Origin: Hyaloraphidium curvatum SAG 235-1
Lineage: Eukaryota; Fungi; Monoblepharomycota
Assembly (NCBI GenBank): GCA_025558095.1
Contig: JAIVFI010000012.1
Span: 62,001 to 126,000, forward strand
Length of the DNA: 64,000 nt
Direction of reading: 5' to 3'
The notes under the pieces are model-generated. The model was not told the origin of the DNA. It saw only the letters and a program-made list of their open reading frames with translations, and made no database searches. Made by a program: the position numbers and the translations under genes. Positions 1-64,000 of the stretch are shown piece after piece (the stretch's first letter is position 1; each line of letters starts with the position of its first letter).

Positions 1-118
1 GCCACGTCTCCGATGCACGCACAGCCGCACCGCGTCCCGCCGACAAACGCAACGGCACGCTCCCGCGAAGAGAAGAGAAACCGATCCCCCCATCCTGCCG
101 CCCTCACTCCCCCCGGAA

Positions 119-1045
119 ATGCCCACCGCGCCCGCGCCCGACGCCATCGCGCTGCACCCGCTGCGCCCGGCGCACTACGCTCCCCCCGGCGCCCGGCCGC
201 GCTCCGCGGCGGACCTGCCCGGCACGTCGCCGGTGCACGCGCTGCAGGCGCTCGCATATCCCGAAAATCCGGAGTACCACGAGACCAACGCGATACTGGC
301 GTCGTACCCGGCCCGGACGGGCGCCAGGGGTTTCCTGGCGTCGGCTGTGGTGCGTTGTTCCACCCCCGAGGAGGCACGCGAATGGGACGCCGTGGCGATC
401 GGGACCGTCGAGGGCATCGGGGTGCGGGTGGCCGTGGGGTACATCTACGGTTACCCGCTGGATCCGGAGGCCGCGATGCCAGAGCTGCACCATCCCGTGG
501 CCGAGGTCGGGGTGCCGGCGTGGGCGGAGCCCGATGCCGGGGGTGGGGCGGCCGGGGAGGACAAGGTGGTGGCGGAGGAGCGGGAAGCGAGGCTGGAGTG
601 GGCGGCATTCCGCGGTACCGGCGCCGGGGAGCCCGATGTGCCTTCCCACGGCTCCTCCGAAACTCTCGCCTCCTCCGAGCCCGCGAAGCTCGCCTTCTAC
701 CTCGCCGACCGCACCGTGCACCCCGCATTCCAGCGCCGCGGGATCGGCTCCCTTCTCCTGGACGCCCTCGTCGCCTCGGTGGCGCGGACCAACGCCGCCG
801 CAGCTCGACAGATCGGATCCCCGGTCTTTCCGAGGATGTGGGCGATGAGCGTCAACGCGGCGCAGGTGGCCAACCTCGAACGGGCGTACGGGTTCGCGAG
901 CCCTCTTTCGGAGCGGTACAAGGAGCCGGAGGGGGGGTACTGGGGGAGGGTGGAGAGGGAGCGGGCGGGCAAGGTGCCAGATTGCTTCGACCACGGCGAG
1001 GACGGGGAGCAGGCCATGTTCATGAGCAGGGACCTGGCTTTGTGA
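119..1045 (+). CDS. GNAT-family N-acetyltransferase
   Basis: Uninterrupted 308-aa ORF with acetyl-CoA-binding motif A: TVHPAFQRRGIGSLLLDAL. Confidence 0.75.
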   Translation: MPTAPAPDAIALHPLRPAHYAPPGARPRSAADLPGTSPVHALQALAYPENPEYHETNAILASYPARTGARGFLASAVVRCSTPEEAREWDAVAIGTVEGIGVRVAVGYIYGYPLDPEAAMPELHHPVAEVGVPAWAEPDAGGGAAGEDKVVAEEREARLEWAAFRGTGAGEPDVPSHGSSETLASSEPAKLAFYLADRTVHPAFQRRGIGSLLLDALVASVARTNAAAARQIGSPVFPRMWAMSVNAAQVANLERAYGFASPLSERYKEPEGGYWGRVERERAGKVPDCFDHGEDGEQAMFMSRDLAL

Positions 1046-1148
1046 CGATCTGCTATTGATGAACTTGTTTCGGTGACTCTCGCCCTTGATCGAGTCCTAC
1101 TTCGAGCGGCCAAAATCGGTGAGAGTCCGGTGCGGGTAAACACGCACA

Positions 1149-1982
1149 ATGCCCTCCGATCCCGCTGCCCCGGACGCCTACTCGGCCCTCTTCTCCCACC
1201 TCTCCTCGCTCGGTGCCACGGGCCTCGACCGCGTGCGCGTGGAGGACCGCGGGCCGCCGCGCGGGCGGGGGCTTTTTGCCGCGGCGCCGATACCCGGCGG
1301 GTCGCGCGTGCTGTCGGTGCCATTGCACGCGTGCGTGCGCGTCGAACTGGCGGGCGATGTGCTGGGACAGGACGTCGTTGAGAAATTCGACGCGTTGCGG
1401 GGGCCGGGAGCAACGTCGGGAGCGTTTGCGGGGCTTGGCGAGGCGGACGGCGCGGCGCTGCTCGCGCTGCTCCTCGTCCGGGCGCGCGGCGAACTGCTGG
1501 ACGGCGAGTCGCACCTCGCGGACGACTCCGCGGATGCCGGCGAACAGGATTCCCGATCCCGGGCCCGCGCGCTGCTCCGACACTACCTCCCCACTCTGCC
1601 CCCAGAAGTCCAAGGCGGCTTCCCCACCTCCCCCCCCGCCCGCGCCCTCACCGCCTCCCTCGCCGCGCGCCTCCTCCCCCTGCTTCCCCCCTCCCCCTCG
1701 CACACCCCGGACCGCTTCCTCTGGGCCTACTCGTGCGTGCTTTCCCGCTCAATGACCTTTGCCCTGCCCGACGGGAGCCAGCTCCTGTTGATGGTGCCGG
1801 CGGCGGACATGGCGAACCACCACCCGTCGCCGGCGGACGCGAGGTACCACCTGTATGCGACGGAGGAGAGGGAGGTCAGCTTGTATGCGAGGTGGGAGCT
1901 GGAGCCGGGGGAGGAGGTGACGATCAACTATGGCAGGGGGGTGGGCGAGGGCACGCTGCACTACGGCTTCGTCGTGCGCTAG
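1149..1982 (+). CDS. SET-domain protein lysine methyltransferase (Rubisco-LSMT/SETD3-like)
   Basis: GRGLFAAAPI, WAYSCVLSR, MVPAADMANH, GEEVTINYG and LHYGF motifs. Confidence 0.85.
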   Translation: MPSDPAAPDAYSALFSHLSSLGATGLDRVRVEDRGPPRGRGLFAAAPIPGGSRVLSVPLHACVRVELAGDVLGQDVVEKFDALRGPGATSGAFAGLGEADGAALLALLLVRARGELLDGESHLADDSADAGEQDSRSRARALLRHYLPTLPPEVQGGFPTSPPARALTASLAARLLPLLPPSPSHTPDRFLWAYSCVLSRSMTFALPDGSQLLLMVPAADMANHHPSPADARYHLYATEEREVSLYARWELEPGEEVTINYGRGVGEGTLHYGFVVR

Positions 1983-2030
1983 CCATGTACCGGGCTAATC
2001 CAAGACACAGGATGGCGCCCGCACCGGCGG

Positions 2031-3482
2031 CTAATTCAGGCATCCGAGTCCTTGTCCGAGCCCGCGCCCTCCCGTCCACACCCACTTGCACCACCTCTCC
2101 ACGTCCGCCGCCGTCCCCCTCCACCCCAACCTCCCCACCGCTCCCGCGAGGTAGAACAGCACGCTGACCGCCATCCCGCACAGAAGCGCGATCCCGTCGT
2201 TTCTGAACCCGGCGAGCGCCGAGGCCGTCACGAGGGTGACCACGAACTCCTCGTGCCCCGAAACGTCCCTCGCGGCCGAACCGAGCTCGACCCCGGCGAC
2301 GACGAGCATCACCCCTAGCAGCGAGTTGGGAAAGGCGCCCAAGAGGCCGGCCAGCGACGCGCCGAACGCCAGCGCGGCGGACACCTTGACGAGGCCGAGG
2401 ATGACCAGCGACAGCCCGGTGCGCGCGCCGAAGCGGTACTGCGCCGCCAGCCCCCCCGCGCCGTGGCAGTACGGCGAGCACCCGAACCAGCACGAGACGA
2501 TGTTCATGAAGCCCACGCTGAGCGCGACGTCGCGCAGGGGGACGGCGCCGCGGCCGCGGGGCGGGTTGCGTTCGGGGAAGAGGTCCCCGGCGAGCTTGGA
2601 GACCGCGACGACGGAGTTGAGGAGGGTCAGCGGGATCTGGCCCAGCGCGGCGCCGAGGATCGCGTTGGTGGAGCCGAAGGCGGGGACGAGCACGGGCGGG
2701 GGGGAGAAGCCCAGGCGGAGGCCGGGGGAGCCGGGCGTTGCGAGGTAGATCTTGAGGGCGGCGAGGATGATGCCGAGGACGAAGATGAGGAGGGCGGAGA
2801 AGGTGAAGCGGGAGTTGTAGGTGGCGAACACCGCGAGGAAGGCGAGGATGCTCCAGAGGTAGTTGTCCAGCCAGGCCCAGCCGGCGAAGGACCAGCCGTT
2901 GGAGGACTGCAGCGTCGAAACGCCGTTGATGGCCAGCACGAGTCCGGTGCCGAGCTGCAGCCCGCGCACGAGGGGCAGCGTGACGACCCGCGATATGGGC
3001 AGCACGAGGTTGGTCAGGCCGAGGAAGCCGATGACGCACGACACGTAGAACCCGGCGGCGACGATTTCGGCCATGGTGTAGCTGTTGGCCATGGCCACCG
3101 ATGCGATCGACTTCATCGGCTGCACGGGCACGGGCACGTTGAACCACAGCCCCGCGAGGATGCCGTAGGCGCCGCCGAAGAGCAGCGTCGAGGTCAGGTC
3201 GATGCCGCCCTTCTTGGTCAGGGCGACGATGATGGGCAGCAGCGTGCCGATGTCCCCGAACGCGCCGGAGATTTCGGCGAGCGGGTTGACGGAGCGGAAG
3301 GAGCTCCAGCGCGAGGCGAAGAAGGCGGAGACGGGGTGGCGGGATGCGTGGCGGTGGGGCACGGGCGGCGACGACGCCGAGTCGGAATCCTTGGCGCTGC
3401 CGTCCGAGTCGGCATCCTTCGTTCCGCTCTCCGCGTCAATGTCCGTCGCAGGCGGGCTCTCCGGCTGCTCCAGGGAGGCCAT
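2031..3482 (-). CDS. Molybdate transporter MOT1-family membrane protein
   Basis: 483 aa, multi-TM; EISGAFGDIGT, PVPVQPMKSIA, QIPLTLLNS, PYCHGAGGLAAQYRFGAR are MOT1-family motifs. Confidence 0.88.
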   Translation of the reverse strand: MASLEQPESPPATDIDAESGTKDADSDGSAKDSDSASSPPVPHRHASRHPVSAFFASRWSSFRSVNPLAEISGAFGDIGTLLPIIVALTKKGGIDLTSTLLFGGAYGILAGLWFNVPVPVQPMKSIASVAMANSYTMAEIVAAGFYVSCVIGFLGLTNLVLPISRVVTLPLVRGLQLGTGLVLAINGVSTLQSSNGWSFAGWAWLDNYLWSILAFLAVFATYNSRFTFSALLIFVLGIILAALKIYLATPGSPGLRLGFSPPPVLVPAFGSTNAILGAALGQIPLTLLNSVVAVSKLAGDLFPERNPPRGRGAVPLRDVALSVGFMNIVSCWFGCSPYCHGAGGLAAQYRFGARTGLSLVILGLVKVSAALAFGASLAGLLGAFPNSLLGVMLVVAGVELGSAARDVSGHEEFVVTLVTASALAGFRNDGIALLCGMAVSVLFYLAGAVGRLGWRGTAADVERWCKWVWTGGRGLGQGLGCLN

Positions 3483-3621
3483 TCTGTGGAAGTTCTGTCG
3501 CAGCCAAGGGGTTGAACGATATGCACGATCGTTTTGTCACCCAGGAGACGCCTGGCCACCACCGGCATTTTGGCGGGAGCAGGAGTTAGGGCGTCAACAC
3601 TTTAGAGCAGCAATTAGCGCG

Positions 3622-6379
3622 ATGTCGTTCGACGCGGCGTTCGGCCTGCCGACGGCCACGCAGGCGGACCTGGACGCCATCGTCCTCTCGGACCCGACCG
3701 GCTTCGTGCTCGCCAAGCCGCACGGCGCGCCCGACGACGCCGACTCGACGCCCGCGTACCGCTCCGTGCTGTCGCCCAACGAGCTCGTCGACGGCTGGCC
3801 GGGCAGCGGGCTCGGCGGCGTGTCGGACGTGTTCGACTTTGGCTGGAAGCGCGCGCAGGCCTGCGGCAAGGACAGGTTCTACTGCTACAAGGACAGGCTG
3901 TTCGAGCCCGCGGGCGACCCGATGGGCAAGGTGGGTTGCCGGTCTGGAAGCGTGCCTGGGCACTAACCTCCTTTTGTCAGCTCGTCGGGTTCTCGGACTG
4001 GAAGTGGACCACCTGGGCCGAGTTCAACGAGCGCCGCCTCGATTTCGGCAGCGGCCTGTGCCGCCTTTACGCCCGCCTCGTCGGCGGCGACGAGTCGCAG
4101 CGCGTCCGCGAACGCTGGAACTTCTCGCTCTTCGCCAACAACCGCCCCGAGTGGATCGTCGCCGACCACGGCGCCATGGCCCACGGCATCGTCTCCGCCG
4201 TGCTCTTCGACTCCCTGGGCCCGGACTCGGTCGAGTACATCATGAACCACTCGGAGAGCGTGCTGATGATCACGACCATCGACCGCGTGCCGGCCGTCCT
4301 GTCGGTCGTGCAGAACTGCCCGACCGTCAAGGCCGTCATCTCTATGGATCCGCTGTCGTACCCCGGCGGGCAGAAGCTGGTTGCCGAAGCCAAGGCCAAG
4401 GGCGTGCAGCTGATCGAGTTTGCCGAGGTGGAGCAGATGGGCCAGGGCGGGGGGAGGGTGCCGGTCAACTACGGCCGCGGCGACGACTTCCTGACCCTGG
4501 CTTACACCTCGGGAACTACTGGGAAGCCCAAAGGCGCTATTATCACTCACCGTGGGTTTTCTGCTCGTCCACCACACCCTCCTTGCCATCTCCAGACGCC
4601 CCGCAGGCATGTTCATGGCCGTCACCCGCGCGCAGCAGATGCAGGGCACCGACCGCAACCCCGACGACTACCACCTCTCCTTCCTCCCCCTCGCGCACCT
4701 CATGGAGCGCTTCATCTTCGTCTCGGTCATGATCTCGGCCGCCACCGTGTGCTTCTACCGCGGCGCGCCCGACTACATCCTCGCCGACATACAGGACTTC
4801 AAGCCCACGGTGCTGCCGATGGTCCCGCGGCTGTGGAACCGGATCGCGGGGGCTATTGTTTCGGCGGTGATGGCGCAGGGGGGCCAGAAGGCCGTGGACG
4901 AGTTCTGGGAGGCCGTGAGGGTCAAGACGGAGCACATCAAGAGGACGGGGAAGCTCGAGCATCCGGAGCTGGATGCCAAGTGGTTCAACAAGTGGGTGAC
5001 AAGGTCAGGGGATTGCGTCACCGTTCGGCCGCTGATCGTCGGGTTCAGGTTCAAGCCCATCCTTGGCGGCCGCGTGCGCTGGGGGCTGTCGGGCTCGGCT
5101 CCGATCGCGCCCACCACTCTGGACCTCCTGCGGTGCTGCTTCAGCTGCTACCTCGGCGAGGGATACGGGCAGGTTCGTGGGCCTGATCGCTGGTCTGACT
5201 CGAGTGCCGACATTGCGCCCTCCCTTTCCTCGCTCGACACGACGCTGGCAGACCGAGAGCGGTGGGTGCTCTTCAATTACCTCGCTCCTTTCTTTCTGAC
5301 AGTTGTCCTTTTTCCTTTAGGCGGCGCCATTTCCATCCAGTGGTGCCAGGAATCCTACACCGAGGCCGCCTACAAGGTCGGCTCGCCGCTGAGTGGGTCT
5401 CTGCGTTGCTCCGTCCGAGGCCGCCGTCCTGAGCCTCGTTCCAGCCTGCAACGAGATCAAGCTCGTCAGCATCCCGCAAATGGGCTACCTGGTGACGGAC
5501 AAGCCGTACCCCCGCGGGGAGATCTAGTGCGTCCCGCGTGCGATCGCTTCGTGGCCCATCTGACCCCGGTCGTTAGTTTCCGTGGTCCGAACGCGACGCC
5601 GGGGTACTACAAGGACGCCGAAAAGACGGCGGAGCTGATTGACAAGAACGGGTGGCGCCGCACGGGCGACGTGGGCACCATCGACGACAAGGGAAGGCTG
5701 GCCATCCTGGACCGGACCAAGCATATCTTCAAGCTCGCGCACGGCGAGTACGTCGCCCCCGAGCGGCTCGAGGTGAGCTTCCTGGCCAGCTTGTTCGGCT
5801 ACGGGCTGACCTTCTCTTGCCCAGAACATCTTCGTCAACTCGCCGTACATCGCCCAGATCTTCGTCTGGGGCGACTCGATCAAGTCCGACCTCGTCGCAG
5901 TCGTCGTCCCCGAGCCCGAGCCCTTCATCCGCGCCGCCATCGAGCGCGGCCTGCTACCCAAGGACACCGAGATCCCCGTCCTGGGCGTGGTCACCCCCGA
6001 GCTCGAGAAGATCTGCCGCGAGCCGGGGCCCCTGCTGGGGCTGGTCAGGGAGGACATCGTAAAGCTGGGCAAGGAGAGGAAGCTGATGGGGTACGAGCTG
6101 CCGCTGGCGGTCGGGTTCATGGCGGAGCCCATGACGATGCAGAACGGGCTGCTGACGCCGACCAACAAGGTGGGTCGCTCGTCGTGCTTTGCGGGCACTC
6201 TTCTGATACCGTTCAACCTCAGGTCAAGCGCGATGCCGTGGCAAAAGTATGCTGCCGTGGAATCCGGCCTGAACAGCCCACTGACATTGCCTTCGTAGGC
6301 ATACCGCCCGATGGTGGACCAGCTGTACAAGATCGTGGACGGAATCCCCCGGGACGAGAAGGGCCGCCCGAAGCTCTAG
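3622..6379 (+). CDS. Long-chain acyl-CoA synthetase (multi-exon), PTS1-like C-terminus -PKL
   Basis: YTSGTTGKPKG P-loop; SFLPLAHLMER; GYGQ|TES across a micro-exon; RTGDVG; DRTKHIFKLAHGEYVAPERLE; about 9 short GT-AG introns; ends GRPKL-TAG. Confidence 0.92.
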
Positions 6380-6447
6380 TCGCGACACATTCTGTATTGG
6401 GTTCCAAAAGACAGAGTTCTGGTGCACGCCTTCCGCCCCGCCCCGGC

Positions 6448-7487
6448 TCAGAACTTCTCCGAGAACGGACGCAAGTCAATCCTAGCAAGGTCCATCAGGA
6501 ACGAGACCGAGACGACGGGACATCGGTGCACCCACTCGAACGTCCAGCTGCTAAAGTGCTGCTTGTGCACGTGCCAGTACTCGTCCGCGATCGACTCGGG
6601 GTCCATGCTAGCGCCCAGCTTGTCCCACGGAATGTCCTTTCGGACGTGCCTGATCCGCGAGTTGGCCACGCCGCCGTCGATGATAAAGTGCGCGACATGG
6701 ACGCCGCGGGGCCCCATTTCCTTGGCCAGGGACTGGCAGAACGCCCGCAGCGCCCCCTTGGTGCTGGCGAACGCCGTGAAGTTGGCGTTGCCCCTGATTG
6801 AGGCCGTCGCGCCCGTCACGAGCACCGAGCCGAACCCCTGCTTCTCCATGATCGGCAGCGTCCTCTGCAGAATGAGCCACGGTGCGAGCTGATTCAGCTT
6901 GTATGACGTTTCGAGGTGCTTGGAGGTCAGCTTCAGGAAGGGAGACTCGATCCGCGCCGCGGCGTTGTAGACCACCGCCTGGAGCGGCATCTCCGCCGAC
7001 ACGTGTCCCAGGGCCTCGCTCAGGCCCTTTTCCAGCGAAGCCTGGTCGGTGCAGTCGGCAAGGATCACGGCGGACCGGCCGCCGGACGAAGCAATCTCCT
7101 TGCGGATCCCGTCCATGAACTGCGCCGTCCGGGCGACCATGCAGACCAACAGGCCCTCCTTGGCGAATCTCCGGGAGACAGAGGCACCAATGCTGAGAAA
7201 GGGAGGGCGGACAAACAGGCGGGAATCGGTGAGAGTTAGCGAACGAGATGAATACGCGTCAGTGAACCTGGCCCGAGTGCAGGGGAAGGCGAAACGCAAC
7301 TCACCCAGGCCCTACACCAACAACGATGGCAACCTAAGGTAGCAAGAAACACGATCTCGGTGAGCATTTGAGCTCTCGATACGCGGGCCGACGGACGCAC
7401 CCCGACGTGTTTGTTGACCTCGGTGGTCGCAGCCGTCGGAGGAGCGGCAGGGTTCTCCACCCCGACTCTGACCGCCATTCCAGACAT
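6448..7487 (-). CDS. Short-chain dehydrogenase/reductase (multi-exon)
   Basis: Spliced VAIVVGVGPG|IG Rossmann motif, VYNAA, TGATASIRG..F.AFASTK, GVHVAHFIIDG, terminal DLRPFSEKF. Confidence 0.85.
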
Positions 7488-7962
7488 CGTTGTTGATTCC
7501 TGCCCTTGCTGAATGTCCTCCGACGACGTTCACCGGTTCGCGGCCAGAAGAAGCGTTCCGAACCACCACGGAGTTTCCAAATCGGCCGCCGCCCGCACCT
7601 TCTTAGAGACAGACCCGCGCGACCGACGACGTCGGTTCCCCTGCCCGCCCTGTCCGCCCTGCCTTTTCACTTTGTGCTCGACCTCAGATGGCCCGTTGAT
7701 GTCATTGATCCTGCTGTAGCTGGGCATCCGCCATCTAAAGCGCTCCGCCATGATGACACTTCATGCCTCGCGTCCCGCCATCACGGCATCATTGCCCTCC
7801 CGATCATCTCGCAGTTTCCCTCTTCCGCCATTGCACCCGAGAAGTCGCGGTGCTTCACGACACCGTCGTGTGGGGTACGGAGCGTGCATCCGGACCGATC
7901 GCAGGCCGGGAGTCCGAAAGTTCCACCGCCAACATCCCGTTTATCGCGCCCTCTCGCAGCCC

Positions 7963-9462
7963 ATGGCGGCGAACCCCACGTCAGGCCGCTTTTCCACGAC
8001 CGATCTCGCGCTCCTGCAGCCCACGGCCGTGCCCGCGCCCGCCTTGCCGTGGTCGCCGGCGGAACCCGCGACCGTCCCGCCGAACCGCGAGCCGCTCGAT
8101 GAGCGCCGCCTGCTCTCCGCGCTGCGCGGCCGCCCGGCCGCCCGCTTTCTTGTTCGGCTGCGATTGGCGGCCGACGCGGTCGGGCGGGCCACAACATGGC
8201 CTCGTTTATTGGTTTTTCCTTTCTTGGCCGTGCCTCTGCTCGCCGTGCCATGGGTGTTTGGGCAGTTCGGAACTCGTAACAACGCGACGGCGACGGCGGC
8301 CATGGTGCTAGACATGGCCGTCGTACACTACCTTGGGACCCGGCTGCACGTTTGGAGGCGCCGCACAGGCCGTGTCGACGACTTGGCAGGCGTCGGGGAC
8401 ACTGCCCTGATTGTCGCGTATCTTGAGCGCGCGGGGCCGGCGGGCGAGGGCGCAAGGATTGACAAAGGCCTGGAATCGGGCGCGGACGGCAAAGGGGACG
8501 TTCCTGGCTCGCCCCTGCTGGAGCACAAGGAAGGGGATCCTATGTGCCCATGCCCCCGCGAGACCTGCGCAGGCGATCTTGCAAGTGCCCCACTGTGGTC
8601 GTCCTCGGCTCGCAACCTAATCACCCTCCTCTTGAGTTTCATGGCGATCCGCAACTTTTTGATATTCTTCACGCCGTTTGTCACGCTGGGGTTCGAGACG
8701 TGGACGCATGCGTGGAGCGCCGCCGTGGCGACACTATGCCTCTTCAACTCCTGCATCTGTCACTGGATCCCCATGTTTGGCCTCTTGTACGGGTATGCCC
8801 AGCCCCGCGCGGTCGCCCTGGAGGCGCGGCTACAGGTGCGCGCGACAGCCTTGGCCATGTCAGACCTGGTCTCGCACCTCCGCCGCCTCGCGGATGCTTC
8901 TTCGCCGCCTACAGACCTTCCCGCCGACGCGTCCGACATGCAGTACATCGTCCTCCACAACTTGCTTGCCCCCGCTTGGCAGCGCCGCTTCCATAGTCAC
9001 CGGATCCTGCAGAGCAGCCGGGCTTGGGCCATTGTTTCTGGCCTTGTTTCCGGCGTCATCTATGCCGCGGGCTCTTTCTGCATCCCAGCCTGGGTCCTCG
9101 CCAACATCGTCTACTACTTTGCCTTCATCGTCGACGACCTCCTCGCGATCGCCCGTTTCAACGACGGCGTCGGCGCCGTCCTGGACCTGTTCCGCCACGC
9201 GCGCGCCGAGATCCGCCGCCTCCGTGCACTTGCGCCCTCGGGCCCCGCCACGGACGCCCTAGCCGCGCACGACTTGGTGCTTTCGGGGTTCCTCGAGGCC
9301 GACCGCGACAGGGCCGCGTTCCTGGGCGTGAGGGTCGACTACGGCGTCGTCAGGGTGGTCGTGCTCTCGATGCTGACGGTGGTCGGGGTGGTATGGGGCG
9401 TGCTGTGGGGCGTCGGGGTGGCGGTGACCCTGGAGAGCGTGTGTTCCGGGGGCGGTGGGTAA
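7963..9462 (+). CDS. Orphan seven-transmembrane protein; possible gustatory-receptor-like (7TMIC) channel
   Basis: Intronless ~500 aa; seven hydrophobic segments with long loops before TM3, TM5 and TM7; last segment preceded by FLGVRVDY. Confidence is for the CDS; the family call is tentative. Confidence 0.7.
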   Translation: MAANPTSGRFSTTDLALLQPTAVPAPALPWSPAEPATVPPNREPLDERRLLSALRGRPAARFLVRLRLAADAVGRATTWPRLLVFPFLAVPLLAVPWVFGQFGTRNNATATAAMVLDMAVVHYLGTRLHVWRRRTGRVDDLAGVGDTALIVAYLERAGPAGEGARIDKGLESGADGKGDVPGSPLLEHKEGDPMCPCPRETCAGDLASAPLWSSSARNLITLLLSFMAIRNFLIFFTPFVTLGFETWTHAWSAAVATLCLFNSCICHWIPMFGLLYGYAQPRAVALEARLQVRATALAMSDLVSHLRRLADASSPPTDLPADASDMQYIVLHNLLAPAWQRRFHSHRILQSSRAWAIVSGLVSGVIYAAGSFCIPAWVLANIVYYFAFIVDDLLAIARFNDGVGAVLDLFRHARAEIRRLRALAPSGPATDALAAHDLVLSGFLEADRDRAAFLGVRVDYGVVRVVVLSMLTVVGVVWGVLWGVGVAVTLESVCSGGGG

Positions 9463-9766
9463 AGAGGCAGTTCCGTAGGCTGCGCTTCCACCCAGTAGGG
9501 CCCGGAATCAGCACGGGCGCAAGATGCGTGGCATGCAGCCAGGGTCACCGACCGAGAATGTATGCCGGATGCTGCGGTTTCGATTCGTCGTGACGTCTTG
9601 GAGATGGGGAGAGCACTTGCACAGCCTCCAAGTAGAAACATCGAACGTTCCGCAACTTCGAGCCCTCCGGACACAAAACAGCAGCGCTTCGATCTTCATC
9701 GGCGTACCGAGAACGTCCCTCGAGCTTTTCTGAACAACCCCGGTGCCTCCTGGCCTCCTGCACGGG

Positions 9767-11126
9767 ATGCCGGCCCCCACGCCCTTCCGCGTCCAGGCGA
9801 CCCTCGCTCAGCTAGCGCGGCTCAAGTCGCGCCTCCAGGACGTGGTCTACGCCGAAATCGACCTCCCCGATGCCGACACGTGGGCGTACGGCATGCCACC
9901 GCGGGTGCTGAAGAAGCTGGTCGAGCATTGGCGCGACAAGTCTGTGTCTCCCGCTCTCCGACGCGTCCGTCCGGCACTCACCGCCCCCGCCAGGTACGAC
10001 TGGCCAGCCTGGGAGGCCAAGATCAACTCGTTCTCGCACTACAAGCTCCGCTGCAACGATGTCGACGTGCACTTTATCCACCACCCCTCGACGCGGCCGG
10101 ACGCGGTCCCGCTCATCCTCACCCACGGGTGGCCCGGCTCGTTCGTGGAGTTCCTGGACATGATCAAGCCGCTCGCCGAGCCCGAAGCCGGTCAGCAGGC
10201 CTTCCACGTGGTGGTTCCCAGCCTGCCCGGCTACGGGTTCTCCGGCAGGCCGACCCGAAAGGACTACTCGATCGTCGAGACGGCCAAAGCCTTCGACGAG
10301 CTGATGAGGAGCTTGGGGTACAGCAGTTACATGGCACAAGGCGGCGACTGGGGCAGCGGTGTGACCAAGGCGCTGGCCGTCACCTGCCCCGAGTCGTGCC
10401 GCGCGATCCACGTGCGCCCCAACCGTTTCGCGCTGCCGCCCGCGCTGACTTTGCCTCCAGCTCAACTTGCTCACGTTCTACCGCCCGCCGAAGGATGCCA
10501 AGTTGCAGCCGCTTACCGAGTCGGAGCAGCGGAACCTCGCCGCCGCCCGCGAGTTTGAGGTCACAGGGACTGGGTACCAGCGCATCCAGGCGACGAAGCC
10601 GCAGACCCTCGGCGCGGCGCTTGCTGACAGCCCCGTGGGGCTGCTCGCTTGGATCGGGGAAAAGTTCCACGAATGGGTGGACCTCCGAGGCGGGGACGGC
10701 GACTTCTCGCCCACCGTGCCGACGGACGATCTGCTGACAAACGTGATGGTCTACTACATCAGGTGCTGCGTGACTTGGAGACCCGCCGTGCCTCCGAATC
10801 TCACCTTCGCCGCCATCTCCCGCAGCAATTCAATCACATCCTCGTTCTTCCTCTACCACTACCAACTGCTCAGGCGCCTCGATCAGTTCATCAACACGTC
10901 CAAGATCCTTCAACCCGTCGGTTGTTCCGCCTTTCCCCGTGACCTCTACGTGCCCCCGCGGAGCTGGGTCGAGTACAGCTGCCCCAACCTGGCTTTCTGG
11001 AGCGAACCGAAGGAGGGTGGGCACTTTGCCGCCCTGGAGAGGGGGGACGTGCTGGTGCGCGATCTGAGGACGTTTGCGCGGGTGCCGGAGGTCAAAGCCA
11101 GCCTGGGAGGGCATGCAAAGTTGTGA
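9767..11126 (+). CDS. Microsomal-type epoxide hydrolase (EHN + alpha/beta hydrolase), copy 1, PTS1 -AKL
   Basis: HGWPGSF oxyanion motif, PSLPGYGFS, QGGDWG nucleophile, DSPVGLLAWI, GGHFAALE; introns ~9940-9993, ~10412-10460, ~10763-10826. Confidence 0.93.
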
Positions 11127-11500
11127 AAGCAATAAAGGGTCTTTCGACGAAGGCTTTGATGGGGAGTGCGTTGACGGCGGGGATGTTTCAAAGACAATAT
11201 ACTGCCCTCCTAGTTACGACGAGGACGAGTCCACTAGAATGAGCATCGCGACCAGAATAACCCGACGACTAGGTTTGGCGAAAGATGTGCGTGGATGAAA
11301 TCAAGAAGAGTTGCTTGCTGATGAAGAAGTCTGCGGATCAGAGCCCCGGATGTTCCGCAGCCTGCGGTTCGATCGCTCAGGGTCTTGCAAGGGAAGAGAA
11401 TTGTCGGCGCCCCGCGGGCGACAGGGCCCTTGCAACTTCCCCGGTCCACCGCCTGCCACTCCGGCCCCATCGCGCCCGCACCCCTCCCGAACCCGCTGCG

Positions 11501-12460
11501 ATGGCCGCCCCGCCGAAGCTGGCGCACGCCGAGACGCGCGCGGCCAACAGCGACGCCGCCGGGCTGCTCATGAACCGCAGCTTCCACGCCGGCTCGCGCA
11601 ACGGCCCGTGGATCTCCTTCACGACGGGGCCGTCGGTGGACTCGCTGGCATACGGTGGGGAACATTGTGAGGATGCGGTCGCGGCACCGCTGATCGCCCT
11701 CCCGCCAGTCACCTCGAAGCTGCTCAACAACGACCCCAACACAAAGAGCGGATCCGCCACCATCGTGCCCACCGAGGATGGTTGCACGCTCAACAAGGAC
11801 GTCGGCGGCAAGCCCGGCTTCTCGACCATGATGGCCGTCACGGGCACCTACGAGACCCCGCTCGGCGACTTCCCGCTCCAGGTCAAGATCCTCGACAAAG
11901 AGGGCGGCAAGATCGAGGTCTCGACCGCCGGCAAGCCCGCCGTGGTCCTGCAGGCCTACAACGCCGTGCCCCGCATCGTCGAGCTGCTCGCCAAGCCCAA
12001 CATCTCGGACGCCACGGGCCACCACGGCGCGCGCTTCGCGTGGCTCGTCAAGGGCGGCGGCGAGATCAAGTCCGGCAAGCGGGTGGACTTTGACGTGACC
12101 TACGACGAGGAGGATCCGTCGGGGACCAAGTTCAAGTGGCGCGATGCCGGCGAAGGCTCCTTCTCGACCGAGCTGTTCGGCGCCGCTGCCGAGGGCTGGC
12201 AGGAGGGCTCGCTCGACCTGGCAAAGGGCCACGTGACCCTCTCGGCCGGCGGCAAGGACCTCAAGTTCGAGGTGCACATGGAGAAGCTGGCGACGGAGAA
12301 GCACCCGGACGTCGAGTTCCCGCACCTCAAGCAGGACGGCAGCGACACCGAGTTCGCCGTGTTCCAGCGCTACCTGTTCAAGGACCTGTACGAGACCATC
12401 GGCAAGAGGATCGGGCAGGCGACGGTCGCCCCTGTGGACCCCGCAACGTCGGCGACGTGA
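11501..12460 (+). CDS. Hypothetical soluble beta-rich protein
   Basis: Strong C/G-ending codon bias; probable in-frame 54-nt intron 11655-11708; no recognisable motif. Confidence 0.7.
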   Translation: MAAPPKLAHAETRAANSDAAGLLMNRSFHAGSRNGPWISFTTGPSVDSLAYGGEHCEDAVAAPLIALPPVTSKLLNNDPNTKSGSATIVPTEDGCTLNKDVGGKPGFSTMMAVTGTYETPLGDFPLQVKILDKEGGKIEVSTAGKPAVVLQAYNAVPRIVELLAKPNISDATGHHGARFAWLVKGGGEIKSGKRVDFDVTYDEEDPSGTKFKWRDAGEGSFSTELFGAAAEGWQEGSLDLAKGHVTLSAGGKDLKFEVHMEKLATEKHPDVEFPHLKQDGSDTEFAVFQRYLFKDLYETIGKRIGQATVAPVDPATSAT

Positions 12461-12682
12461 GCGGAACGACGGGTGGGTCCTTTTGGAAAGCGTCGCGGAC
12501 GCAAGTTGATGCCTGTTCTCTTTCAGTCGATCGGTGGAGGATGGATCGTGGACGTGCGAAGAAGAGAACGGCCCCGTGGCCGCTAACTTTATCGATGGCA
12601 GGATAGCTGATAGAGTTATGAGCGGACACGTTTCCTTGGGTCCATTCTTTCGCCCGATCCGTACCGCCGCCGTTACATGCGA

Positions 12683-13474
12683 TCACTTGCTCAGCCTGTT
12701 GCGCACCTCGCTCTGCACCTTCTCGATGCCCCCCTTGATCGCCTTGCCCGCCGTCTCCTCCACCTTGGCGAAGCCCGCGTCGATCCTGGCCTCGTGCTTG
12801 CGGAAGAAGGGCGCGATGAGCATGTGGTACACCGTCGTGGCTGGCAACACGGTCCGGGTCAGCAGCAGTTGCCGGCGACAAGGTCGACGGACGCACCGCC
12901 GTTGGTGAAGGGCAGCCACAGCCAGATGACGAAGCCGATCTTGATGAAGGGGTACAGCGGCACCCACTCCAGCAGCCCGTCGACGTGGTCGACGAGCTTC
13001 AGCAGCCCGAAGACGGACCAGTAGCAGAGCCACTGGATGTCGTCCCTGCCGCGTGCGGGTGAGCCTCAACGGCGGGGGGAAGGATGGGGGACGCACTGCG
13101 GGTCGGTCGTCTGCGTCGCCTTGAAGGAGAGGTACACGGGGACGGGAATGGCGGCGAGGTCGGCGAAGAGCTCGCCGAGGCGGAGTTGGCTGTCGGGGAA
13201 CGAACGGGGAGGTGGTGGAGAGGGATGGGGCGGCCGAAACGGTTCCGCGGCCGGAATTCCCGCCGGAAAAGGGCGGAAGACGGGCAGCACCGAGAATGAA
13301 GTTGTTGCAAGCCGAGAAACGGCGGCCGAGAGCCCCAGGAGCGCAGAGGAAAGCGGGCAACAGTGAGCCGGGCTCCGTGGTCCGACGCGCCGACACCCAC
13401 AACACCGCCACGGCGGCGCCCACGGCCAGCACGATGCCGACGGCGTACATAATGGGGCTCGTTTTCTCGGCCAT
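12683..13474 (-). CDS. TB2/DP1/HVA22 (Yop1/REEP-like) ER-shaping protein, multi-exon
   Basis: PVYLSFKA, DDIQWLCYW, WVPLYPFIKIGFVIWLWLP, VYHMLIAPFFRKHEARID after splicing. Confidence 0.85.
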   Translation of the reverse strand: MAEKTSPIMYAVGIVLAVGAAVAVLWVSARRTTEPGSLLPAFLCAPGALGRRFSACNNFILGAARLPPFSGGNSGRGTVSAAPSLSTTSPFVPRQPTPPRRALRRPRRHSRPRVPLLQGDADDRPAVRPPSFPPPLRLTRTRQGRHPVALLLVRLRAAEARRPRRRAAGVGAAVPLHQDRLRHLAVAALHQRRCVRRPCRRQLLLTRTVLPATTVYHMLIAPFFRKHEARIDAGFAKVEETAGKAIKGGIEKVQSEVRNRLSK

Positions 13475-13887
13475 TTGCGGCGCGTTTCTCGGGTCTGCGG
13501 GGACGAGGAGGGTGAGCCGCAGGTCTCGGCGCGGGGGGCATCCCGCGGCCGCGGCGGGAGGAGGCCGGGCGGCCGGGCGGCGGCCGCCGCGGAACGCAAA
13601 AGGGAAGGGGCGCGGAGTTTCATTCACCTCGGCGGGCGGCGTGGGCGAAAGGTCGGCGGAACGCGGGAGAGAAGGGGTCCCTGGATGCGACGACCCTGAC
13701 GACGATCGGACCCGACGCGGCGGCGAAGGACGGGCCGCTTCAACTTGTCCGTGTCGGGTCCAACTAATTCGAGCGGAGCTCTGGTTGTTCGGGCCCATGG
13801 CAGAAAAAAGCGACGTTGGGCCTCGTCCAGTCCCCCGAGCCGAGTCATCGATCGACGCTCCTTGCTCCACTTTGCTCTCGGAACAAG

Positions 13888-14639
13888 ATGCGCCCACCCC
13901 ACCACCTCCTCCTCTTCTTCCTCCTTTTCCTCCCTTTCATCCTGACCCCCTCGGCAGCGGCGGCACGCTCCGTCCCTCCTCCTCCGCCACGCCGGACAAC
14001 CGGAGACAGAAAGCAATCAATTCCAGTTCTCCCACCCGGACGACCTCGACGTCGTCGGATACCTCCGCAGCCTGTGCTACCTCCGCTTCCTCCGGCGCCT
14101 GCCGTGGCGGCCGGAAGCCGTGGTCGTGCAGACCCCCAGGCACTCCCGGCGCGGAGTCGAGTCGGCGGTGCCGGTGGCGTACGGCCTGCGGATCCCGATC
14201 CTGGTGTGCTGCCGCAAGTTCGACGTGCGGGGGCTGGTGAGGTTCCTGGAGGGCAGGGAGGAGGAGACGGTGCTGGTGCTCTGGTGGGGAAGGGTGATGC
14301 CAGCGATCGCGCGGGCGCTGGGCGTGCCGCGGGGGGAGGTGCCGCGGTGGCCGAACCATTGGAACGGGTGGGCCGTCGCCGTGCTTCCTCGGTGTCGGGA
14401 ACCGCTGACGCGGCGGCAGGTCCTCGGTCCTGTGGGTCATCGGCGTGCCCGATCGGGGCGAGGGCTGGCAAAATACCCCGAGCACCCTCGAGCAGGTACA
14501 TATGGAGGGATGCGATCCCGAGGGCGAGAGGGAGAGGTACTGCCTGCGCTCGGTGTGGCTGCCGGGCCTGCCGCGGCCGGATCTGGTGCGGCACGTGCCG
14601 GACGAGCCGCCTCCGGATGGGGTGGTCGGGCAGCGATGA
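13888..14639 (+). CDS. Secreted protein, possibly a degenerate histidine-phosphatase/PGM-like fold
   Basis: Signal peptide MRPPHHLLLFFLLFLPFIL; predicted introns 13972-14026 and ~14368-14419 give one frame with R.VESAVPVA..L.IPI and VLVLW..MPAIARALG..P.WP; no RHG motif. Confidence 0.5.
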
Positions 14640-14831
14640 CGATGGAATTGGCGGAGGTCGCACGTATCAATCGGCAGCAGAGTCATTGATTGTACATAGG
14701 AAGAAGTCCATACACCATCCGTCATCCAAGCATCCGTCAAAGCGCAGCGGAATGGCAAAAGCATGTCGACCGGGGTATCATCTTGGGCCAGCAGGCCCGC
14801 ACGCGGGCAACAGAGCGTGCCGGAAGGCTGT

Positions 14832-16227
14832 TCAGCTGATGGGCTTGGGTCTGCCGTGGTACTTGTGGTACAGCGCGCACGGGTTGCCTGTCATCGTCGG
14901 ACAGAGTCAGGTGCCGTTCCCGTCGGGACTGCAAAGCACCCACAGAGCAGGTTCCCCCCCGGATCCCTCCTCCACGCCGTCGTCTTCCTCGAGTCGCAGT
15001 TGCTGCACGCCTTCCCCCCCTGCTGTGCCCCGGAGGGTGCCGGTGCGGCGCCGGGTGGGACCGAGGCGTGCTTGCGGGGTGGGCGGCGCCGGTTCCTGGG
15101 GTCGCCGCCCCACTCGCTCCCGCTGCTCTCGGTCGGCGACTCGCCTTGTTGATGCGCGCCCGAGAAATCGACGGCGGCTGCGGCCTCCGTGAGCATCCGC
15201 AGCGGATCGGCGCCGGATTGGAGCGGCGGCGCGGAGAGCGGGCCCGACGAGGGCGTGCGCGGGGGTTTGCGGCGGGCGGGGGAGCGTTTCGAGGAGGAAG
15301 AGGTGGCGGAGAGGGGCGTGTGGACGAGGTCGATGCCCGCGAGGGAAGAGGGGAGGTCCTCGGTGAGGGTGGCGGTGGAGGCAAAGGCGGAGGAGGAGGG
15401 GGCGCGAATGGCGCGCATGTCGAGCTTGGGGGGCTACCGACATGAGGGGGAGAGGTAAGATTACAAGAGAGGAGGTAGCAGGTGAGGGAAAGCACGGTGG
15501 CACGCAGGAATGGTTTGACAGGAGGGACGAGAAGTTTGACAGGTCAGCGAATCCGGCCCGAAGAAAGCACCGCAGCCAGCAGAGCACCCACAATGCTTTT
15601 GGTCGAAGCCCTTCTGGGCTTCGGCGGAGAAGCCCCCGCCAGCCTGGCCAGCTCCGGCGGAGGCCCGACGAACGGCCTCTCCCCCGCCTGCATCTGCGCC
15701 AGCTCGGCCCACTTGCGCTGCAGCAGCCTCGCGCCCTCCTCCAAATTCCTCTTCTCTCTCTCGATGTCCGCTTTTTCCCTCTCGAGCTGCAGCGCCTCCC
15801 TGTGCCGCCGCATCTCGAGCTCGTGCTCGGCCTGCGCGGCACCCAGCGCCCTCTCCCTCGCCAGCATCTGCCTGTGCTCTGCCGCCGCCGCTGCAGCAAG
15901 CTGCACCAGCGGGTCGTCTGGGTTGCCCGCGGTCTCGTCGTCCGAGTCCACGGGGGCCGGCAGGTGCGCGCGGGCCGAGTGCAGCGGCGCGCGCGAGGCG
16001 AGAATCTCGACAATGGCGGGCGGGTGCACGGTCTTCATCGCGGGGCGCGGGGCAAAGGCCGGCGGGGGTATCGGCGCCGGGATGTGCTGCGGGCGGGGGG
16101 CGGGGGGCGCGTGTGCCGCGGCGGGGCCGGGGAGGGCCGCCGGGGTGTTTGCGGGGCGCGGGACGGCTTGCGCGGCGGGTGGCGACGGCCGCGGCGGGCG
16201 CTGAAGAAAGTACGGCTGCGATGCCAT
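14832..16227 (-). CDS. GATA-type zinc-finger transcription factor (multi-exon)
   Basis: C-terminal CSNCDSRKTTAWRRDPGGNLL|CNPCALYHKYHGRPKP (CX2CX17CX2C) split by an intron; Pro-rich N-terminus and central coiled coil. Confidence 0.82.
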
Positions 16228-17289
16228 CGACCGGCCGCGGCGGGCGGGGCGCTCGAGAGGGCGCCCAAACAGTCACCCCGGTCGGCTCGGGGGACGCACG
16301 CCCGGGGCAAACAGGTGCCGCCGGACCCGGGGCAACAATTAAGCAGGGCGAATCGGCCAAATGGCGAGCAGATGCAGCAAGTGGAGCCCGGGGAATGCGC
16401 CGGCGGGTGGGCAATTCCGGCGGTGTTGTTGTTGCCGCGCACTTCAACCGGAGTGGTGATGAGCCGTGATCAACACCGGCCCAAACACTCGCGGGAGGCA
16501 GGTCAGCGTCGTTGCCGGCATGTTGTAACTGGTAGAAAGGCAGAATGCCGGCTCCCCCTTTTTCCCTTTCTCCCCTCCCTCTCTCGCGGAAGCGGCGAAT
16601 CCATCTCGGCATCTGTTGGACGGGACTGATGGGAGCAGGGGCAAGGCCATTCCTGTTTCCGAGCCCCGTTCATATCGTCAAACGATGCGAACAGCATTCT
16701 CTGCTACAAATGGAGCGATTCAGGGCCGGCCGAAGCGGCGTCCAAGCTGGTCAGATCGACAGCCGGGTCACCAATGCCTTGTCCCTACTCCTCTGCCTCT
16801 AGCTTCAAATAAGTGTCAGAAACAGCTTAGCCTTAAGTAGCCTCTCATGGTAACTGCAGGGTTGCGATTACTCTGCACCTTTTCAGACTACCTGCGTTGA
16901 GAGGAGGTGGTTCCCCACAAGTTGCGATGCTCGGTGTTAATTCTTGAAGACAAGACTTTGATTTTATCCGGTTCACTGTTCATCCCCGACTATTGACAGT
17001 CACTGATCCCTATGATCATTTACATCTATGTATGCTGTGTGTGACGGAGAGAAACCAGGAAAGAGGAGCGCAAGCCGCTTCTAGAACAACCCTGCCACGC
17101 TAAGCCATGCGAGGCTGTGAAGCCACATACGCAACAATCAAGCAGGCTGGTTGTGTCGAGAGATAGACGGTGGTGGATACTGAGCTCTCCGGGTGGTGGC
17201 GGGCACACACTTCAGACAATGCATTGTTGTCAGGAACCTTTCATCATATAGCCACATGTCTCAATCCAGCAATACTTGGAGTAGATTCG

Positions 17290-17420
17290 TGTAACGCGCC
17301 GGCGTCGGGGCAAGGGGGACGGTGGTCCCCGGCGAGGGAAGACTAGGCGCAGTGCTGTGTAGTGACTCCTCAACGTCGTCAACACAGGTCTTTACGGGTC
17401 CCCCGCGCCCCGTCCTGACA
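17290..17420 (+). repeat. 5' LTR (131 bp)
   Basis: TGTAACGCGCC...CGTCCTGACA; identical to 22638-22768. Confidence 0.97.
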
Positions 17421-17422
17421 GT

Positions 17423-17433
17423 TTGACGACGTT
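17423..17433 (+). promoter_or_regulatory. Self-priming primer-binding site
   Basis: TTGACGACGTT is the exact reverse complement of LTR-internal AACGTCGTCAA (17372-17382); no TGG tRNA-type PBS. Confidence 0.85.
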
Positions 17434-17485
17434 CCAACCCTGAATCCACGTTTCCCGTTCCCCGTGACCTCGCCCTCGGTGCAGC

Positions 17486-18679
17486 ATGGCTGGCGCCGAC
17501 GCTCTCCGCGATCTCCTCTCCGCGACCCCGGACCCCCAGACTCCCGTCGAAGTCCTTATCGAGCGCGAAAGGGTTTTCCTTGATACCCTCGAGCCGCAGG
17601 AGCGTGCTGCTTTCGTCAGCTTCTTGGACGCCCTCGGCGACGCTCAGCCCGAGTTCATCGCGCTCCCGATCCGTGCCCAAGTCGCCACCTACCGCGCTTC
17701 CCAAGCAACCCACGTCGCGCAGCACGCTCCTCTGTCTGCTCCGATTTCGGTGTCCGCCGCTGCGCTCACGGACGCGTTTGTCGGCTCTGTCGCGCGCATG
17801 GGGTTCCTGCCCCAGCACGCCGCTGCTGCCCCAACCGCGAAACCGATCAACGTGCCTACCCCGGACAAGTTCGACGGGACCGATCACGCACGCACCCGTT
17901 ACTTCATGATGCAGGTCGACAACGCGCTCGAGCTCAAGCCGGAGCTTGCCTCGGACGCCCAAAAGATCGCGTTCTTCAGTCTGCTTCTCAAGGGCGATGC
18001 GCTCCGCTGGTTTGCTGCCCAGCAGAGCAGCTCCGGGACGATTGCGCCCTCGTGGATCTCGCTTCGCGAGGAGTTTCTCTCTACCTTTCAGATGCCACTT
18101 CGACACACTTCCGCCGTCAATGCGCTCCATGCACTCGTCCAGAAGCCCGGGCATCTGGCCGAATACGCAGTCGAATTTGAAAGCCTGAAGCCGGATGTCG
18201 AGGGCTACAGTGATGCCACGTTCATGGATATGTTCCTGGCTGGCCTCTCCGCGGAGATCGTGAACCAGATGGGCCAGCATTCGAAGCCCAGCACGTACCA
18301 GGAAGCGAAGAAGATCGCATTTGCTGCTCAAGTTCGCCTCTCCGAGCAGCAAGCTGCGCTGCGCAAAGCTCGGAGCCGCGACCGGCCCACCTCTGGGTAT
18401 CCCTACCCCGGAGCGATGCAGTCGGTGCCCATCGGATCGCATGTCTCTCCGGCAGCTCCTTCCGCAAGTGCTTCCGGCTCCGTGCCGATGGTGCTGGGCT
18501 CCGCGTCTGCATCTGGCCAGCCGGGCGGGGCTTCAGGCTCGGCGTCCTCAGGGTCGCGCGCCAAGCTGACGCCGGAGGAGCGCCAGCGCCGCCTTCGCGA
18601 GGGGCTCTGCATTTACTGTGGTCAGCCCGGTCACGTCAAGGCCTTTTGCCCCGCCAAGTCTGCATCGTCGTCTTTTTGA
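17486..18679 (+). CDS. gag: Retrotransposon Gag
   Basis: PDKFDG, LKGDALRW, YAVEFESL, and zinc knuckle CIYCGQPGHVKAFC. Confidence 0.95.
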   Translation: MAGADALRDLLSATPDPQTPVEVLIERERVFLDTLEPQERAAFVSFLDALGDAQPEFIALPIRAQVATYRASQATHVAQHAPLSAPISVSAAALTDAFVGSVARMGFLPQHAAAAPTAKPINVPTPDKFDGTDHARTRYFMMQVDNALELKPELASDAQKIAFFSLLLKGDALRWFAAQQSSSGTIAPSWISLREEFLSTFQMPLRHTSAVNALHALVQKPGHLAEYAVEFESLKPDVEGYSDATFMDMFLAGLSAEIVNQMGQHSKPSTYQEAKKIAFAAQVRLSEQQAALRKARSRDRPTSGYPYPGAMQSVPIGSHVSPAAPSASASGSVPMVLGSASASGQPGGASGSASSGSRAKLTPEERQRRLREGLCIYCGQPGHVKAFCPAKSASSSF

Positions 18680-21600
18680 AACGCCAGCTCGGATTCCGGG
18701 GCACCTCCGACGCTGGCGATGCCAATACAAGTCTTCAGTTTTCCCGTGCCCCTTGCTTGGCGGCGTCTTCCGGGCGGCCGCCATTTCCTCTGCTCCGGTC
18801 CGACCCGGTTCCTTCCTTCGTCATTCCCGTGCGCATCGTGCTTCCGGACGGCCGGCTTCGGATCGTGGACGCACTCGTGGACTCCGGCGCCGACGCCTGC
18901 TTCATGGACGAGGCTTTCGCGCGCTGCGTTGGATACTCGTGCTTGCAGCGCTCCACGCCTTTCGGGCTCGACGTGGTGGACGGGCGGCCTATTTCGTCGG
19001 GCGACGTCACCCAGGAGACGGAGCCCGTCGCACTGACAGCCGATGGCATTACCGTCGGAGTCAGCTTCAACATCATCAGCGCGTCGATTCCGGTCGTTCT
19101 CGGACTCTCGTACCTCGAGTTCGTGAACGCGGCGCTCGATTGGTCCCGTCGATCCCTGCGGATCCCTCGCCCGTTCGCACCGGGAGTTTCCCCGCCGTTG
19201 AGCGCGCCTAAGGCTCCGGCGGCGGATCAGGAACCGCCAAAGACAAGCCCGGCTGAAGGCGCCAGCCGGGCGGCCCCGGTGGACGTATCCGTCTCTGCCG
19301 GTGGATGTCTCCCAGCTGCTGACCCCGCCTCCAGCCAGGCCAGCGACCGGACCATCCTCGAGGACATCACGGAGTCCGAATACCCACACACGGCTTCTTT
19401 TTCGGCTTCCATGGGATCGGACGACGCAGGCAGACCTCCGCAGGCAGTCCCCTTGGGCCGCGGGGTCGACGAACAACCGCCGAGGCCAACCCCGGCCGAT
19501 GGGACCGGTCGGGGCGCGCCTCCGGAAGTACCTCCGCCTCCGCCGCCTAAGGTGAAGATCGCTAATCTCTCGGCGCGCCAGTTTGTCGCCGAGATGCGTC
19601 GCGAGCGCAAGGACGCACAGATCTTCGTCGCCATGGTCTCCGACCCCGCCGCGCGCGCTGCAAGCGCGGCCGCCGCCGAGCCCACGGTCCCATCGCAGTA
19701 CGCCGACTTCGCGGACGTCTTCGACCCGGACAAGCCTGCATCGTCACTGCCGCCGCATCGTCCCGGTTTCGATTGCGCAATCGAACTCGAAGAAGGGGCA
19801 GTCCCTCCTTCTGGACGTCTCCACGGCCTCTCCGAAGTCGAATCCGAGGCACTCCGGAAGCACATCGAAGAGCTTTCCGCATCGGGGCGTCTCCGCCCTT
19901 CGGATTCTCCGAGCGGGGTTCCAGTCATCTTTGCAAAGAAGAAGGACGGCGGGCTTCGCGTCTGCGAGGATTACCGCGGTCTCAACCGGATCACGAAGCG
20001 AGACCGCTACCCGATCCCGCTCATTTCCGACCTTCTGGACCGCCTCTCCCGTGCCAAGATCTTCACCAAGCTGGATCTCCGCGAAGCCTACCGTCAGATT
20101 CGCGTCCGCGAAGGAGACGAGTGGAAGACGGCTTTCCGCACCCGCTACGGCCAGTTCGAGTACCTCGTCATGCCCATGGGCCTCATGAATGCGCCGGCCA
20201 TCTTCCAGCGCTTCATGCACAGCATCTTCCATGACGTACTCGACATCTTCGTCGCGATCTACCTCGACGACATCTTGATCTTCTCAGAGAACGAAGCCGA
20301 TCACGCGGGGCATGTGCGCCAGGTTCTGCAGCGCCTCCGGGACAACCACCTGTACGCGAAGCTCTCCAAGTGTTCGTTCGATGTTACGACCGTCGAGTAC
20401 GCCGGGTTCATCGTGGGCGACGGCAAGGTCATCATGGACCCCTCCAAGGTCGAGTCCATCACCTCATGGCCCGAGCCTGCGACCCTTCGCCAGCTCCAAA
20501 GCTTCCTCGGCTTTGCCAACTTCTACCGCTGCTTCATCAAGGACTACGCGCAGATCACACTTCCGCTCACGGACCTCACTAAGCTCAAGCCGGGCGATCC
20601 GTTCCGTTTCACGCCGGAAGCTCGCGCAGCCTTCGATGCGCTCAAATCCGCTTTCACTTCGGCTCCGTTCCTGCGTAACGCCGATCCAGCCGTTCCGTAC
20701 ACAGTTGAGGCAGATGCTTCCGACTTCGCCCTCGGAGCCGTGCTGTCGCAGCCCGCCCCCAACGACGGGCTTATGCATCCCGTGGCGTTTCATTCCCGGA
20801 AGTTCCAGCCGGCGGAGATCAACTACCCGATCTACGACAAGGAGCTACTCGCAGTTGTCGACGCGTTCAAGGCGTGGCGGCGATACCTCGAGGGTAGCCC
20901 GCATAAAGTCGACGTCTTCACGGACCACAAGAACCTGGAGTACTTCATGAAGCAGCAGATGCTCAATCGCCGTCAGGCTCGATGGGCCATGACCCTCGCG
21001 GGCTACGACTTTGTTTTGAAGCATCGACCCGGCACCGATCAAGTCGTCGCCGACGCGCTTTCTCGCCGCTCCGACTACGTTCCGGGCAACTTCGACGATG
21101 TCTCTACGCAACAGCGCGTCACGCTCCTCGGGCCGCACCTGGTCGCCGCGCTCCACGCGACTTCGTTGGATTTACTGGACATGATCCGTCGCGATACGGC
21201 CAAGGACCCATTCGCCCGTCGCATTATCGCTCTTCTGGAGGCTCACGACGCGTCCGTTTCTCGTTTCCATCTTCTCGATGGCGTTCTCTACCGCGACGGT
21301 CTCATCTTCGTGCCGGTCGGCAAGTCTCGGACGGAGCTTCTCCGAACCCGTCACGATGCCGTTACTGCCGGCCACTTCGGAATTCGCAAGACTGTGGAGC
21401 TCATATTGCGAGATTTTTGGTGGCCGCGTGTTTGGGACACCGTCGCCCGCTACATTCGGAGCTGCGAGACGTGCACGCGAACCAAGGCCCCGCGCCATGC
21501 CCCGCACGGCCTTCTCCAGCCACTTCCAATCCCGGACGGACCTTGGCGTTCGATCAGTATGGACTTCGTCACCGACCTGCCCCAGTCCGAGGGATTCGAC

Positions 21601-22710
21601 GCCGTGCTCGTCGTGGCCGATCGGTCGACCAAGCAGGCTCATTTCGCTGGCGCGCGGAAGGACTTCTCCGCCGACGACACCGCTCGGCTCTTCCTTCGCG
21701 AAGTATTCCGCCTCCACGGCTTCCCCTTCGACATCGTCAGCGACCGCGGACCGCAATTCATCGCCAAATTCTGGGAAAGGCTTCTTGGACTCATGGACAT
21801 CAAGCTTTACCCCTCCTCGGCCGCGCACCCCGAGTCGGACGGCCAGACGGAGCGCATCAATCAGATTTTGGAGCAGTACCTCCGGACCTACGTCAATTAC
21901 GCCCAGGACGACTGGTTCAATCAGCTCCCGCTCGCCGAGTTCGCGTACAACAACTCGGTGCACGCCAGCATTGGCATGTCGCCTTTCCGCGCCAACTACG
22001 GTTACGACCCGCGAGCCGACTTTTTAGCACCCGACGCGCCGCGCGTTCCCGCCGCCGAGGAACGCATCCGGGAGCTTCGCGCCCTCCACGACGTCCTTCG
22101 CGAGAACCTCCAGCGGGCCCAGGAACGCTACAAAGACTCCGCAGACGTCAGTCGTGAGGATGCTCCCGTTTTCCGCGTCGGCGACCGTGCTTGGCTATCG
22201 GCGCGCAATATTCGTACGCGTCGACCGTCTCGCAAGCTCGACGTTCGCTTCCTCGGGCCCTACCGCATTAAGGAGCAGATCAATCCCGTTGCGTTTCGAT
22301 TGGATCTTCCGCCCACGATGGGCATTCATGACGTTTTTCACGTCTCGCTTCTCGAACCCTATACTCCCTCGGACACCGCCGATTTTCCCGGCCGCGTCGC
22401 AGAGACTCCACCCCCGGACATCATTGACGGCGAACCCGAGTACGAGGTTAACCAGATCCTGGATTCCCGCCGATTCCGCAATCACTTGCAGTACTTGGTG
22501 GACTGGAAGGACTTTCCTCCATCGGAGCGCTCATGGGAACCGTGGGAGCACCTCCAGCACGCCCCCGACGCCGTTGCCGACTTTCACCGCCGCTTTCCGG
22601 ACAAGCCGGGTCCTACGCGGCGGTTGGGGGGGGGTGATGTAACGCGCCGGCGTCGGGGCAAGGGGGACGGTGGTCCCCGGCGAGGGAAGACTAGGCGCAG
22701 TGCTGTGTAG
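18646..22710 (+). CDS. pol: Retrotransposon Pol (protease, RT, RNase H, integrase, chromodomain)
   Basis: LVDSGA, YLDD, EADASD, HHCC-type zinc finger, DDE core, GPY, YEVNQILDSR..YLVDW..SWEP; no in-frame stops; the ORF ends inside the 3' LTR. Confidence 0.97.
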   Translation: MPRQVCIVVFLKRQLGFRGTSDAGDANTSLQFSRAPCLAASSGRPPFPLLRSDPVPSFVIPVRIVLPDGRLRIVDALVDSGADACFMDEAFARCVGYSCLQRSTPFGLDVVDGRPISSGDVTQETEPVALTADGITVGVSFNIISASIPVVLGLSYLEFVNAALDWSRRSLRIPRPFAPGVSPPLSAPKAPAADQEPPKTSPAEGASRAAPVDVSVSAGGCLPAADPASSQASDRTILEDITESEYPHTASFSASMGSDDAGRPPQAVPLGRGVDEQPPRPTPADGTGRGAPPEVPPPPPPKVKIANLSARQFVAEMRRERKDAQIFVAMVSDPAARAASAAAAEPTVPSQYADFADVFDPDKPASSLPPHRPGFDCAIELEEGAVPPSGRLHGLSEVESEALRKHIEELSASGRLRPSDSPSGVPVIFAKKKDGGLRVCEDYRGLNRITKRDRYPIPLISDLLDRLSRAKIFTKLDLREAYRQIRVREGDEWKTAFRTRYGQFEYLVMPMGLMNAPAIFQRFMHSIFHDVLDIFVAIYLDDILIFSENEADHAGHVRQVLQRLRDNHLYAKLSKCSFDVTTVEYAGFIVGDGKVIMDPSKVESITSWPEPATLRQLQSFLGFANFYRCFIKDYAQITLPLTDLTKLKPGDPFRFTPEARAAFDALKSAFTSAPFLRNADPAVPYTVEADASDFALGAVLSQPAPNDGLMHPVAFHSRKFQPAEINYPIYDKELLAVVDAFKAWRRYLEGSPHKVDVFTDHKNLEYFMKQQMLNRRQARWAMTLAGYDFVLKHRPGTDQVVADALSRRSDYVPGNFDDVSTQQRVTLLGPHLVAALHATSLDLLDMIRRDTAKDPFARRIIALLEAHDASVSRFHLLDGVLYRDGLIFVPVGKSRTELLRTRHDAVTAGHFGIRKTVELILRDFWWPRVWDTVARYIRSCETCTRTKAPRHAPHGLLQPLPIPDGPWRSISMDFVTDLPQSEGFDAVLVVADRSTKQAHFAGARKDFSADDTARLFLREVFRLHGFPFDIVSDRGPQFIAKFWERLLGLMDIKLYPSSAAHPESDGQTERINQILEQYLRTYVNYAQDDWFNQLPLAEFAYNNSVHASIGMSPFRANYGYDPRADFLAPDAPRVPAAEERIRELRALHDVLRENLQRAQERYKDSADVSREDAPVFRVGDRAWLSARNIRTRRPSRKLDVRFLGPYRIKEQINPVAFRLDLPPTMGIHDVFHVSLLEPYTPSDTADFPGRVAETPPPDIIDGEPEYEVNQILDSRRFRNHLQYLVDWKDFPPSERSWEPWEHLQHAPDAVADFHRRFPDKPGPTRRLGGGDVTRRRRGKGDGGPRRGKTRRSAV
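18673..18752 (+). other. Putative -1 ribosomal frameshift signal with pseudoknot
   Basis: T-TTT-TGA at the gag end; stems CGCCAGC/GCTGGCG and TCGGA/TCCGA; loop GGGGCAC pairs with GTGCCCC at 18746-18752; pol lies in the -1 frame. Confidence 0.65.
22626..22637 (+). other. Polypurine tract
   Basis: G-run followed by TGA immediately before the 3' LTR. Confidence 0.8.
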
Positions 22711-22768
22711 TGACTCCTCAACGTCGTCAACACAGGTCTTTACGGGTCCCCCGCGCCCCGTCCTGACA
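22638..22768 (+). repeat. 3' LTR (131 bp)
   Basis: Identical to the 5' LTR. Confidence 0.97.
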
Positions 22769-22849
22769 GTTCGACCTTAGCGTGTCCTTAAGCGCGGAGC
22801 GATGGCATGTTTCCTCAACAGTGTTGCGCGCCGCTTTTCGCCCCACCCC

Positions 22850-25602
22850 TCACACCGGCCCGTTCCCCCACGTGTAGCACGGCGGAGGGACGAGGAGGTC
22901 CGGGTTGCTGATGACGCAGCAGACCCATGTCGGGGGACACATCCCCCCCCCGCCCGAGGCCGCCGACACGTCGTTGTTCTTGCACTGCGGGGGCGTCAGT
23001 TCCGCCGGAGTCGGGGACGAGCGAACCCACCCCGAACACGTTCCCGGGGCCGTAGTACGCGTTGCAGATCTGCCCTGCGGCGTTGCCGCAGTTGGAAAGG
23101 CAGATGCCGCACCGGTTGCCGTCGTCGCACGGAATCTCGGTGGAGGCGCCGCCGGGCACCGTCGTCCGGGTGCGGGTGCGGGACTTGGTGTTGGACGTTG
23201 TCTGGGTACGGGTGTGGCTGGTGGATGAAGGCACGGGGATCGTGCTGGAGGAGGTCTCGGAGAGGCTGGTAGAGGATCGGGAGAGCGACGAGGTGCTGGG
23301 GGTCTTCGTTGCCGAGAGGGTGCTGGACGTCGGGCTGACGGTGCTCGTGCTGAGCGTTTGGCTCGCCTGCGAAAAAGGTCCGGGGTCAGAGGCGCGGCGC
23401 GGCAGCCCGAAGAACCCACCGTCGAGCTGGTCACAGACAGTGAGCTGGTGCTCGGCGTCTTGCTGGCGCTCATCGACGAGGTGCTGGGCGTGTGCGACTC
23501 GGACGATGTGCTGGGCGTGTGGCTCAGCGAAGACGTGGTGGGCGTCTCGCTCTTAGAGCTGGTGCTCGGCGTGAGGCTGCTCGAAGTGGCCGTGCGCGAG
23601 GCCGACAGCGTGCGCGTTTCAGAGAGACTGCTGGTCACTCTGCTGACTGAGGTGGACGACTTTGGGCGGGAGCTTCAGCGCCTGGGTTGGAATGGGGGAG
23701 AAGGCAGCCCACCGTCTCGGTGTTGGTCGTACGCGTGGTCAGCTCCGTGTACGTGGTATCGGAAGTGCTCGACGTCTCGGTTTGTGACGTCTGCAGAAGC
23801 CTTGTCAGCCGGAGCCAGGATCGGGCCGCGGGCCGCGCACCCACCGATGACGCAGTCTCCGAGGTCGACGATTCCGTGTAGGATGTCTGCTGGCGGGGTC
23901 AGCGGGTTCCCGAGGGCGGCAGCAAAACCAACGGTGGACGCGGTCTCGGAGCTGGACGTTTCGCTGAGCGAGCTCGTCGTCTGCGATTCCGAGGTCTGGC
24001 GGGGGAGCCGGGGTTCGTTCAGCCATGCCGGGTTCAACGTGCCGGAGTGACAACCACCGAGGAAGGGCTCTGCGATTCGGAGGTCGTGCTCGCCGTAAAA
24101 GAGGTGGTCGTTTCGGTCTCGGACGTCTGATGGGGAACGATTCAGCGTCGCGCGCGATCGGGCGGGGCGGACCTACGGAGCTCGGCGTCGCGGAGCTCGT
24201 CGACGGCGTCAGTGATTCCGACGTCGTGCTCGGCGTTTGCGTCATCGATTCGGTGGAACTGGTTTCGGTCTGGGAGGCGCTGGTGCTCGTCGCCGATTGC
24301 GAGGTCTGCTTTGGTGAGCGCGGCCGGCGGGCTGATCGCTGGACCTACCGTGCTCCACGAGTAGGTCGTCGTGCTCGGTGTTTCGGTGGTGGTCTCCGAC
24401 TTCGTCAGCGTGACCGTCTCGGTGAAGCTGGTCGTCGTGCGCGTGCGGGTCCGCGTCGTCCGCGTGCGCTTGCACCCTGTAAGCGGCAGCTCGTAGAAGC
24501 CGGGGAACAGCCCCTCGGCGTCGGCGTAGGCCTTGATAACGTAGGTGATGGAGTCGGCCCCGGGGCTCAGGATAGGGGCGCGGATGAGGATGTTGACGCG
24601 GGCGAAGGGGAGCCAGGGAAAGCGGAAGATGACCATGTACCTGGGGAAGGGTTAGGTGATCAGCTGGGTGGATTCAAAGCAAATCGCAACCCACCGGCCT
24701 CTGACGTCCGTCCGGTTGTTCCCCAGCACGATCTGCTGGTCCGCCGCGATGACGGCCACGGGTCGGCCGATCAGCGGGAGGTCCCCCCGCCCACAGGTGC
24801 CGTCCCCGTTCAGGTCGCAGCAGACGGCGCCGTTGATCACAGGCGTCACCCTCGGGCGGAGATCGGGGTTGATCGGGATGGTGATGGTGGACGTGATCGT
24901 ACTGGTGGCGGTCAAGGTCTTGACGCTCGAGAAGGTCTTCGTGGTTTTGACGGTCCTTGTGGACCGCTTGGCGCCGCAGCAGGCCTGGACGCTGCCCCAC
25001 TTGACCCCCTTGGGCAGCGACGGCAGCGGGCGGGAGCCCGGGGGGCAGGTGCGGCACAGGTTGCGCGGGAGCAGCTCGTGCGTCGCGTTGGCAGGTTTCT
25101 GACCCGATCCCCGGTCCTCAGGAGGAGCCTGAGCGGCCGAAAGAGCCGCATAGCCGGGATCTACATCGAGGTCCCAGGCGAAGCGCGAGGGCTCGGCGTG
25201 GGGCTCGAAAGATGGAACGAAGGCGTCCCCGACGACGTGCGGCAGCCCTACGTCGTCGAGATCCCTCCGCCGCAGGGTCGCCGTGGGCCCGACGACGACC
25301 GTCTTGGTCCACTCGGTCACGGTCCGCGTGGACGTCATGCTCTTGGTCGCCGACACCGTCGACGTGGTCGTACGCGCCGGGGGGCAGCAGCAGCCCAGCG
25401 GGGCGCCGTTGCAGTTCTTGCAGCACGGCGTGGCCGACACCCAGGGCTTTGAACGCCGCGAGGTGCGCCGGACGTTGGCCCTGTCCCGCAATGCCTCCTC
25501 CACTTCGGCGGCCTCGAGAAGCACAGCCAGCGCCGCCAGCACCGCACACACTAGCACGGCGCTAAAGATCCGCGCCCGCAATCTCAAACACGGGGCGGCC
25601 AT
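22850..25602 (-). CDS. Secreted Ser/Thr-rich mucin-like protein with Cys-rich termini and an SdrD-B-like module (multi-exon)
   Basis: N-terminal hydrophobic signal; CC motifs; GAVCCDLNGDGTC..TDVRG; long S/T 'TPSTSS' repeats over many short exons; final exon CKNND...CPPTWVCC...PV-stop. Confidence 0.75.
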
Positions 25603-25863
25603 GGTCAGCGGGGCGAGGAAACAGTGGGGGACCGCTGCGCCCCAGGTTCCATCCCAAGCCTGACCGTGTGTGAAATTTACCCTACAAAATTACCGTAGTT
25701 GGCAATTTTGTATCTGGGATCCGACTAGCGAGTTTGGCATACAGACGTTAAGCCCGCATCGGCCCGACAACACCCCGCCCGCGTTCGCCGTATCTCGGCC
25801 GTGGAGGCCGACGCGTTCTCCTTCCTGCCGCCTTTCATCCCTGCCGCGGCGCCCGACCCCGCG

Positions 25864-27173
25864 ATGCGCGCCGCGTCGCGCCTCCCGCGCCTCGTCCGCG
25901 TCCGCCGCGCGCACACCGCGCCGCCCGACCTCTCCGTGGACCACCTCGTCGTCGGCGGCGGCATCGTCGGCCTCGCCTGCGCCGAACGCCTCTCCCGCAT
26001 CCCCGGCACCTCCACCGCCCTCCTCGAGCGGCACGCCCTGCTGGGCTCGGAAACGACGAGCAGGAACAGCCAGGTGATCCACGCCGGGATCTACTACCCC
26101 GTGGACTCGCTCAAGGCGCGGGTGTGCATCAGGGGGAAGGAGCTGCTGTACGAGACCTGCAGGAGGGAGGGCATTGCACACTGGAACTGCGGGAAATGGA
26201 TCGTCGCCGCGCCGGGGGAGGACGCGGCGTACCTGGACGAGATCCACAAAAAGGCGGCGCACCTGGGTGTGCCGACCCACTTCCTCCCCAAGGGGCGGAT
26301 GCAGGTCGAAGAACCCCTCGTCAGGGCCGGCGAGGTGCTCGTCAGCCCGACGACGGGCATCGTCGACTCGCACGGCGTGGTGGAGCACCTCGCCTACCTC
26401 TTCACGCAGCGCAACGCCGAGCGCGGGTTCGGGGAGGGCATGATCGCGTTCAAATCGCGGGTCGTGGACATAGAAAGGGACGCCGAAGGGTGCTGGACCG
26501 TCGAGGTTGCCGAAGCCGGCGGCGGGGAGGCCGCGCGGATAAGGACGCGGGTGCTGGTCAATTCCGCGGGGCTGTACTGCGACGAGATCGCCGGGATGGC
26601 CATGGGCCCGGAATGGGTGGACAAGCTGGGGTACAGGATCAACCCGTGCAAGGGGCGGTACTACGCCTACGCGCCCTCCCGCGTGCTCGCGAAAAGGCTC
26701 ATCTACCCCGCGCCGGAAAAGAACTTTGTCGGGCTGGGAATCCACCTGACGCTGGACCTGGCGGGGAGGGCCAAGTTCGGGCCGGACACGCTCTACGTGG
26801 ACTCGAAGGAGGACTACGCGATGGACCACGGGGACGAGGGGCTGAGGGACAAGTTCTGGGAGAGCGTGAGGCGGTACCTGCCCGTGGTGGAGCGGGAGGA
26901 CATCGTGCCGGACTACTGCGGCCTCAGGTGGGTCGCTGAGCGTCGGGATGAGGACCGTTTGCTCATCGCGCTTCGATTGCGCGGACCCACAGACCGAAGC
27001 TCGCACCCCCAGGCCAGCCGCAGCGCGACTTCGTCGTCAAGGACGAATCGCGCGAGGGCTTTTCCGGGCTGATCAACCTCGTCGGCATCGAGTCGCCCGG
27101 GCTCACCTCGAGCTTGGCCATCGGCGAGATCGTGGGGGGGATGGTGGCCGCGGGCAGGCAGCCGGACGGGTAA
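25864..27173 (+). CDS. L-2-hydroxyglutarate dehydrogenase-like FAD oxidoreductase
   Basis: VVGGGIVGLA, ETTSRNSQVIHAGIYYP, GLGIHLTLDL, YCGLR|P, NLVGIESPGLTSS; one intron near 26928-27012; Arg-rich presequence-like N-terminus. Confidence 0.9.
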
Positions 27174-27511
27174 CGCGCACCGCTCGTGCTGGTTCATGGA
27201 CGGATGGCGCGGATCGTCTTCCCGCGGGGCGGATGCGGGCCTGGGGAGCGGTCCTGTGGTCGATTGGTTTGGCTGCGGACGGGCGGACGGCCGTTCCGGA
27301 CGGATCGCGCCGACGCAGCCGGCGATACCGCACCCGGGCCGTAGTCTGCGCAGATCGGAATGGGGAAACAGCTCCGTCCGACATCACCAGCGGTTCCGCC
27401 CCGGCGTGCGTCCCTCGATCCCTTGCTTGCTGGACCCCGACCGCGTCCCCGCCTCGCCACCCGCCGCGCCCCACCGTCCCCTCTCGCCAGACGCGTCGTC
27501 CGCGCGGAACC

Positions 27512-28573
27512 ATGCCGCGTCTTTCGCTGCTCCTTTTCGCCGCCGCGCTCGGCTCCGTCGCGGTCGTATCGCCCGCGGCGGGACAAGTTGTGTATCTGAA
27601 CACGCTGACCTATTTCACGGGGAACTGCAGCGGTGCGTGATCCGGGGCGTCGTCGACGCACGCGGGCGGCGGACCGGGCGCGGATTGTCGGCTGCTTCCG
27701 ACTGCAGCGTCGATTCCGCGCGCCGCCGCCCAGGGACGCCGGGAAGCTTGGGACGCCACTCACTCGTTCCTTCCCGTCCTCATTTCCGTCCTTCGTCTCT
27801 CCATTCCGCGCGCCCTCAACCAGGCCCCGTCCAAGGTAAATCATCCTGCTCTCCTATTCCCGCCCGCCCACCTCATTCTGACCCCCTGCCATCCCCAGCC
27901 GTCGCCTCGGTCCCCGTCCGCGCCTCCTCCTGCGCCGACCTCCGCCCCACCCCCTGCCAGGCCTACAACGCCTCCTCCGCCGGGCAGTACTCCAACACCA
28001 CCGCGTGCTCGGTCTCCCCGGCGCCGGCGTACCCGGGGGGGACGGTCGGGAGGTTCGCGGAAGGATCCATCAACGTGGGGCAGCCCGGGTGCCCGGCCAA
28101 CGAGACGATCGGGACGTTGGGGCTCAGGGACGGGATTTGCGTGCCTTTGGACCCGCTGTTCCCGCTCTGGGGTGCGTGTTCCGCCGTTCCCCTCTGCTCG
28201 GCTGACGTTCCCGCGCCCCGTTTGCCGACAGCCCGCTCCGCCTGCGCGGGGGAAAGGGGCGAGGCGATTGCCTACCTCGGCCCGGCGTGCATGCAGCAGG
28301 CGGGCTACACGCTCAACCTCAACGGAAGCTGCAACGCTGCGGTGCCCGGCATCTACGCGCGCGGAAGTGGGTCGCCGGCCGTTCCCCCTCCCGCGATCGG
28401 CACGGGAAGGCTGATCCGGGTTTTGCGCAGCGTGCGTCGAGGTCAACGTGGCCACGACGACCACCGTGGCGCCGACCACCACGACGACTTCCAAGCCCGC
28501 GGGAGCGACGAGGGCGGCCGCGGCGGGGGTGGGGGCTGCGGCGGCGCTGGCGGCGGCCCTGGCGGTCCTCTGA
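27512..28573 (+). CDS. Cys-rich putative GPI-anchored surface protein (multi-exon)
   Basis: Signal peptide MPRLSLLLFAAALGS; Cys-rich body; Thr stalk and hydrophobic tail ATRAAAAGVGAAAALAAALAVL-stop. Confidence 0.7.
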
Positions 28574-29294
28574 TTGGGCAATGGAGCAACGAGAGCGGTG
28601 CGCAGGTGTGGGCAATCGTAACGTATTCGAAGTTGGAACGTGTACAAACGCCTTCCTCCTCCGTCGTCCCTTCCGTCCCTCGCGGGTCCCAACCGTCCGC
28701 CCGCGTCCGCTCCGGGTGAAGCAACGTTGCCCTCCAACCATCTCAGGCCCCCCCCCGACGTCAGCACTTCCTTGGGACGGCGAGAGGATGTTGGACCCTG
28801 TCGGGCGGTGCCGCCCGGTTTTCGCCGGGGCCCGGCCTGGCTCCGCTTCCCCGACGAAACTCTTCCCGCTGCCCCCGCGGCCGCCGACCACGGGATGGGT
28901 AGAACATGACCGCGGATTGCCGGACCGCCCCGTGGTGCGGTCGCCGGGGCCGAATTGCGGGAGGGGCAGCGAGATGGCGGTTCGGGGTCCCGCCCCTGGG
29001 CCGATTCCTAGGGCTGGGCTGGGCAGGACCTGAGTAATCCGCCGGTGACTCGTCCGCGGGCAACCCGCGGGCAGGCCGGGAAACGGCGCGGGAGGGCCGA
29101 TGTAATTCGGTAAATGATCGGGCGGGTGCGGGGAGCGCGAATGGGGGGAGGAATGCCGGCGCCGCGGGGTGTTTTTGTGAAATGTGGGGACGCCCGTGGT
29201 GTGACATCAGAAAGAGGACGCAATCCTCAACATAAAAGACGAGTTGCCTTGCCACATGGGAACCAACGGATGACTTCCAACACACGTTATACCC

Positions 29295-32200
29295 ATGACA
29301 CGATCCAACAGTGGCCCCCGGGCGGCGGGCCTCGCCCTGCTGCTCCTCGCGGTCGCGCTCCTCGCCGGGCGCGCCGCCGCCGCGCCCGCCACCTGCGGCG
29401 ACCTCGACGTGCCGCTCAACAACACCGACACCTCGCCCGGCTTCTTCCCCGCCGGCCCCGCGCTCGTGGCGCCCGGCGGTGCGGGGTACACCTTTGTCGT
29501 GAACGCCACCAGCGACGAGCTCGAGTTCTACGTGCAGTCGGATCCCGGCGTCGGGAACCCGGCCAAGACAGCCTACACCCGGCAGCTCTCGATCGCGCTG
29601 TCGGGGCGCGACGCCGACACCTGGGAAGAGGCCGTGCTGCAGCCCGACGGCTGCCGCAAGGAGTGGGCCCGCTGGCTCTTTGCCGACACGCAGCCGGCCG
29701 ACCTCGCAGTCACCGCCTCGACGACCCTGGGCTCCGCCGCCGCCGAGGGCACCGCCCCCAAGTGCGTCTTCACCCACCACTTCGCACTTGCGTGGGACGC
29801 CAAGTTCCGCAACGAGCTCCTGAGCTGCGGGTTCGACCGCGCCAACAACGGCACCTTCCTCTCGCACAAGGGGCGGGTGCACGTCCGCTGGGCCGACTAC
29901 GACTCCATGGCGAACGACGCGGTGCCGGTGCACACTCCGGCGTCGACCTGGTGGGTGTCCGCCCGCGACCGACCGCCCGAGCATTGCCTGACCGTTCCTC
30001 GCCGCGCCGCGCCAGGTACGACGTCGTGGTCAACATCCAGGTCGCCGATACGGTGACGACCAACATGTCCAACGAGACCGAGATCGTCTACGTCGCGAGC
30101 TCGATAAGCGTCGGGGAGGTCGCATACCTCAACAAGCGCAACACCTTCTCCTTCCGCGTCGCATACGAGGTCAAGACCTACTGGTGAGCATCCAGCCGGC
30201 CGGATGCGCACGAGCTGGCGCTCATTCCCCGCCCTCTAGGCCCTACTACATCTACTTCCCCGACGAGGCAACGGGCGGCCAGCTCGTCTCGGATGCGCAG
30301 GGTCAGTTCGGCTCCAACCTCCGCCCCCTCAACACCTTCTCCAGCAAGACCTGGACCAACCCCTACAAGACCGGCCTCGATGGGCACGCGTCGTGCAGCA
30401 AGCTCGGCGACGTGTGCTATATGAAGGGCGAGCTTACCTACACCTGGTACGTCACCCCAATGCATTCTTGCGCTCGCGCTGAGCTGACCACATCCCCCGA
30501 CCTGCAGGAAACCTACCATGCCCAACGGCTGCCGCGTCGACGGGGACTACCAGCTCAACTTCCATCTCGGCTGCGACTCTTCGGGCAGCAACATCCAGTA
30601 CTGCGGCCAGCCCATGCGAGACGTCCTCCAGATGGATGCCTCGTGGGGCAGGTTCAACGTGCCCGAGGCCGTGCTCGAGTTCTGCGCCTCCTTCTCGGGG
30701 CTCGCAAGCGCCTTCCCCAAGCCCGGCCAGTTCATCAACCTCAACATGACCCTGTACTTCAAGCAGGCCGTCAACAGGGTGGACCTCCTCTCCTACGACA
30801 TTGTTCGCGAGGACCTCTTCTCCACCGTCGCGGAGTTTCCCGCTCAGTGGTCTCTGTGGACCAGCGGGGGCATTACGGCGATGGGCACCAACGTCCTGTT
30901 CACCCAAAATCCCATCATGGAGACCGCGGACGGGCTCAACTGGACCATCGTCACGCGGTACCGCCCCAACATGGACCAGGCGCCCGAGGGCACCACCCAC
31001 AAGGATTTCGGCGTTTCGCCCCTGCGCCGAAGCACCATGATCATTGGGCCCGAGGATATCGACATCAGCGTGTCAATGGAGTGGCTCGCCGTCATCCGGG
31101 TCTACACCCTGGCGGGGAGGAGGCTTCGGTACAGGGACATGGGGATGCGGCAGTCCGGGCCGCGCGAGCCGGGGAGCGGGCTGGGGAGCGGGCTGGGCAA
31201 GCGACAGACGGGCGGCAACGACCTCAACGTAGAGACTCAGGCCAGCTATACGAACAACACCCCCATCGACTGTGAGTCGGACGCCGCACTTTTCCATGCA
31301 GGGACCTGACCAACTTGGCTCAAGATCTGCCGTCCTTCTTCGTGACCTCCGTGACGTACGTCAAGGAAGAGACGGGTCTCGTGACGGCCAACGTGCACTA
31401 CGAGCTGGACTTCAACTGGTGCGTTGCATGCGTGTCCGCTGCAGCCGCGGCATGCTCACCGGCTGGCGCACCGCAGGCCGTGGTACGCCTATTTCCCCCA
31501 AACGGGCGCGGACAACGCCCTCGTCCAGACCAACCCCGGCACCTACGCCGGGCTCGAGCTGTCGCAGTTCCCCCAGGCCGCCTGGGCCATCGCGTACGAC
31601 CGCAACGGGGAGCTCGACGGCAAGGGCGACAAGGTCCTGGAGGGGGAACTCTGCATGGAGCTGGATTCGACGTGCGCGATGCACGGCACCCTTTCCTACA
31701 GCTGGATGCCGACGCCGGGGACAGATCCGGCCTCGTGCTCGTTGTCCTCGGACGAGCTATACCAGCTGGACGTGAATTTGGGCTGCCGCGAGGCCGCAGG
31801 CATCTTCGGGCCGGCAGCGGACTGCACGCAGCCGCTGCGGACGGTATTGCAGAAGGACAGCTTCGCGGCCTGGAAGCTCCAGGGTAACATCGACTTTTGC
31901 AAGAGCGCGGCGACGGACTTTGGCATCACGTGGACGCTGCAGTACGACATTGACGTCCCGTGGGTCCAACTCTAGCCTCATTGGGACGCAGGCTCACCCG
32001 CATTCTCCTCATCCAGGACCCAGCGCACCATTGGCCAGCCCATCACCGCCAAGGGTTCCTTCACCATCCTGAAGAAGCTCGCCGGCGTCAAGGTCGCCGA
32101 GTTCCGCGTGTTCCGCTCCGATCTCACCGCCGCCACCGGCAACGCATACTGGAGCTTGTGGAACGGCGACGGGGTCAACCCGTCCGCCACCGACTCGGGC

Positions 32201-32854
32201 GCCCAAACCACCGTGGGCACCAATACCGCCTTTGCGCAGCGCATCGTGCCCCTCTCGGAGGACGGCAAGAGCTGGGGCGTCGAGACCTCCTTCACCCCCA
32301 ACATCAAGCTCACCACCACCGTCGCCGCCTCCACCGACTACGCCGACAGGCCGCACCACATGATCGTGCTCCCCTGGGACCGCAACGCGGACCTCACCTT
32401 CACCACGACCCTCAAGCTGCGCCTCTTCGGCGACACGGTGCAGACCCCCGGCAACTCGGTCCGCAAGTACCGCATGGGCAGGCGGCTCGTCTGGCGCGAG
32501 GTGTTCGTCGAGCGCGAGTACCAGAGCCGCCAGCTGGACGGGGTCGAGGAGGAGATCCCCGTCGAGGCCGACGACGTGGTGCTCAAGACCAGAGCGGTCT
32601 CCGTTGCGGTCGGGGACTCGTACAACGCGGCCGCGGCGGCCCCGCCGTCCTCTGGTTCGTCCTCGGGGCTGCCCACGGCGGCGATCGTCGGGATCTGCGT
32701 CGGGGTGGGGGCCATCCTGCTCGGCGCCGCGCTGGGCGCCGGGGTCGTGATCCACCGCAGGCGAGCCGCGACGAAGCAGAGGGAAGAATTGGAGAGGCAG
32801 GCCGACGAGGCGATCGAGGCGTCGTTCCGCAAGCACGGCGGCCAGAAGAAGTGA
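29295..32854 (+). CDS. Large type-I membrane protein with a duplicated Cys-containing extracellular module (multi-exon)
   Basis: Signal peptide; about 6 introns; two similar modules (WPxYxYFP...C.M.G.L.Y.W.P...C...YQL...LGC...C.QP.R.VLQ.D...FC); TM AIVGICVGVGAILLGAALGAGVVI followed by HRRR. Confidence 0.8.
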
Positions 32855-33053
32855 AAAATCTCGAACAAGCTCGCTGCACCATGAACATATCTTGGACTTG
32901 ATCTACTGAACACGATATCATCCTATGGACGGAAAGCGCAACGAAGAGAGGGTCCCAGTGGATTAGCAAACGACGAAACATCCATCCAATAGTAACTCCG
33001 AGCAGCAGCCGGTCCACGGCGAGCATCATCCGCGCCTCCCGTCCGCGCCGGCC

Positions 33054-35335
33054 TCACTTGAGTCCGTGCTCCTTCTTGATGATGTCGGCGCCGCGCTCTC
33101 CGACCACGATCGCGGGGGCGTTCTGCATTCTGCGTCAGCGAAACCCGGCGAACGGCACGCAAAAGGGAACCCACCGTGTTGCCGGCGGTGATGTCGGGGA
33201 ACACCGAGGCGTCGCAGACGCGCAGGCCCTTCACGCCGCGGACCTTGAGACTCAGGTCGACGACGGTGTTGGGGTCCGAGTCGGGGCCCATACGGCAGGT
33301 CGTCGTAGGGTGGTACACTGGTCGGCCAAAGTCAGCGAGGCGCAGGCGGCGGGCCATTCTCGAACGCCTACCGGTGACGATGCAGCGCTGGATGTGCTCC
33401 TTGAGGTACTCGTCCGACTCGACGGGCTTCTTGGCCGTGTCGATGAGCGGGTTGGGCAGCTCGCGCACGATCTTGCCCTTGATCGGCTCCGCGGCCGCCA
33501 CCTTGCGGGCCGTCTTGCACGCGCGCAGCAGGGTCTCGAGGTCCTCGGGCGCCGAGAGGTAGTTGAACTTGAGCTCGGGGTAGTCGATCGGGTCCGAGCT
33601 GCGCACGGTGACGGTGCCGACGCTCTTGGGCTGCAGCATGGCGGGGGCGACGGTGTAGCCGAAGTAGGCCTCGTCGGCCTTGGTCAGCGGGGGGAGGTTG
33701 GCGGCGATGGGGACGGGACCGGGGCGGAGGAGGTTGCCGGGGACGAAGTGGAGCTGCCCATCGGGGCGCGACTTGTCCTCCGACACGCCGGTGTTGAAGA
33801 AGGCGACGCCCTGCAGACCGCCGGTGGCTGGATCGGGCCGTCGAGTTAGAAGCAGTCCTGAGTCCAGGCCAAGGAAGTAAGCTCACCGAGCGGACCCGTC
33901 TTGCTCGTAATGAAGCTGAAGAGGGCCTTGACGGTGGGGAAGTGCCACAGCTGGTCCGTCGCTGCCTCCTTGTCGTTCACCTCCCACGCCATGGGCACGT
34001 ACAGGTGGTCCTTGAGGTTCTTGCCGACGGCGGGCAGCTCGACCTTCGTCTCGATGCCGGCCTTCTTGAGCACCTCGGGGTCGCCGATGCCCGAGGACTG
34101 CAGGATCCAGGGGCTGTTTATGGCGCCGGCCGAGAGGATGACCTCCTTCTTGACGGGGATGAAGACGTCGGGGGCCTTGCGGAGTTCCTCGGAGTTGCGG
34201 CCGAAGCGGACCTTGACGCCCTTGGTGACGCCGCCCTCGACGACGACCTGGGTGACGTAGGTGTAGAACGAGACGGTCAGGTTGGGGCGCTTGAGGGCTC
34301 CGGTGTTGCGGATCCTGGGCGGCGACGCGGGATCAGCAAAAGGACCCAGCACGGTCTCGAGACGCCCACCAGGCCGAGTAGGTGTCGGAGCGGATGCCAT
34401 CGCGGCCGACGAACGCCTGGCCGTAGCTCATGCCGAACTGCGACGCGGCGTTGTAGTCCTCGTTGTACTTGAGCTCCGGGTCGCCGGTCTTGGGGCCCGA
34501 CTCGACGAACAGCTTGGTGTAGGGGTTCGAGTTGCCCTCGTGCTGCTGCAGGATGCCCTGGACGCCACCGACGCCGTGGAACTCGGTGTCGACCTTCTCC
34601 CCGGGGTAGCCCTGGCGGTCCTCGCTCTTCTTGAAGAAGGGCAGCATGTCCTTGAGGCCCCAGCCCGTGCAGCCGAGCTTGTCGGCCCAGTAATCATAAT
34701 CGTGCTGGCAGCGCACGTAGATGCCGGCGTTGGTAGACGAACATCCTCCGGCGACGCGGCCGCGGGGGAAGGGCATCTTGCGGGCGTGCTCGTGGTCGGG
34801 CTTCTCGCCCTCGAACATCCAGTCGAGGTCGGGCTTCTTCTGCTCGGGAGGCGGGCAATCAGCGCCGTCCGAACCCCGGCAGAACGACGGACCGAACCTG
34901 GAGGTGGAAGAACTGCCAGATGGTCTGGATGTCCACGATCTGGTTGTTGCCCGTGCCGGCCTCGATCAGGAGCACCTTGGCGTTGGGGTCCTCCGACAGG
35001 CGCGAAGCGACGACGGAGCCCGACGAGCCCGAGCCGATGACGATGACTTGAGGTGGGGAAATCAGCGGACATTGAAGGCATCGGCAGCTCGGGACCCACA
35101 ATCGTAGCCGTCCTTGATGTCGATGGGCTTCGAGGCATTCTTGCCCGCCGGGCCGAGCTTCGGCGCCGCCGACGACGAGAGGAAGTAGGTAGCGCCGGCG
35201 GCCACGGCAGCGGCGCCGGCGACGAGTACGGTGCGCTCAGCGAGGCCGGTCGAAGCCTGAAGCAAAAGCAGTGAGTCCGCGCAAACTCGCATCGGCGGCG
35301 CGGTGCCCCACCGAGACGGACGAGAGGATTCCCAT
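33054..35335 (-). CDS. GMC oxidoreductase (multi-exon)
   Basis: VIVIGSGSSGSVVASRLSE, PRGRVAGGCSSTN, EVILSAGAINSP, VGKNLKDH, YHPTTTCRMG, GLRVCDASVFP..GNT|NAP. Confidence 0.92.
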
Positions 35336-35592
35336 GGCGGCGGAGGCGCGCGGGCGAGGCAGAGACGCGGCCGCAGACGGCGCGAGACGCGGCGAACGGG
35401 GACGAGTGAGCGCGAACCGGTGTTGGAGACAGGACCCTTGGGAGGCGGTGCGCGCGATCACTCCCGACTACGGGAACTCCTAAAGTCGACAACCCGCGAA
35501 AAACTCGCTAAGCTCCGCGGCCATTGAGAGGTCTCGGGACTCCGGCGCGACTTAACTTCCGGGTCCCCGTTGATTGACCGCTAGAGACCGCG

Positions 35593-36645
35593 ATGGCGCC
35601 CGGAGATGTGGTCCTCATCGTCGGGGCCTCGACCGGCATCGGCAAAGCCCTCTCGGAGCGCTGCGCCCTGAACGGTTACAAAGTCATGATGGCCTCGCGC
35701 TCGCTGGACAAGGGGCTGCAGAACAAGGCCGACCTGATCGCAAAGTGCGGGGCCGGGTCGGAGAACCTTATCGAGTTCTGCAAGGCTGACGTGGCCGAGC
35801 GGGCGGACATGAAGCGGCTGTGGGACGAGACGTAGGTCGCCCGGGAGACGTTGCCACTTCCGGACCTTCCAACCCTCCGACGTGCCGCAGCATCGCCCGG
35901 TTCGGCACGTGCCACCACCTGATCCTCAACGCGTGGTCGTCCGCCAACCCCGAACCGGAAAAGGGCGGCCACTGGTGGGACATGGTCGACGCCGAGCAGG
36001 ACTACTGGGAGAAGGACATCTACACGGGGCTGACGGGCCAGATGGTTATTATGCGGTATGCGCTGACCCACTGGCGGCGGCAAAACATGGAGGGCAACAT
36101 CATCTGGACCGGGTCGGGGGTCGCGTTCCCGGGTGTGACGAGGACCAACTACATCTACCGTTGGTCGACGTTCGCCGTTCCGAAGGGCTACATGGACTCA
36201 TCGATTTCCCTACTCGTCGCGACAGCGGTCGTCAAGATGGCCATGATCAAGATGGCCGAGGTCTTTGACCTTTCCGTCAGGAGCCCGGGCTACAAGGGCC
36301 CTAAGATCCGGATGAACGTCGTCGCCCCCGGCATCGTGTACATCGAGAGCCGCGGGCCCACGCTGGAGGAAGCCACCCGGCGGTACGGCGGCGCGGAGAG
36401 GCTCAAGCGGGGCGGGGGTTGGACGCCGATGAACGTGCTCCTCGACGCGTAGGTCCCCGTTCTTTCGGCAAGGATGCCGCGCCGGCTTACCCTTCTGAAA
36501 ATGCAGCTACATCTTCCTGATGGAGAACAAGGACATCTCGGGGCAGACGCTGCAGGTCGCGGGCGAGCGGGGCAACGTGCGGATCTACAAGCCCAACACG
36601 CGGCACCCGGTATTCGACCTCAAGACGGGCAAGGCGAAGCTGTAG
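35593..36645 (+). CDS. Short-chain dehydrogenase/reductase, PTS1 -AKL (multi-exon)
   Basis: IVGASTGIG, KADVA, spliced YxxxK, IRMNVVAPG; ends GKAKL-TAG. Confidence 0.82.
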
Positions 36646-36771
36646 TGGACCGGCTGGAAGGGGGTGGGCCGGACGGCGAGCCACGGGCAGCTGGCGCGTA
36701 TGTACATTGCTTCGGCAACACGTGCGCCCGGCGCGTTCCTGGCGCGTGCTCCTGCCTTCCCGGCCGTGCTT

Positions 36772-39143
36772 TCAGGCCTTCACGGTCACGGTTTTCGTGC
36801 ATTTGGTGAGCGTCGAGCTCTTGGTGACCGTTTTCGAGATCGTCCTGGTGCACTTCGTGACCGTCGAGGTCCTGGTGCACTTTGTCGAGACGACGGTTTT
36901 GGTGCACTTGCTCAGGGTCGTCGTTTTCGACCAGACGGTCTTGGTCGTCGTCGTGGGCCGCATCGACACGGAAACCGTGGTCACGAAGATCGTGGTCGGC
37001 TGCATCACCGTCGACCAGCTGGTGAAGGTCGTGGGCTGCAGCGACACGCTCGTCACCGTTGAGGTTACCGGCGGCTCCTGCACGGTCACGGAGGTGGTGA
37101 CAGTGGTCGGCACCGACGTGACGCTCGTCAGAGTCGTCGACACGGTGGTGACGCTCGTCAGCGTGCTCAGGATGGTCTCGGTCGAAATCGACGTTGTTGT
37201 CACGGTCACCAATCCGTTGCACGGGGTCGACGTCGGCGTCGGCCCTGTGGTGGTCATTGCCGAGCGGGGCAGCATCACCAGGCACCAGCGGTGCAGGGTG
37301 CCCGAGTCGCCTCTGGCGACGTCGCTGACCGTGAGCATCCAGGAGCCGTCGGCGTTGTCGTACCGCCCGAAGTCGGCAAAACCGGCGAGGGTGCCTGCGC
37401 TCGGGCGGTACCGCGTGTCGGTGCACCTCTCCATGTAACCAAAGGCGTCCGCCGCGTCGTCGTCGAAAGTCATCGGCAGGCCCGAGGGCCTGGCATCGCT
37501 GTAGCAGTGGGGCTGGTCCATCAGCGTTACCGCCATCTCTCCTGTGTCGTTCACGGCGCTCAGGTAGACGTAGATGTCGGAAAAGTAGGTGTGGTCGATG
37601 GCCAGCTCGACGTCCAGGTCCGCGATCGGACCGATCCCGGTCAGGTTGAGGAACGAGTCGAAGGGCTCGCCGTCCAGGATCTCGCGCCTCTCTTCATTGC
37701 ACACCCTGATCCGCGAAGGATCCACTGTCGGCGTAGGCTACCGATGGAAGGAGGGTCGGTCAGCATCCACGAGGAGCCACTGCGTGCGGCAGAAACGTAC
37801 AAAGGGCACAGGCGTCTTCGTGGTCTGCACGAAAAGCTCCAATCAGCCAGTTGCTCCTGACTGCTAGTACTGAACTCACCCGGGACGTGCTGGTTGTCGT
37901 CGTCCGAGTAATCGAGGTTGTTTTCGTAAGAGTTCCGTTCTGAAGCGCCAGGACCATCTCGATCCACGGGAGGACTTCGGAGGTCCTCGTGTAGACCTGC
38001 AGGTACGCTTCCGGGTGGTTGCACCCGCCGAGGATGAAGCTGACTATACCGACTTGGAGCCATTGACCTCCACCGTTGTCCTTGAGCAGCGAAGATCCGC
38101 TGTCTGCACGCGGGGAATACCACTCCTCAGGAATATGTGAGGACCGCCGGTGTCGAAGAGGCTCACCGCCGTAGCAGATGCCCTTACCTCGGGCACCGGC
38201 GCAGAGGAACGAAGCTTCGAACCGGTTTTCGCTAAAGTAGCCGGAGTAAAATGCTTCGCACTCGACGTCCGAGACGGCCGGAATATCCACTTGTTGAAGG
38301 AGCTGCAACACCTTGAGTACTGACTAGCGTGCATGACCTCGAGCGAGCAGCTTACATTAGGGAAAACGTATCCAGGCGAGTGGTATCCCCAATTAGTGAT
38401 GTACTCGTAAATGTCGGAGACGCCCCAGCCCACGGCCCGCAGCAACTCGCCGCTCGCCGGCACTAGAGGGTCCCTGTTCAAGGACACGAACTCGGGCACG
38501 TTCGTCCCGTAGTTGTTCGGGGGGCCTAGGAGCAAGAGTGCCACGTCGCTGGCGCTCGTACTGGAGTTGAACTCAGGGTGGACTTCATAGTCGGTGACCT
38601 GGTAGACGATGGCGCCGTCCTCCTGGGGCGTGAGGGTGGCGTTGGTGCGGAAGGTGTGCACTGTCCAAAGATCGAGGTCCTCTTTCGCCGGGACGCAGTG
38701 GGCGGCTGTCATGGCCACGTCCGGGGCAAGCACTGTGCAGCCGCATACGAATCCTGCAGAGGGGGGGGGGGGGGGGCGGGGGGGTGAATGGATCTGCGAC
38801 CAAGAAGACGGCGTGCAAGACCGAGCTGCTCACCTTGCATTGCGTGGTTGAAAGCGCAGAGGAAGGGGTAAGCGAGTGCGCCCGAAACCGGGCCACCGCC
38901 GATGATGGCGGGCGGTGCCCCGCCGGCGCCGGCGCCGGGCCGGAAAGAGTGCGAAAGGATCGGCTGCGAGAGGGCTCGGCGTCCGCGGGGCACGGCAAAC
39001 GCATCCGCCCCCCGGGGCAGTGCGAGCAGCTCGGCGGCGAGTGTGGCAAGTGCAACGGAGGCGAGGAGGACCCGCGTGCCGCAGCGGCGGCGGGCGCACG
39101 TGCCCCCGGGGAAGGAGAAGACGGAACCCGCTGGGCACATCAT
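36772..39143 (-). CDS. Secreted trypsin-like (S1) serine protease fused to a proprotein-convertase P-domain and Thr-rich tail (multi-exon)
   Basis: IIGG, TAAHC, DVALL, spliced CYGDSGS; then DHTYFSDI...TFDDDA...GSWMLTVSD..GDSGTLHRWCL; T/V-rich tail. Confidence 0.82.
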
Positions 39144-39574
39144 GTTGTGCTCTGGGGAGTCCGATTTGTGGCTGTTGGTGATGGTTTGTAGATGTTGTTC
39201 GGCGTGTGACACCGTCTGACTCGGAGGGAGCCTTCTTATACGGCTTAGGGCTGTGCATGCCTCGGGTGCTGGATGACACAACAAAGAGGCGTCCTTGAGG
39301 GAGGTTTTAGCCACCAACGACCTTACCCTCAGGATGATCTTTGAAGCTTCCACTTGATAGTTGCTGCCTCATCGTCGCGCGGAAGCGGGAGGAAACGTGA
39401 TCCGGGCATCCCGTTCCGACAATCTCCCTATGCCAGCAGTCTTCAGCCGAGAAAACTAGGAATCCGTCTTTGCGATTGCGTAGCAGAGGTGGGAAGAGGG
39501 ATTGAAGAAGAGTTCGTGTCGCGCGAGGCACGGAGGATACGAAGGGCAATGCAATCAGTTCTTGGACTCTCGAC

Positions 39575-41713
39575 ATGGAACATGGATATCCTTGGCACGA
39601 TGCTGGACCGCCTCCCCCCGAGCTCTTCGAGCGCGTTCTCGATTTTCTCGATGCGCGGGACCTCTTCTTCTTCCGCCTGGTCTGCCGGCAGGCGTTCTCC
39701 ACCGCCAGCTCGGCGCTCGCGGGACGCGTTCGACAACTGGCCGTCCAACAGCGCGACCTGCCCTGCCTTTGGGACCTTCGGAACCACTTGTGCATCTTCT
39801 TTGCGAAACGCATCGGGGGCTTCGCCGAAAAGCGGACTTTTCCCCCGCGCGCTTTCGGCAGACTTCTGGTGTCGTGCGGGGCACCCGCCGACGGCATAGT
39901 TGCGCTCCACGTGTTCAAGGGGTACCTGCAGTCGTTCGACGAGGAAGCAGGTTCCTTCTTTTCGGGCTTGGGCGCTGACACTACGGTCCTGCGCGGGTTC
40001 CTCGAGCTCGTGCCAGGCGACGAGTGGGGCCCTTCCGAGCACGTCGCGGCGATGCTGCGGGCGACTGGACTACCGGAGCACGAGCTCAAGGCCGCCATTA
40101 TTGAATCGGAAGCTTACTCGGCTACCTGGAAGTGGTCCGTCGTGGCGCAACTGGAGCGCTGGCTGGACGGGTTTGTCCCGGGATCCCTCGAGCTGCCGAG
40201 CGAAAAAGAGCGGGCGGGAATGCTGGCAATGTTCGACGACGTGGCTGACTGGGACGAGCCGGAAGAGGTAGCCGCGGCAGTTCTCTGCGACCTGGGCGGC
40301 GATTGCATCGCGGCGGCCGCGAAGCTTTGCCTTTGGAATTGGCACGAGGTTGGGCGCTTGGTCATTACCTACTTCCGGCACCTGCATGGCCTGGGCGAGG
40401 AGGCTTACCGGGGCGCATTTCTTTCTTGCGGCGCTTCTACGTAGAAGAGCGCCTCCCCTGCCTGCCCGGGCTTCGTCGGGAGTTCTTTCGCGGATTGCTC
40501 AACCGCGAGCAGTACCCCGAGTCGTCCTCGTCTCTCGTGGCAGGCCTTTTCGTCGACGAACTGTTTCCTCCTGATCTCCGACTTCAAGCTACTGCCTTCT
40601 TGGTCGAACCGCGCAATCATGTCACCGTCGACCTTCTTCGCAAAATCGTCTCGGATCCACGACAGTGCGACCTTGGCCGTCTTAGGAACTTCTTTTCGGC
40701 AATCATACTGGACGAGAGGGTGCTCGTCAAGGCATTCGGCAAGAGCAAGCAGGGAGACGTGCACGCGAGGATCAGGACCATCTTGGAAGCTTCCAACCTT
40801 TCCGTCCCGTCACTCGCGAGCAGCCTGGTTCTCTCCCGCGACACGACCATGGTGGACTGGTTCCCAGACAGCTCTTTTGGAACGTCGCCGACCGATGTCG
40901 GACGTCTCATTGGCCAGCTTTTGGTCCTGTTTGGGACGTCACGATACATGGTTCGAAGTGGCAAGGCGACGCGCTTGATCCACCACCTGCTCCTCCCGCG
41001 GCGTTCGCAGGTGTCGAAGAAGGAATGGATTCGCGCTTTGGGGAATGCTTTGGAGGGCGTCTTTGCAACCCTCATCGAGGATGGGAAGGAAGCCGCCTTT
41101 GGCATCTTGAGCATGGGCGCCTTCCTTGGCGTGCTGCAACGCCAGTTCGAGCTCTACAAGGATCTGGTCTCCATCATTGCGTGCGATGTCCGTGTGCGGC
41201 AGAAGATTCTCAAGTTCGGGGATCTTCGCGCTCTTCTCGTGGGCAGAACCGGCTACATCGGAGATGGCACAACCCTGTGGGAGGCTTGGTCGTGGGAGCC
41301 GCTCGCTGCCGGGTTTCCACCCGTTCTGTGGCTCGAGACAGCTGGGATCGGGAACGACATGGACTTGGAGATGACGATCGCCGAGCGACACCTTGCGCTC
41401 ACCCAGCTCTGGTGGCGGTTGCCCCTGTTCAACATTCGACGCGAATGCCCCCGCCTCCACCCTCCCTTCGGCAAATTCTTCCACCACCCCACGGTCGCGG
41501 ACTTCCGCGCTGTCTCGGAGAATGTCGTCGGCGAGCCCAAGGACATCGAGCTCGCTCTCCAGGTTCGCCGTCGACGCTGCCGGCCCTACCTCGAAGCGTA
41601 CCTTTTTCTAGGTGAACGAAGGGCGGATCGACGATGCGGTCGAGGCGCTCAAGCGGACGGGGGCCAAGGTCAAGCCTTCGATGGCGACCATCGTCCGGAT
41701 CTCTTTGGCCTAG
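39575..41713 (+). CDS. F-box protein (lineage-specific, multi-exon)
   Basis: PPELFERVLDFLDARDLFFFRLVCR F-box; frame switch near 40444; last intron ~41563-41610. Confidence 0.65.
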
Positions 41714-41831
41714 AAGGAGGTCGGGTCGGAACTGGAATCAACGCCTTGGACCAACATCAGGCACATTGAAGCGGCAGTTTGGCCTCTAGTCTAGCCGTCT
41801 ACTGTGTACATGAATCCAACGCGAAGATGGT

Positions 41832-44800
41832 CTACTTCTGCCTGAAGTTGCAGAACCACAGGGCCAGGTACGCCAAAAGGAACCACCCGATCCCGGTGAT
41901 GAAGCCGACGGCGATGTAGAAGCCTTCCAAGACCGTCAGCTTCCGGACTCTGACCTTGACGCGGAACAAGCTCACCGTTGCTGGTGGTGTTGTAGTGATC
42001 GATGCCGAAACCGACTATTGCGTTGGTCGAGTTGCGGATCCACCCTGGAGAACGGAGGCGTTAGGACACCTCGCCCAAAGCGGCCCGAGGATTCAGCTCA
42101 CAGTCGAGAGCCAGGATGTTTGCGGCATACTCTTCGCCCGAGTTGATGGCGCAGACGCTGAAGGGAGAAGATTAGGCAAAGCGTCGACGACAAACAGGTC
42201 AGAACCTACTAAGTGATGGGCAGGGGGTTGGCGACGAGGTAGTTGCCGAAGCCCATGAGCGCGGCGGCGCGCACGGTCTGGTTTAGAGAGGTCTGGAGCG
42301 CATCCTCCGACGAAACAGGGATCGCGACCGCGGCCGAGAAGGCCGCGCGGGCCGTGGCCACCAGCGAATCCAGGTTCTCGATCGTCGATGCCGGGTTGCC
42401 GGCGGTGACGGCCGAAGCCCGGGCGGTCTGGTAGCTGTTCAGCGCCCGGGCGGTGCGGTAGAGCGAGAACACCGTCTCGTTCACGGATGCGTCGGCGTTC
42501 CTCCACACGTCAAAGCTGTTGAGGGCCTGCACGATGCTGGGGTTGGCCGCGGCGGCCGTCGCAGTCAGGTTCTTGGCGGCGCCGCCGAGACCCTGCACCG
42601 CGATCGAGGTGGTCTCGAAGGGGAAGCGCTCGTTGTTGGAGGCGCAGTACAGGGGCTGGCCAACGAGCTCGTCGCGGATCATGGGCAGGTAAAGGACGCG
42701 AGCGTACCTGAAAAGAGGGCAGTCGGGTCAGTGGACCCGATGATGGAGATGACGGCCCGGGGCAACTCACGAGAACCACTGCCAGAAGACCTTGACCGAC
42801 GGGTGGCGCATGAAAAGGAACTGGTCCGTGATGTAGTACCCGCCGACGATCAGGGCGTAGTAGAAGTGCAGCGTGAAGGCGGCGTTGGCGTACGGGATCG
42901 ACGCGGCGACGTAGGCGCACAGCATGTTGAGCGCGGTGACCGAGAAGGCCTCGGGGATCATGTACCCAATGTACCGTCCGGGGTAGGCCCAATTCGACAT
43001 TGTGAACATGATCGCGCCGACGATGGCCTGGGAAAGGTGAAAGAAGGCTTCAGCGCTGCCCCGGTCGAGACGTGCTTCGCAGAACCCACCATGATTGCGC
43101 TGACGAAGATCCACTCGACGACGAACATGACGAGCGAGTGGGCCAGGCGGTGGTAGTAGCCCGCGGCCTCCTCGTGGTAGTACATCTTGCGCTTCTCGAC
43201 CCAGTAGGCGATGGCGGCCGACCCGAAGCCCGCCGTGATGAGCTTGTACGACAGGCCCTCGGCCGTGCGCCCCTCGTAGCCGCCGATGTTGCGCTGCAGG
43301 TTGAAGAAGGCGCCGCCGAAGAAGAGCGCGACGACGATGCCGGCGATGATGCGCGAGACCGACATGACCGGGTTGCGGGCGTACACGAGGACCTGCCGCT
43401 TGGCCAGCTCCCAGAGCTGCACGTAGAAGGGGGCCTGGTGGTAGAACCCGAGCCGCTCGAGCACGCCCTCCTGGGCGTCGGCGCGGGTGACGACCTCGGC
43501 GATGGAGCCCTGGCCAGAGTGGATGGCGTCGACCTTCTTGTCGAGGATGGTGGCCTCGGACGAGGCCTCCCAGGCTTCGATGAGCTTGTCGGGCTGGGCT
43601 GCGAGGGCGTCGGCGTAGATCTCGGCTGCAGAGGAGGGTTAGGAGGGGATCGCAACGACACAGGCAGTGGGGCTCACCAGGGTTGCCGGCGACGAGGACG
43701 CCGAGGTTCTCGAAGTACAGGATGGCGTCCACGACGCGGCCAAAGTAGCAGAGCCTGCCCTTGGCCAGCAGCAGCAGGTAGTCGAACTGCGACAGGATGG
43801 TGTACGAGGGCTGGTGGATGGTGGCCACGCAGGCCAGCTTGCGTAGGCGGGTGACCTCGACGACGTTGGCGATGATCTCGCGGCCGGTGTTGGAGTCCAG
43901 GCCGGTCGTGGGCTCGTCGAGGAAGAGCACCGAGGCCACGGGGAGGAGCTCGAGGGCGACGTTGCAGCGCTTGCGCTCGCCGGTCGAGAGGCCGCGGACG
44001 ATGGCGGAGCCGATGCGGCGGTTCTCGCAGTAGCCGAGGCGCATGACCTCGAGGACGTCGTTGATCTGGGGAGGGGACGTGTTGGAGGTCCGGATCCCGG
44101 GGGGGGCACGGGCGGACAGACTCACCCGAGCGTCGCGCTGGGCGGCGCTGAAACTCGCGGGGAGCCGCAGCCGGGCGCCGAACTGGAGCATCTCGCGGAC
44201 CGTCAACTCGGGCGGGAGCCTGTGGGATGCGATGATCAGGCCACCGAGTCCCACGTCGAGTGATCAATCACGAACAGGTCGTCCGAGGTCACGTAGCCAG
44301 AATCCTTGACGAAGGTGCGCTTCTTCAGCAGGGCACCGTTGAGGCGCACGTCCTGGGTCCACTTTCCGGTGGTCTTGCGGAAGGCGAGCACGTCGAGGAG
44401 GGTCGACTTGCCGGCGCCCGAGGGACCCATGATGGCGAGCGTCTCGCCCGGCTGGAGGCGACGCAGGGTGGCAACGGGGCCGGCATCGTGGCGGGAGAGG
44501 AGCGAATCGCGGAGGGCGGTACGCGTGGAGGCAGCGGCGTGGTCGGCGGGGGACCGGGAAGTGAGAATTGCGCAAAGTCGGCCGGTGGCGCGGTGGTGGC
44601 CGCACCTTGCAGTAGCCCGACACGGCATCGAGGAGCACCTTCGGCTTCCCCTCCACCTTGAGCACGCAGCTGATGTCCTTGAACGAGAAGAAGGCCGGGT
44701 TCAGCTGGTTGGGATCCGTGACGGCCCAGGAGGCCAGCCGCGCGACGCGGTCGCTGGCCTTCGGCAGTTCGACCGAGGTCTCGGCCGGCGCGATGGCGGC

Positions 44801-44854
44801 CTTTTCGGCGACGGCCTCCATGGCGGGCGCGGCGAGCTGCTCGGCGGTCGACAT
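41832..44854 (-). CDS. ABCG-family half-transporter A (multi-exon)
   Basis: NBD-TMD order; GPSGAGKST, GLSTGERKR, LFLDEPTTGLDS, TIHQPS; TMD with a large insert before the last TM; ends CNFRQK. Confidence 0.92.
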
Positions 44855-45290
44855 CGGGGGAGACGAGTGCGATCGGCGGCGCTCGGAAGCGGATCGTCGG
44901 CTCGTCGGATGAGGCTCAATTGTCACATGGGGGGACTGCGGAAGGGCACCTGTTGCGAAATTAAAGCAAAACCTAAAAGCCCGCATGAGGGTCTACGTGC
45001 ATGAACGTACCTATCAGAGCATTGATTGCAATGCCAGGCTCTAGAAAAAGGTGAAAACAGCGTCGGAGCCAAAGGGTACGGTGAGTCGGGAGTTTGCTCC
45101 CTGGTAGCCGTGGTACCCCAGCTTCGTCGGGGGGGGATTCGGGGGTGCGGCCGCACACACATGCCCGAGCGGCTTGACCTCCGACAGCCCAAAGCCCGGA
45201 AAAACCCGGCTCCGTGCTGCCGTCGCGCTGCGCTAACTCACTCCCGCTGAAGCCCGGTCTCCCATCGCAGACCGACGAACTCCAGTCGCG
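44855..45290. promoter_or_regulatory. Putative bidirectional promoter of the ABCG pair
   Basis: 436 bp between divergent ATGs; locally AT-richer. Confidence 0.6.
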
Positions 45291-47952
45291 ATGGCCGCCG
45301 CCGCTGCTGCCCCCGAACCCGCGGGCGACGCCGTCCGCCCGGCGCCCCCGGCCGGCTACACGGTGGGTCCAGAGGCTAAATTCACCGAGCTGCGCTCACA
45401 CGCCCGACGCGGCCTCGTCAGGTTACGTGGGAGAACGTCAACTGCCGGATCAAGACGGGGAGCATCTTCGCGAAGGAGAAGAAGGTCGTCCACTCGCTCA
45501 TCGACAACTCGGGCTTCGCGCGGCCGGGCGAGTCGCTCGCCGTCATCGGGCCGTCGGGCGCGGGCAAGACCACGCTCGTCGGTGGGTGTCTTCTTGGGCC
45601 GGGCGGCGCCGGCGACGCGTCGCTCTCAGATGCGGGGACGCGTCGACCGGCGAATCTGCCTGTTTGCCTTTTATTCGGAGCTGATCGCCTCCATGCCGCA
45701 GACATCCTGTCGCAGCGCAAGTCGCTGGGCGAGATCACCGGCGAGGTGCTCGTCAACGGCCAGAAGCCCGACGAATTCTACAAGAAGCGGCTCGGCCAGA
45801 TCTCGGTGCTCATGGCACACATCCCGACAATGACCGTGCGCGAGACGCTCATGTTCGCCGCCGAGTGCCGCATGCCCCGCGGCACCACCAAGGAGGAGCG
45901 CATCGCGCGCGTCGACGAGGTCATCGCCGGCCTCAAGCTCACCAACGCGCAGAACACGCCCGTCGGCGACGAGCTGATCCGCGGCGTGTCGTCGGGCGAG
46001 AAGAAGCGCACCGAGGTCGCCACCGAGATGATCGCCCGCCCGCGCATGCTGTTCCTCGACGAGCCGACCTCGTGGGTAACAAGTGCGGGAAGGAATCCGC
46101 TTCACGCACCGCTGACCGCCTTCCGCACTCCCCAGTGGTCTCGATGACTTTGGCGCGCGCTTCACCATGGAGCTCGTGCTGCAGTACGTCAAGTCCGAGA
46201 ACGTCTGCGTCATCATCGTCATCCACCAGCCCGCCGAGGCCGTCTTCAACCTGTTCGACAACACCATGATCATCTGCGAGGGCCGCACCTGCTACTTCGG
46301 CCCCACCAAGGTCGCCGAGTCGTACTTCGCCACCATGGGCTACCCGACGCCCAAGCTGCAGAACCCCATCGAGCACTACCGTGGGGTCGCGCTCCCCACC
46401 TGTACTCACAGCCGATGCTGATCTCGCGCTCGTCCCCAGTCGACGTCTGCTCCGCCAACGCCATCGCCGCCGCCGACTACTACTCCTCCTCGCCCCTGGC
46501 CCAGGCCAACCTGGCCGAGGTCCAGCGGCTGAAGGCGCAGCGCTACGAGTCGGTGCGCTACTCGGAGCACCTCGTCGAGCGCCCGTGGTACGACCAGGTC
46601 AAGCTCCTCGGACACCGCACCCTGCTCCGCTACTGGCGCAACCCGTCGACCTCGTGGGGGCGGCTGTTCATGTTCACCCTGCTCGGCATCCTGTTCGGCG
46701 TGTTCTTCCTGAGCGTAAGTCTTCGCTCGTTGCCGGGGTAGCTAGCTTTCTGATCCCAATTGGTTCTGCAGCTCGACAACACCACCACGGGCATGCGCAA
46801 CCGGCTCTCGGTCTCGACCACGTTCACCTTCCTCGCCATCTATGTCGCGATCGCCGCCGTGCCGCAGTTCCTCGAGGACCGCGAGCTGTACCTGCAGGAG
46901 CTTGACACGGCCTTCTACTCGACCTGGCCCTACTGGATCACCTACCTCGTCATCGAGGGCTGCATGACCTCGATCATCACCACCATCCAGCTCTTGATCA
47001 TTTGGCCCATGGCCGGCTTCAGCTGGGAGCCCTTCGGGAACGTGTACGCGATGATGTTCCTCCAGTTCTGGTTGGCGACTGCTATTTCGCAGGCCTGGTC
47101 GGCCTGGTGCAAGACGCTGGTGCAGGCCTTCACGGCGCTCTGGGCCGCCGGCCTGATCTTCTACGCCTTCTCGGGGGCGCAGGCGCCGCTCAACATCGTC
47201 ACGCCGGCGCTCAGGTGGCTCGCGGACATCAACTACTGGCGCTGGTGCCTGCAGTACGTCGTGGGTGTCCTTTCTGTCCGCTACTCGCCCCGGTCATCCC
47301 GTCTGACCGCGGCTCCATCTCCAGATCTGGCAGATCATGAAGGACTACATCGTCGACTGCGTCCGCACCCCCTCGACAGGCTTCGTCCTCCCCGCCGCCC
47401 GCGGCTTCGTCGGCGCGCTCAACAACACCTTCGTCGGCGAGCCCGGCAACGCCGTCAACGTCGCGCAGTTCTGGCGCGGCGTCGGAATCATGCGCGCCAA
47501 CGCGGCCACCTCCAACGCCCCGACCGTCACCGACGCCACCCGCGCCGACCTGCTGGCCAACACCAACGCCGCCGCCCAGCTCATCGCGCCGATCGCCAAC
47601 CAGTCGTCCTTCGGGCCGGCTCCGGCGCAGTACGCCCCGGCCGTGGGCGCCTTCGACCTCTACTTCAACACTTCGACCTCGGCGCTCGAGGTCGCCACCA
47701 ACGCCGCCATCTTCCCGGCCGGGTACTACTGCCCGTACGGCCAGGGCGCGGACTTCATCAGGCGGTTCCGCGACCTGTCGCCCGAGAACCCGGCGGCGAC
47801 CAACGTCTCGTTTGCGGTGGTGGGTTGCCTGGTGCCGCCCGACGGCGGGCTTAGCTGACGTCCCGTCCCTCCAGAACGCCGCGCTGTTCGTCTTCTTCGC
47901 GTTTATGACGTTGGCGGGCCTGATGTTCTCGCGCAACTACCGCAAGAGGTAG
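45291..47952 (+). CDS. ABCG-family half-transporter B (multi-exon)
   Basis: GPSGAGKTT, GVSSGEKKR, LFLDEPTS|GLD, IIHQPA; TMD with a large insert before the last TM; ends SRNYRKR. Confidence 0.92.
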
Positions 47953-48378
47953 AGGGCTGGATTGGACCGCTTTGGCATTTTGTAGACTCTAGAAAGCTAG
48001 AATGCACGGGCCGATCGCGGACGGCTCCGAATACAGTCTTCTGACGTGACGTGTCTTCAGCGATGTGCCTTCGGGCCAACCCCAATCCGGCTTGGCTGTG
48101 CTGGAGGCGAATCCGATGGGGAGCTGAGGACGGTCCCCGGTTGCTTCTGACGTGCGCTGGGGGATACAAGGCAGCTCCAGAAACCTTCCGCGCTTTCCGA
48201 TCGCGGAGAAGAGGGACAACGATGCGCGCACCGTGGAGTCTTGAAGGCGGGGACCGGCCAACTTGCCGCACGGCCGGCCGAACCGCAATAACTGCGCAAT
48301 AACACCGCCACGGCGCCATTCCAGTCGCCCCGGCGGCCTTCCACGCAACTAGACAGTGGTTTTGTGACGCTAAAGGAG

Positions 48379-49170
48379 ATGGCACTGAGCCTGCGATCGG
48401 TAGTCGCGACCCGCGAGGGGGCACGCCCCCGAGTCCGGCGGCACGGCGTTGCCGCGTGGTGCCTTGCAGCCACCGCCTGGGTGCTCCTTCTCGCCGCGCC
48501 CGCACCGGCGGCGGCCGCGTTTCTCAACATTGACGCACGTTTCGACACGGTTCAGTGCCCCGTCACCAGGGGTCGCCTTTCTTCCCTCCTCGTCTCCAGC
48601 TTCTTCGGTTGCCGTGTGGGGTACGCGCGCGGCTTTGCCGCCGGCAGGACGTCGTGCATCGCCACCAGGGCAAGCACCGCCCGCTGGTGCAGCTCCAACG
48701 GAAACGCGACCCCCGTCTTGTGGAACGTTACCAACCGCGTGATCGGGTGGCCTTCCGACGCCGGCTTCCCGACCGTCGCGCAGGAGAGCCTGCGCCGCGT
48801 CAGGATCGCCTACACCAGGAACGTTGCTCGCGGCACGGTGTGCCCGACCCAAGTCAGAGTTACGGGCCTCACACAGTTCACGAACGCCAGCTTCACGTTC
48901 GCCCCCGCCGCCGCGACATGTCCTCTCGGCAACGAAATAAGGTGCACCTTGACACCATCGACCGGCATCATCACCATTTTTGCTTGTGGACCGCTCGGTG
49001 GGCTTTGCGGTCGAACACGATCTCCGCTGTCGTCGCTTACTTCGTTCCCGCGCCGCAGGAACGCATCCCCTCCTCTTTCCCTTACCTACAACAGCTACCC
49101 GCACGACGACTCGCACGAAATCGACGGTAGGGGGGGCAACGTCGGCAGCAGAAGGTGCTTTTCACGCTGA
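48379..49170 (+). CDS. Secreted Cys-rich hypothetical protein; 3' end uncertain
   Basis: Hydrophobic signal segment ending APAAAA; about 9 Cys; probable intron near 48998-49058 leading into TATRTTTRTKST. Confidence 0.55.
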   Translation: MALSLRSVVATREGARPRVRRHGVAAWCLAATAWVLLLAAPAPAAAAFLNIDARFDTVQCPVTRGRLSSLLVSSFFGCRVGYARGFAAGRTSCIATRASTARWCSSNGNATPVLWNVTNRVIGWPSDAGFPTVAQESLRRVRIAYTRNVARGTVCPTQVRVTGLTQFTNASFTFAPAAATCPLGNEIRCTLTPSTGIITIFACGPLGGLCGRTRSPLSSLTSFPRRRNASPPLSLTYNSYPHDDSHEIDGRGGNVGSRRCFSR

Positions 49171-49347
49171 GTGCATGGCCGACAGAGGACAACACGGACC
49201 TCGAACACCACAGCCTGCGACTAGAAGCATCGAACGTTCCGAAACGTCCGGCCCTCAGGAATCAACCTACCCGCGCCGTGATCTCCATCGGCGTGCCGAG
49301 AACGTCTCTCCGAGTCTTTCTGAACACCGCCGTGCTGCCTGCACGCG

Positions 49348-50700
49348 ATGCCGGCCCCCACGCCCTTCCGTGTCGAGGCGACGCCCGCCCAGCTCGCACG
49401 CCTCGAGTCGCGTCTCCGGGACGTCGTATACCCCGAAGTCGATCTCCCCGATGCCGACACGTGGGCATACGGCATGCCAACGCGCGTTTTGGAGAAACTA
49501 GTCGAGCACTGGCGCGACAAGTGGGTGTCTCCCATTCTGGGACACGTCGCCCGGCACTCAGCGGCCCCGCCAGGTACGACTGGCCAGCCTGGGAGGCCAA
49601 GATCAACTCGTTCTCGCACTACAAGCTCCGTTGCAACGACGTCGACGTGCACTTCATCCACCATCCCTCCCCGCGGCGGGACGCGGTCCCGCTCATTCTC
49701 ATCCACGGATGGCCCGGCACCTTCGTCGAGTTCCTGGACCTCATTAAGACGCTCGCGGAGCCAGAGGCCGGACAGCAGGCGTTTCACGTGGTGGTTCCCA
49801 GCCTGCCAGGCTACGGGTTCTCCGGAAGGCCGACGCGGAAGGACTACTCGCTCGTTGAGGCGGCCAAGGCTTTCGACGAGCTGATGAAGAGCCTGGGGTA
49901 TGGCAGGTACATGGCCCAGGGCGGTGATTGGGGCAGCGCTGTAGCCAAGGCGCTGGCCATCGTCTGTCCGGACTCGTGTCGCGCGATCCACGTAGGTCGC
50001 CATCGCCTATTCTGCGGCTCCTGAGCTGACCTTCAGTTAGCTCAACTTGCTCTGGTTCGAACCCCCACCCGAGGATGCATCCGTCGCCCCGCCCACCGAC
50101 GCCGAAAAGCGCAAGCTCGCCGCCGGTGCCGAGTTCATGGTCACCGGGACGGGGTACCAGCGCATCCAGGCGACGAAGCCGCTGACGCTCGGCGCGGCGC
50201 TTGCGGACAGCCCCGTGGGGCTGCTGGCCTGGATCGGCGAGAAGTTCCACGAATGGGTTGACCTGCGCGGCGGGGACGGCGACTTCTCGCCGACCGTATC
50301 GACAGAGGTGCTTCTCACCAACGTTATGGTCTACTACCTCAGGTGCTGCGGCTCCCCGTGCAACTAATTCACCCTTCCGTTGCTGACGTTCAACGCCGTA
50401 TCATGCAGCAACTCCATCACTTCCTCGTTCTTCCTCTACCACTATCAGTTCCTGAAGAACCTCGACCAGGCCCTCCTGGGCTCCAATATCTTGCAGCCCG
50501 TCGGTTGTTCCGCTTTCCCGCACGACCTCGTGGTGGCACCGCGGAGCTGGGTCGAGTACAGGTGCCCCAACCTGGCATTCTGGAGCGCGCCGGAGGACGG
50601 GGGACACTTTGCCGCTTTGGAAAAAGGTGACGTGCTTGTGCGCGATCTGAGGGCGTTTGCGGGGGTGCCGGAGGTGAAGGCGAGCCTGGGAGGCCAGTAA
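49348..50700 (+). CDS. Epoxide hydrolase copy 2 (no PTS1; ends -GGQ)
   Basis: Same motifs (HGWPG, GGDWG, GGHFAALE) and same three intron positions as copy 1. Confidence 0.92.
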
Positions 50701-50791
50701 TACCGCGACGGCGGGCGCGGGCTCCTCGAACCCGGCCAGCGATTGAGGCTCAACGATCTTGCTATCCTTTTGTGAATTACAAAGCGCACGA

Positions 50792-51886
50792 TCAGGCAAA
50801 CACCTCCCCCTTGAACAGCGCCCTCGCCGACCGAACGAACCCCACCGACACCGCCCTCCACCTCCCCTCGACCTCCACTGCCTGGGCTCTCGCCTCGATC
50901 AGCCCCCCCGGATGCGCGATCACCGTCCTCCCCGCCCTTTTCGGCCCCCCGGCCCTCGCCGCAAATGCATGCGCCACGGTCCCTGGGATCCCGGCCGCGA
51001 GCGCCAGCGCCGACGACCCCGTGCCGGTCATGGCGTGGTGGTACCTCCTTCCAGGGGTCGTTATCCGCGCGTACAGGTCTGCCTGTCCCGGGGAGATTGG
51101 GTCGCCGGAGGAGGTGGAGTACGAGTCGGGTTCACGGAGAAGGGCCGCGCGGACGGCCGGGGAAAGAGGGATGCCCATGAGGTGGGCACCGTGTTCGCGG
51201 AGGGAGGCGAGCCAGGCGTCGATGTCGACGTCAACGGGTCGCGAAGATTCTGCGACGATAATTGTCGGGTTTGGTTGGCCGATGAGGGTGGTACGGGGCG
51301 ATCCCGCGCAGTTGGCGAGGACGTCCACCACATTCCCGGTCGGCAGCAGCGGCACCTGCGGTCCTTCTCCGTCCCCGTCGCCGCTGCCGAGGAAAGTCAC
51401 ATCCACGGCCGGCTCCTTCCGCCCCGGAACCCCCGAAATCTCCACCAGCTCGTCCGGTTTCTCTTCGACCAGAAGTTCCTTCCCCGCGCCGATCTGCCAC
51501 ACCCTAGCGCGCAGCATCGACGGCGGCACGATCTGCAGCACATCCCTCGCGTGCAGCAGCGTCGCCGAGGCCAGGTTCCCGCACGACCCTTTCCAGTCGA
51601 TCTTCCCGTCCTTGATCCCGACCTGGCCAAACTCCCAGTCCAGGTCGAAGCCCTCCCTCGCCGATTTCCCGATGATGCACACCTTGCTCGACGAGGAGAT
51701 GGCGCCTCCCACCCCGTCCATCTGCATCCCGGACGCGTCGGGGGATCCCAGCGCCCGGGAGATGAACGCGTCGCGGCGCGCGAGGTCGGCGCCGAACGCG
51801 GCGTGGAGGTCAGCTGATCCGAAAAAGAGGCCTTTCGAGGTGCCGCCGCGGATGAGGGCGGCCGGGACCGCGAGCATCTGGCGCAT
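50792..51886 (-). CDS. PrpF/DUF453-family isomerase
   Basis: IRGGTSKGLFF, GSPD..GMQMDGVGGAISSSSKV, GSCGNL, HHAMTGTG, RSARALFKGEV; intronless. Confidence 0.88.
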   Translation of the reverse strand: MRQMLAVPAALIRGGTSKGLFFGSADLHAAFGADLARRDAFISRALGSPDASGMQMDGVGGAISSSSKVCIIGKSAREGFDLDWEFGQVGIKDGKIDWKGSCGNLASATLLHARDVLQIVPPSMLRARVWQIGAGKELLVEEKPDELVEISGVPGRKEPAVDVTFLGSGDGDGEGPQVPLLPTGNVVDVLANCAGSPRTTLIGQPNPTIIVAESSRPVDVDIDAWLASLREHGAHLMGIPLSPAVRAALLREPDSYSTSSGDPISPGQADLYARITTPGRRYHHAMTGTGSSALALAAGIPGTVAHAFAARAGGPKRAGRTVIAHPGGLIEARAQAVEVEGRWRAVSVGFVRSARALFKGEVFA

Positions 51887-52219
51887 TTCCGGAGCCCTTT
51901 GGTGTTCGCAGTAAGGCTTGTTTACGCAGTGAGGGCGTGGCCAGCCTTGAGCAGGCGCCAGCTAGCAGTTCCGAGGATCATTGGACGAAGGAATCATGAG
52001 ACGCTGTTGTCGTTGTAGTGACGATGCGCGCTTCGCTGCTCCATGTCTTCGCTCTTGCGACCTCGGTGCACAGCCCGCGGGGCAAACTCGATCGACAAGC
52101 TCGAGAAGGTGGCAACGCTTCCGGCCTTCGTCGCCCAGACACGCCGCGCAACGATATCAGCGGCGCGGTGGCAACGTCTCTCAATCCGTCCTGAACCGCT
52201 CCGGCGCCTCCTGCACGGG

Positions 52220-53595
52220 ATGCCGGCCCCGACTCCCTTCCGCGTCCAGGCGACGCCCGCCCAGCTCGCGCGGCTCAAGTCGCGCCTCCAAGACGTGGAC
52301 TATGCCGAAATCGACCTCCCTGATGCCGACACGTGGGCGTACGGCATGCCGCCACGGGTGCTGAAGAAGCTGGTCGAGCATTGGCGCGACAAGTGGGTGT
52401 CTCCCCCTCTCCGACGCGTCCGTCCGCATTCACAGCGCCCGACAGGTACGACTGGACCGCGTGGCAGGCCAAGATAAACTCGTTCGCGCACTACAAGCTG
52501 CGCTGCAACGACGTCGACGTGCACTTCATCCACCACCCCTCCCCGCGGCCGGACGCCGTGCCGCTCATCCTCACGCACGGGTGGCCCGGCTCGTTCGTAG
52601 AGTTCCTGGACGTGATCAAGCCGCTCGCAGAGCCAGAGGCCGGCCAGCAGGCGTTCCACGTGGTGGTTCCCAGCCTGCCAGGCTACGGGTTCTCCGGGAG
52701 GCCTACGCGGAAGAACTACGCGATCGTCGAGACGGCCAAAGCCTTCGACGAGCTGATGAAGAGCCTGGGGTACAGCAGGTACATGGCCCAAGGCGGCGAT
52801 TGGGGAAGCCTGGTGACCAAGGCGCTGGCCATCACCTGCCCCGAGTCGTGCCGGGCGATCCACGTGGGTTGCCCCCTCCTTCCTAGGCTGATCCCCCTCC
52901 CAACGCTGACCCCACGCTCCGCTTCCTATCAGCTCAACATGCTCGCCTTCAGACCGCCGCCGGAGGACGCACCCATCCCCCCGCTCACCGATGCCGAGAA
53001 GAGCAAGCTCGCCGCCGGCGCCCAGTTCAACGCCACGGGGACAGGATACCAGCAAATCCAGGCAACGAAGCCGCAGACGCTTGGTGCGGCGCTCTCGGAC
53101 AGCCCGGTCGGGCTGCTGGCCTGGATCGGGGAAAAGTTCCACGAATGGGTCGACCTCAGCGGCGGGGACGGCGACTTCTCGCCGAACGTTTCCACGGATG
53201 TTCTGCTGACGAACGTGATGGTCTACTACATCAGGTGAAGACTTCTGCCGCCGCCGGCCTGCCAAACTCACCACTTGCCGCCGTTCCGCAGCAACTGCAT
53301 CACCTCCTCCTTCTTCCTCTACCACTACCAGTTCCTTAAGCGCCTCGATGGGCGCCTCCTCGGCTCCAAGATCCTGCAGCCCGTGGGGTGCTCGGCCTTC
53401 CCCCACGACATCATGGTTCCCCCGCGGAGCTGGGTCCAGCACTCCTGCCCCAACCTCGCCTTCTGGAACGACCCGGCGGAGGGCGGGGGCCACTTTGCAG
53501 CTTTGGAGAGGGGGCACGTGCTGGTGCGCGATCTGAGGTCGTTTGCGGGGTTGAATGAAGTGAAGGCGAGCCTGGGAGGAAAGAGCAAGCTGTGA
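52220..53595 (+). CDS. Epoxide hydrolase copy 3, PTS1 -SKL
   Basis: Same motifs and introns as the other copies; ends GGKSKL-TGA. Confidence 0.93.
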
Positions 53596-53814
53596 GGGCG
53601 CATGCGTGTTCCAGAGACCAGCTCGCCGCTTTCGGCTCGCTGTTGGCACGATCGGTTGGATGCCCTAGATTTGTACGGCGTCGTTCTCATCCCAAACCCG
53701 ATTTCGGCCCGAAGCTCCGGCCGGATGCTTTGAATGGCCGACACGTGGGCCATCTTTGGGTCCAGCGGGCTGTGCCGCCCGCAAGAACTGGTTACTCTCG
53801 TCAGGCGCCACGCG

Positions 53815-55473
53815 ATGCCCCGCCTCGCGTTCGCACTTCTGCTGGCGCTGGCGCCTGCCGCGGTGCATGCGGCCACGTTCGTCGCGTGGTCGCCGTCGCT
53901 CTCGGCCACCGGCGCGAACCCCGACAACCTGCCGCCCGCGTTCGAGTTCCGGCCGTCGACCGTGCTCGCGCCCGAGCGCCGCCGGAACAACGCGCTGATT
54001 CCCTTCGACGACGGGCCGGACGGCGGCGGAGCGCTCGTGCTCGACGAGGCGCCGGCGACGATCGGCTACCGCCAGCCGGACGGCGCGCCCGACGCCGAGG
54101 GGCCGTTTTCCATCCCGCAAAGGTTCATCCGCACCTTGGACATGCGGCCGCACTTCGACGCGATAGACGCCCTGAGGAAGAAGCACAAGAGGGCCGAGCT
54201 GACCTGCGCACGCATCGAGTCCCGCGCACGGAAGGCGGCGCCAGGCGACACCCACCTGCTCCTGATATGCACGGATAGCCAGTTCCTTGTGAATTACCTC
54301 ATCGATCTGGGCGAGAAGATAAAGCTGCACACTAACGGCAGACGCGCGCGGGGGCAAGACCCTGCGGTGCCTGCGACGGGCGTTGGGCACGGGCAGGTGT
54401 TCGCCGCCTTCCCCGAGGCTCACAGAACGACGTTGGAGGCTGGTAATTGCTACAAGCTTCTGACCGCCAACTGCGAAAATACCGAGAAGCCGCTTCCGGC
54501 GCAGATGGAGGATCGCCAGGGTGGATACAAGGTCGGAACGTGCCAGAAAGAAACCAGCTGTGCCGGCTTCGGCATGGGCACCATTCCCGTCATCATGATG
54601 GGGTACAAATCAAAAGTGGGCAGCACGTCCACGGCGATGTGGGTGCGGAGGACGCGCGGGGCGGTGACGAGCGTCATCCTCGCGTTCAAAGGCACGAGCT
54701 CGGGAACCGAAGCGTTTGCGGACGTGAACCTGCTCAGCAAGGCATTCTTGGAACGCTGGCGCGTGATGCATCTGGGTAGCGGCCTGCCCAAGGCCACGGC
54801 CGCCGCGTATGGCGCCGTCAAGGCCATCTCTGAAGGGCACCAAAAGTACCTCCATTTCATCGCCGATGTCGTGAACAACGAGCTCATCCCGCTGCTCAAG
54901 AACGAGGCGGGCGAGTTCAGGGCAAACGTCTACGTCTACTTGACCGGGGTCAGCCTCGGCGGCTTCATGGCCCAGCTCGTTGGTCTCCACCTCATCGCCG
55001 TCGGCTTCGAGAACGTCTACGTGAACTCGATCTCGGGCCCGGGCGCGGTGCTGGCCTACCTCGGCCTCGCGGAAACCATGTTCGGCGCCGCGCCGCCCGG
55101 GGGCCCGCGGTGGCCCCAGCAGCCGGAGCGCTTCGTCAACGTGATGCAGTTCTTCGACTGGATCCCGCGCCTGGGTCGGCAGCCGGGCTTCTCGTGCTTC
55201 TCCTACGACGACACGGAGGTGGTCACGGGGGGCCACGCCGACGACGTCTGCGGGCTCTGGGGCAACCTGCAGAGCACGGGGCTGACGGGCAGCGTCCCGC
55301 TCGGGAAAGGAGCCTGCATGAAGATCCACAACGTGGGGGATAACCTGATGCCGAGTCCCAACACGTTTTGCTGCCAGGCTGGGGCAACATGGTGCGGGCT
55401 GTACATTCCCCCGGTTGCAGCAGGGGCGAGGGGCGGGCGGCGGTTACGGCGCGCGCAAATGGAACGGGCTTGA
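53815..55473 (+). CDS. Secreted class-3 lipase-like alpha/beta hydrolase with long N-terminal extension
   Basis: Signal peptide MPRLAFALLLALAPAAVHA; ILAFKGT, LTGVSLGG (GxSxG), DWIPR, KIHN. Confidence 0.8.
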   Translation: MPRLAFALLLALAPAAVHAATFVAWSPSLSATGANPDNLPPAFEFRPSTVLAPERRRNNALIPFDDGPDGGGALVLDEAPATIGYRQPDGAPDAEGPFSIPQRFIRTLDMRPHFDAIDALRKKHKRAELTCARIESRARKAAPGDTHLLLICTDSQFLVNYLIDLGEKIKLHTNGRRARGQDPAVPATGVGHGQVFAAFPEAHRTTLEAGNCYKLLTANCENTEKPLPAQMEDRQGGYKVGTCQKETSCAGFGMGTIPVIMMGYKSKVGSTSTAMWVRRTRGAVTSVILAFKGTSSGTEAFADVNLLSKAFLERWRVMHLGSGLPKATAAAYGAVKAISEGHQKYLHFIADVVNNELIPLLKNEAGEFRANVYVYLTGVSLGGFMAQLVGLHLIAVGFENVYVNSISGPGAVLAYLGLAETMFGAAPPGGPRWPQQPERFVNVMQFFDWIPRLGRQPGFSCFSYDDTEVVTGGHADDVCGLWGNLQSTGLTGSVPLGKGACMKIHNVGDNLMPSPNTFCCQAGATWCGLYIPPVAAGARGGRRLRRAQMERA

Positions 55474-55767
55474 AGGAGTTTTCGGCATTGCCGTTTTGGC
55501 ATTTTGGATTGGGATGCAAGCGCGTTCATGGAAGTGGAGTGAAGGATGGAAGTTGATCATTGTCGCCGACAGGGTGCGTATGGGGATGCAAGCTCGGCTA
55601 TGCGCGAAGTCTGCCTGTACTTGAACAACTAAGCGTGGTGCGATTGGAATGAAACGACTGCGACATGCATTTTCGCTGTTCTAGCGCAGCACACCCAAAG
55701 CGCAGTTCGCGCCGCTCGTCGGAAACGTCGGAAACGACGAGCCGGCTCCATGGCGCCCGCAACCCCG

Positions 55768-57137
55768 TCACAGCTTGCTGCCCTGCCCTCCCAGGCTGGC
55801 CTTGACCTCCCTCAGCCCCGCAAACGTCCTCACGTCCCGCACCAGCACCTCCCCCCTCTCCAGGGCGGCAAAGTGGCCCCCGCCCTCCGGCGGGTCGTTC
55901 CAGAACACGAGGTTGGGGCAGTGGTACTCGACCCAACTCCGAGGGGGCACAACGACGTCCAGCGGGAAGGCGGAGCAGCCGACGGGCTGCAAGATCCTGG
56001 AGTTGAGGAGGGGTTGGTCGAGGCGCTTGAGCATCTGGTAGTGGTAGAGAAAGAAGGAGGATGTGATCGAGTTGCTGCAGAAAAGGGGGCGATGGTGAGC
56101 TCCTTGTGCAGTGTGGGCCGCCAAGTCGCGCAGCACCTGATGTAGTAGACCATCACGTTGGTTAGCAGCACGTCCGTCGAAACGGTGGGCGAAAAGTCGC
56201 CGTTGCCCCCACGCAGGTCCACCCATTCGTGGAACTTTTCCCCGATCCAGGCCAGAAGTCCCACGGGGCTGTCCGCCAGCGCCGCGCCGAGCGTCGTCGG
56301 CTTCGTCCCCTGGATTGCCTGGTACCCTGACCCCGTGGCGCCGAACTCGCGGCCGGCCGCGAGGTTGCGCTGCTCCGCTTCGGTGAGCGACGGGAGGGGC
56401 GTGCCTTTCGGGGGGCGGTTGAAGAAGGCGAGGATGTTGAGCTGGCTGGAAGGTTCAGCGCGGGCCATGCGGGTCAAGCGGCGAGCACGCACGTGGATGG
56501 CACGGACAGAGTCGGGGCAGGTGATGGCCAGCGCCATGCTCACCAGGCCGCCCCAATCGCCGCCTTGAGCAATGTACCTGCTGTACCCCAAGCTCTTCAT
56601 CAGCTCGTCGAAAGCCTTGGCCGTCTCCACGATCGAGTAGTTCTTCCGCGCGGGCCTTCCGGAGAACCCGTAACCCGGCAGGCTGGGAACCACCACGTGG
56701 AACGCCTGCTGGCCCGCTTCGGGCTCCGCGAGCGGCTTGATGACGTCCAGGAACTCCACGAACGAGCCAGGCCACCCGTGTGTGAGGATGAGCGGCACGG
56801 CGTCCGGGCGCGGGGAGGGGTGGTGGATGAAATGCAAGTTGACATCGTTGCAGCGCAGCTTGTAGTGCGAGAACGAGTTGATCCTGGCCTCCCAGGCTGG
56901 CCAGTCGTACCTGGTGCTGCGGGTCAGGCGCCGGGCGACGTTCCGCGGGGCGGGAGACACGCACTTCTCGCGCCAGTACTGGACCAGCTTCTTCAAGACC
57001 CGCGATGGCATGCCGTACGCCCACGTATCGGCATCGGGGAGGTCGATTTCGGGGTACACCACGTCCTGCAGGCGCGCCTTGAGCCGCGCGAGCTGCGCAG
57101 ACGTCGCCTGGACGCGGAAGGGCGTTGGGACCGGCAT
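55768..57137 (-). CDS. Epoxide hydrolase copy 4, PTS1 -SKL
   Basis: Same motifs and introns, inverted orientation; ends GQGSKL-TGA. Confidence 0.93.
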
Positions 57138-57625
57138 CGCGTACAGCTGGCGCCGGAATGGCTCAGGACGGATAGAAAGACGTTGCCAATGCGTCGATGA
57201 TATGGAGGCACGGCCCCTTTGTGCGAGGAGCCGCCGAAGCGTTGCCACCTTCGGAGGTTTGCCTCGCGGGGCGGGCGATCGCGACGTCTTGGCGGTGTCC
57301 GAAGCAGCTAGCACTTGATCACCGATACAGAAACGTAACAAGATCCGCAGTGGCTTCTTCCCTTCCTTTGCTCGAAAGTGTTTCTTGGCGCCTGACGCGA
57401 ACCATCGCCAAGATGGAAGCGCGATCACACAATGCAGAGCCGAAATCGAACATCCGCGTTCCAGCAACCGGATCCCAAAGCCCAGTGCCGCATGAATGAA
57501 CCTGCTGCTATCTAGATCGCTGTCGTCTTCGGCGAGAACTGTGCTCATTGAACGGGCGATCGACTCCACCGTCGAGTCGGCCCAAGTGATCGGCGGCCGC
57601 GAGGTTGCGCAAGCCCGAAGTCGCC

Positions 57626-58225
57626 ATGTCTGCTCTCCCGCCCTCCGAAAGGCGGCCTCCTGCCGACGATCAGCAGGCTCCGATCCCGACGACGCCGCCC
57701 GAGCCGTGGGAGGTCGTCCCCGAGGGCTCCGGCAGCCCCGCGCCCGAACCCGCGGAGCTGCCCGCGCCCGCACCGGACGCGCCCGCGGAGGACGAAGAGG
57801 CCGGCGAGCCCGCGAGCGAACGCCGGAATGAGGAAGACGTCATCGCGAAGCTGCTCGCGTGGCGGCCGTCGTTCGACCGGGGCGCGTGGGACGCGGCCGT
57901 CGCGTGGGTCGAGGCGAACCCCGGCACCTCGGCCGCGATCGCGCTGGCCGTGCTTTGGACCGCCTACCGCCTCGTGCACCTGTCGGTGGACCGCGCCCGA
58001 TTGCTGGAGATGCTCGAGCGCGAAAGGGAGCTGCTCAAGGCCGCGGAAGCCGCGAGGGACAGGGCCTTGATCGAGGCGGCCATTGCGCGCGAGGAGGTGA
58101 CCCGGGAAGCGCTGGCGGCGGCGCAGGCCAGGACCGATGCCGAGGGGAAGGATCTCGCGACGGGTCTCATTGGGAGCGCGTTGCTGGGGGGCGTCTGGCT
58201 TCTGGGGAAGATGTTGCTCGGATAA
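57626..58225 (+). CDS. Small membrane protein with coiled coil
   Basis: Acidic Pro-rich N-terminus, TM AAIALAVLWTAY, E/R/A coiled coil, C-terminal hydrophobic segment. Confidence 0.65.
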   Translation: MSALPPSERRPPADDQQAPIPTTPPEPWEVVPEGSGSPAPEPAELPAPAPDAPAEDEEAGEPASERRNEEDVIAKLLAWRPSFDRGAWDAAVAWVEANPGTSAAIALAVLWTAYRLVHLSVDRARLLEMLERERELLKAAEAARDRALIEAAIAREEVTREALAAAQARTDAEGKDLATGLIGSALLGGVWLLGKMLLG

Positions 58226-58405
58226 CCGCGCTTCGAGCACCCTGAGCGCTCGCGGCCGTGCCTCCCGATGACAGCGGCCTTCTTGCTGAAGTACATGGGA
58301 TATTCGTTGCTGCTTTTCTTGGACTCGGAAAACGTTGCTTGCAATTGAATTGTCGACACTCATCCACATCACGTTCACGTTCCACTGACACAGTTTCTCT
58401 CCACT

Positions 58406-60061
58406 TCACACCCTCACCTTGATCTTCCAGTCCGCCATCCGCATCCTCAGCCCCACGTTGATGATCCCCCCCGCCAGCTGCACCAATCCGCAGTACAGAA
58501 TCAGGTACAGGTAGTTGAACGTGGTCGTCCCGTCCGGCCCCGTCTGCGCGGTCGCGTCCACGATCAGCCCCGCAATCGGGGCGCCGGCCAGATGGCCCGG
58601 CAAAGTTGAGGTGAATAGGACTCCCGTAATGTTGCCGAGATCCTTGAGGCCGAAGCACTGCGCGACGACGACGGGGAAGAGGGAGATGTAGCCCCCCGAG
58701 AGGAAGCCAAAGACGAGGGAAAAGACGATGAGGGACCAGAACTGCGTCGCAAATGGCCTGTCGGGAAACGACCGCGTTGGGACGACAGGCAGACCGGCAG
58801 CACGATAGGCGCTCACCAGACGCAGAGCAGCACCACGGGCGTGAGGAACTGGCACACGACATAGCTGTTCATGCGCCCGCACCGATCCGCAAATTGGCCC
58901 ATGGCGATCCTCCCCACCGCGCTGGCGGCGTTGACCAGGCCCAGGGCGAGGGAGCCCTGCTGCGGCGTCATACCTTCGTTGACGGCCATGGAGGGGATGA
59001 AGGTGAAGGCTGTGTTGACGGCGGTCAGCTTTCCAACCCGTTCCAGCGCACTGCTTGAGGCACCCACGGACGAAGAAGCCAAACGCCGCAGGGAAGCGCG
59101 CGAGGTAGAGCAGGGAGAACCGAAAGTCCTTGAAGTACCTGATGTCGAAGAACTTGGACTTCGTCTTGGGTACCTCGAACCTCGGCCTGAGCAGCAGCGC
59201 ACACACGGCCGTCGTCCCGCCGCCCACGATCCCCGTGATTCGCAGCGCCCAAGCGTACCCGTACGCGTCGATCATCGCCTGCGTCATGGGCGAGATGATG
59301 AAGCCCCCCACTCCCCCCCCCGCTACGGCCACCCCGACCGCCAACCCCCTCTTGCGGGAGAACCAGTGCTGCGGCGCGGTGATGGTGGAAAAGTACACGA
59401 GCCCGTTGGCCACGCCGTACAGGAACCCTTGGGTCAAGTAGAGGTTCCAGAGGGCGGTGCTGAAGCTCGCCAGCACGAACGCGGCGACCAGCACCGCGCC
59501 GCCGAGCAGGCACGTCTGCCGCTGGCCCCAGCGGTCCGCGAGGCTGCCCGCGAAAGGGCCGACGAGGAACTGCGTCGCCGAGGCGATGCTGCCCGCCCAG
59601 GAGATCTGGAACATGTTGGCGCCGGGGAACACGCCGTCGTAGTAGTAGGTCCGGGCGTAGACACCGTAGCCGTATATGAGGCCCATGCAGAAGGTGTAGT
59701 TGAGGAAGCACGCGGCGACGACGACCCAGCCGTAGCCTCCGTCCGGGAAATCGTCCGCCGTCGCCTCGGTCAGGATCCGAGTCCTCGGCGGCTCAAGAGA
59801 GCGGACGTAGTCCGCACGTAGCCTGGCAAACCAGCCGACAGGGGGCGGTTCCAGGGGCGGATCGGCCGACGCGGGCTCCGCCGCATCAATCTTCTCCGAC
59901 AGCGGGCTCGGAGCGCCGTCCGCAGTGTCCAGCGAAGTCGCGTCGGCATCGGCGGCGGCCGGTAGGCCCGGTGGCGGACCTTCAGCCGTGTCTCCCTCAA
60001 CGGCGATGGGCGGCCCGTCCGGCTCCGCGCTGACGCCGCCGCCGAGTCTATCGGAATCCAT
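58406..60061 (-). CDS. MFS monocarboxylate-transporter (MCT/Mch)-family permease
   Basis: PDGGYGWVVV, GSLADRWG, QHWFSRKRGLAVG, GQFADRCGR; two introns. Confidence 0.9.
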   Translation of the reverse strand: MDSDRLGGGVSAEPDGPPIAVEGDTAEGPPPGLPAAADADATSLDTADGAPSPLSEKIDAAEPASADPPLEPPPVGWFARLRADYVRSLEPPRTRILTEATADDFPDGGYGWVVVAACFLNYTFCMGLIYGYGVYARTYYYDGVFPGANMFQISWAGSIASATQFLVGPFAGSLADRWGQRQTCLLGGAVLVAAFVLASFSTALWNLYLTQGFLYGVANGLVYFSTITAPQHWFSRKRGLAVGVAVAGGGVGGFIISPMTQAMIDAYGYAWALRITGIVGGGTTAVCALLLRPRFEVPKTKSKFFDIRYFKDFRFSLLYLARFPAAFGFFVRGCLKQCAGTGWKADRRQHSLHLHPLHGRQRRYDAAAGLPRPGPGQRRQRGGEDRHGPICGSVRAHEQLCRVPVPHARGAALRLVSAYRAAGLPVVPTRSFPDRPFATQFWSLIVFSLVFGFLSGGYISLFPVVVAQCFGLKDLGNITGVLFTSTLPGHLAGAPIAGLIVDATAQTGPDGTTTFNYLYLILYCGLVQLAGGIINVGLRMRMADWKIKVRV

Positions 60062-60282
60062 AGATCAAGAGGCACACGGCGGCAGGGTGCAGGAGGGGGG
60101 ATTCCGCTTCTGTCGTCCCCGCATTGGGGGTGCGTCGCAACGCGGCCGCCAAAGGACGATCGAGTGACTCCGGCCGGTCAGACGCCTCCCCCTGGATCGA
60201 GCCGACTACAGCAAAGCACCCCTCTCCATTCTCAGGTACCTCGTTAAAGCGTTCCAATTACAGGTGCTTCGTAGTCCTAACT

Positions 60283-61671
60283 TCACGCCAGGACATCGTA
60301 GGCGGCCTTGAACACAGCGTCCTTGGCCGTAATCGCAGCTTCGTGGTTCGCCGGGAAGAATTGCATCATCACCACCGCGGCGACCTTGGAGGCGGGGTCC
60401 AGGACCATGTACGTCTGCGGCGGTATCAGCATCCGCTTGCGGATCGGTGGGGAGGAGGGGACCCACGTTGGCGGCGCCCGACCAGCAAAGCGAGCCGGCC
60501 TTGGGTCCGAACGGCGAATCCTCCTTGGTTTCCTGATCGCAATCCTTCAGCGCATGGTGCGACGGCGGGGCACATCGGAACCCACGCAGAAGCCCCACGT
60601 CCAACCCTTCTTCAGCCCCGGCCAAAACTCGTACGCCTCGGAGAACCCGGGGCTCCCGTCCATGTCGGCGACCTTGCCGATGCCCTTGGGCAGGGTGTCC
60701 TGGTGCACCAGCTTCTCCACCGTCTCGGCCTTGAGGATCCGCTTCCCGTTCAGCTCGCCGCCGTTGAGCAGGGCCTGGAGGAAGGCAAGGTAATCGTGCA
60801 CGGTCGAGAGAAGGCCGCCGCCGCCCATCTCGAACTCGGGGTTCTCGCCGACGGGGAGGGCGAAGGGAATAACGACGCCGTCGGGGGTGCGGAAGCCGCA
60901 GCTCTGGATGCGGTGGAGCTCCGCCAAGTTGGGCTGGATCGCGACCGTCTGAGCGATGAAGTGAAACTGAACGGTTGTAAGACTCACGGCAAACGACGAG
61001 TCCTTCATGCCAAGAGGCTCGAAGATGTTCTCCTTGAGGTACTCGCCGAGCTGGGAACAGAATGGTTAGGTAACGAGATTGAATCTGACTCGGTCGCTGC
61101 TTACCGTCTTGCCCGAGACCTTTTCGACGATCAGGCCAAGAACGTCGATCCCCGTACCGTACTCCCATTTCGTCCCGGGCTCCCAGAACAGCGGCTGCTC
61201 CAGCAAGGCGGCCCTCTTGAGCGTCATGACGCTGGGGTGGCCCGTGACCTCCTGGTACTTCTTGAGGTCGGGCGACGCAAAGTCGTAGGCGAAGCCGCTT
61301 GTGTGGTTCATGAGCTCCGTGACGGTCGGGCTCCGAGGAGCCGGCCCGAGCTTGGGTTTGTCACCGTCCCAGCCCAAAAGGATTTTCTGGCCCTTGAACT
61401 CGGGAATGATGGTGTCGAGGGCCTGGTCGGCCGAGATGAGGCCGCGCTCGATGAGCTGGGCGACGGCAATGCTGGTAATGGCCTTTGTCATCGAGAAGAT
61501 GGGAAAGACCGTGTCCACGGTGCAGTCGTCGGGACGCTCGGGGCCCCGCTTTCCCTTGGCGTCGGCAAAGACGAGCTGGCCGTCCTTCATGACGCCAGCG
61601 GCGATGCCGGGTATGCCGGAGGCGACGGCATCCTCGAGGACCTTGGTGATTTTGCTCGTGTCGTGAACCAT
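60283..61671 (-). CDS. Beta-lactamase-family serine hydrolase (EstB/LovD-like), multi-exon
   Basis: FSMTK (SxxK), LMNHTSG, EPGTKWEYG, GGGGLLST, WSGAAN. Confidence 0.88.
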
Positions 61672-62194
61672 TGGAAGACAAGCAAGAAGGGTCGCTGCAG
61701 AAACTGCTCAATTGATGGCACCGGCGTTGGGAGACAGACGAGGAGTGGGAACGGCGGAGTCGCGGAGCCCGCGAGTGAAGAATTCCCGTTTAACGGCGAG
61801 GAGAGTTAGAAGGCAACGATTGCTTGCGGACGTGCCGAACGCACCGACGTGCAGGGAACGATGGTGCGGGAAGTGGAGGCAAGGTTTCGCCGCCCGCGCC
61901 AGCGGCGCGCGGGCGGCGTGGTGCGGGCGTCGATCAAACGACTCTCTTCACATGCTGGCGTGTAGCGTCCGAAACGAAAGACTTGGCCTCTCTTTTGCCG
62001 GCACTATATAGCCTTGTCTTGGTGGCGGCTCTTGTTCTGAGGAGCCGCCGCGCGGAAAATCGGCGGTTCGGCCAGCGCTGAGTCCGCTCGGGACGCGTAC
62101 TCCACACAGCGGAGTCCACGCAACAAAGCACGGTTGCCATTCAAGAGACTCTCTGAACTTGTCAGGTTGTCGAAGCTTCACTCTGCCAATCGCA

Positions 62195-63652
62195 ATGGCC
62201 GCCGCGAACGCGCCCGTACCCGCCCCGGGCGTGCTGCGCCCCGTCGGGCAGATGGAGCGCTACTCCGTCTCGCGCCACAACGCGCTCTTCTACATCGGCA
62301 TCGCCAGCTCGCTCACCTTCCGCGCGGATGGCGGCGCGTTTTCTCGGGACCGCCTGGCGCCACTGCTGGCCGCCGCCATCGAGTGCACCACGCTGCGGCA
62401 CGGCAATCTGCGAATGGTGATTGTGGGACCGCGGACGCCGGCACCGGCATTTTCGCGCTGGGAAGAGGACTCGCCGCCCGAATTGCGCGTGCTGCCCGAG
62501 CCGCGGTGGGTGGACGGCGGGGACGTGCTGCGGGTCAGCGAGGACGAGCTGCGGACGCCATTCGACGCGGAAAATGGGCCACTCTGGCGAGTCTGCGTCG
62601 TCGGGGCCGAGGGCGCCGACGAGTTCTCGATCGTGGTCGCCTTGCACCACGCGATTTGCGACGGCAAGAGCTCGATAGTGGTGCTCGCCACCTTGGCTCG
62701 CTACCTGGCGCTCGGCAGCGAATCCGCCATGAGAGCCGCCGTGGCTGCGGATCCCAATCGTGACTTTGAGTCGCGCGCCGTCGAGCTTGCGTGCACCGGC
62801 GTGCGCGTGCCCGTCTCGGTGATCCTTTGGGAAGTTTTCGAAAACCTGCTCCTGCCCTCCTTCCTGCGGCCCTACGTGGCGCCCAGGGACTACTATGCCG
62901 GGCGCCGACTTCTACCTCCGGACGCCCCGACCTTCACCACCGAGCCACGGACCCCGGAAACCCTCATCGGCGTACGCCTAGCCAACCTGACGCTCACAAA
63001 GGACGAGACCTCTGCTCTGCTCGCCGCCGCCCGCACCAACGGCACCACCCTGCACGGCGCCCTCGTCGCCGCCGCCGCTCAGGCTGTCTGCACCGCCTCT
63101 GCGCGCCGCCCGGCCAAGATCAAGGCCGCCTCCCCCGTCTCGCTGCGCGCCGAATCCGGCGTCCCCGAATCCGAGGTCGCCGTCTGCATCTCCTCGACCG
63201 ACTTTGAGTGCCGCCTCGACCCCGTGCCCCTCCCCGCCACGGGCTTGTGGGACCTCGCCCGCGCCGCGCGGGCATCGGTGGCCCAGGGCAGGCAGTCCTC
63301 GGCGCTCTTCACCCTCGGCCTGCTCGGGTACGTCGGTGACTTCGACGGTTTCATCCTCAAGGCGGGGATGGGCACGCCGAACCGCAAGGGGGGTAGCGTG
63401 GAGGTGAGCAACGCGATGTCGTGGGACGGGTTCGACCCCGTTAGGCTGGGGGAGGGCGAGTGGAGGGTGTCGGGCGGGACGTTCGCGCAGTCGGCGTCGC
63501 CGATGGGATCGCTCTTCTACTTTGGCGCCGTGTCTGTGGAGGGCTGCCTGTCGCTGACGGCGTCGTGTTCGGCCGATGGGTTGGTGGAGGAAGGGGAGCT
63601 GGAGGAGGTGGTCGCGGAGATGGGACGGATGCTGGCCGTCATGCGGGCGTGA
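62195..63652 (+). CDS. CoA-dependent acyltransferase (alcohol acetyltransferase/condensation-like)
   Basis: PFDAENGPLWR, catalytic HHAICDG (HxxxDG), PVSLR, EVSN. Confidence 0.85.
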   Translation: MAAANAPVPAPGVLRPVGQMERYSVSRHNALFYIGIASSLTFRADGGAFSRDRLAPLLAAAIECTTLRHGNLRMVIVGPRTPAPAFSRWEEDSPPELRVLPEPRWVDGGDVLRVSEDELRTPFDAENGPLWRVCVVGAEGADEFSIVVALHHAICDGKSSIVVLATLARYLALGSESAMRAAVAADPNRDFESRAVELACTGVRVPVSVILWEVFENLLLPSFLRPYVAPRDYYAGRRLLPPDAPTFTTEPRTPETLIGVRLANLTLTKDETSALLAAARTNGTTLHGALVAAAAQAVCTASARRPAKIKAASPVSLRAESGVPESEVAVCISSTDFECRLDPVPLPATGLWDLARAARASVAQGRQSSALFTLGLLGYVGDFDGFILKAGMGTPNRKGGSVEVSNAMSWDGFDPVRLGEGEWRVSGGTFAQSASPMGSLFYFGAVSVEGCLSLTASCSADGLVEEGELEEVVAEMGRMLAVMRA

Positions 63653-63780
63653 ACAGATCAGGCGATAGAGGTCTGCTTCATGGGATCGGAGAGCGCAATT
63701 GCAATTCAATTGGAAACGAACTACATTTTCTGGGTCCGTGTTCTTCAGCGCTCGGGGGTTTTCGATCGTGGAGACGCCTC

Positions 63781-64000
63781 TCAATCAGCCGCGACATCGA
63801 CTTCCCTGCCGCGTTTGTTCTCCCCACTTGAAACCACTGCCTCCGCGTCAAAATGGGCTCCTTCGGCTCGAGCGTCGGTCTTTTCTTCGGTCTTCGCGTC
63901 CGTGCCGGGCAGCTCATCCGCGTCATGGAGATCTTCATCAAATGGAAAGAGGCGTGGAGGCGCTTCGCCTGGCGCATCCACGAGCTCATCGAAATCGTGG
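63781..64000 (-). CDS. 3' end of a gene extending beyond the window
   Basis: Frame open from the window edge (HDFDELVDAPGEAPPRLFPFDEDL...) to a stop at 63781. Confidence 0.4.
   Translation of the reverse strand, partial: HDFDELVDAPGEAPPRLFPFDEDLHDADELPGTDAKTEEKTDARAEGAHFDAEAVVSSGENKRGREVDVAAD

What the first reader, a model, noticed from the sequence alone, without database searches (positions are those of the whole stretch)
41832..47952. Head-to-head pair of divergent ABCG half-transporters: an ABCG5/ABCG8-like heterodimer locus in a probable fungus
Seen: two non-identical NBD-TMD half-transporters with ATGs 436 bp apart and no gene between them. Known: half ABCGs must dimerise, and the vertebrate sterol exporter ABCG5/ABCG8 is an obligate heterodimer encoded head-to-head from a short bidirectional promoter; most fungal ABCGs are full-size PDR types or unlinked halves. 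Inference: a co-regulated heterodimeric lipid/sterol exporter, either an ancient opisthokont arrangement or a convergent one.
Basis: partly seen in the sequence, partly recalled or inferred. Interest (0 to 1): 0.82.

Follow-up and report, generated by a model that had tools for sequence, protein, structure and literature searches.

The report
Conserved head-to-head ABCG half-transporter pair
Two different half-size membrane pumps are encoded back-to-back in this aquatic fungus, and the same two-gene unit occurs 14 times in its genome and in other chytrid fungi, so the two halves almost certainly work as one pump, laid out like the human cholesterol pump ABCG5/ABCG8 but with no sign of being its direct relative.

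Summary
Gene A (minus strand, 804 aa) and gene B (plus strand, 727 aa) are intact, spliced, expressed ABCG half-transporters of Hyaloraphidium curvatum. Their ATGs are separated by 436 bp with nothing between. They are 30% identical.

The genome holds 14 such A/B head-to-head pairs. The A tree and the B tree mirror each other, and both partners stay under purifying selection. The same A/B unit is head-to-head in Gonapodya, Synchytrium, Zopfochytrium and Chytridiales sp. JEL0842. In a few chytrids the two genes are unlinked. Every one of the roughly 13 species with one type also has the other. This supports an obligate A·B heterodimer, inferred rather than shown.

It is probably not an ABCG5/G8 orthologue. 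A and B are each other's closest relatives among the ABCGs sampled. Both score PDR C-halves > ABCG2 > G8 > G5. Neither has the one-sided degenerate ATP site of G5/G8.

Family hallmarks are loss of the Q-loop glutamine in both halves, S(T/S)GE signatures, and a 170-220-aa extracellular loop, which in A is a confidently modelled helical domain with no fold match.

Two other first-reader notes flagged such pairs elsewhere in this genome. A sterol substrate has no support.

The parts
41832..44854 (-). Gene A, an ABCG half-transporter (NBD-TMD) of 804 aa. Coding exons: 44854-44606, 44451-44275, 44218-44126, 44065-43678, 43625-43089, 43026-42769, 42705-42210, 42157-42101, 42043-41976, 41923-41832 (stop included).
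   Evidence: The translation is identical to P0156. Eight of the nine coding introns are seen as CT..AC joints in RNA contigs. The last intron, 41924-41975, was read from the sequence. Pfam gives ABC_tran plus ABC2_membrane. The AF2 model has mean pLDDT 83.8, and Foldseek matches ABCG2 at TM 0.80.
44948..45457 (-). 5' leader of an A-strand transcript: a 5'UTR intron at 44948-45008 and an upstream exon at 45009 to at least 45457. This exon overlaps B's ATG, exon 1, intron 1 and the start of exon 2 in antisense.
   Evidence: X1 contig record 3 joins 44684-44947 to 45009-45457 with a minus-strand GT..AG intron, and it leaves B's intron 1 unspliced. No in-frame ATG lies upstream of 44854. The library is unstranded and assembled, so this is provisional.
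44855..45290 (.). Shared 436-bp region between the two start codons. It contains an A+T-richer patch near 44955-45050 and a GTCTCCC motif about 10-30 nt upstream of each ATG on each gene's sense strand.
   Evidence: Sequence read. No Rfam hit. The k-mer TGTCTCCC/GGGAGACA occurs in 8 of 11 non-redundant paralogous inter-gene regions, against a maximum of 6 in shuffles. This is a weak signal.
45291..47952 (+). Gene B, an ABCG half-transporter (NBD-TMD) of 727 aa. Exons: 45291-45362, 45422-45581, 45702-46071, 46136-46380, 46440-46714, 46772-47260, 47325-47818, 47874-47952 (stop included).
   Evidence: The translation is identical to P0168. The last four introns are seen as GT..AG joints in RNA contigs. 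The first three introns were read from the sequence and agree with the NCBI model. Pfam gives ABC_tran plus ABC2_membrane.
41916..42769 (-). Coding region (with introns) of A's extracellular loop 3, residues about 568-777. The model shows a helical domain (helices 599-618, 640-668, 673-694, 701-726). The loop carries all 5 N-glycosylation sequons and the invariant pair Cys588/Cys735.
   Evidence: pLDDT is 85-94 in the full-length model and 87.4 in the domain-only model. Loop length is 184-222 aa in all A-types, against 40-99 aa in PDR halves. No PDB or ESM-Atlas fold match was found.
47325..47818 (+). Exon 7 of B, which encodes B's extracellular loop 3 (residues about 538-701). It holds 4 of B's 5 sequons, plus Cys549 (invariant in the B family) and Cys673.
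   Evidence: Loop length is 168-191 aa in all B-types. Only the first ~40 columns align with A's loop by profile comparison (hhalign probability 93%). B's loop was not modelled.
44284..44286 (-). Codon of Ser139 in A, at the position of the Q-loop glutamine.
   Evidence: Alignment column. The residue is S in 17 of 18 A-types. It is Q in 21 of 22 other half-size ABCGs and in 20 of 24 PDR halves.
45806..45808 (+). Codon of Val113 in B, at the position of the Q-loop glutamine.
   Evidence: Alignment column. The residue is V, T, Y or A in all 22 B-types, never Q.

Best explanation
The locus encodes the two subunits of one ABCG-type exporter. A and B are ancient paralogues that most likely arose by an inverted duplication of a single half-transporter gene before chytrid fungi diversified. 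Corallochytrium also has one of each, so the split may be older. They have since been inherited and duplicated as a two-gene unit.

Each half supplies one nucleotide-binding domain and one six-helix membrane domain, and the working pump is the A·B heterodimer. Divergent transcription from a ~0.4-kb shared region would give matched expression. The two long extracellular loops (a helical domain in the model of A) would sit side by side above the exit of the translocation path.

Both ATP sites are built alike. Walker A Lys, Walker B Asp-Glu and H-loop His are kept. The Q-loop Gln is lost and the signature reads S(T/S)GE. So the pump is pseudo-symmetric rather than one-site-dead like ABCG5/G8 or PDR pumps.

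Fourteen diverged pairs in one genome suggest diversification of substrates (lipophilic compounds or xenobiotics), as in PDR expansions.

Shown: the gene structures, expression, paired duplication, synteny, motif states and the fold of A. Inferred: heterodimerisation, co-regulation, direction of transport and substrates.
For: (1) Fourteen of 14 family members in the genome are head-to-head A/B pairs, and no orphan was found.
(2) The A and B trees of the 13 closer pairs have the same clades. Across species, the A and B clades each show Corallochytrium at the base and three mirrored chytrid subclades.
(3) dN/dS is 0.04-0.42 in both partners, and dN/dS and dS are similar for the two partners within each comparison.
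(4) The head-to-head A/B order is kept in Gonapodya (two loci), Synchytrium microbalum, Zopfochytrium polystomum and Chytridiales sp. JEL0842, with the minus-strand partner being A-type in every case.
(5) Where the genes are unlinked (C. lagenaria, Dinochytrium, Irineochytrium), both types are still in the genome. A-type and B-type co-occur in all ~13 species that have either.
(6) Both genes are transcribed and spliced.
(7) Catalytic motifs are conserved in both partners of every pair.
(8) The extracellular loops diverge about twice as fast as the cores, and in step between partners (r = 0.94). This is suggestive only.
Against: No physical or genetic test of dimerisation exists, and no multimer prediction was possible with these tools. 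Mirror trees and matched rates are expected from co-duplication alone, so they show joint inheritance rather than contact. Linkage has been lost in some chytrids, so it is not indispensable. The RNA data are assembled contigs that cannot rank expression or prove co-regulation. An A-strand transcript overlapping B's 5' end could mean interference rather than a simple shared promoter. Loss of the Q-loop Gln and a variant signature in both sites could mean weak ATPase activity or a non-pump role. The substrate is unknown.
Confidence: 0.7

Rival explanations
1. A and B are independent homodimeric half-transporters. On this reading the head-to-head order is a relic of an inverted tandem duplication. 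It persists because segmental duplications copy both genes and because a shared promoter is convenient, not because the proteins need each other.
For: All catalytic motifs are equally intact in A and in B, so neither looks like a dependent, degenerate partner. Well-studied relatives such as ABCG2 work as homodimers (structures listed). Linkage has broken in C. lagenaria, Dinochytrium and Irineochytrium without loss of the genes.
Against: Among 14 paralogous units, differing by up to ~55% in protein sequence, not one has lost a partner. A-type and B-type co-occur in every species that has either, subclade by subclade. The order is conserved between Monoblepharomycota and Chytridiomycota.
Confidence: 0.17
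2. The pair is orthologous to metazoan ABCG5/ABCG8. On this reading one head-to-head pair existed in the opisthokont ancestor, and both the chytrid A/B pair and the animal sterol pump descend from it.
For: The layout is the same, and that layout is conserved from humans to arthropods (PMC3724490). Both A-like and B-like genes occur in the holozoan-side protist Corallochytrium, so the A/B split may predate the fungus/animal divergence. A-types and basal B-types carry an STGE signature like ABCG5's ISTGE.
Against: Single sequences and family profiles of A and B give the same ranking: PDR C-half > ABCG2 > ABCG25/16 ~ G8 > G5 ~ G1. Both lean to G8, and neither is closer to G5/G8 than an unrelated ABCG (P0132) is. 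G8's degenerate Walker A and the one-sided asymmetry are absent. G5/G8 sequences could not be put into the trees, so this is not formally excluded.
Confidence: 0.08
3. The genes are decaying duplicates or an annotation artefact and have no joint function.
For: High-GC genomes give many spurious open frames.
Against: Both models are confirmed by spliced RNA contigs and by identical NCBI proteins. dN/dS is well below 1 in both. Motifs are conserved. The AF2 model of A is confident.
Confidence: 0.01

Closest known systems
ABCG5/ABCG8 (sterolin) heterodimer of animals
   Same: Two paralogous NBD-TMD half-transporter genes lie head-to-head with a short shared upstream region, and the order is evolutionarily conserved (PMC7756502, PMC3724490). 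The products are likely glycosylated on extracellular loop 3. A's signature is S-T-G-E, as in ABCG5.
   Different: No detectable orthology was found. Both Walker A motifs are canonical and both signatures are variant, so the G5/G8 pattern of one dead and one live site is absent. The Q-loop Gln is lost in both halves. Extracellular loop 3 is about three times longer. There are 14 pairs per genome instead of one. A sterol substrate has no support.
Fungal/protist PDR full-size pumps (Pdr5, Cdr1)
   Same: These are the best-scoring solved relatives of both A and B, through their C-terminal NBD2-TMD2 half. They are pseudo-heterodimeric pumps built of two different halves. The family is expanded within genomes, which suggests xenobiotic or lipid efflux.
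   Different: PDRs are single chains with a degenerate first ATP site. In the trees their N and C halves form their own clade apart from A+B. Here the two halves are separate genes on opposite strands.
ABCG2 (BCRP) homodimer
   Same: Same fold (Foldseek TM 0.80 by target, 29% identity). Both are half-size, with a cysteine pair in extracellular loop 3.
   Different: ABCG2 is a homodimer of one gene with a canonical Q-loop and a canonical VSGGE signature. Its lineage is represented in the tree by Creolimax P0054, far from A+B.
Insect White/Scarlet/Brown and plant WBC heterodimers (from general knowledge of the family)
   Same: These are half-size ABCGs that pair with different partners to set substrate specificity.
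   Different: Their partner genes are not kept head-to-head as a unit. A 'Protein white' homologue (Andalucia P0093) and a soybean ABCG15 (P0116) fall outside A+B.

Membership tests
ABCG subfamily (reverse-topology ABC half-transporters) | The nucleotide-binding domain lies N-terminal to an ABC-2 type membrane domain in one ~600-800-aa chain. | tested here: met
   ABC_tran followed by ABC2_membrane_7/ABC2_membrane appears in the exon pieces of both genes. The same Pfam set is recorded for P0156 and P0168.
ABCG subfamily (reverse-topology ABC half-transporters) | ABCG fold. | tested here: met
   The AF2 model of A has pLDDT 83.8. Its top 50 Foldseek hits are all ABCG structures, with ABCG2 at TM 0.80. 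B was not modelled; only sequence matches support it.
ABCG5/ABCG8-type heterodimer locus | Two paralogous half-transporter genes lie head-to-head with a short intergenic region, and this order is conserved in relatives. | tested here: met
   436 bp separate the ATGs. There are 14 such pairs in this genome. The same order is found in Gonapodya, Synchytrium, Zopfochytrium and JEL0842.
ABCG5/ABCG8-type heterodimer locus | Orthology: one gene groups with G5 and the other with G8. | tested here: not met
   Both A and B, as single sequences and as profiles, score G8 above G5. Both score PDR and ABCG2 far above either. A and B are sister clades. Caveat: no G5 or G8 sequence could be placed in the tree.
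ABCG5/ABCG8-type heterodimer locus | Asymmetric ATP sites: a degenerate Walker A in one partner and a degenerate signature in the other (PMC7756502). | tested here: not met
   A has GPSGAGKS / LSTGE. B has GPSGAGKT / VSSGE. Walker B DE and the H-loop His are present in both. The Q-loop Gln is absent from both.
ABCG5/ABCG8-type heterodimer locus | Obligate heterodimerisation for ER exit and activity. | not testable with these tools
   Only indirect support exists: co-duplication, co-retention and co-occurrence.
ABCG5/ABCG8-type heterodimer locus | Neutral sterol substrate. | not testable with these tools
   No evidence either way. Neighbouring genes (epoxide hydrolases and a lipase here, P450s and GLTP in Synchytrium) are only loosely suggestive of lipophilic chemistry.
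PDR full-size ABCG pumps | (NBD-TMD)x2 in one polypeptide. | tested here: not met
   A and B are separate genes on opposite strands, of 804 and 727 aa.

The most novel reading that the evidence does not exclude
The chytrid A/B unit and the animal ABCG5/ABCG8 unit may descend from one head-to-head pair that already existed in the last common ancestor of fungi and animals. That would make it one of the oldest conserved bidirectional gene pairs known, with the shared S-T-G-E signature of A and ABCG5 as a relic. My similarity scores argue against this. However, G5/G8 evolve fast and could not be placed in the trees, and Corallochytrium shows the A/B split may be that old.
Probability: 0.08. Interest if true: 0.85.

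Novelty: new variant of a known kind. Interest (0 to 1): 0.62.

Why it matters
ABCG half-transporters must dimerise, but outside animals almost nothing is known about how partners are chosen. ABCG5/G8 is the textbook case in which gene order mirrors the protein complex. This family is a second case and, on present evidence, an independent one. It is a two-gene unit kept head-to-head across two fungal phyla and copied as a unit 14 times in one genome.

That gives a natural set of 14 diverged cognate pairs in one cell in which to ask what encodes partner specificity. The fast-evolving extracellular loops, which change in step between partners, are an obvious candidate.

The family also combines features not seen together in studied ABCGs. 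The Q-loop glutamine is lost in both halves, both signatures are variant, and each half carries a 170-220-aa extracellular loop; the model of A's loop has no recognisable fold relative. These features bear on how much of the canonical ATP-site chemistry an ABCG pump needs.

I found no description of the family in the papers I could search, including the main survey of fungal ABC proteins (PMC2848647).

Tried and rejected
(1) Placing ABCG5/G8 in a tree.

(2) Naming ten half-size representatives in the hope of finding G5/G8-like ones gave ABCG2-like, white-like and plant-like proteins only.

(3) A motif search in the 11 non-redundant inter-gene regions mostly recovered coding k-mers (poly-Ala, the GYTV exon end, ATGGCC). 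Only a weak GTCTCCC element upstream of both ATGs was left.

(4) A fold search of the extracellular domain of A found nothing significant. The best Foldseek E-value was 0.2, for EmrA and Wzc periplasmic helical hairpins, and Atlas TM scores were at most 0.33.

(5) A profile comparison of the A and B loops aligned only the first ~40 columns, so homology of the rest of the two loops is not shown.

(6) A partial Mantel test of loop co-evolution gave r = 0.90. I discount it because shared tree structure and saturation inflate such tests.

(7) An apparent frameshift in the Walker A of the C32 paralogue (L007) was an artefact of my HSP tiling. The annotated protein P0158 has GPSGAGKS.

(8) My first call to the search for homologous proteins used a stop-free open frame of a paralogue (L002:3705-5831) with the 'region' option so that full-length relatives fell inside the length window.

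(9) Rfam found nothing in 41000-48600.


Full report
**1. The observation**

The window is G000:C12:62001-126000 of a 31.9-Mb, 65% G+C genome. Six-frame reading, transcriptome contigs and splice-site inspection give two genes.

- Gene A lies on the minus strand. Its ATG is at 44854, its stop at 41834-41832, and it has 10 coding exons for 804 aa.
- Gene B lies on the plus strand. Its ATG is at 45291, its stop at 47950-47952, and it has 8 exons for 727 aa.

The joined translations were assembled only inside local scripts, to check reading frames.

The joined translations turned out to be identical to two database proteins that the searches returned. These are P0156 (NCBI DFJ74DRAFT_705299) and P0168 (DFJ74DRAFT_767128) of Hyaloraphidium curvatum. 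From then on I used those ids.

The organism is thereby confirmed as H. curvatum, Monoblepharomycota.

**2. Both genes are real and expressed**

Run X1 holds spliced contigs and appears to be a transcriptome (its RNA label is a guess). It shows 13 splice joints with the correct strand-specific GT..AG ends:

- eight of the nine coding introns of A (the ninth lay outside the stretch laid);
- one intron in A's 5' leader;
- the last four introns of B.

B's first three introns rest on the sequence, on the identical NCBI model, and on conservation of the exon-1 end ('GYTV') in paralogues.

Two oligo-dT biofilm metatranscriptomes hold fragments 95-99% alike.

One X1 contig joins 44684-44947 to 45009-45457 through a minus-strand intron, and it leaves B's first intron unspliced. 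An A-strand transcript therefore seems to start beyond B's ATG, which means the two transcription units overlap head-on rather than simply sharing a promoter. The library is unstranded and assembled, so I treat this as provisional.

Nothing else lies between the genes: no Pfam-bearing ORF and no Rfam family.

**3. What the proteins are**

Both have ABC_tran followed by ABC2_membrane. Both match only ABCG structures strongly. They are 30% identical to each other.

An AlphaFold2 model of A, built on 19 family members, has mean pLDDT 83.8. It superposes on ABCG2 at TM 0.80.

**4. The unit is a family**

Searching the genome with one exon of each gene found the same arrangement at 12 more places, with A-type and B-type divergent and adjacent. 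A fourteenth, more diverged pair lies on contig C40, with about 210 bp between the genes. I found no orphan A or B.

Distances between conserved N-terminal anchors are 463-760 bp in ten of the twelve loci measured. Two are longer, at 1,145 and 1,340 bp.

The A tree and the B tree of the 13 closer pairs have the same clades: {C5a, C5b, C9, C36}, {C33, C31a, C31b}, {C10, {C16, C12, C32}}, C35, and C18 as the outlier. So the pair has always been copied as a unit.

dN/dS between paralogous pairs is 0.04-0.42 for both partners. Within each comparison, dN/dS and dS are similar for the two partners.

**5. Relatives**

An exhaustive HMMER search with a B-type exon found only 15 proteins below 1e-30. 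Scores then dropped to ~27%-identical PDR pumps.

Word-indexed profile searches listed the family members.

- B-types occur in Hyaloraphidium, Gonapodya prolifera and Gonapodya sp. JEL0774, Synchytrium microbalum, Zopfochytrium, Irineochytrium, Dinochytrium, two Phlyctochytrium species, Blyttiomyces, Chytridium lagenaria and Chytridiales sp. JEL0842.
- A-types occur in the same species. The A-type of JEL0842 was seen only in locus L015. Those of P. bullatum and C. lagenaria appear only as a fused and a partial gene model, which I did not place in the trees.
- Corallochytrium limacisporum, an opisthokont protist, also has one of each.

Genomic context shows the A(-)/B(+) head-to-head order in several genomes:

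- two Gonapodya loci;
- Synchytrium (locus tags also place a second A/B pair side by side, g04082/g04083);
- Zopfochytrium;
- JEL0842.

tblastn confirms that the minus-strand partner is A-type in all five loci.

In C. lagenaria, Dinochytrium and Irineochytrium the genes are unlinked. In Blyttiomyces a partial B-type model has no A-type next to it. These species still have both types.

**6. Phylogeny**

I built two trees: one of 86 rows (quick search) and one of 42 rows (full search). The samples were:

- A-types and B-types;
- PDR pumps split into N and C halves;
- an ABCG2-like lineage (Creolimax P0054, 476 bits to ABCG2);
- a 'white' homologue;
- plant-type and other half-size ABCGs.

A-types, together with one unnamed metagenomic protein, form a clade (100/99). 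B-types form a clade (100/100). The two clades sit together on one side of a 100/100 branch against everything else.

Inside each clade Corallochytrium is basal, and three chytrid subclades follow that mirror each other between A and B.

The trees are unrooted, and ABCG5, ABCG8 and ABCG1/4 are not in them.

**7. Relation to ABCG5/G8**

I could not obtain G5/G8 as usable sequences, so I compared scores against PDB chains.

| Query | Cdr1 | Pdr5 | ABCG2 | ABCG25 | ABCG16 | G8 | G1 | G5 |
|---|---|---|---|---|---|---|---|---|
| A, single sequence (bits) | 249 | 210 | 213 | 164 | 162 | 147 | 138 | 131 |
| B, single sequence (bits) | 270 | 262 | 215 | 168 | 179 | 174 | 117 | 128 |

Family profiles give the same order for both A and B.

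An unrelated half-size ABCG (P0132) scores G5 at 234 and G8 at 228, against 305 for ABCG2. So A and B are, if anything, further from G5/G8 than a generic ABCG is. Both lean the same way, towards G8, instead of one to each.

The hallmark of G5/G8 is one dead ATP site, built from G8's GSSGCGRAS Walker A and G5's ISTGE signature (PMC7756502). Here both Walker A motifs are canonical.

I therefore read the layout as convergent, with about 8% left for ancient homology. That residue is kept alive by the STGE signature shared by A, the basal B-types and G5, and by the possible opisthokont age of the A/B split.

**8. Family hallmarks**

(a) At the Q-loop glutamine position the counts are as follows.

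| Group | Residue at the Q-loop Gln position |
|---|---|
| A-types | Ser in 17 of 18 |
| B-types | Val, Thr, Tyr or Ala in 22 of 22 |
| Other half-size ABCGs | Gln in 21 of 22 |
| PDR halves | Gln in 20 of 24 |

(b) The signature is [LI]STGE in A-types and VSSGE in most B-types. The C40 and C18 paralogues of this genome and the Corallochytrium protein have STGE instead.

(c) Walker A Lys, Walker B Asp-Glu and H-loop His are kept in both partners of all pairs. The exception is the C40 A-like protein, whose H-loop reads HQA.

(d) The loop between TM5 and TM6 is 184-222 aa in A-types and 168-191 aa in B-types. It is 40-99 aa in PDR halves and has a median of 59 aa in other halves.

- In A the loop is modelled with pLDDT 85-98 as four long helices plus short strands.
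- It carries all five N-glycosylation sequons of A and an invariant cysteine pair.
- It has no significant match in the PDB or the ESM Atlas.
- B's loop is exactly exon 7 (47325-47818). It was not modelled.
- The loops diverge about twice as fast as the protein cores (p-distance 0.51 and 0.54 against 0.29 and 0.26), and in step between partners.

**9. Mechanism proposed**

I propose an A·B heterodimeric exporter, co-expressed from the divergent unit, with two equally non-canonical ATP sites and a two-part extracellular cap.

The 14 pairs probably differ in substrate. The loops may help each A find its own B.

All of this beyond sequence, structure prediction and synteny is inference.

The neighbouring genes are an F-box gene upstream and, downstream, two epoxide hydrolases, PrpF and a class-3 lipase. 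In Synchytrium the pair is flanked by two P450 genes and GLTP. These hint at lipophilic chemistry but prove nothing.

**10. Prior knowledge**

The survey of fungal ABC proteins found only Adp1- and YOL075C-like ABCGs in the chytrid Batrachochytrium, and it does not describe this family (PMC2848647).

Searches for head-to-head fungal ABCG pairs, chytrid ABCGs and Hyaloraphidium transporters found no description.

Two other first-reader notes of this scan (s1-708478, s1-712282) flagged similar pairs on other pieces of this genome. My genome search shows they belong to the same 14-member family.

**Verdict**

The heterodimer idea is well supported comparatively but unproven. ABCG5/G8 homology and a sterol function are not supported. 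This is a new, distinctive ABCG subfamily: a new variant of a known kind.

Noticed in passing
window 48364-55470: Downstream of gene B lie two paralogous microsomal-type epoxide hydrolase genes (EHN plus Abhydrolase_1; 49155-50024 and 52324-53235). Each is followed by a similar ORF containing '...ITSSFFLYHYQFLK...' (50368-50697 and 53239-53592). PrpF lies between them (50795-51961, minus strand) and a class-3 lipase follows (53734-55470). This looks like a local ~3-kb tandem duplication.
   Followed up: partly
window 39575-41769 (+): An F-box protein gene lies tail-to-tail with gene A. Earlier notes report many F-box/LRR paralogues nearby on this contig.
   Followed up: no
L002 and L003 (G000:C5:572600-580200 and 588800-596400): Two A/B pairs about 14 kb apart, in inverted orientation, are identical in both proteins. 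This is either a very recent inverted segmental duplication or an assembly duplication.
   Followed up: no
L009 and L010 (G000:C31:486600-494900 and 498600-506400): Two diverged A/B pairs sit next to each other in mirror orientation, with the B genes tail-to-tail. This shows local as well as dispersed duplication of the unit.
   Followed up: no
window 44684-45457: A transcriptome contig with a minus-strand 5'UTR intron (44948-45008) runs antisense across B's ATG and retains B's intron 1. A's leader also holds short upstream ORFs.
   Followed up: partly
window ~44865-44875 (minus strand) and ~45257-45270 (plus strand): A GTCTCCC motif sits shortly upstream of each ATG on each gene's sense strand. 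It recurs (as TGTCTCCC/GGGAGACA) in 8 of 11 paralogous inter-gene regions. It could be a shared initiator or leader element, or a genome-wide feature.
   Followed up: partly
L018 (Synchytrium microbalum QEAO01000003.1): The orthologous A/B pair is flanked by two cytochrome P450 genes on one side and a glycolipid-transfer-protein gene on the other.
   Followed up: no
L015 (Chytridiales sp. JEL 0842) and P0289 (Phlyctochytrium bullatum): Public gene models fuse the A-type transporter with a neighbour: RasGEF in a 1,756-aa model and 'aspartokinase' in a 997-aa model. These are probably annotation merges.
   Followed up: no
G000:C40:278610-280829 (-): The most diverged B-like gene (P0010) matches the genome in one unbroken stretch over residues 1-740, so it appears to have no introns there. 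The window's B gene has seven. Its A-like partner (P0280) has an altered H-loop (HQA) and Q-loop region.
   Followed up: partly
runs X2 and X3 (biofilm metatranscriptomes): Oligo-dT RNA-seq of environmental biofilms holds fragments 95-99% identical to both genes. This suggests that H. curvatum or a close relative is active there. Some fragments may come from paralogues.
   Followed up: no
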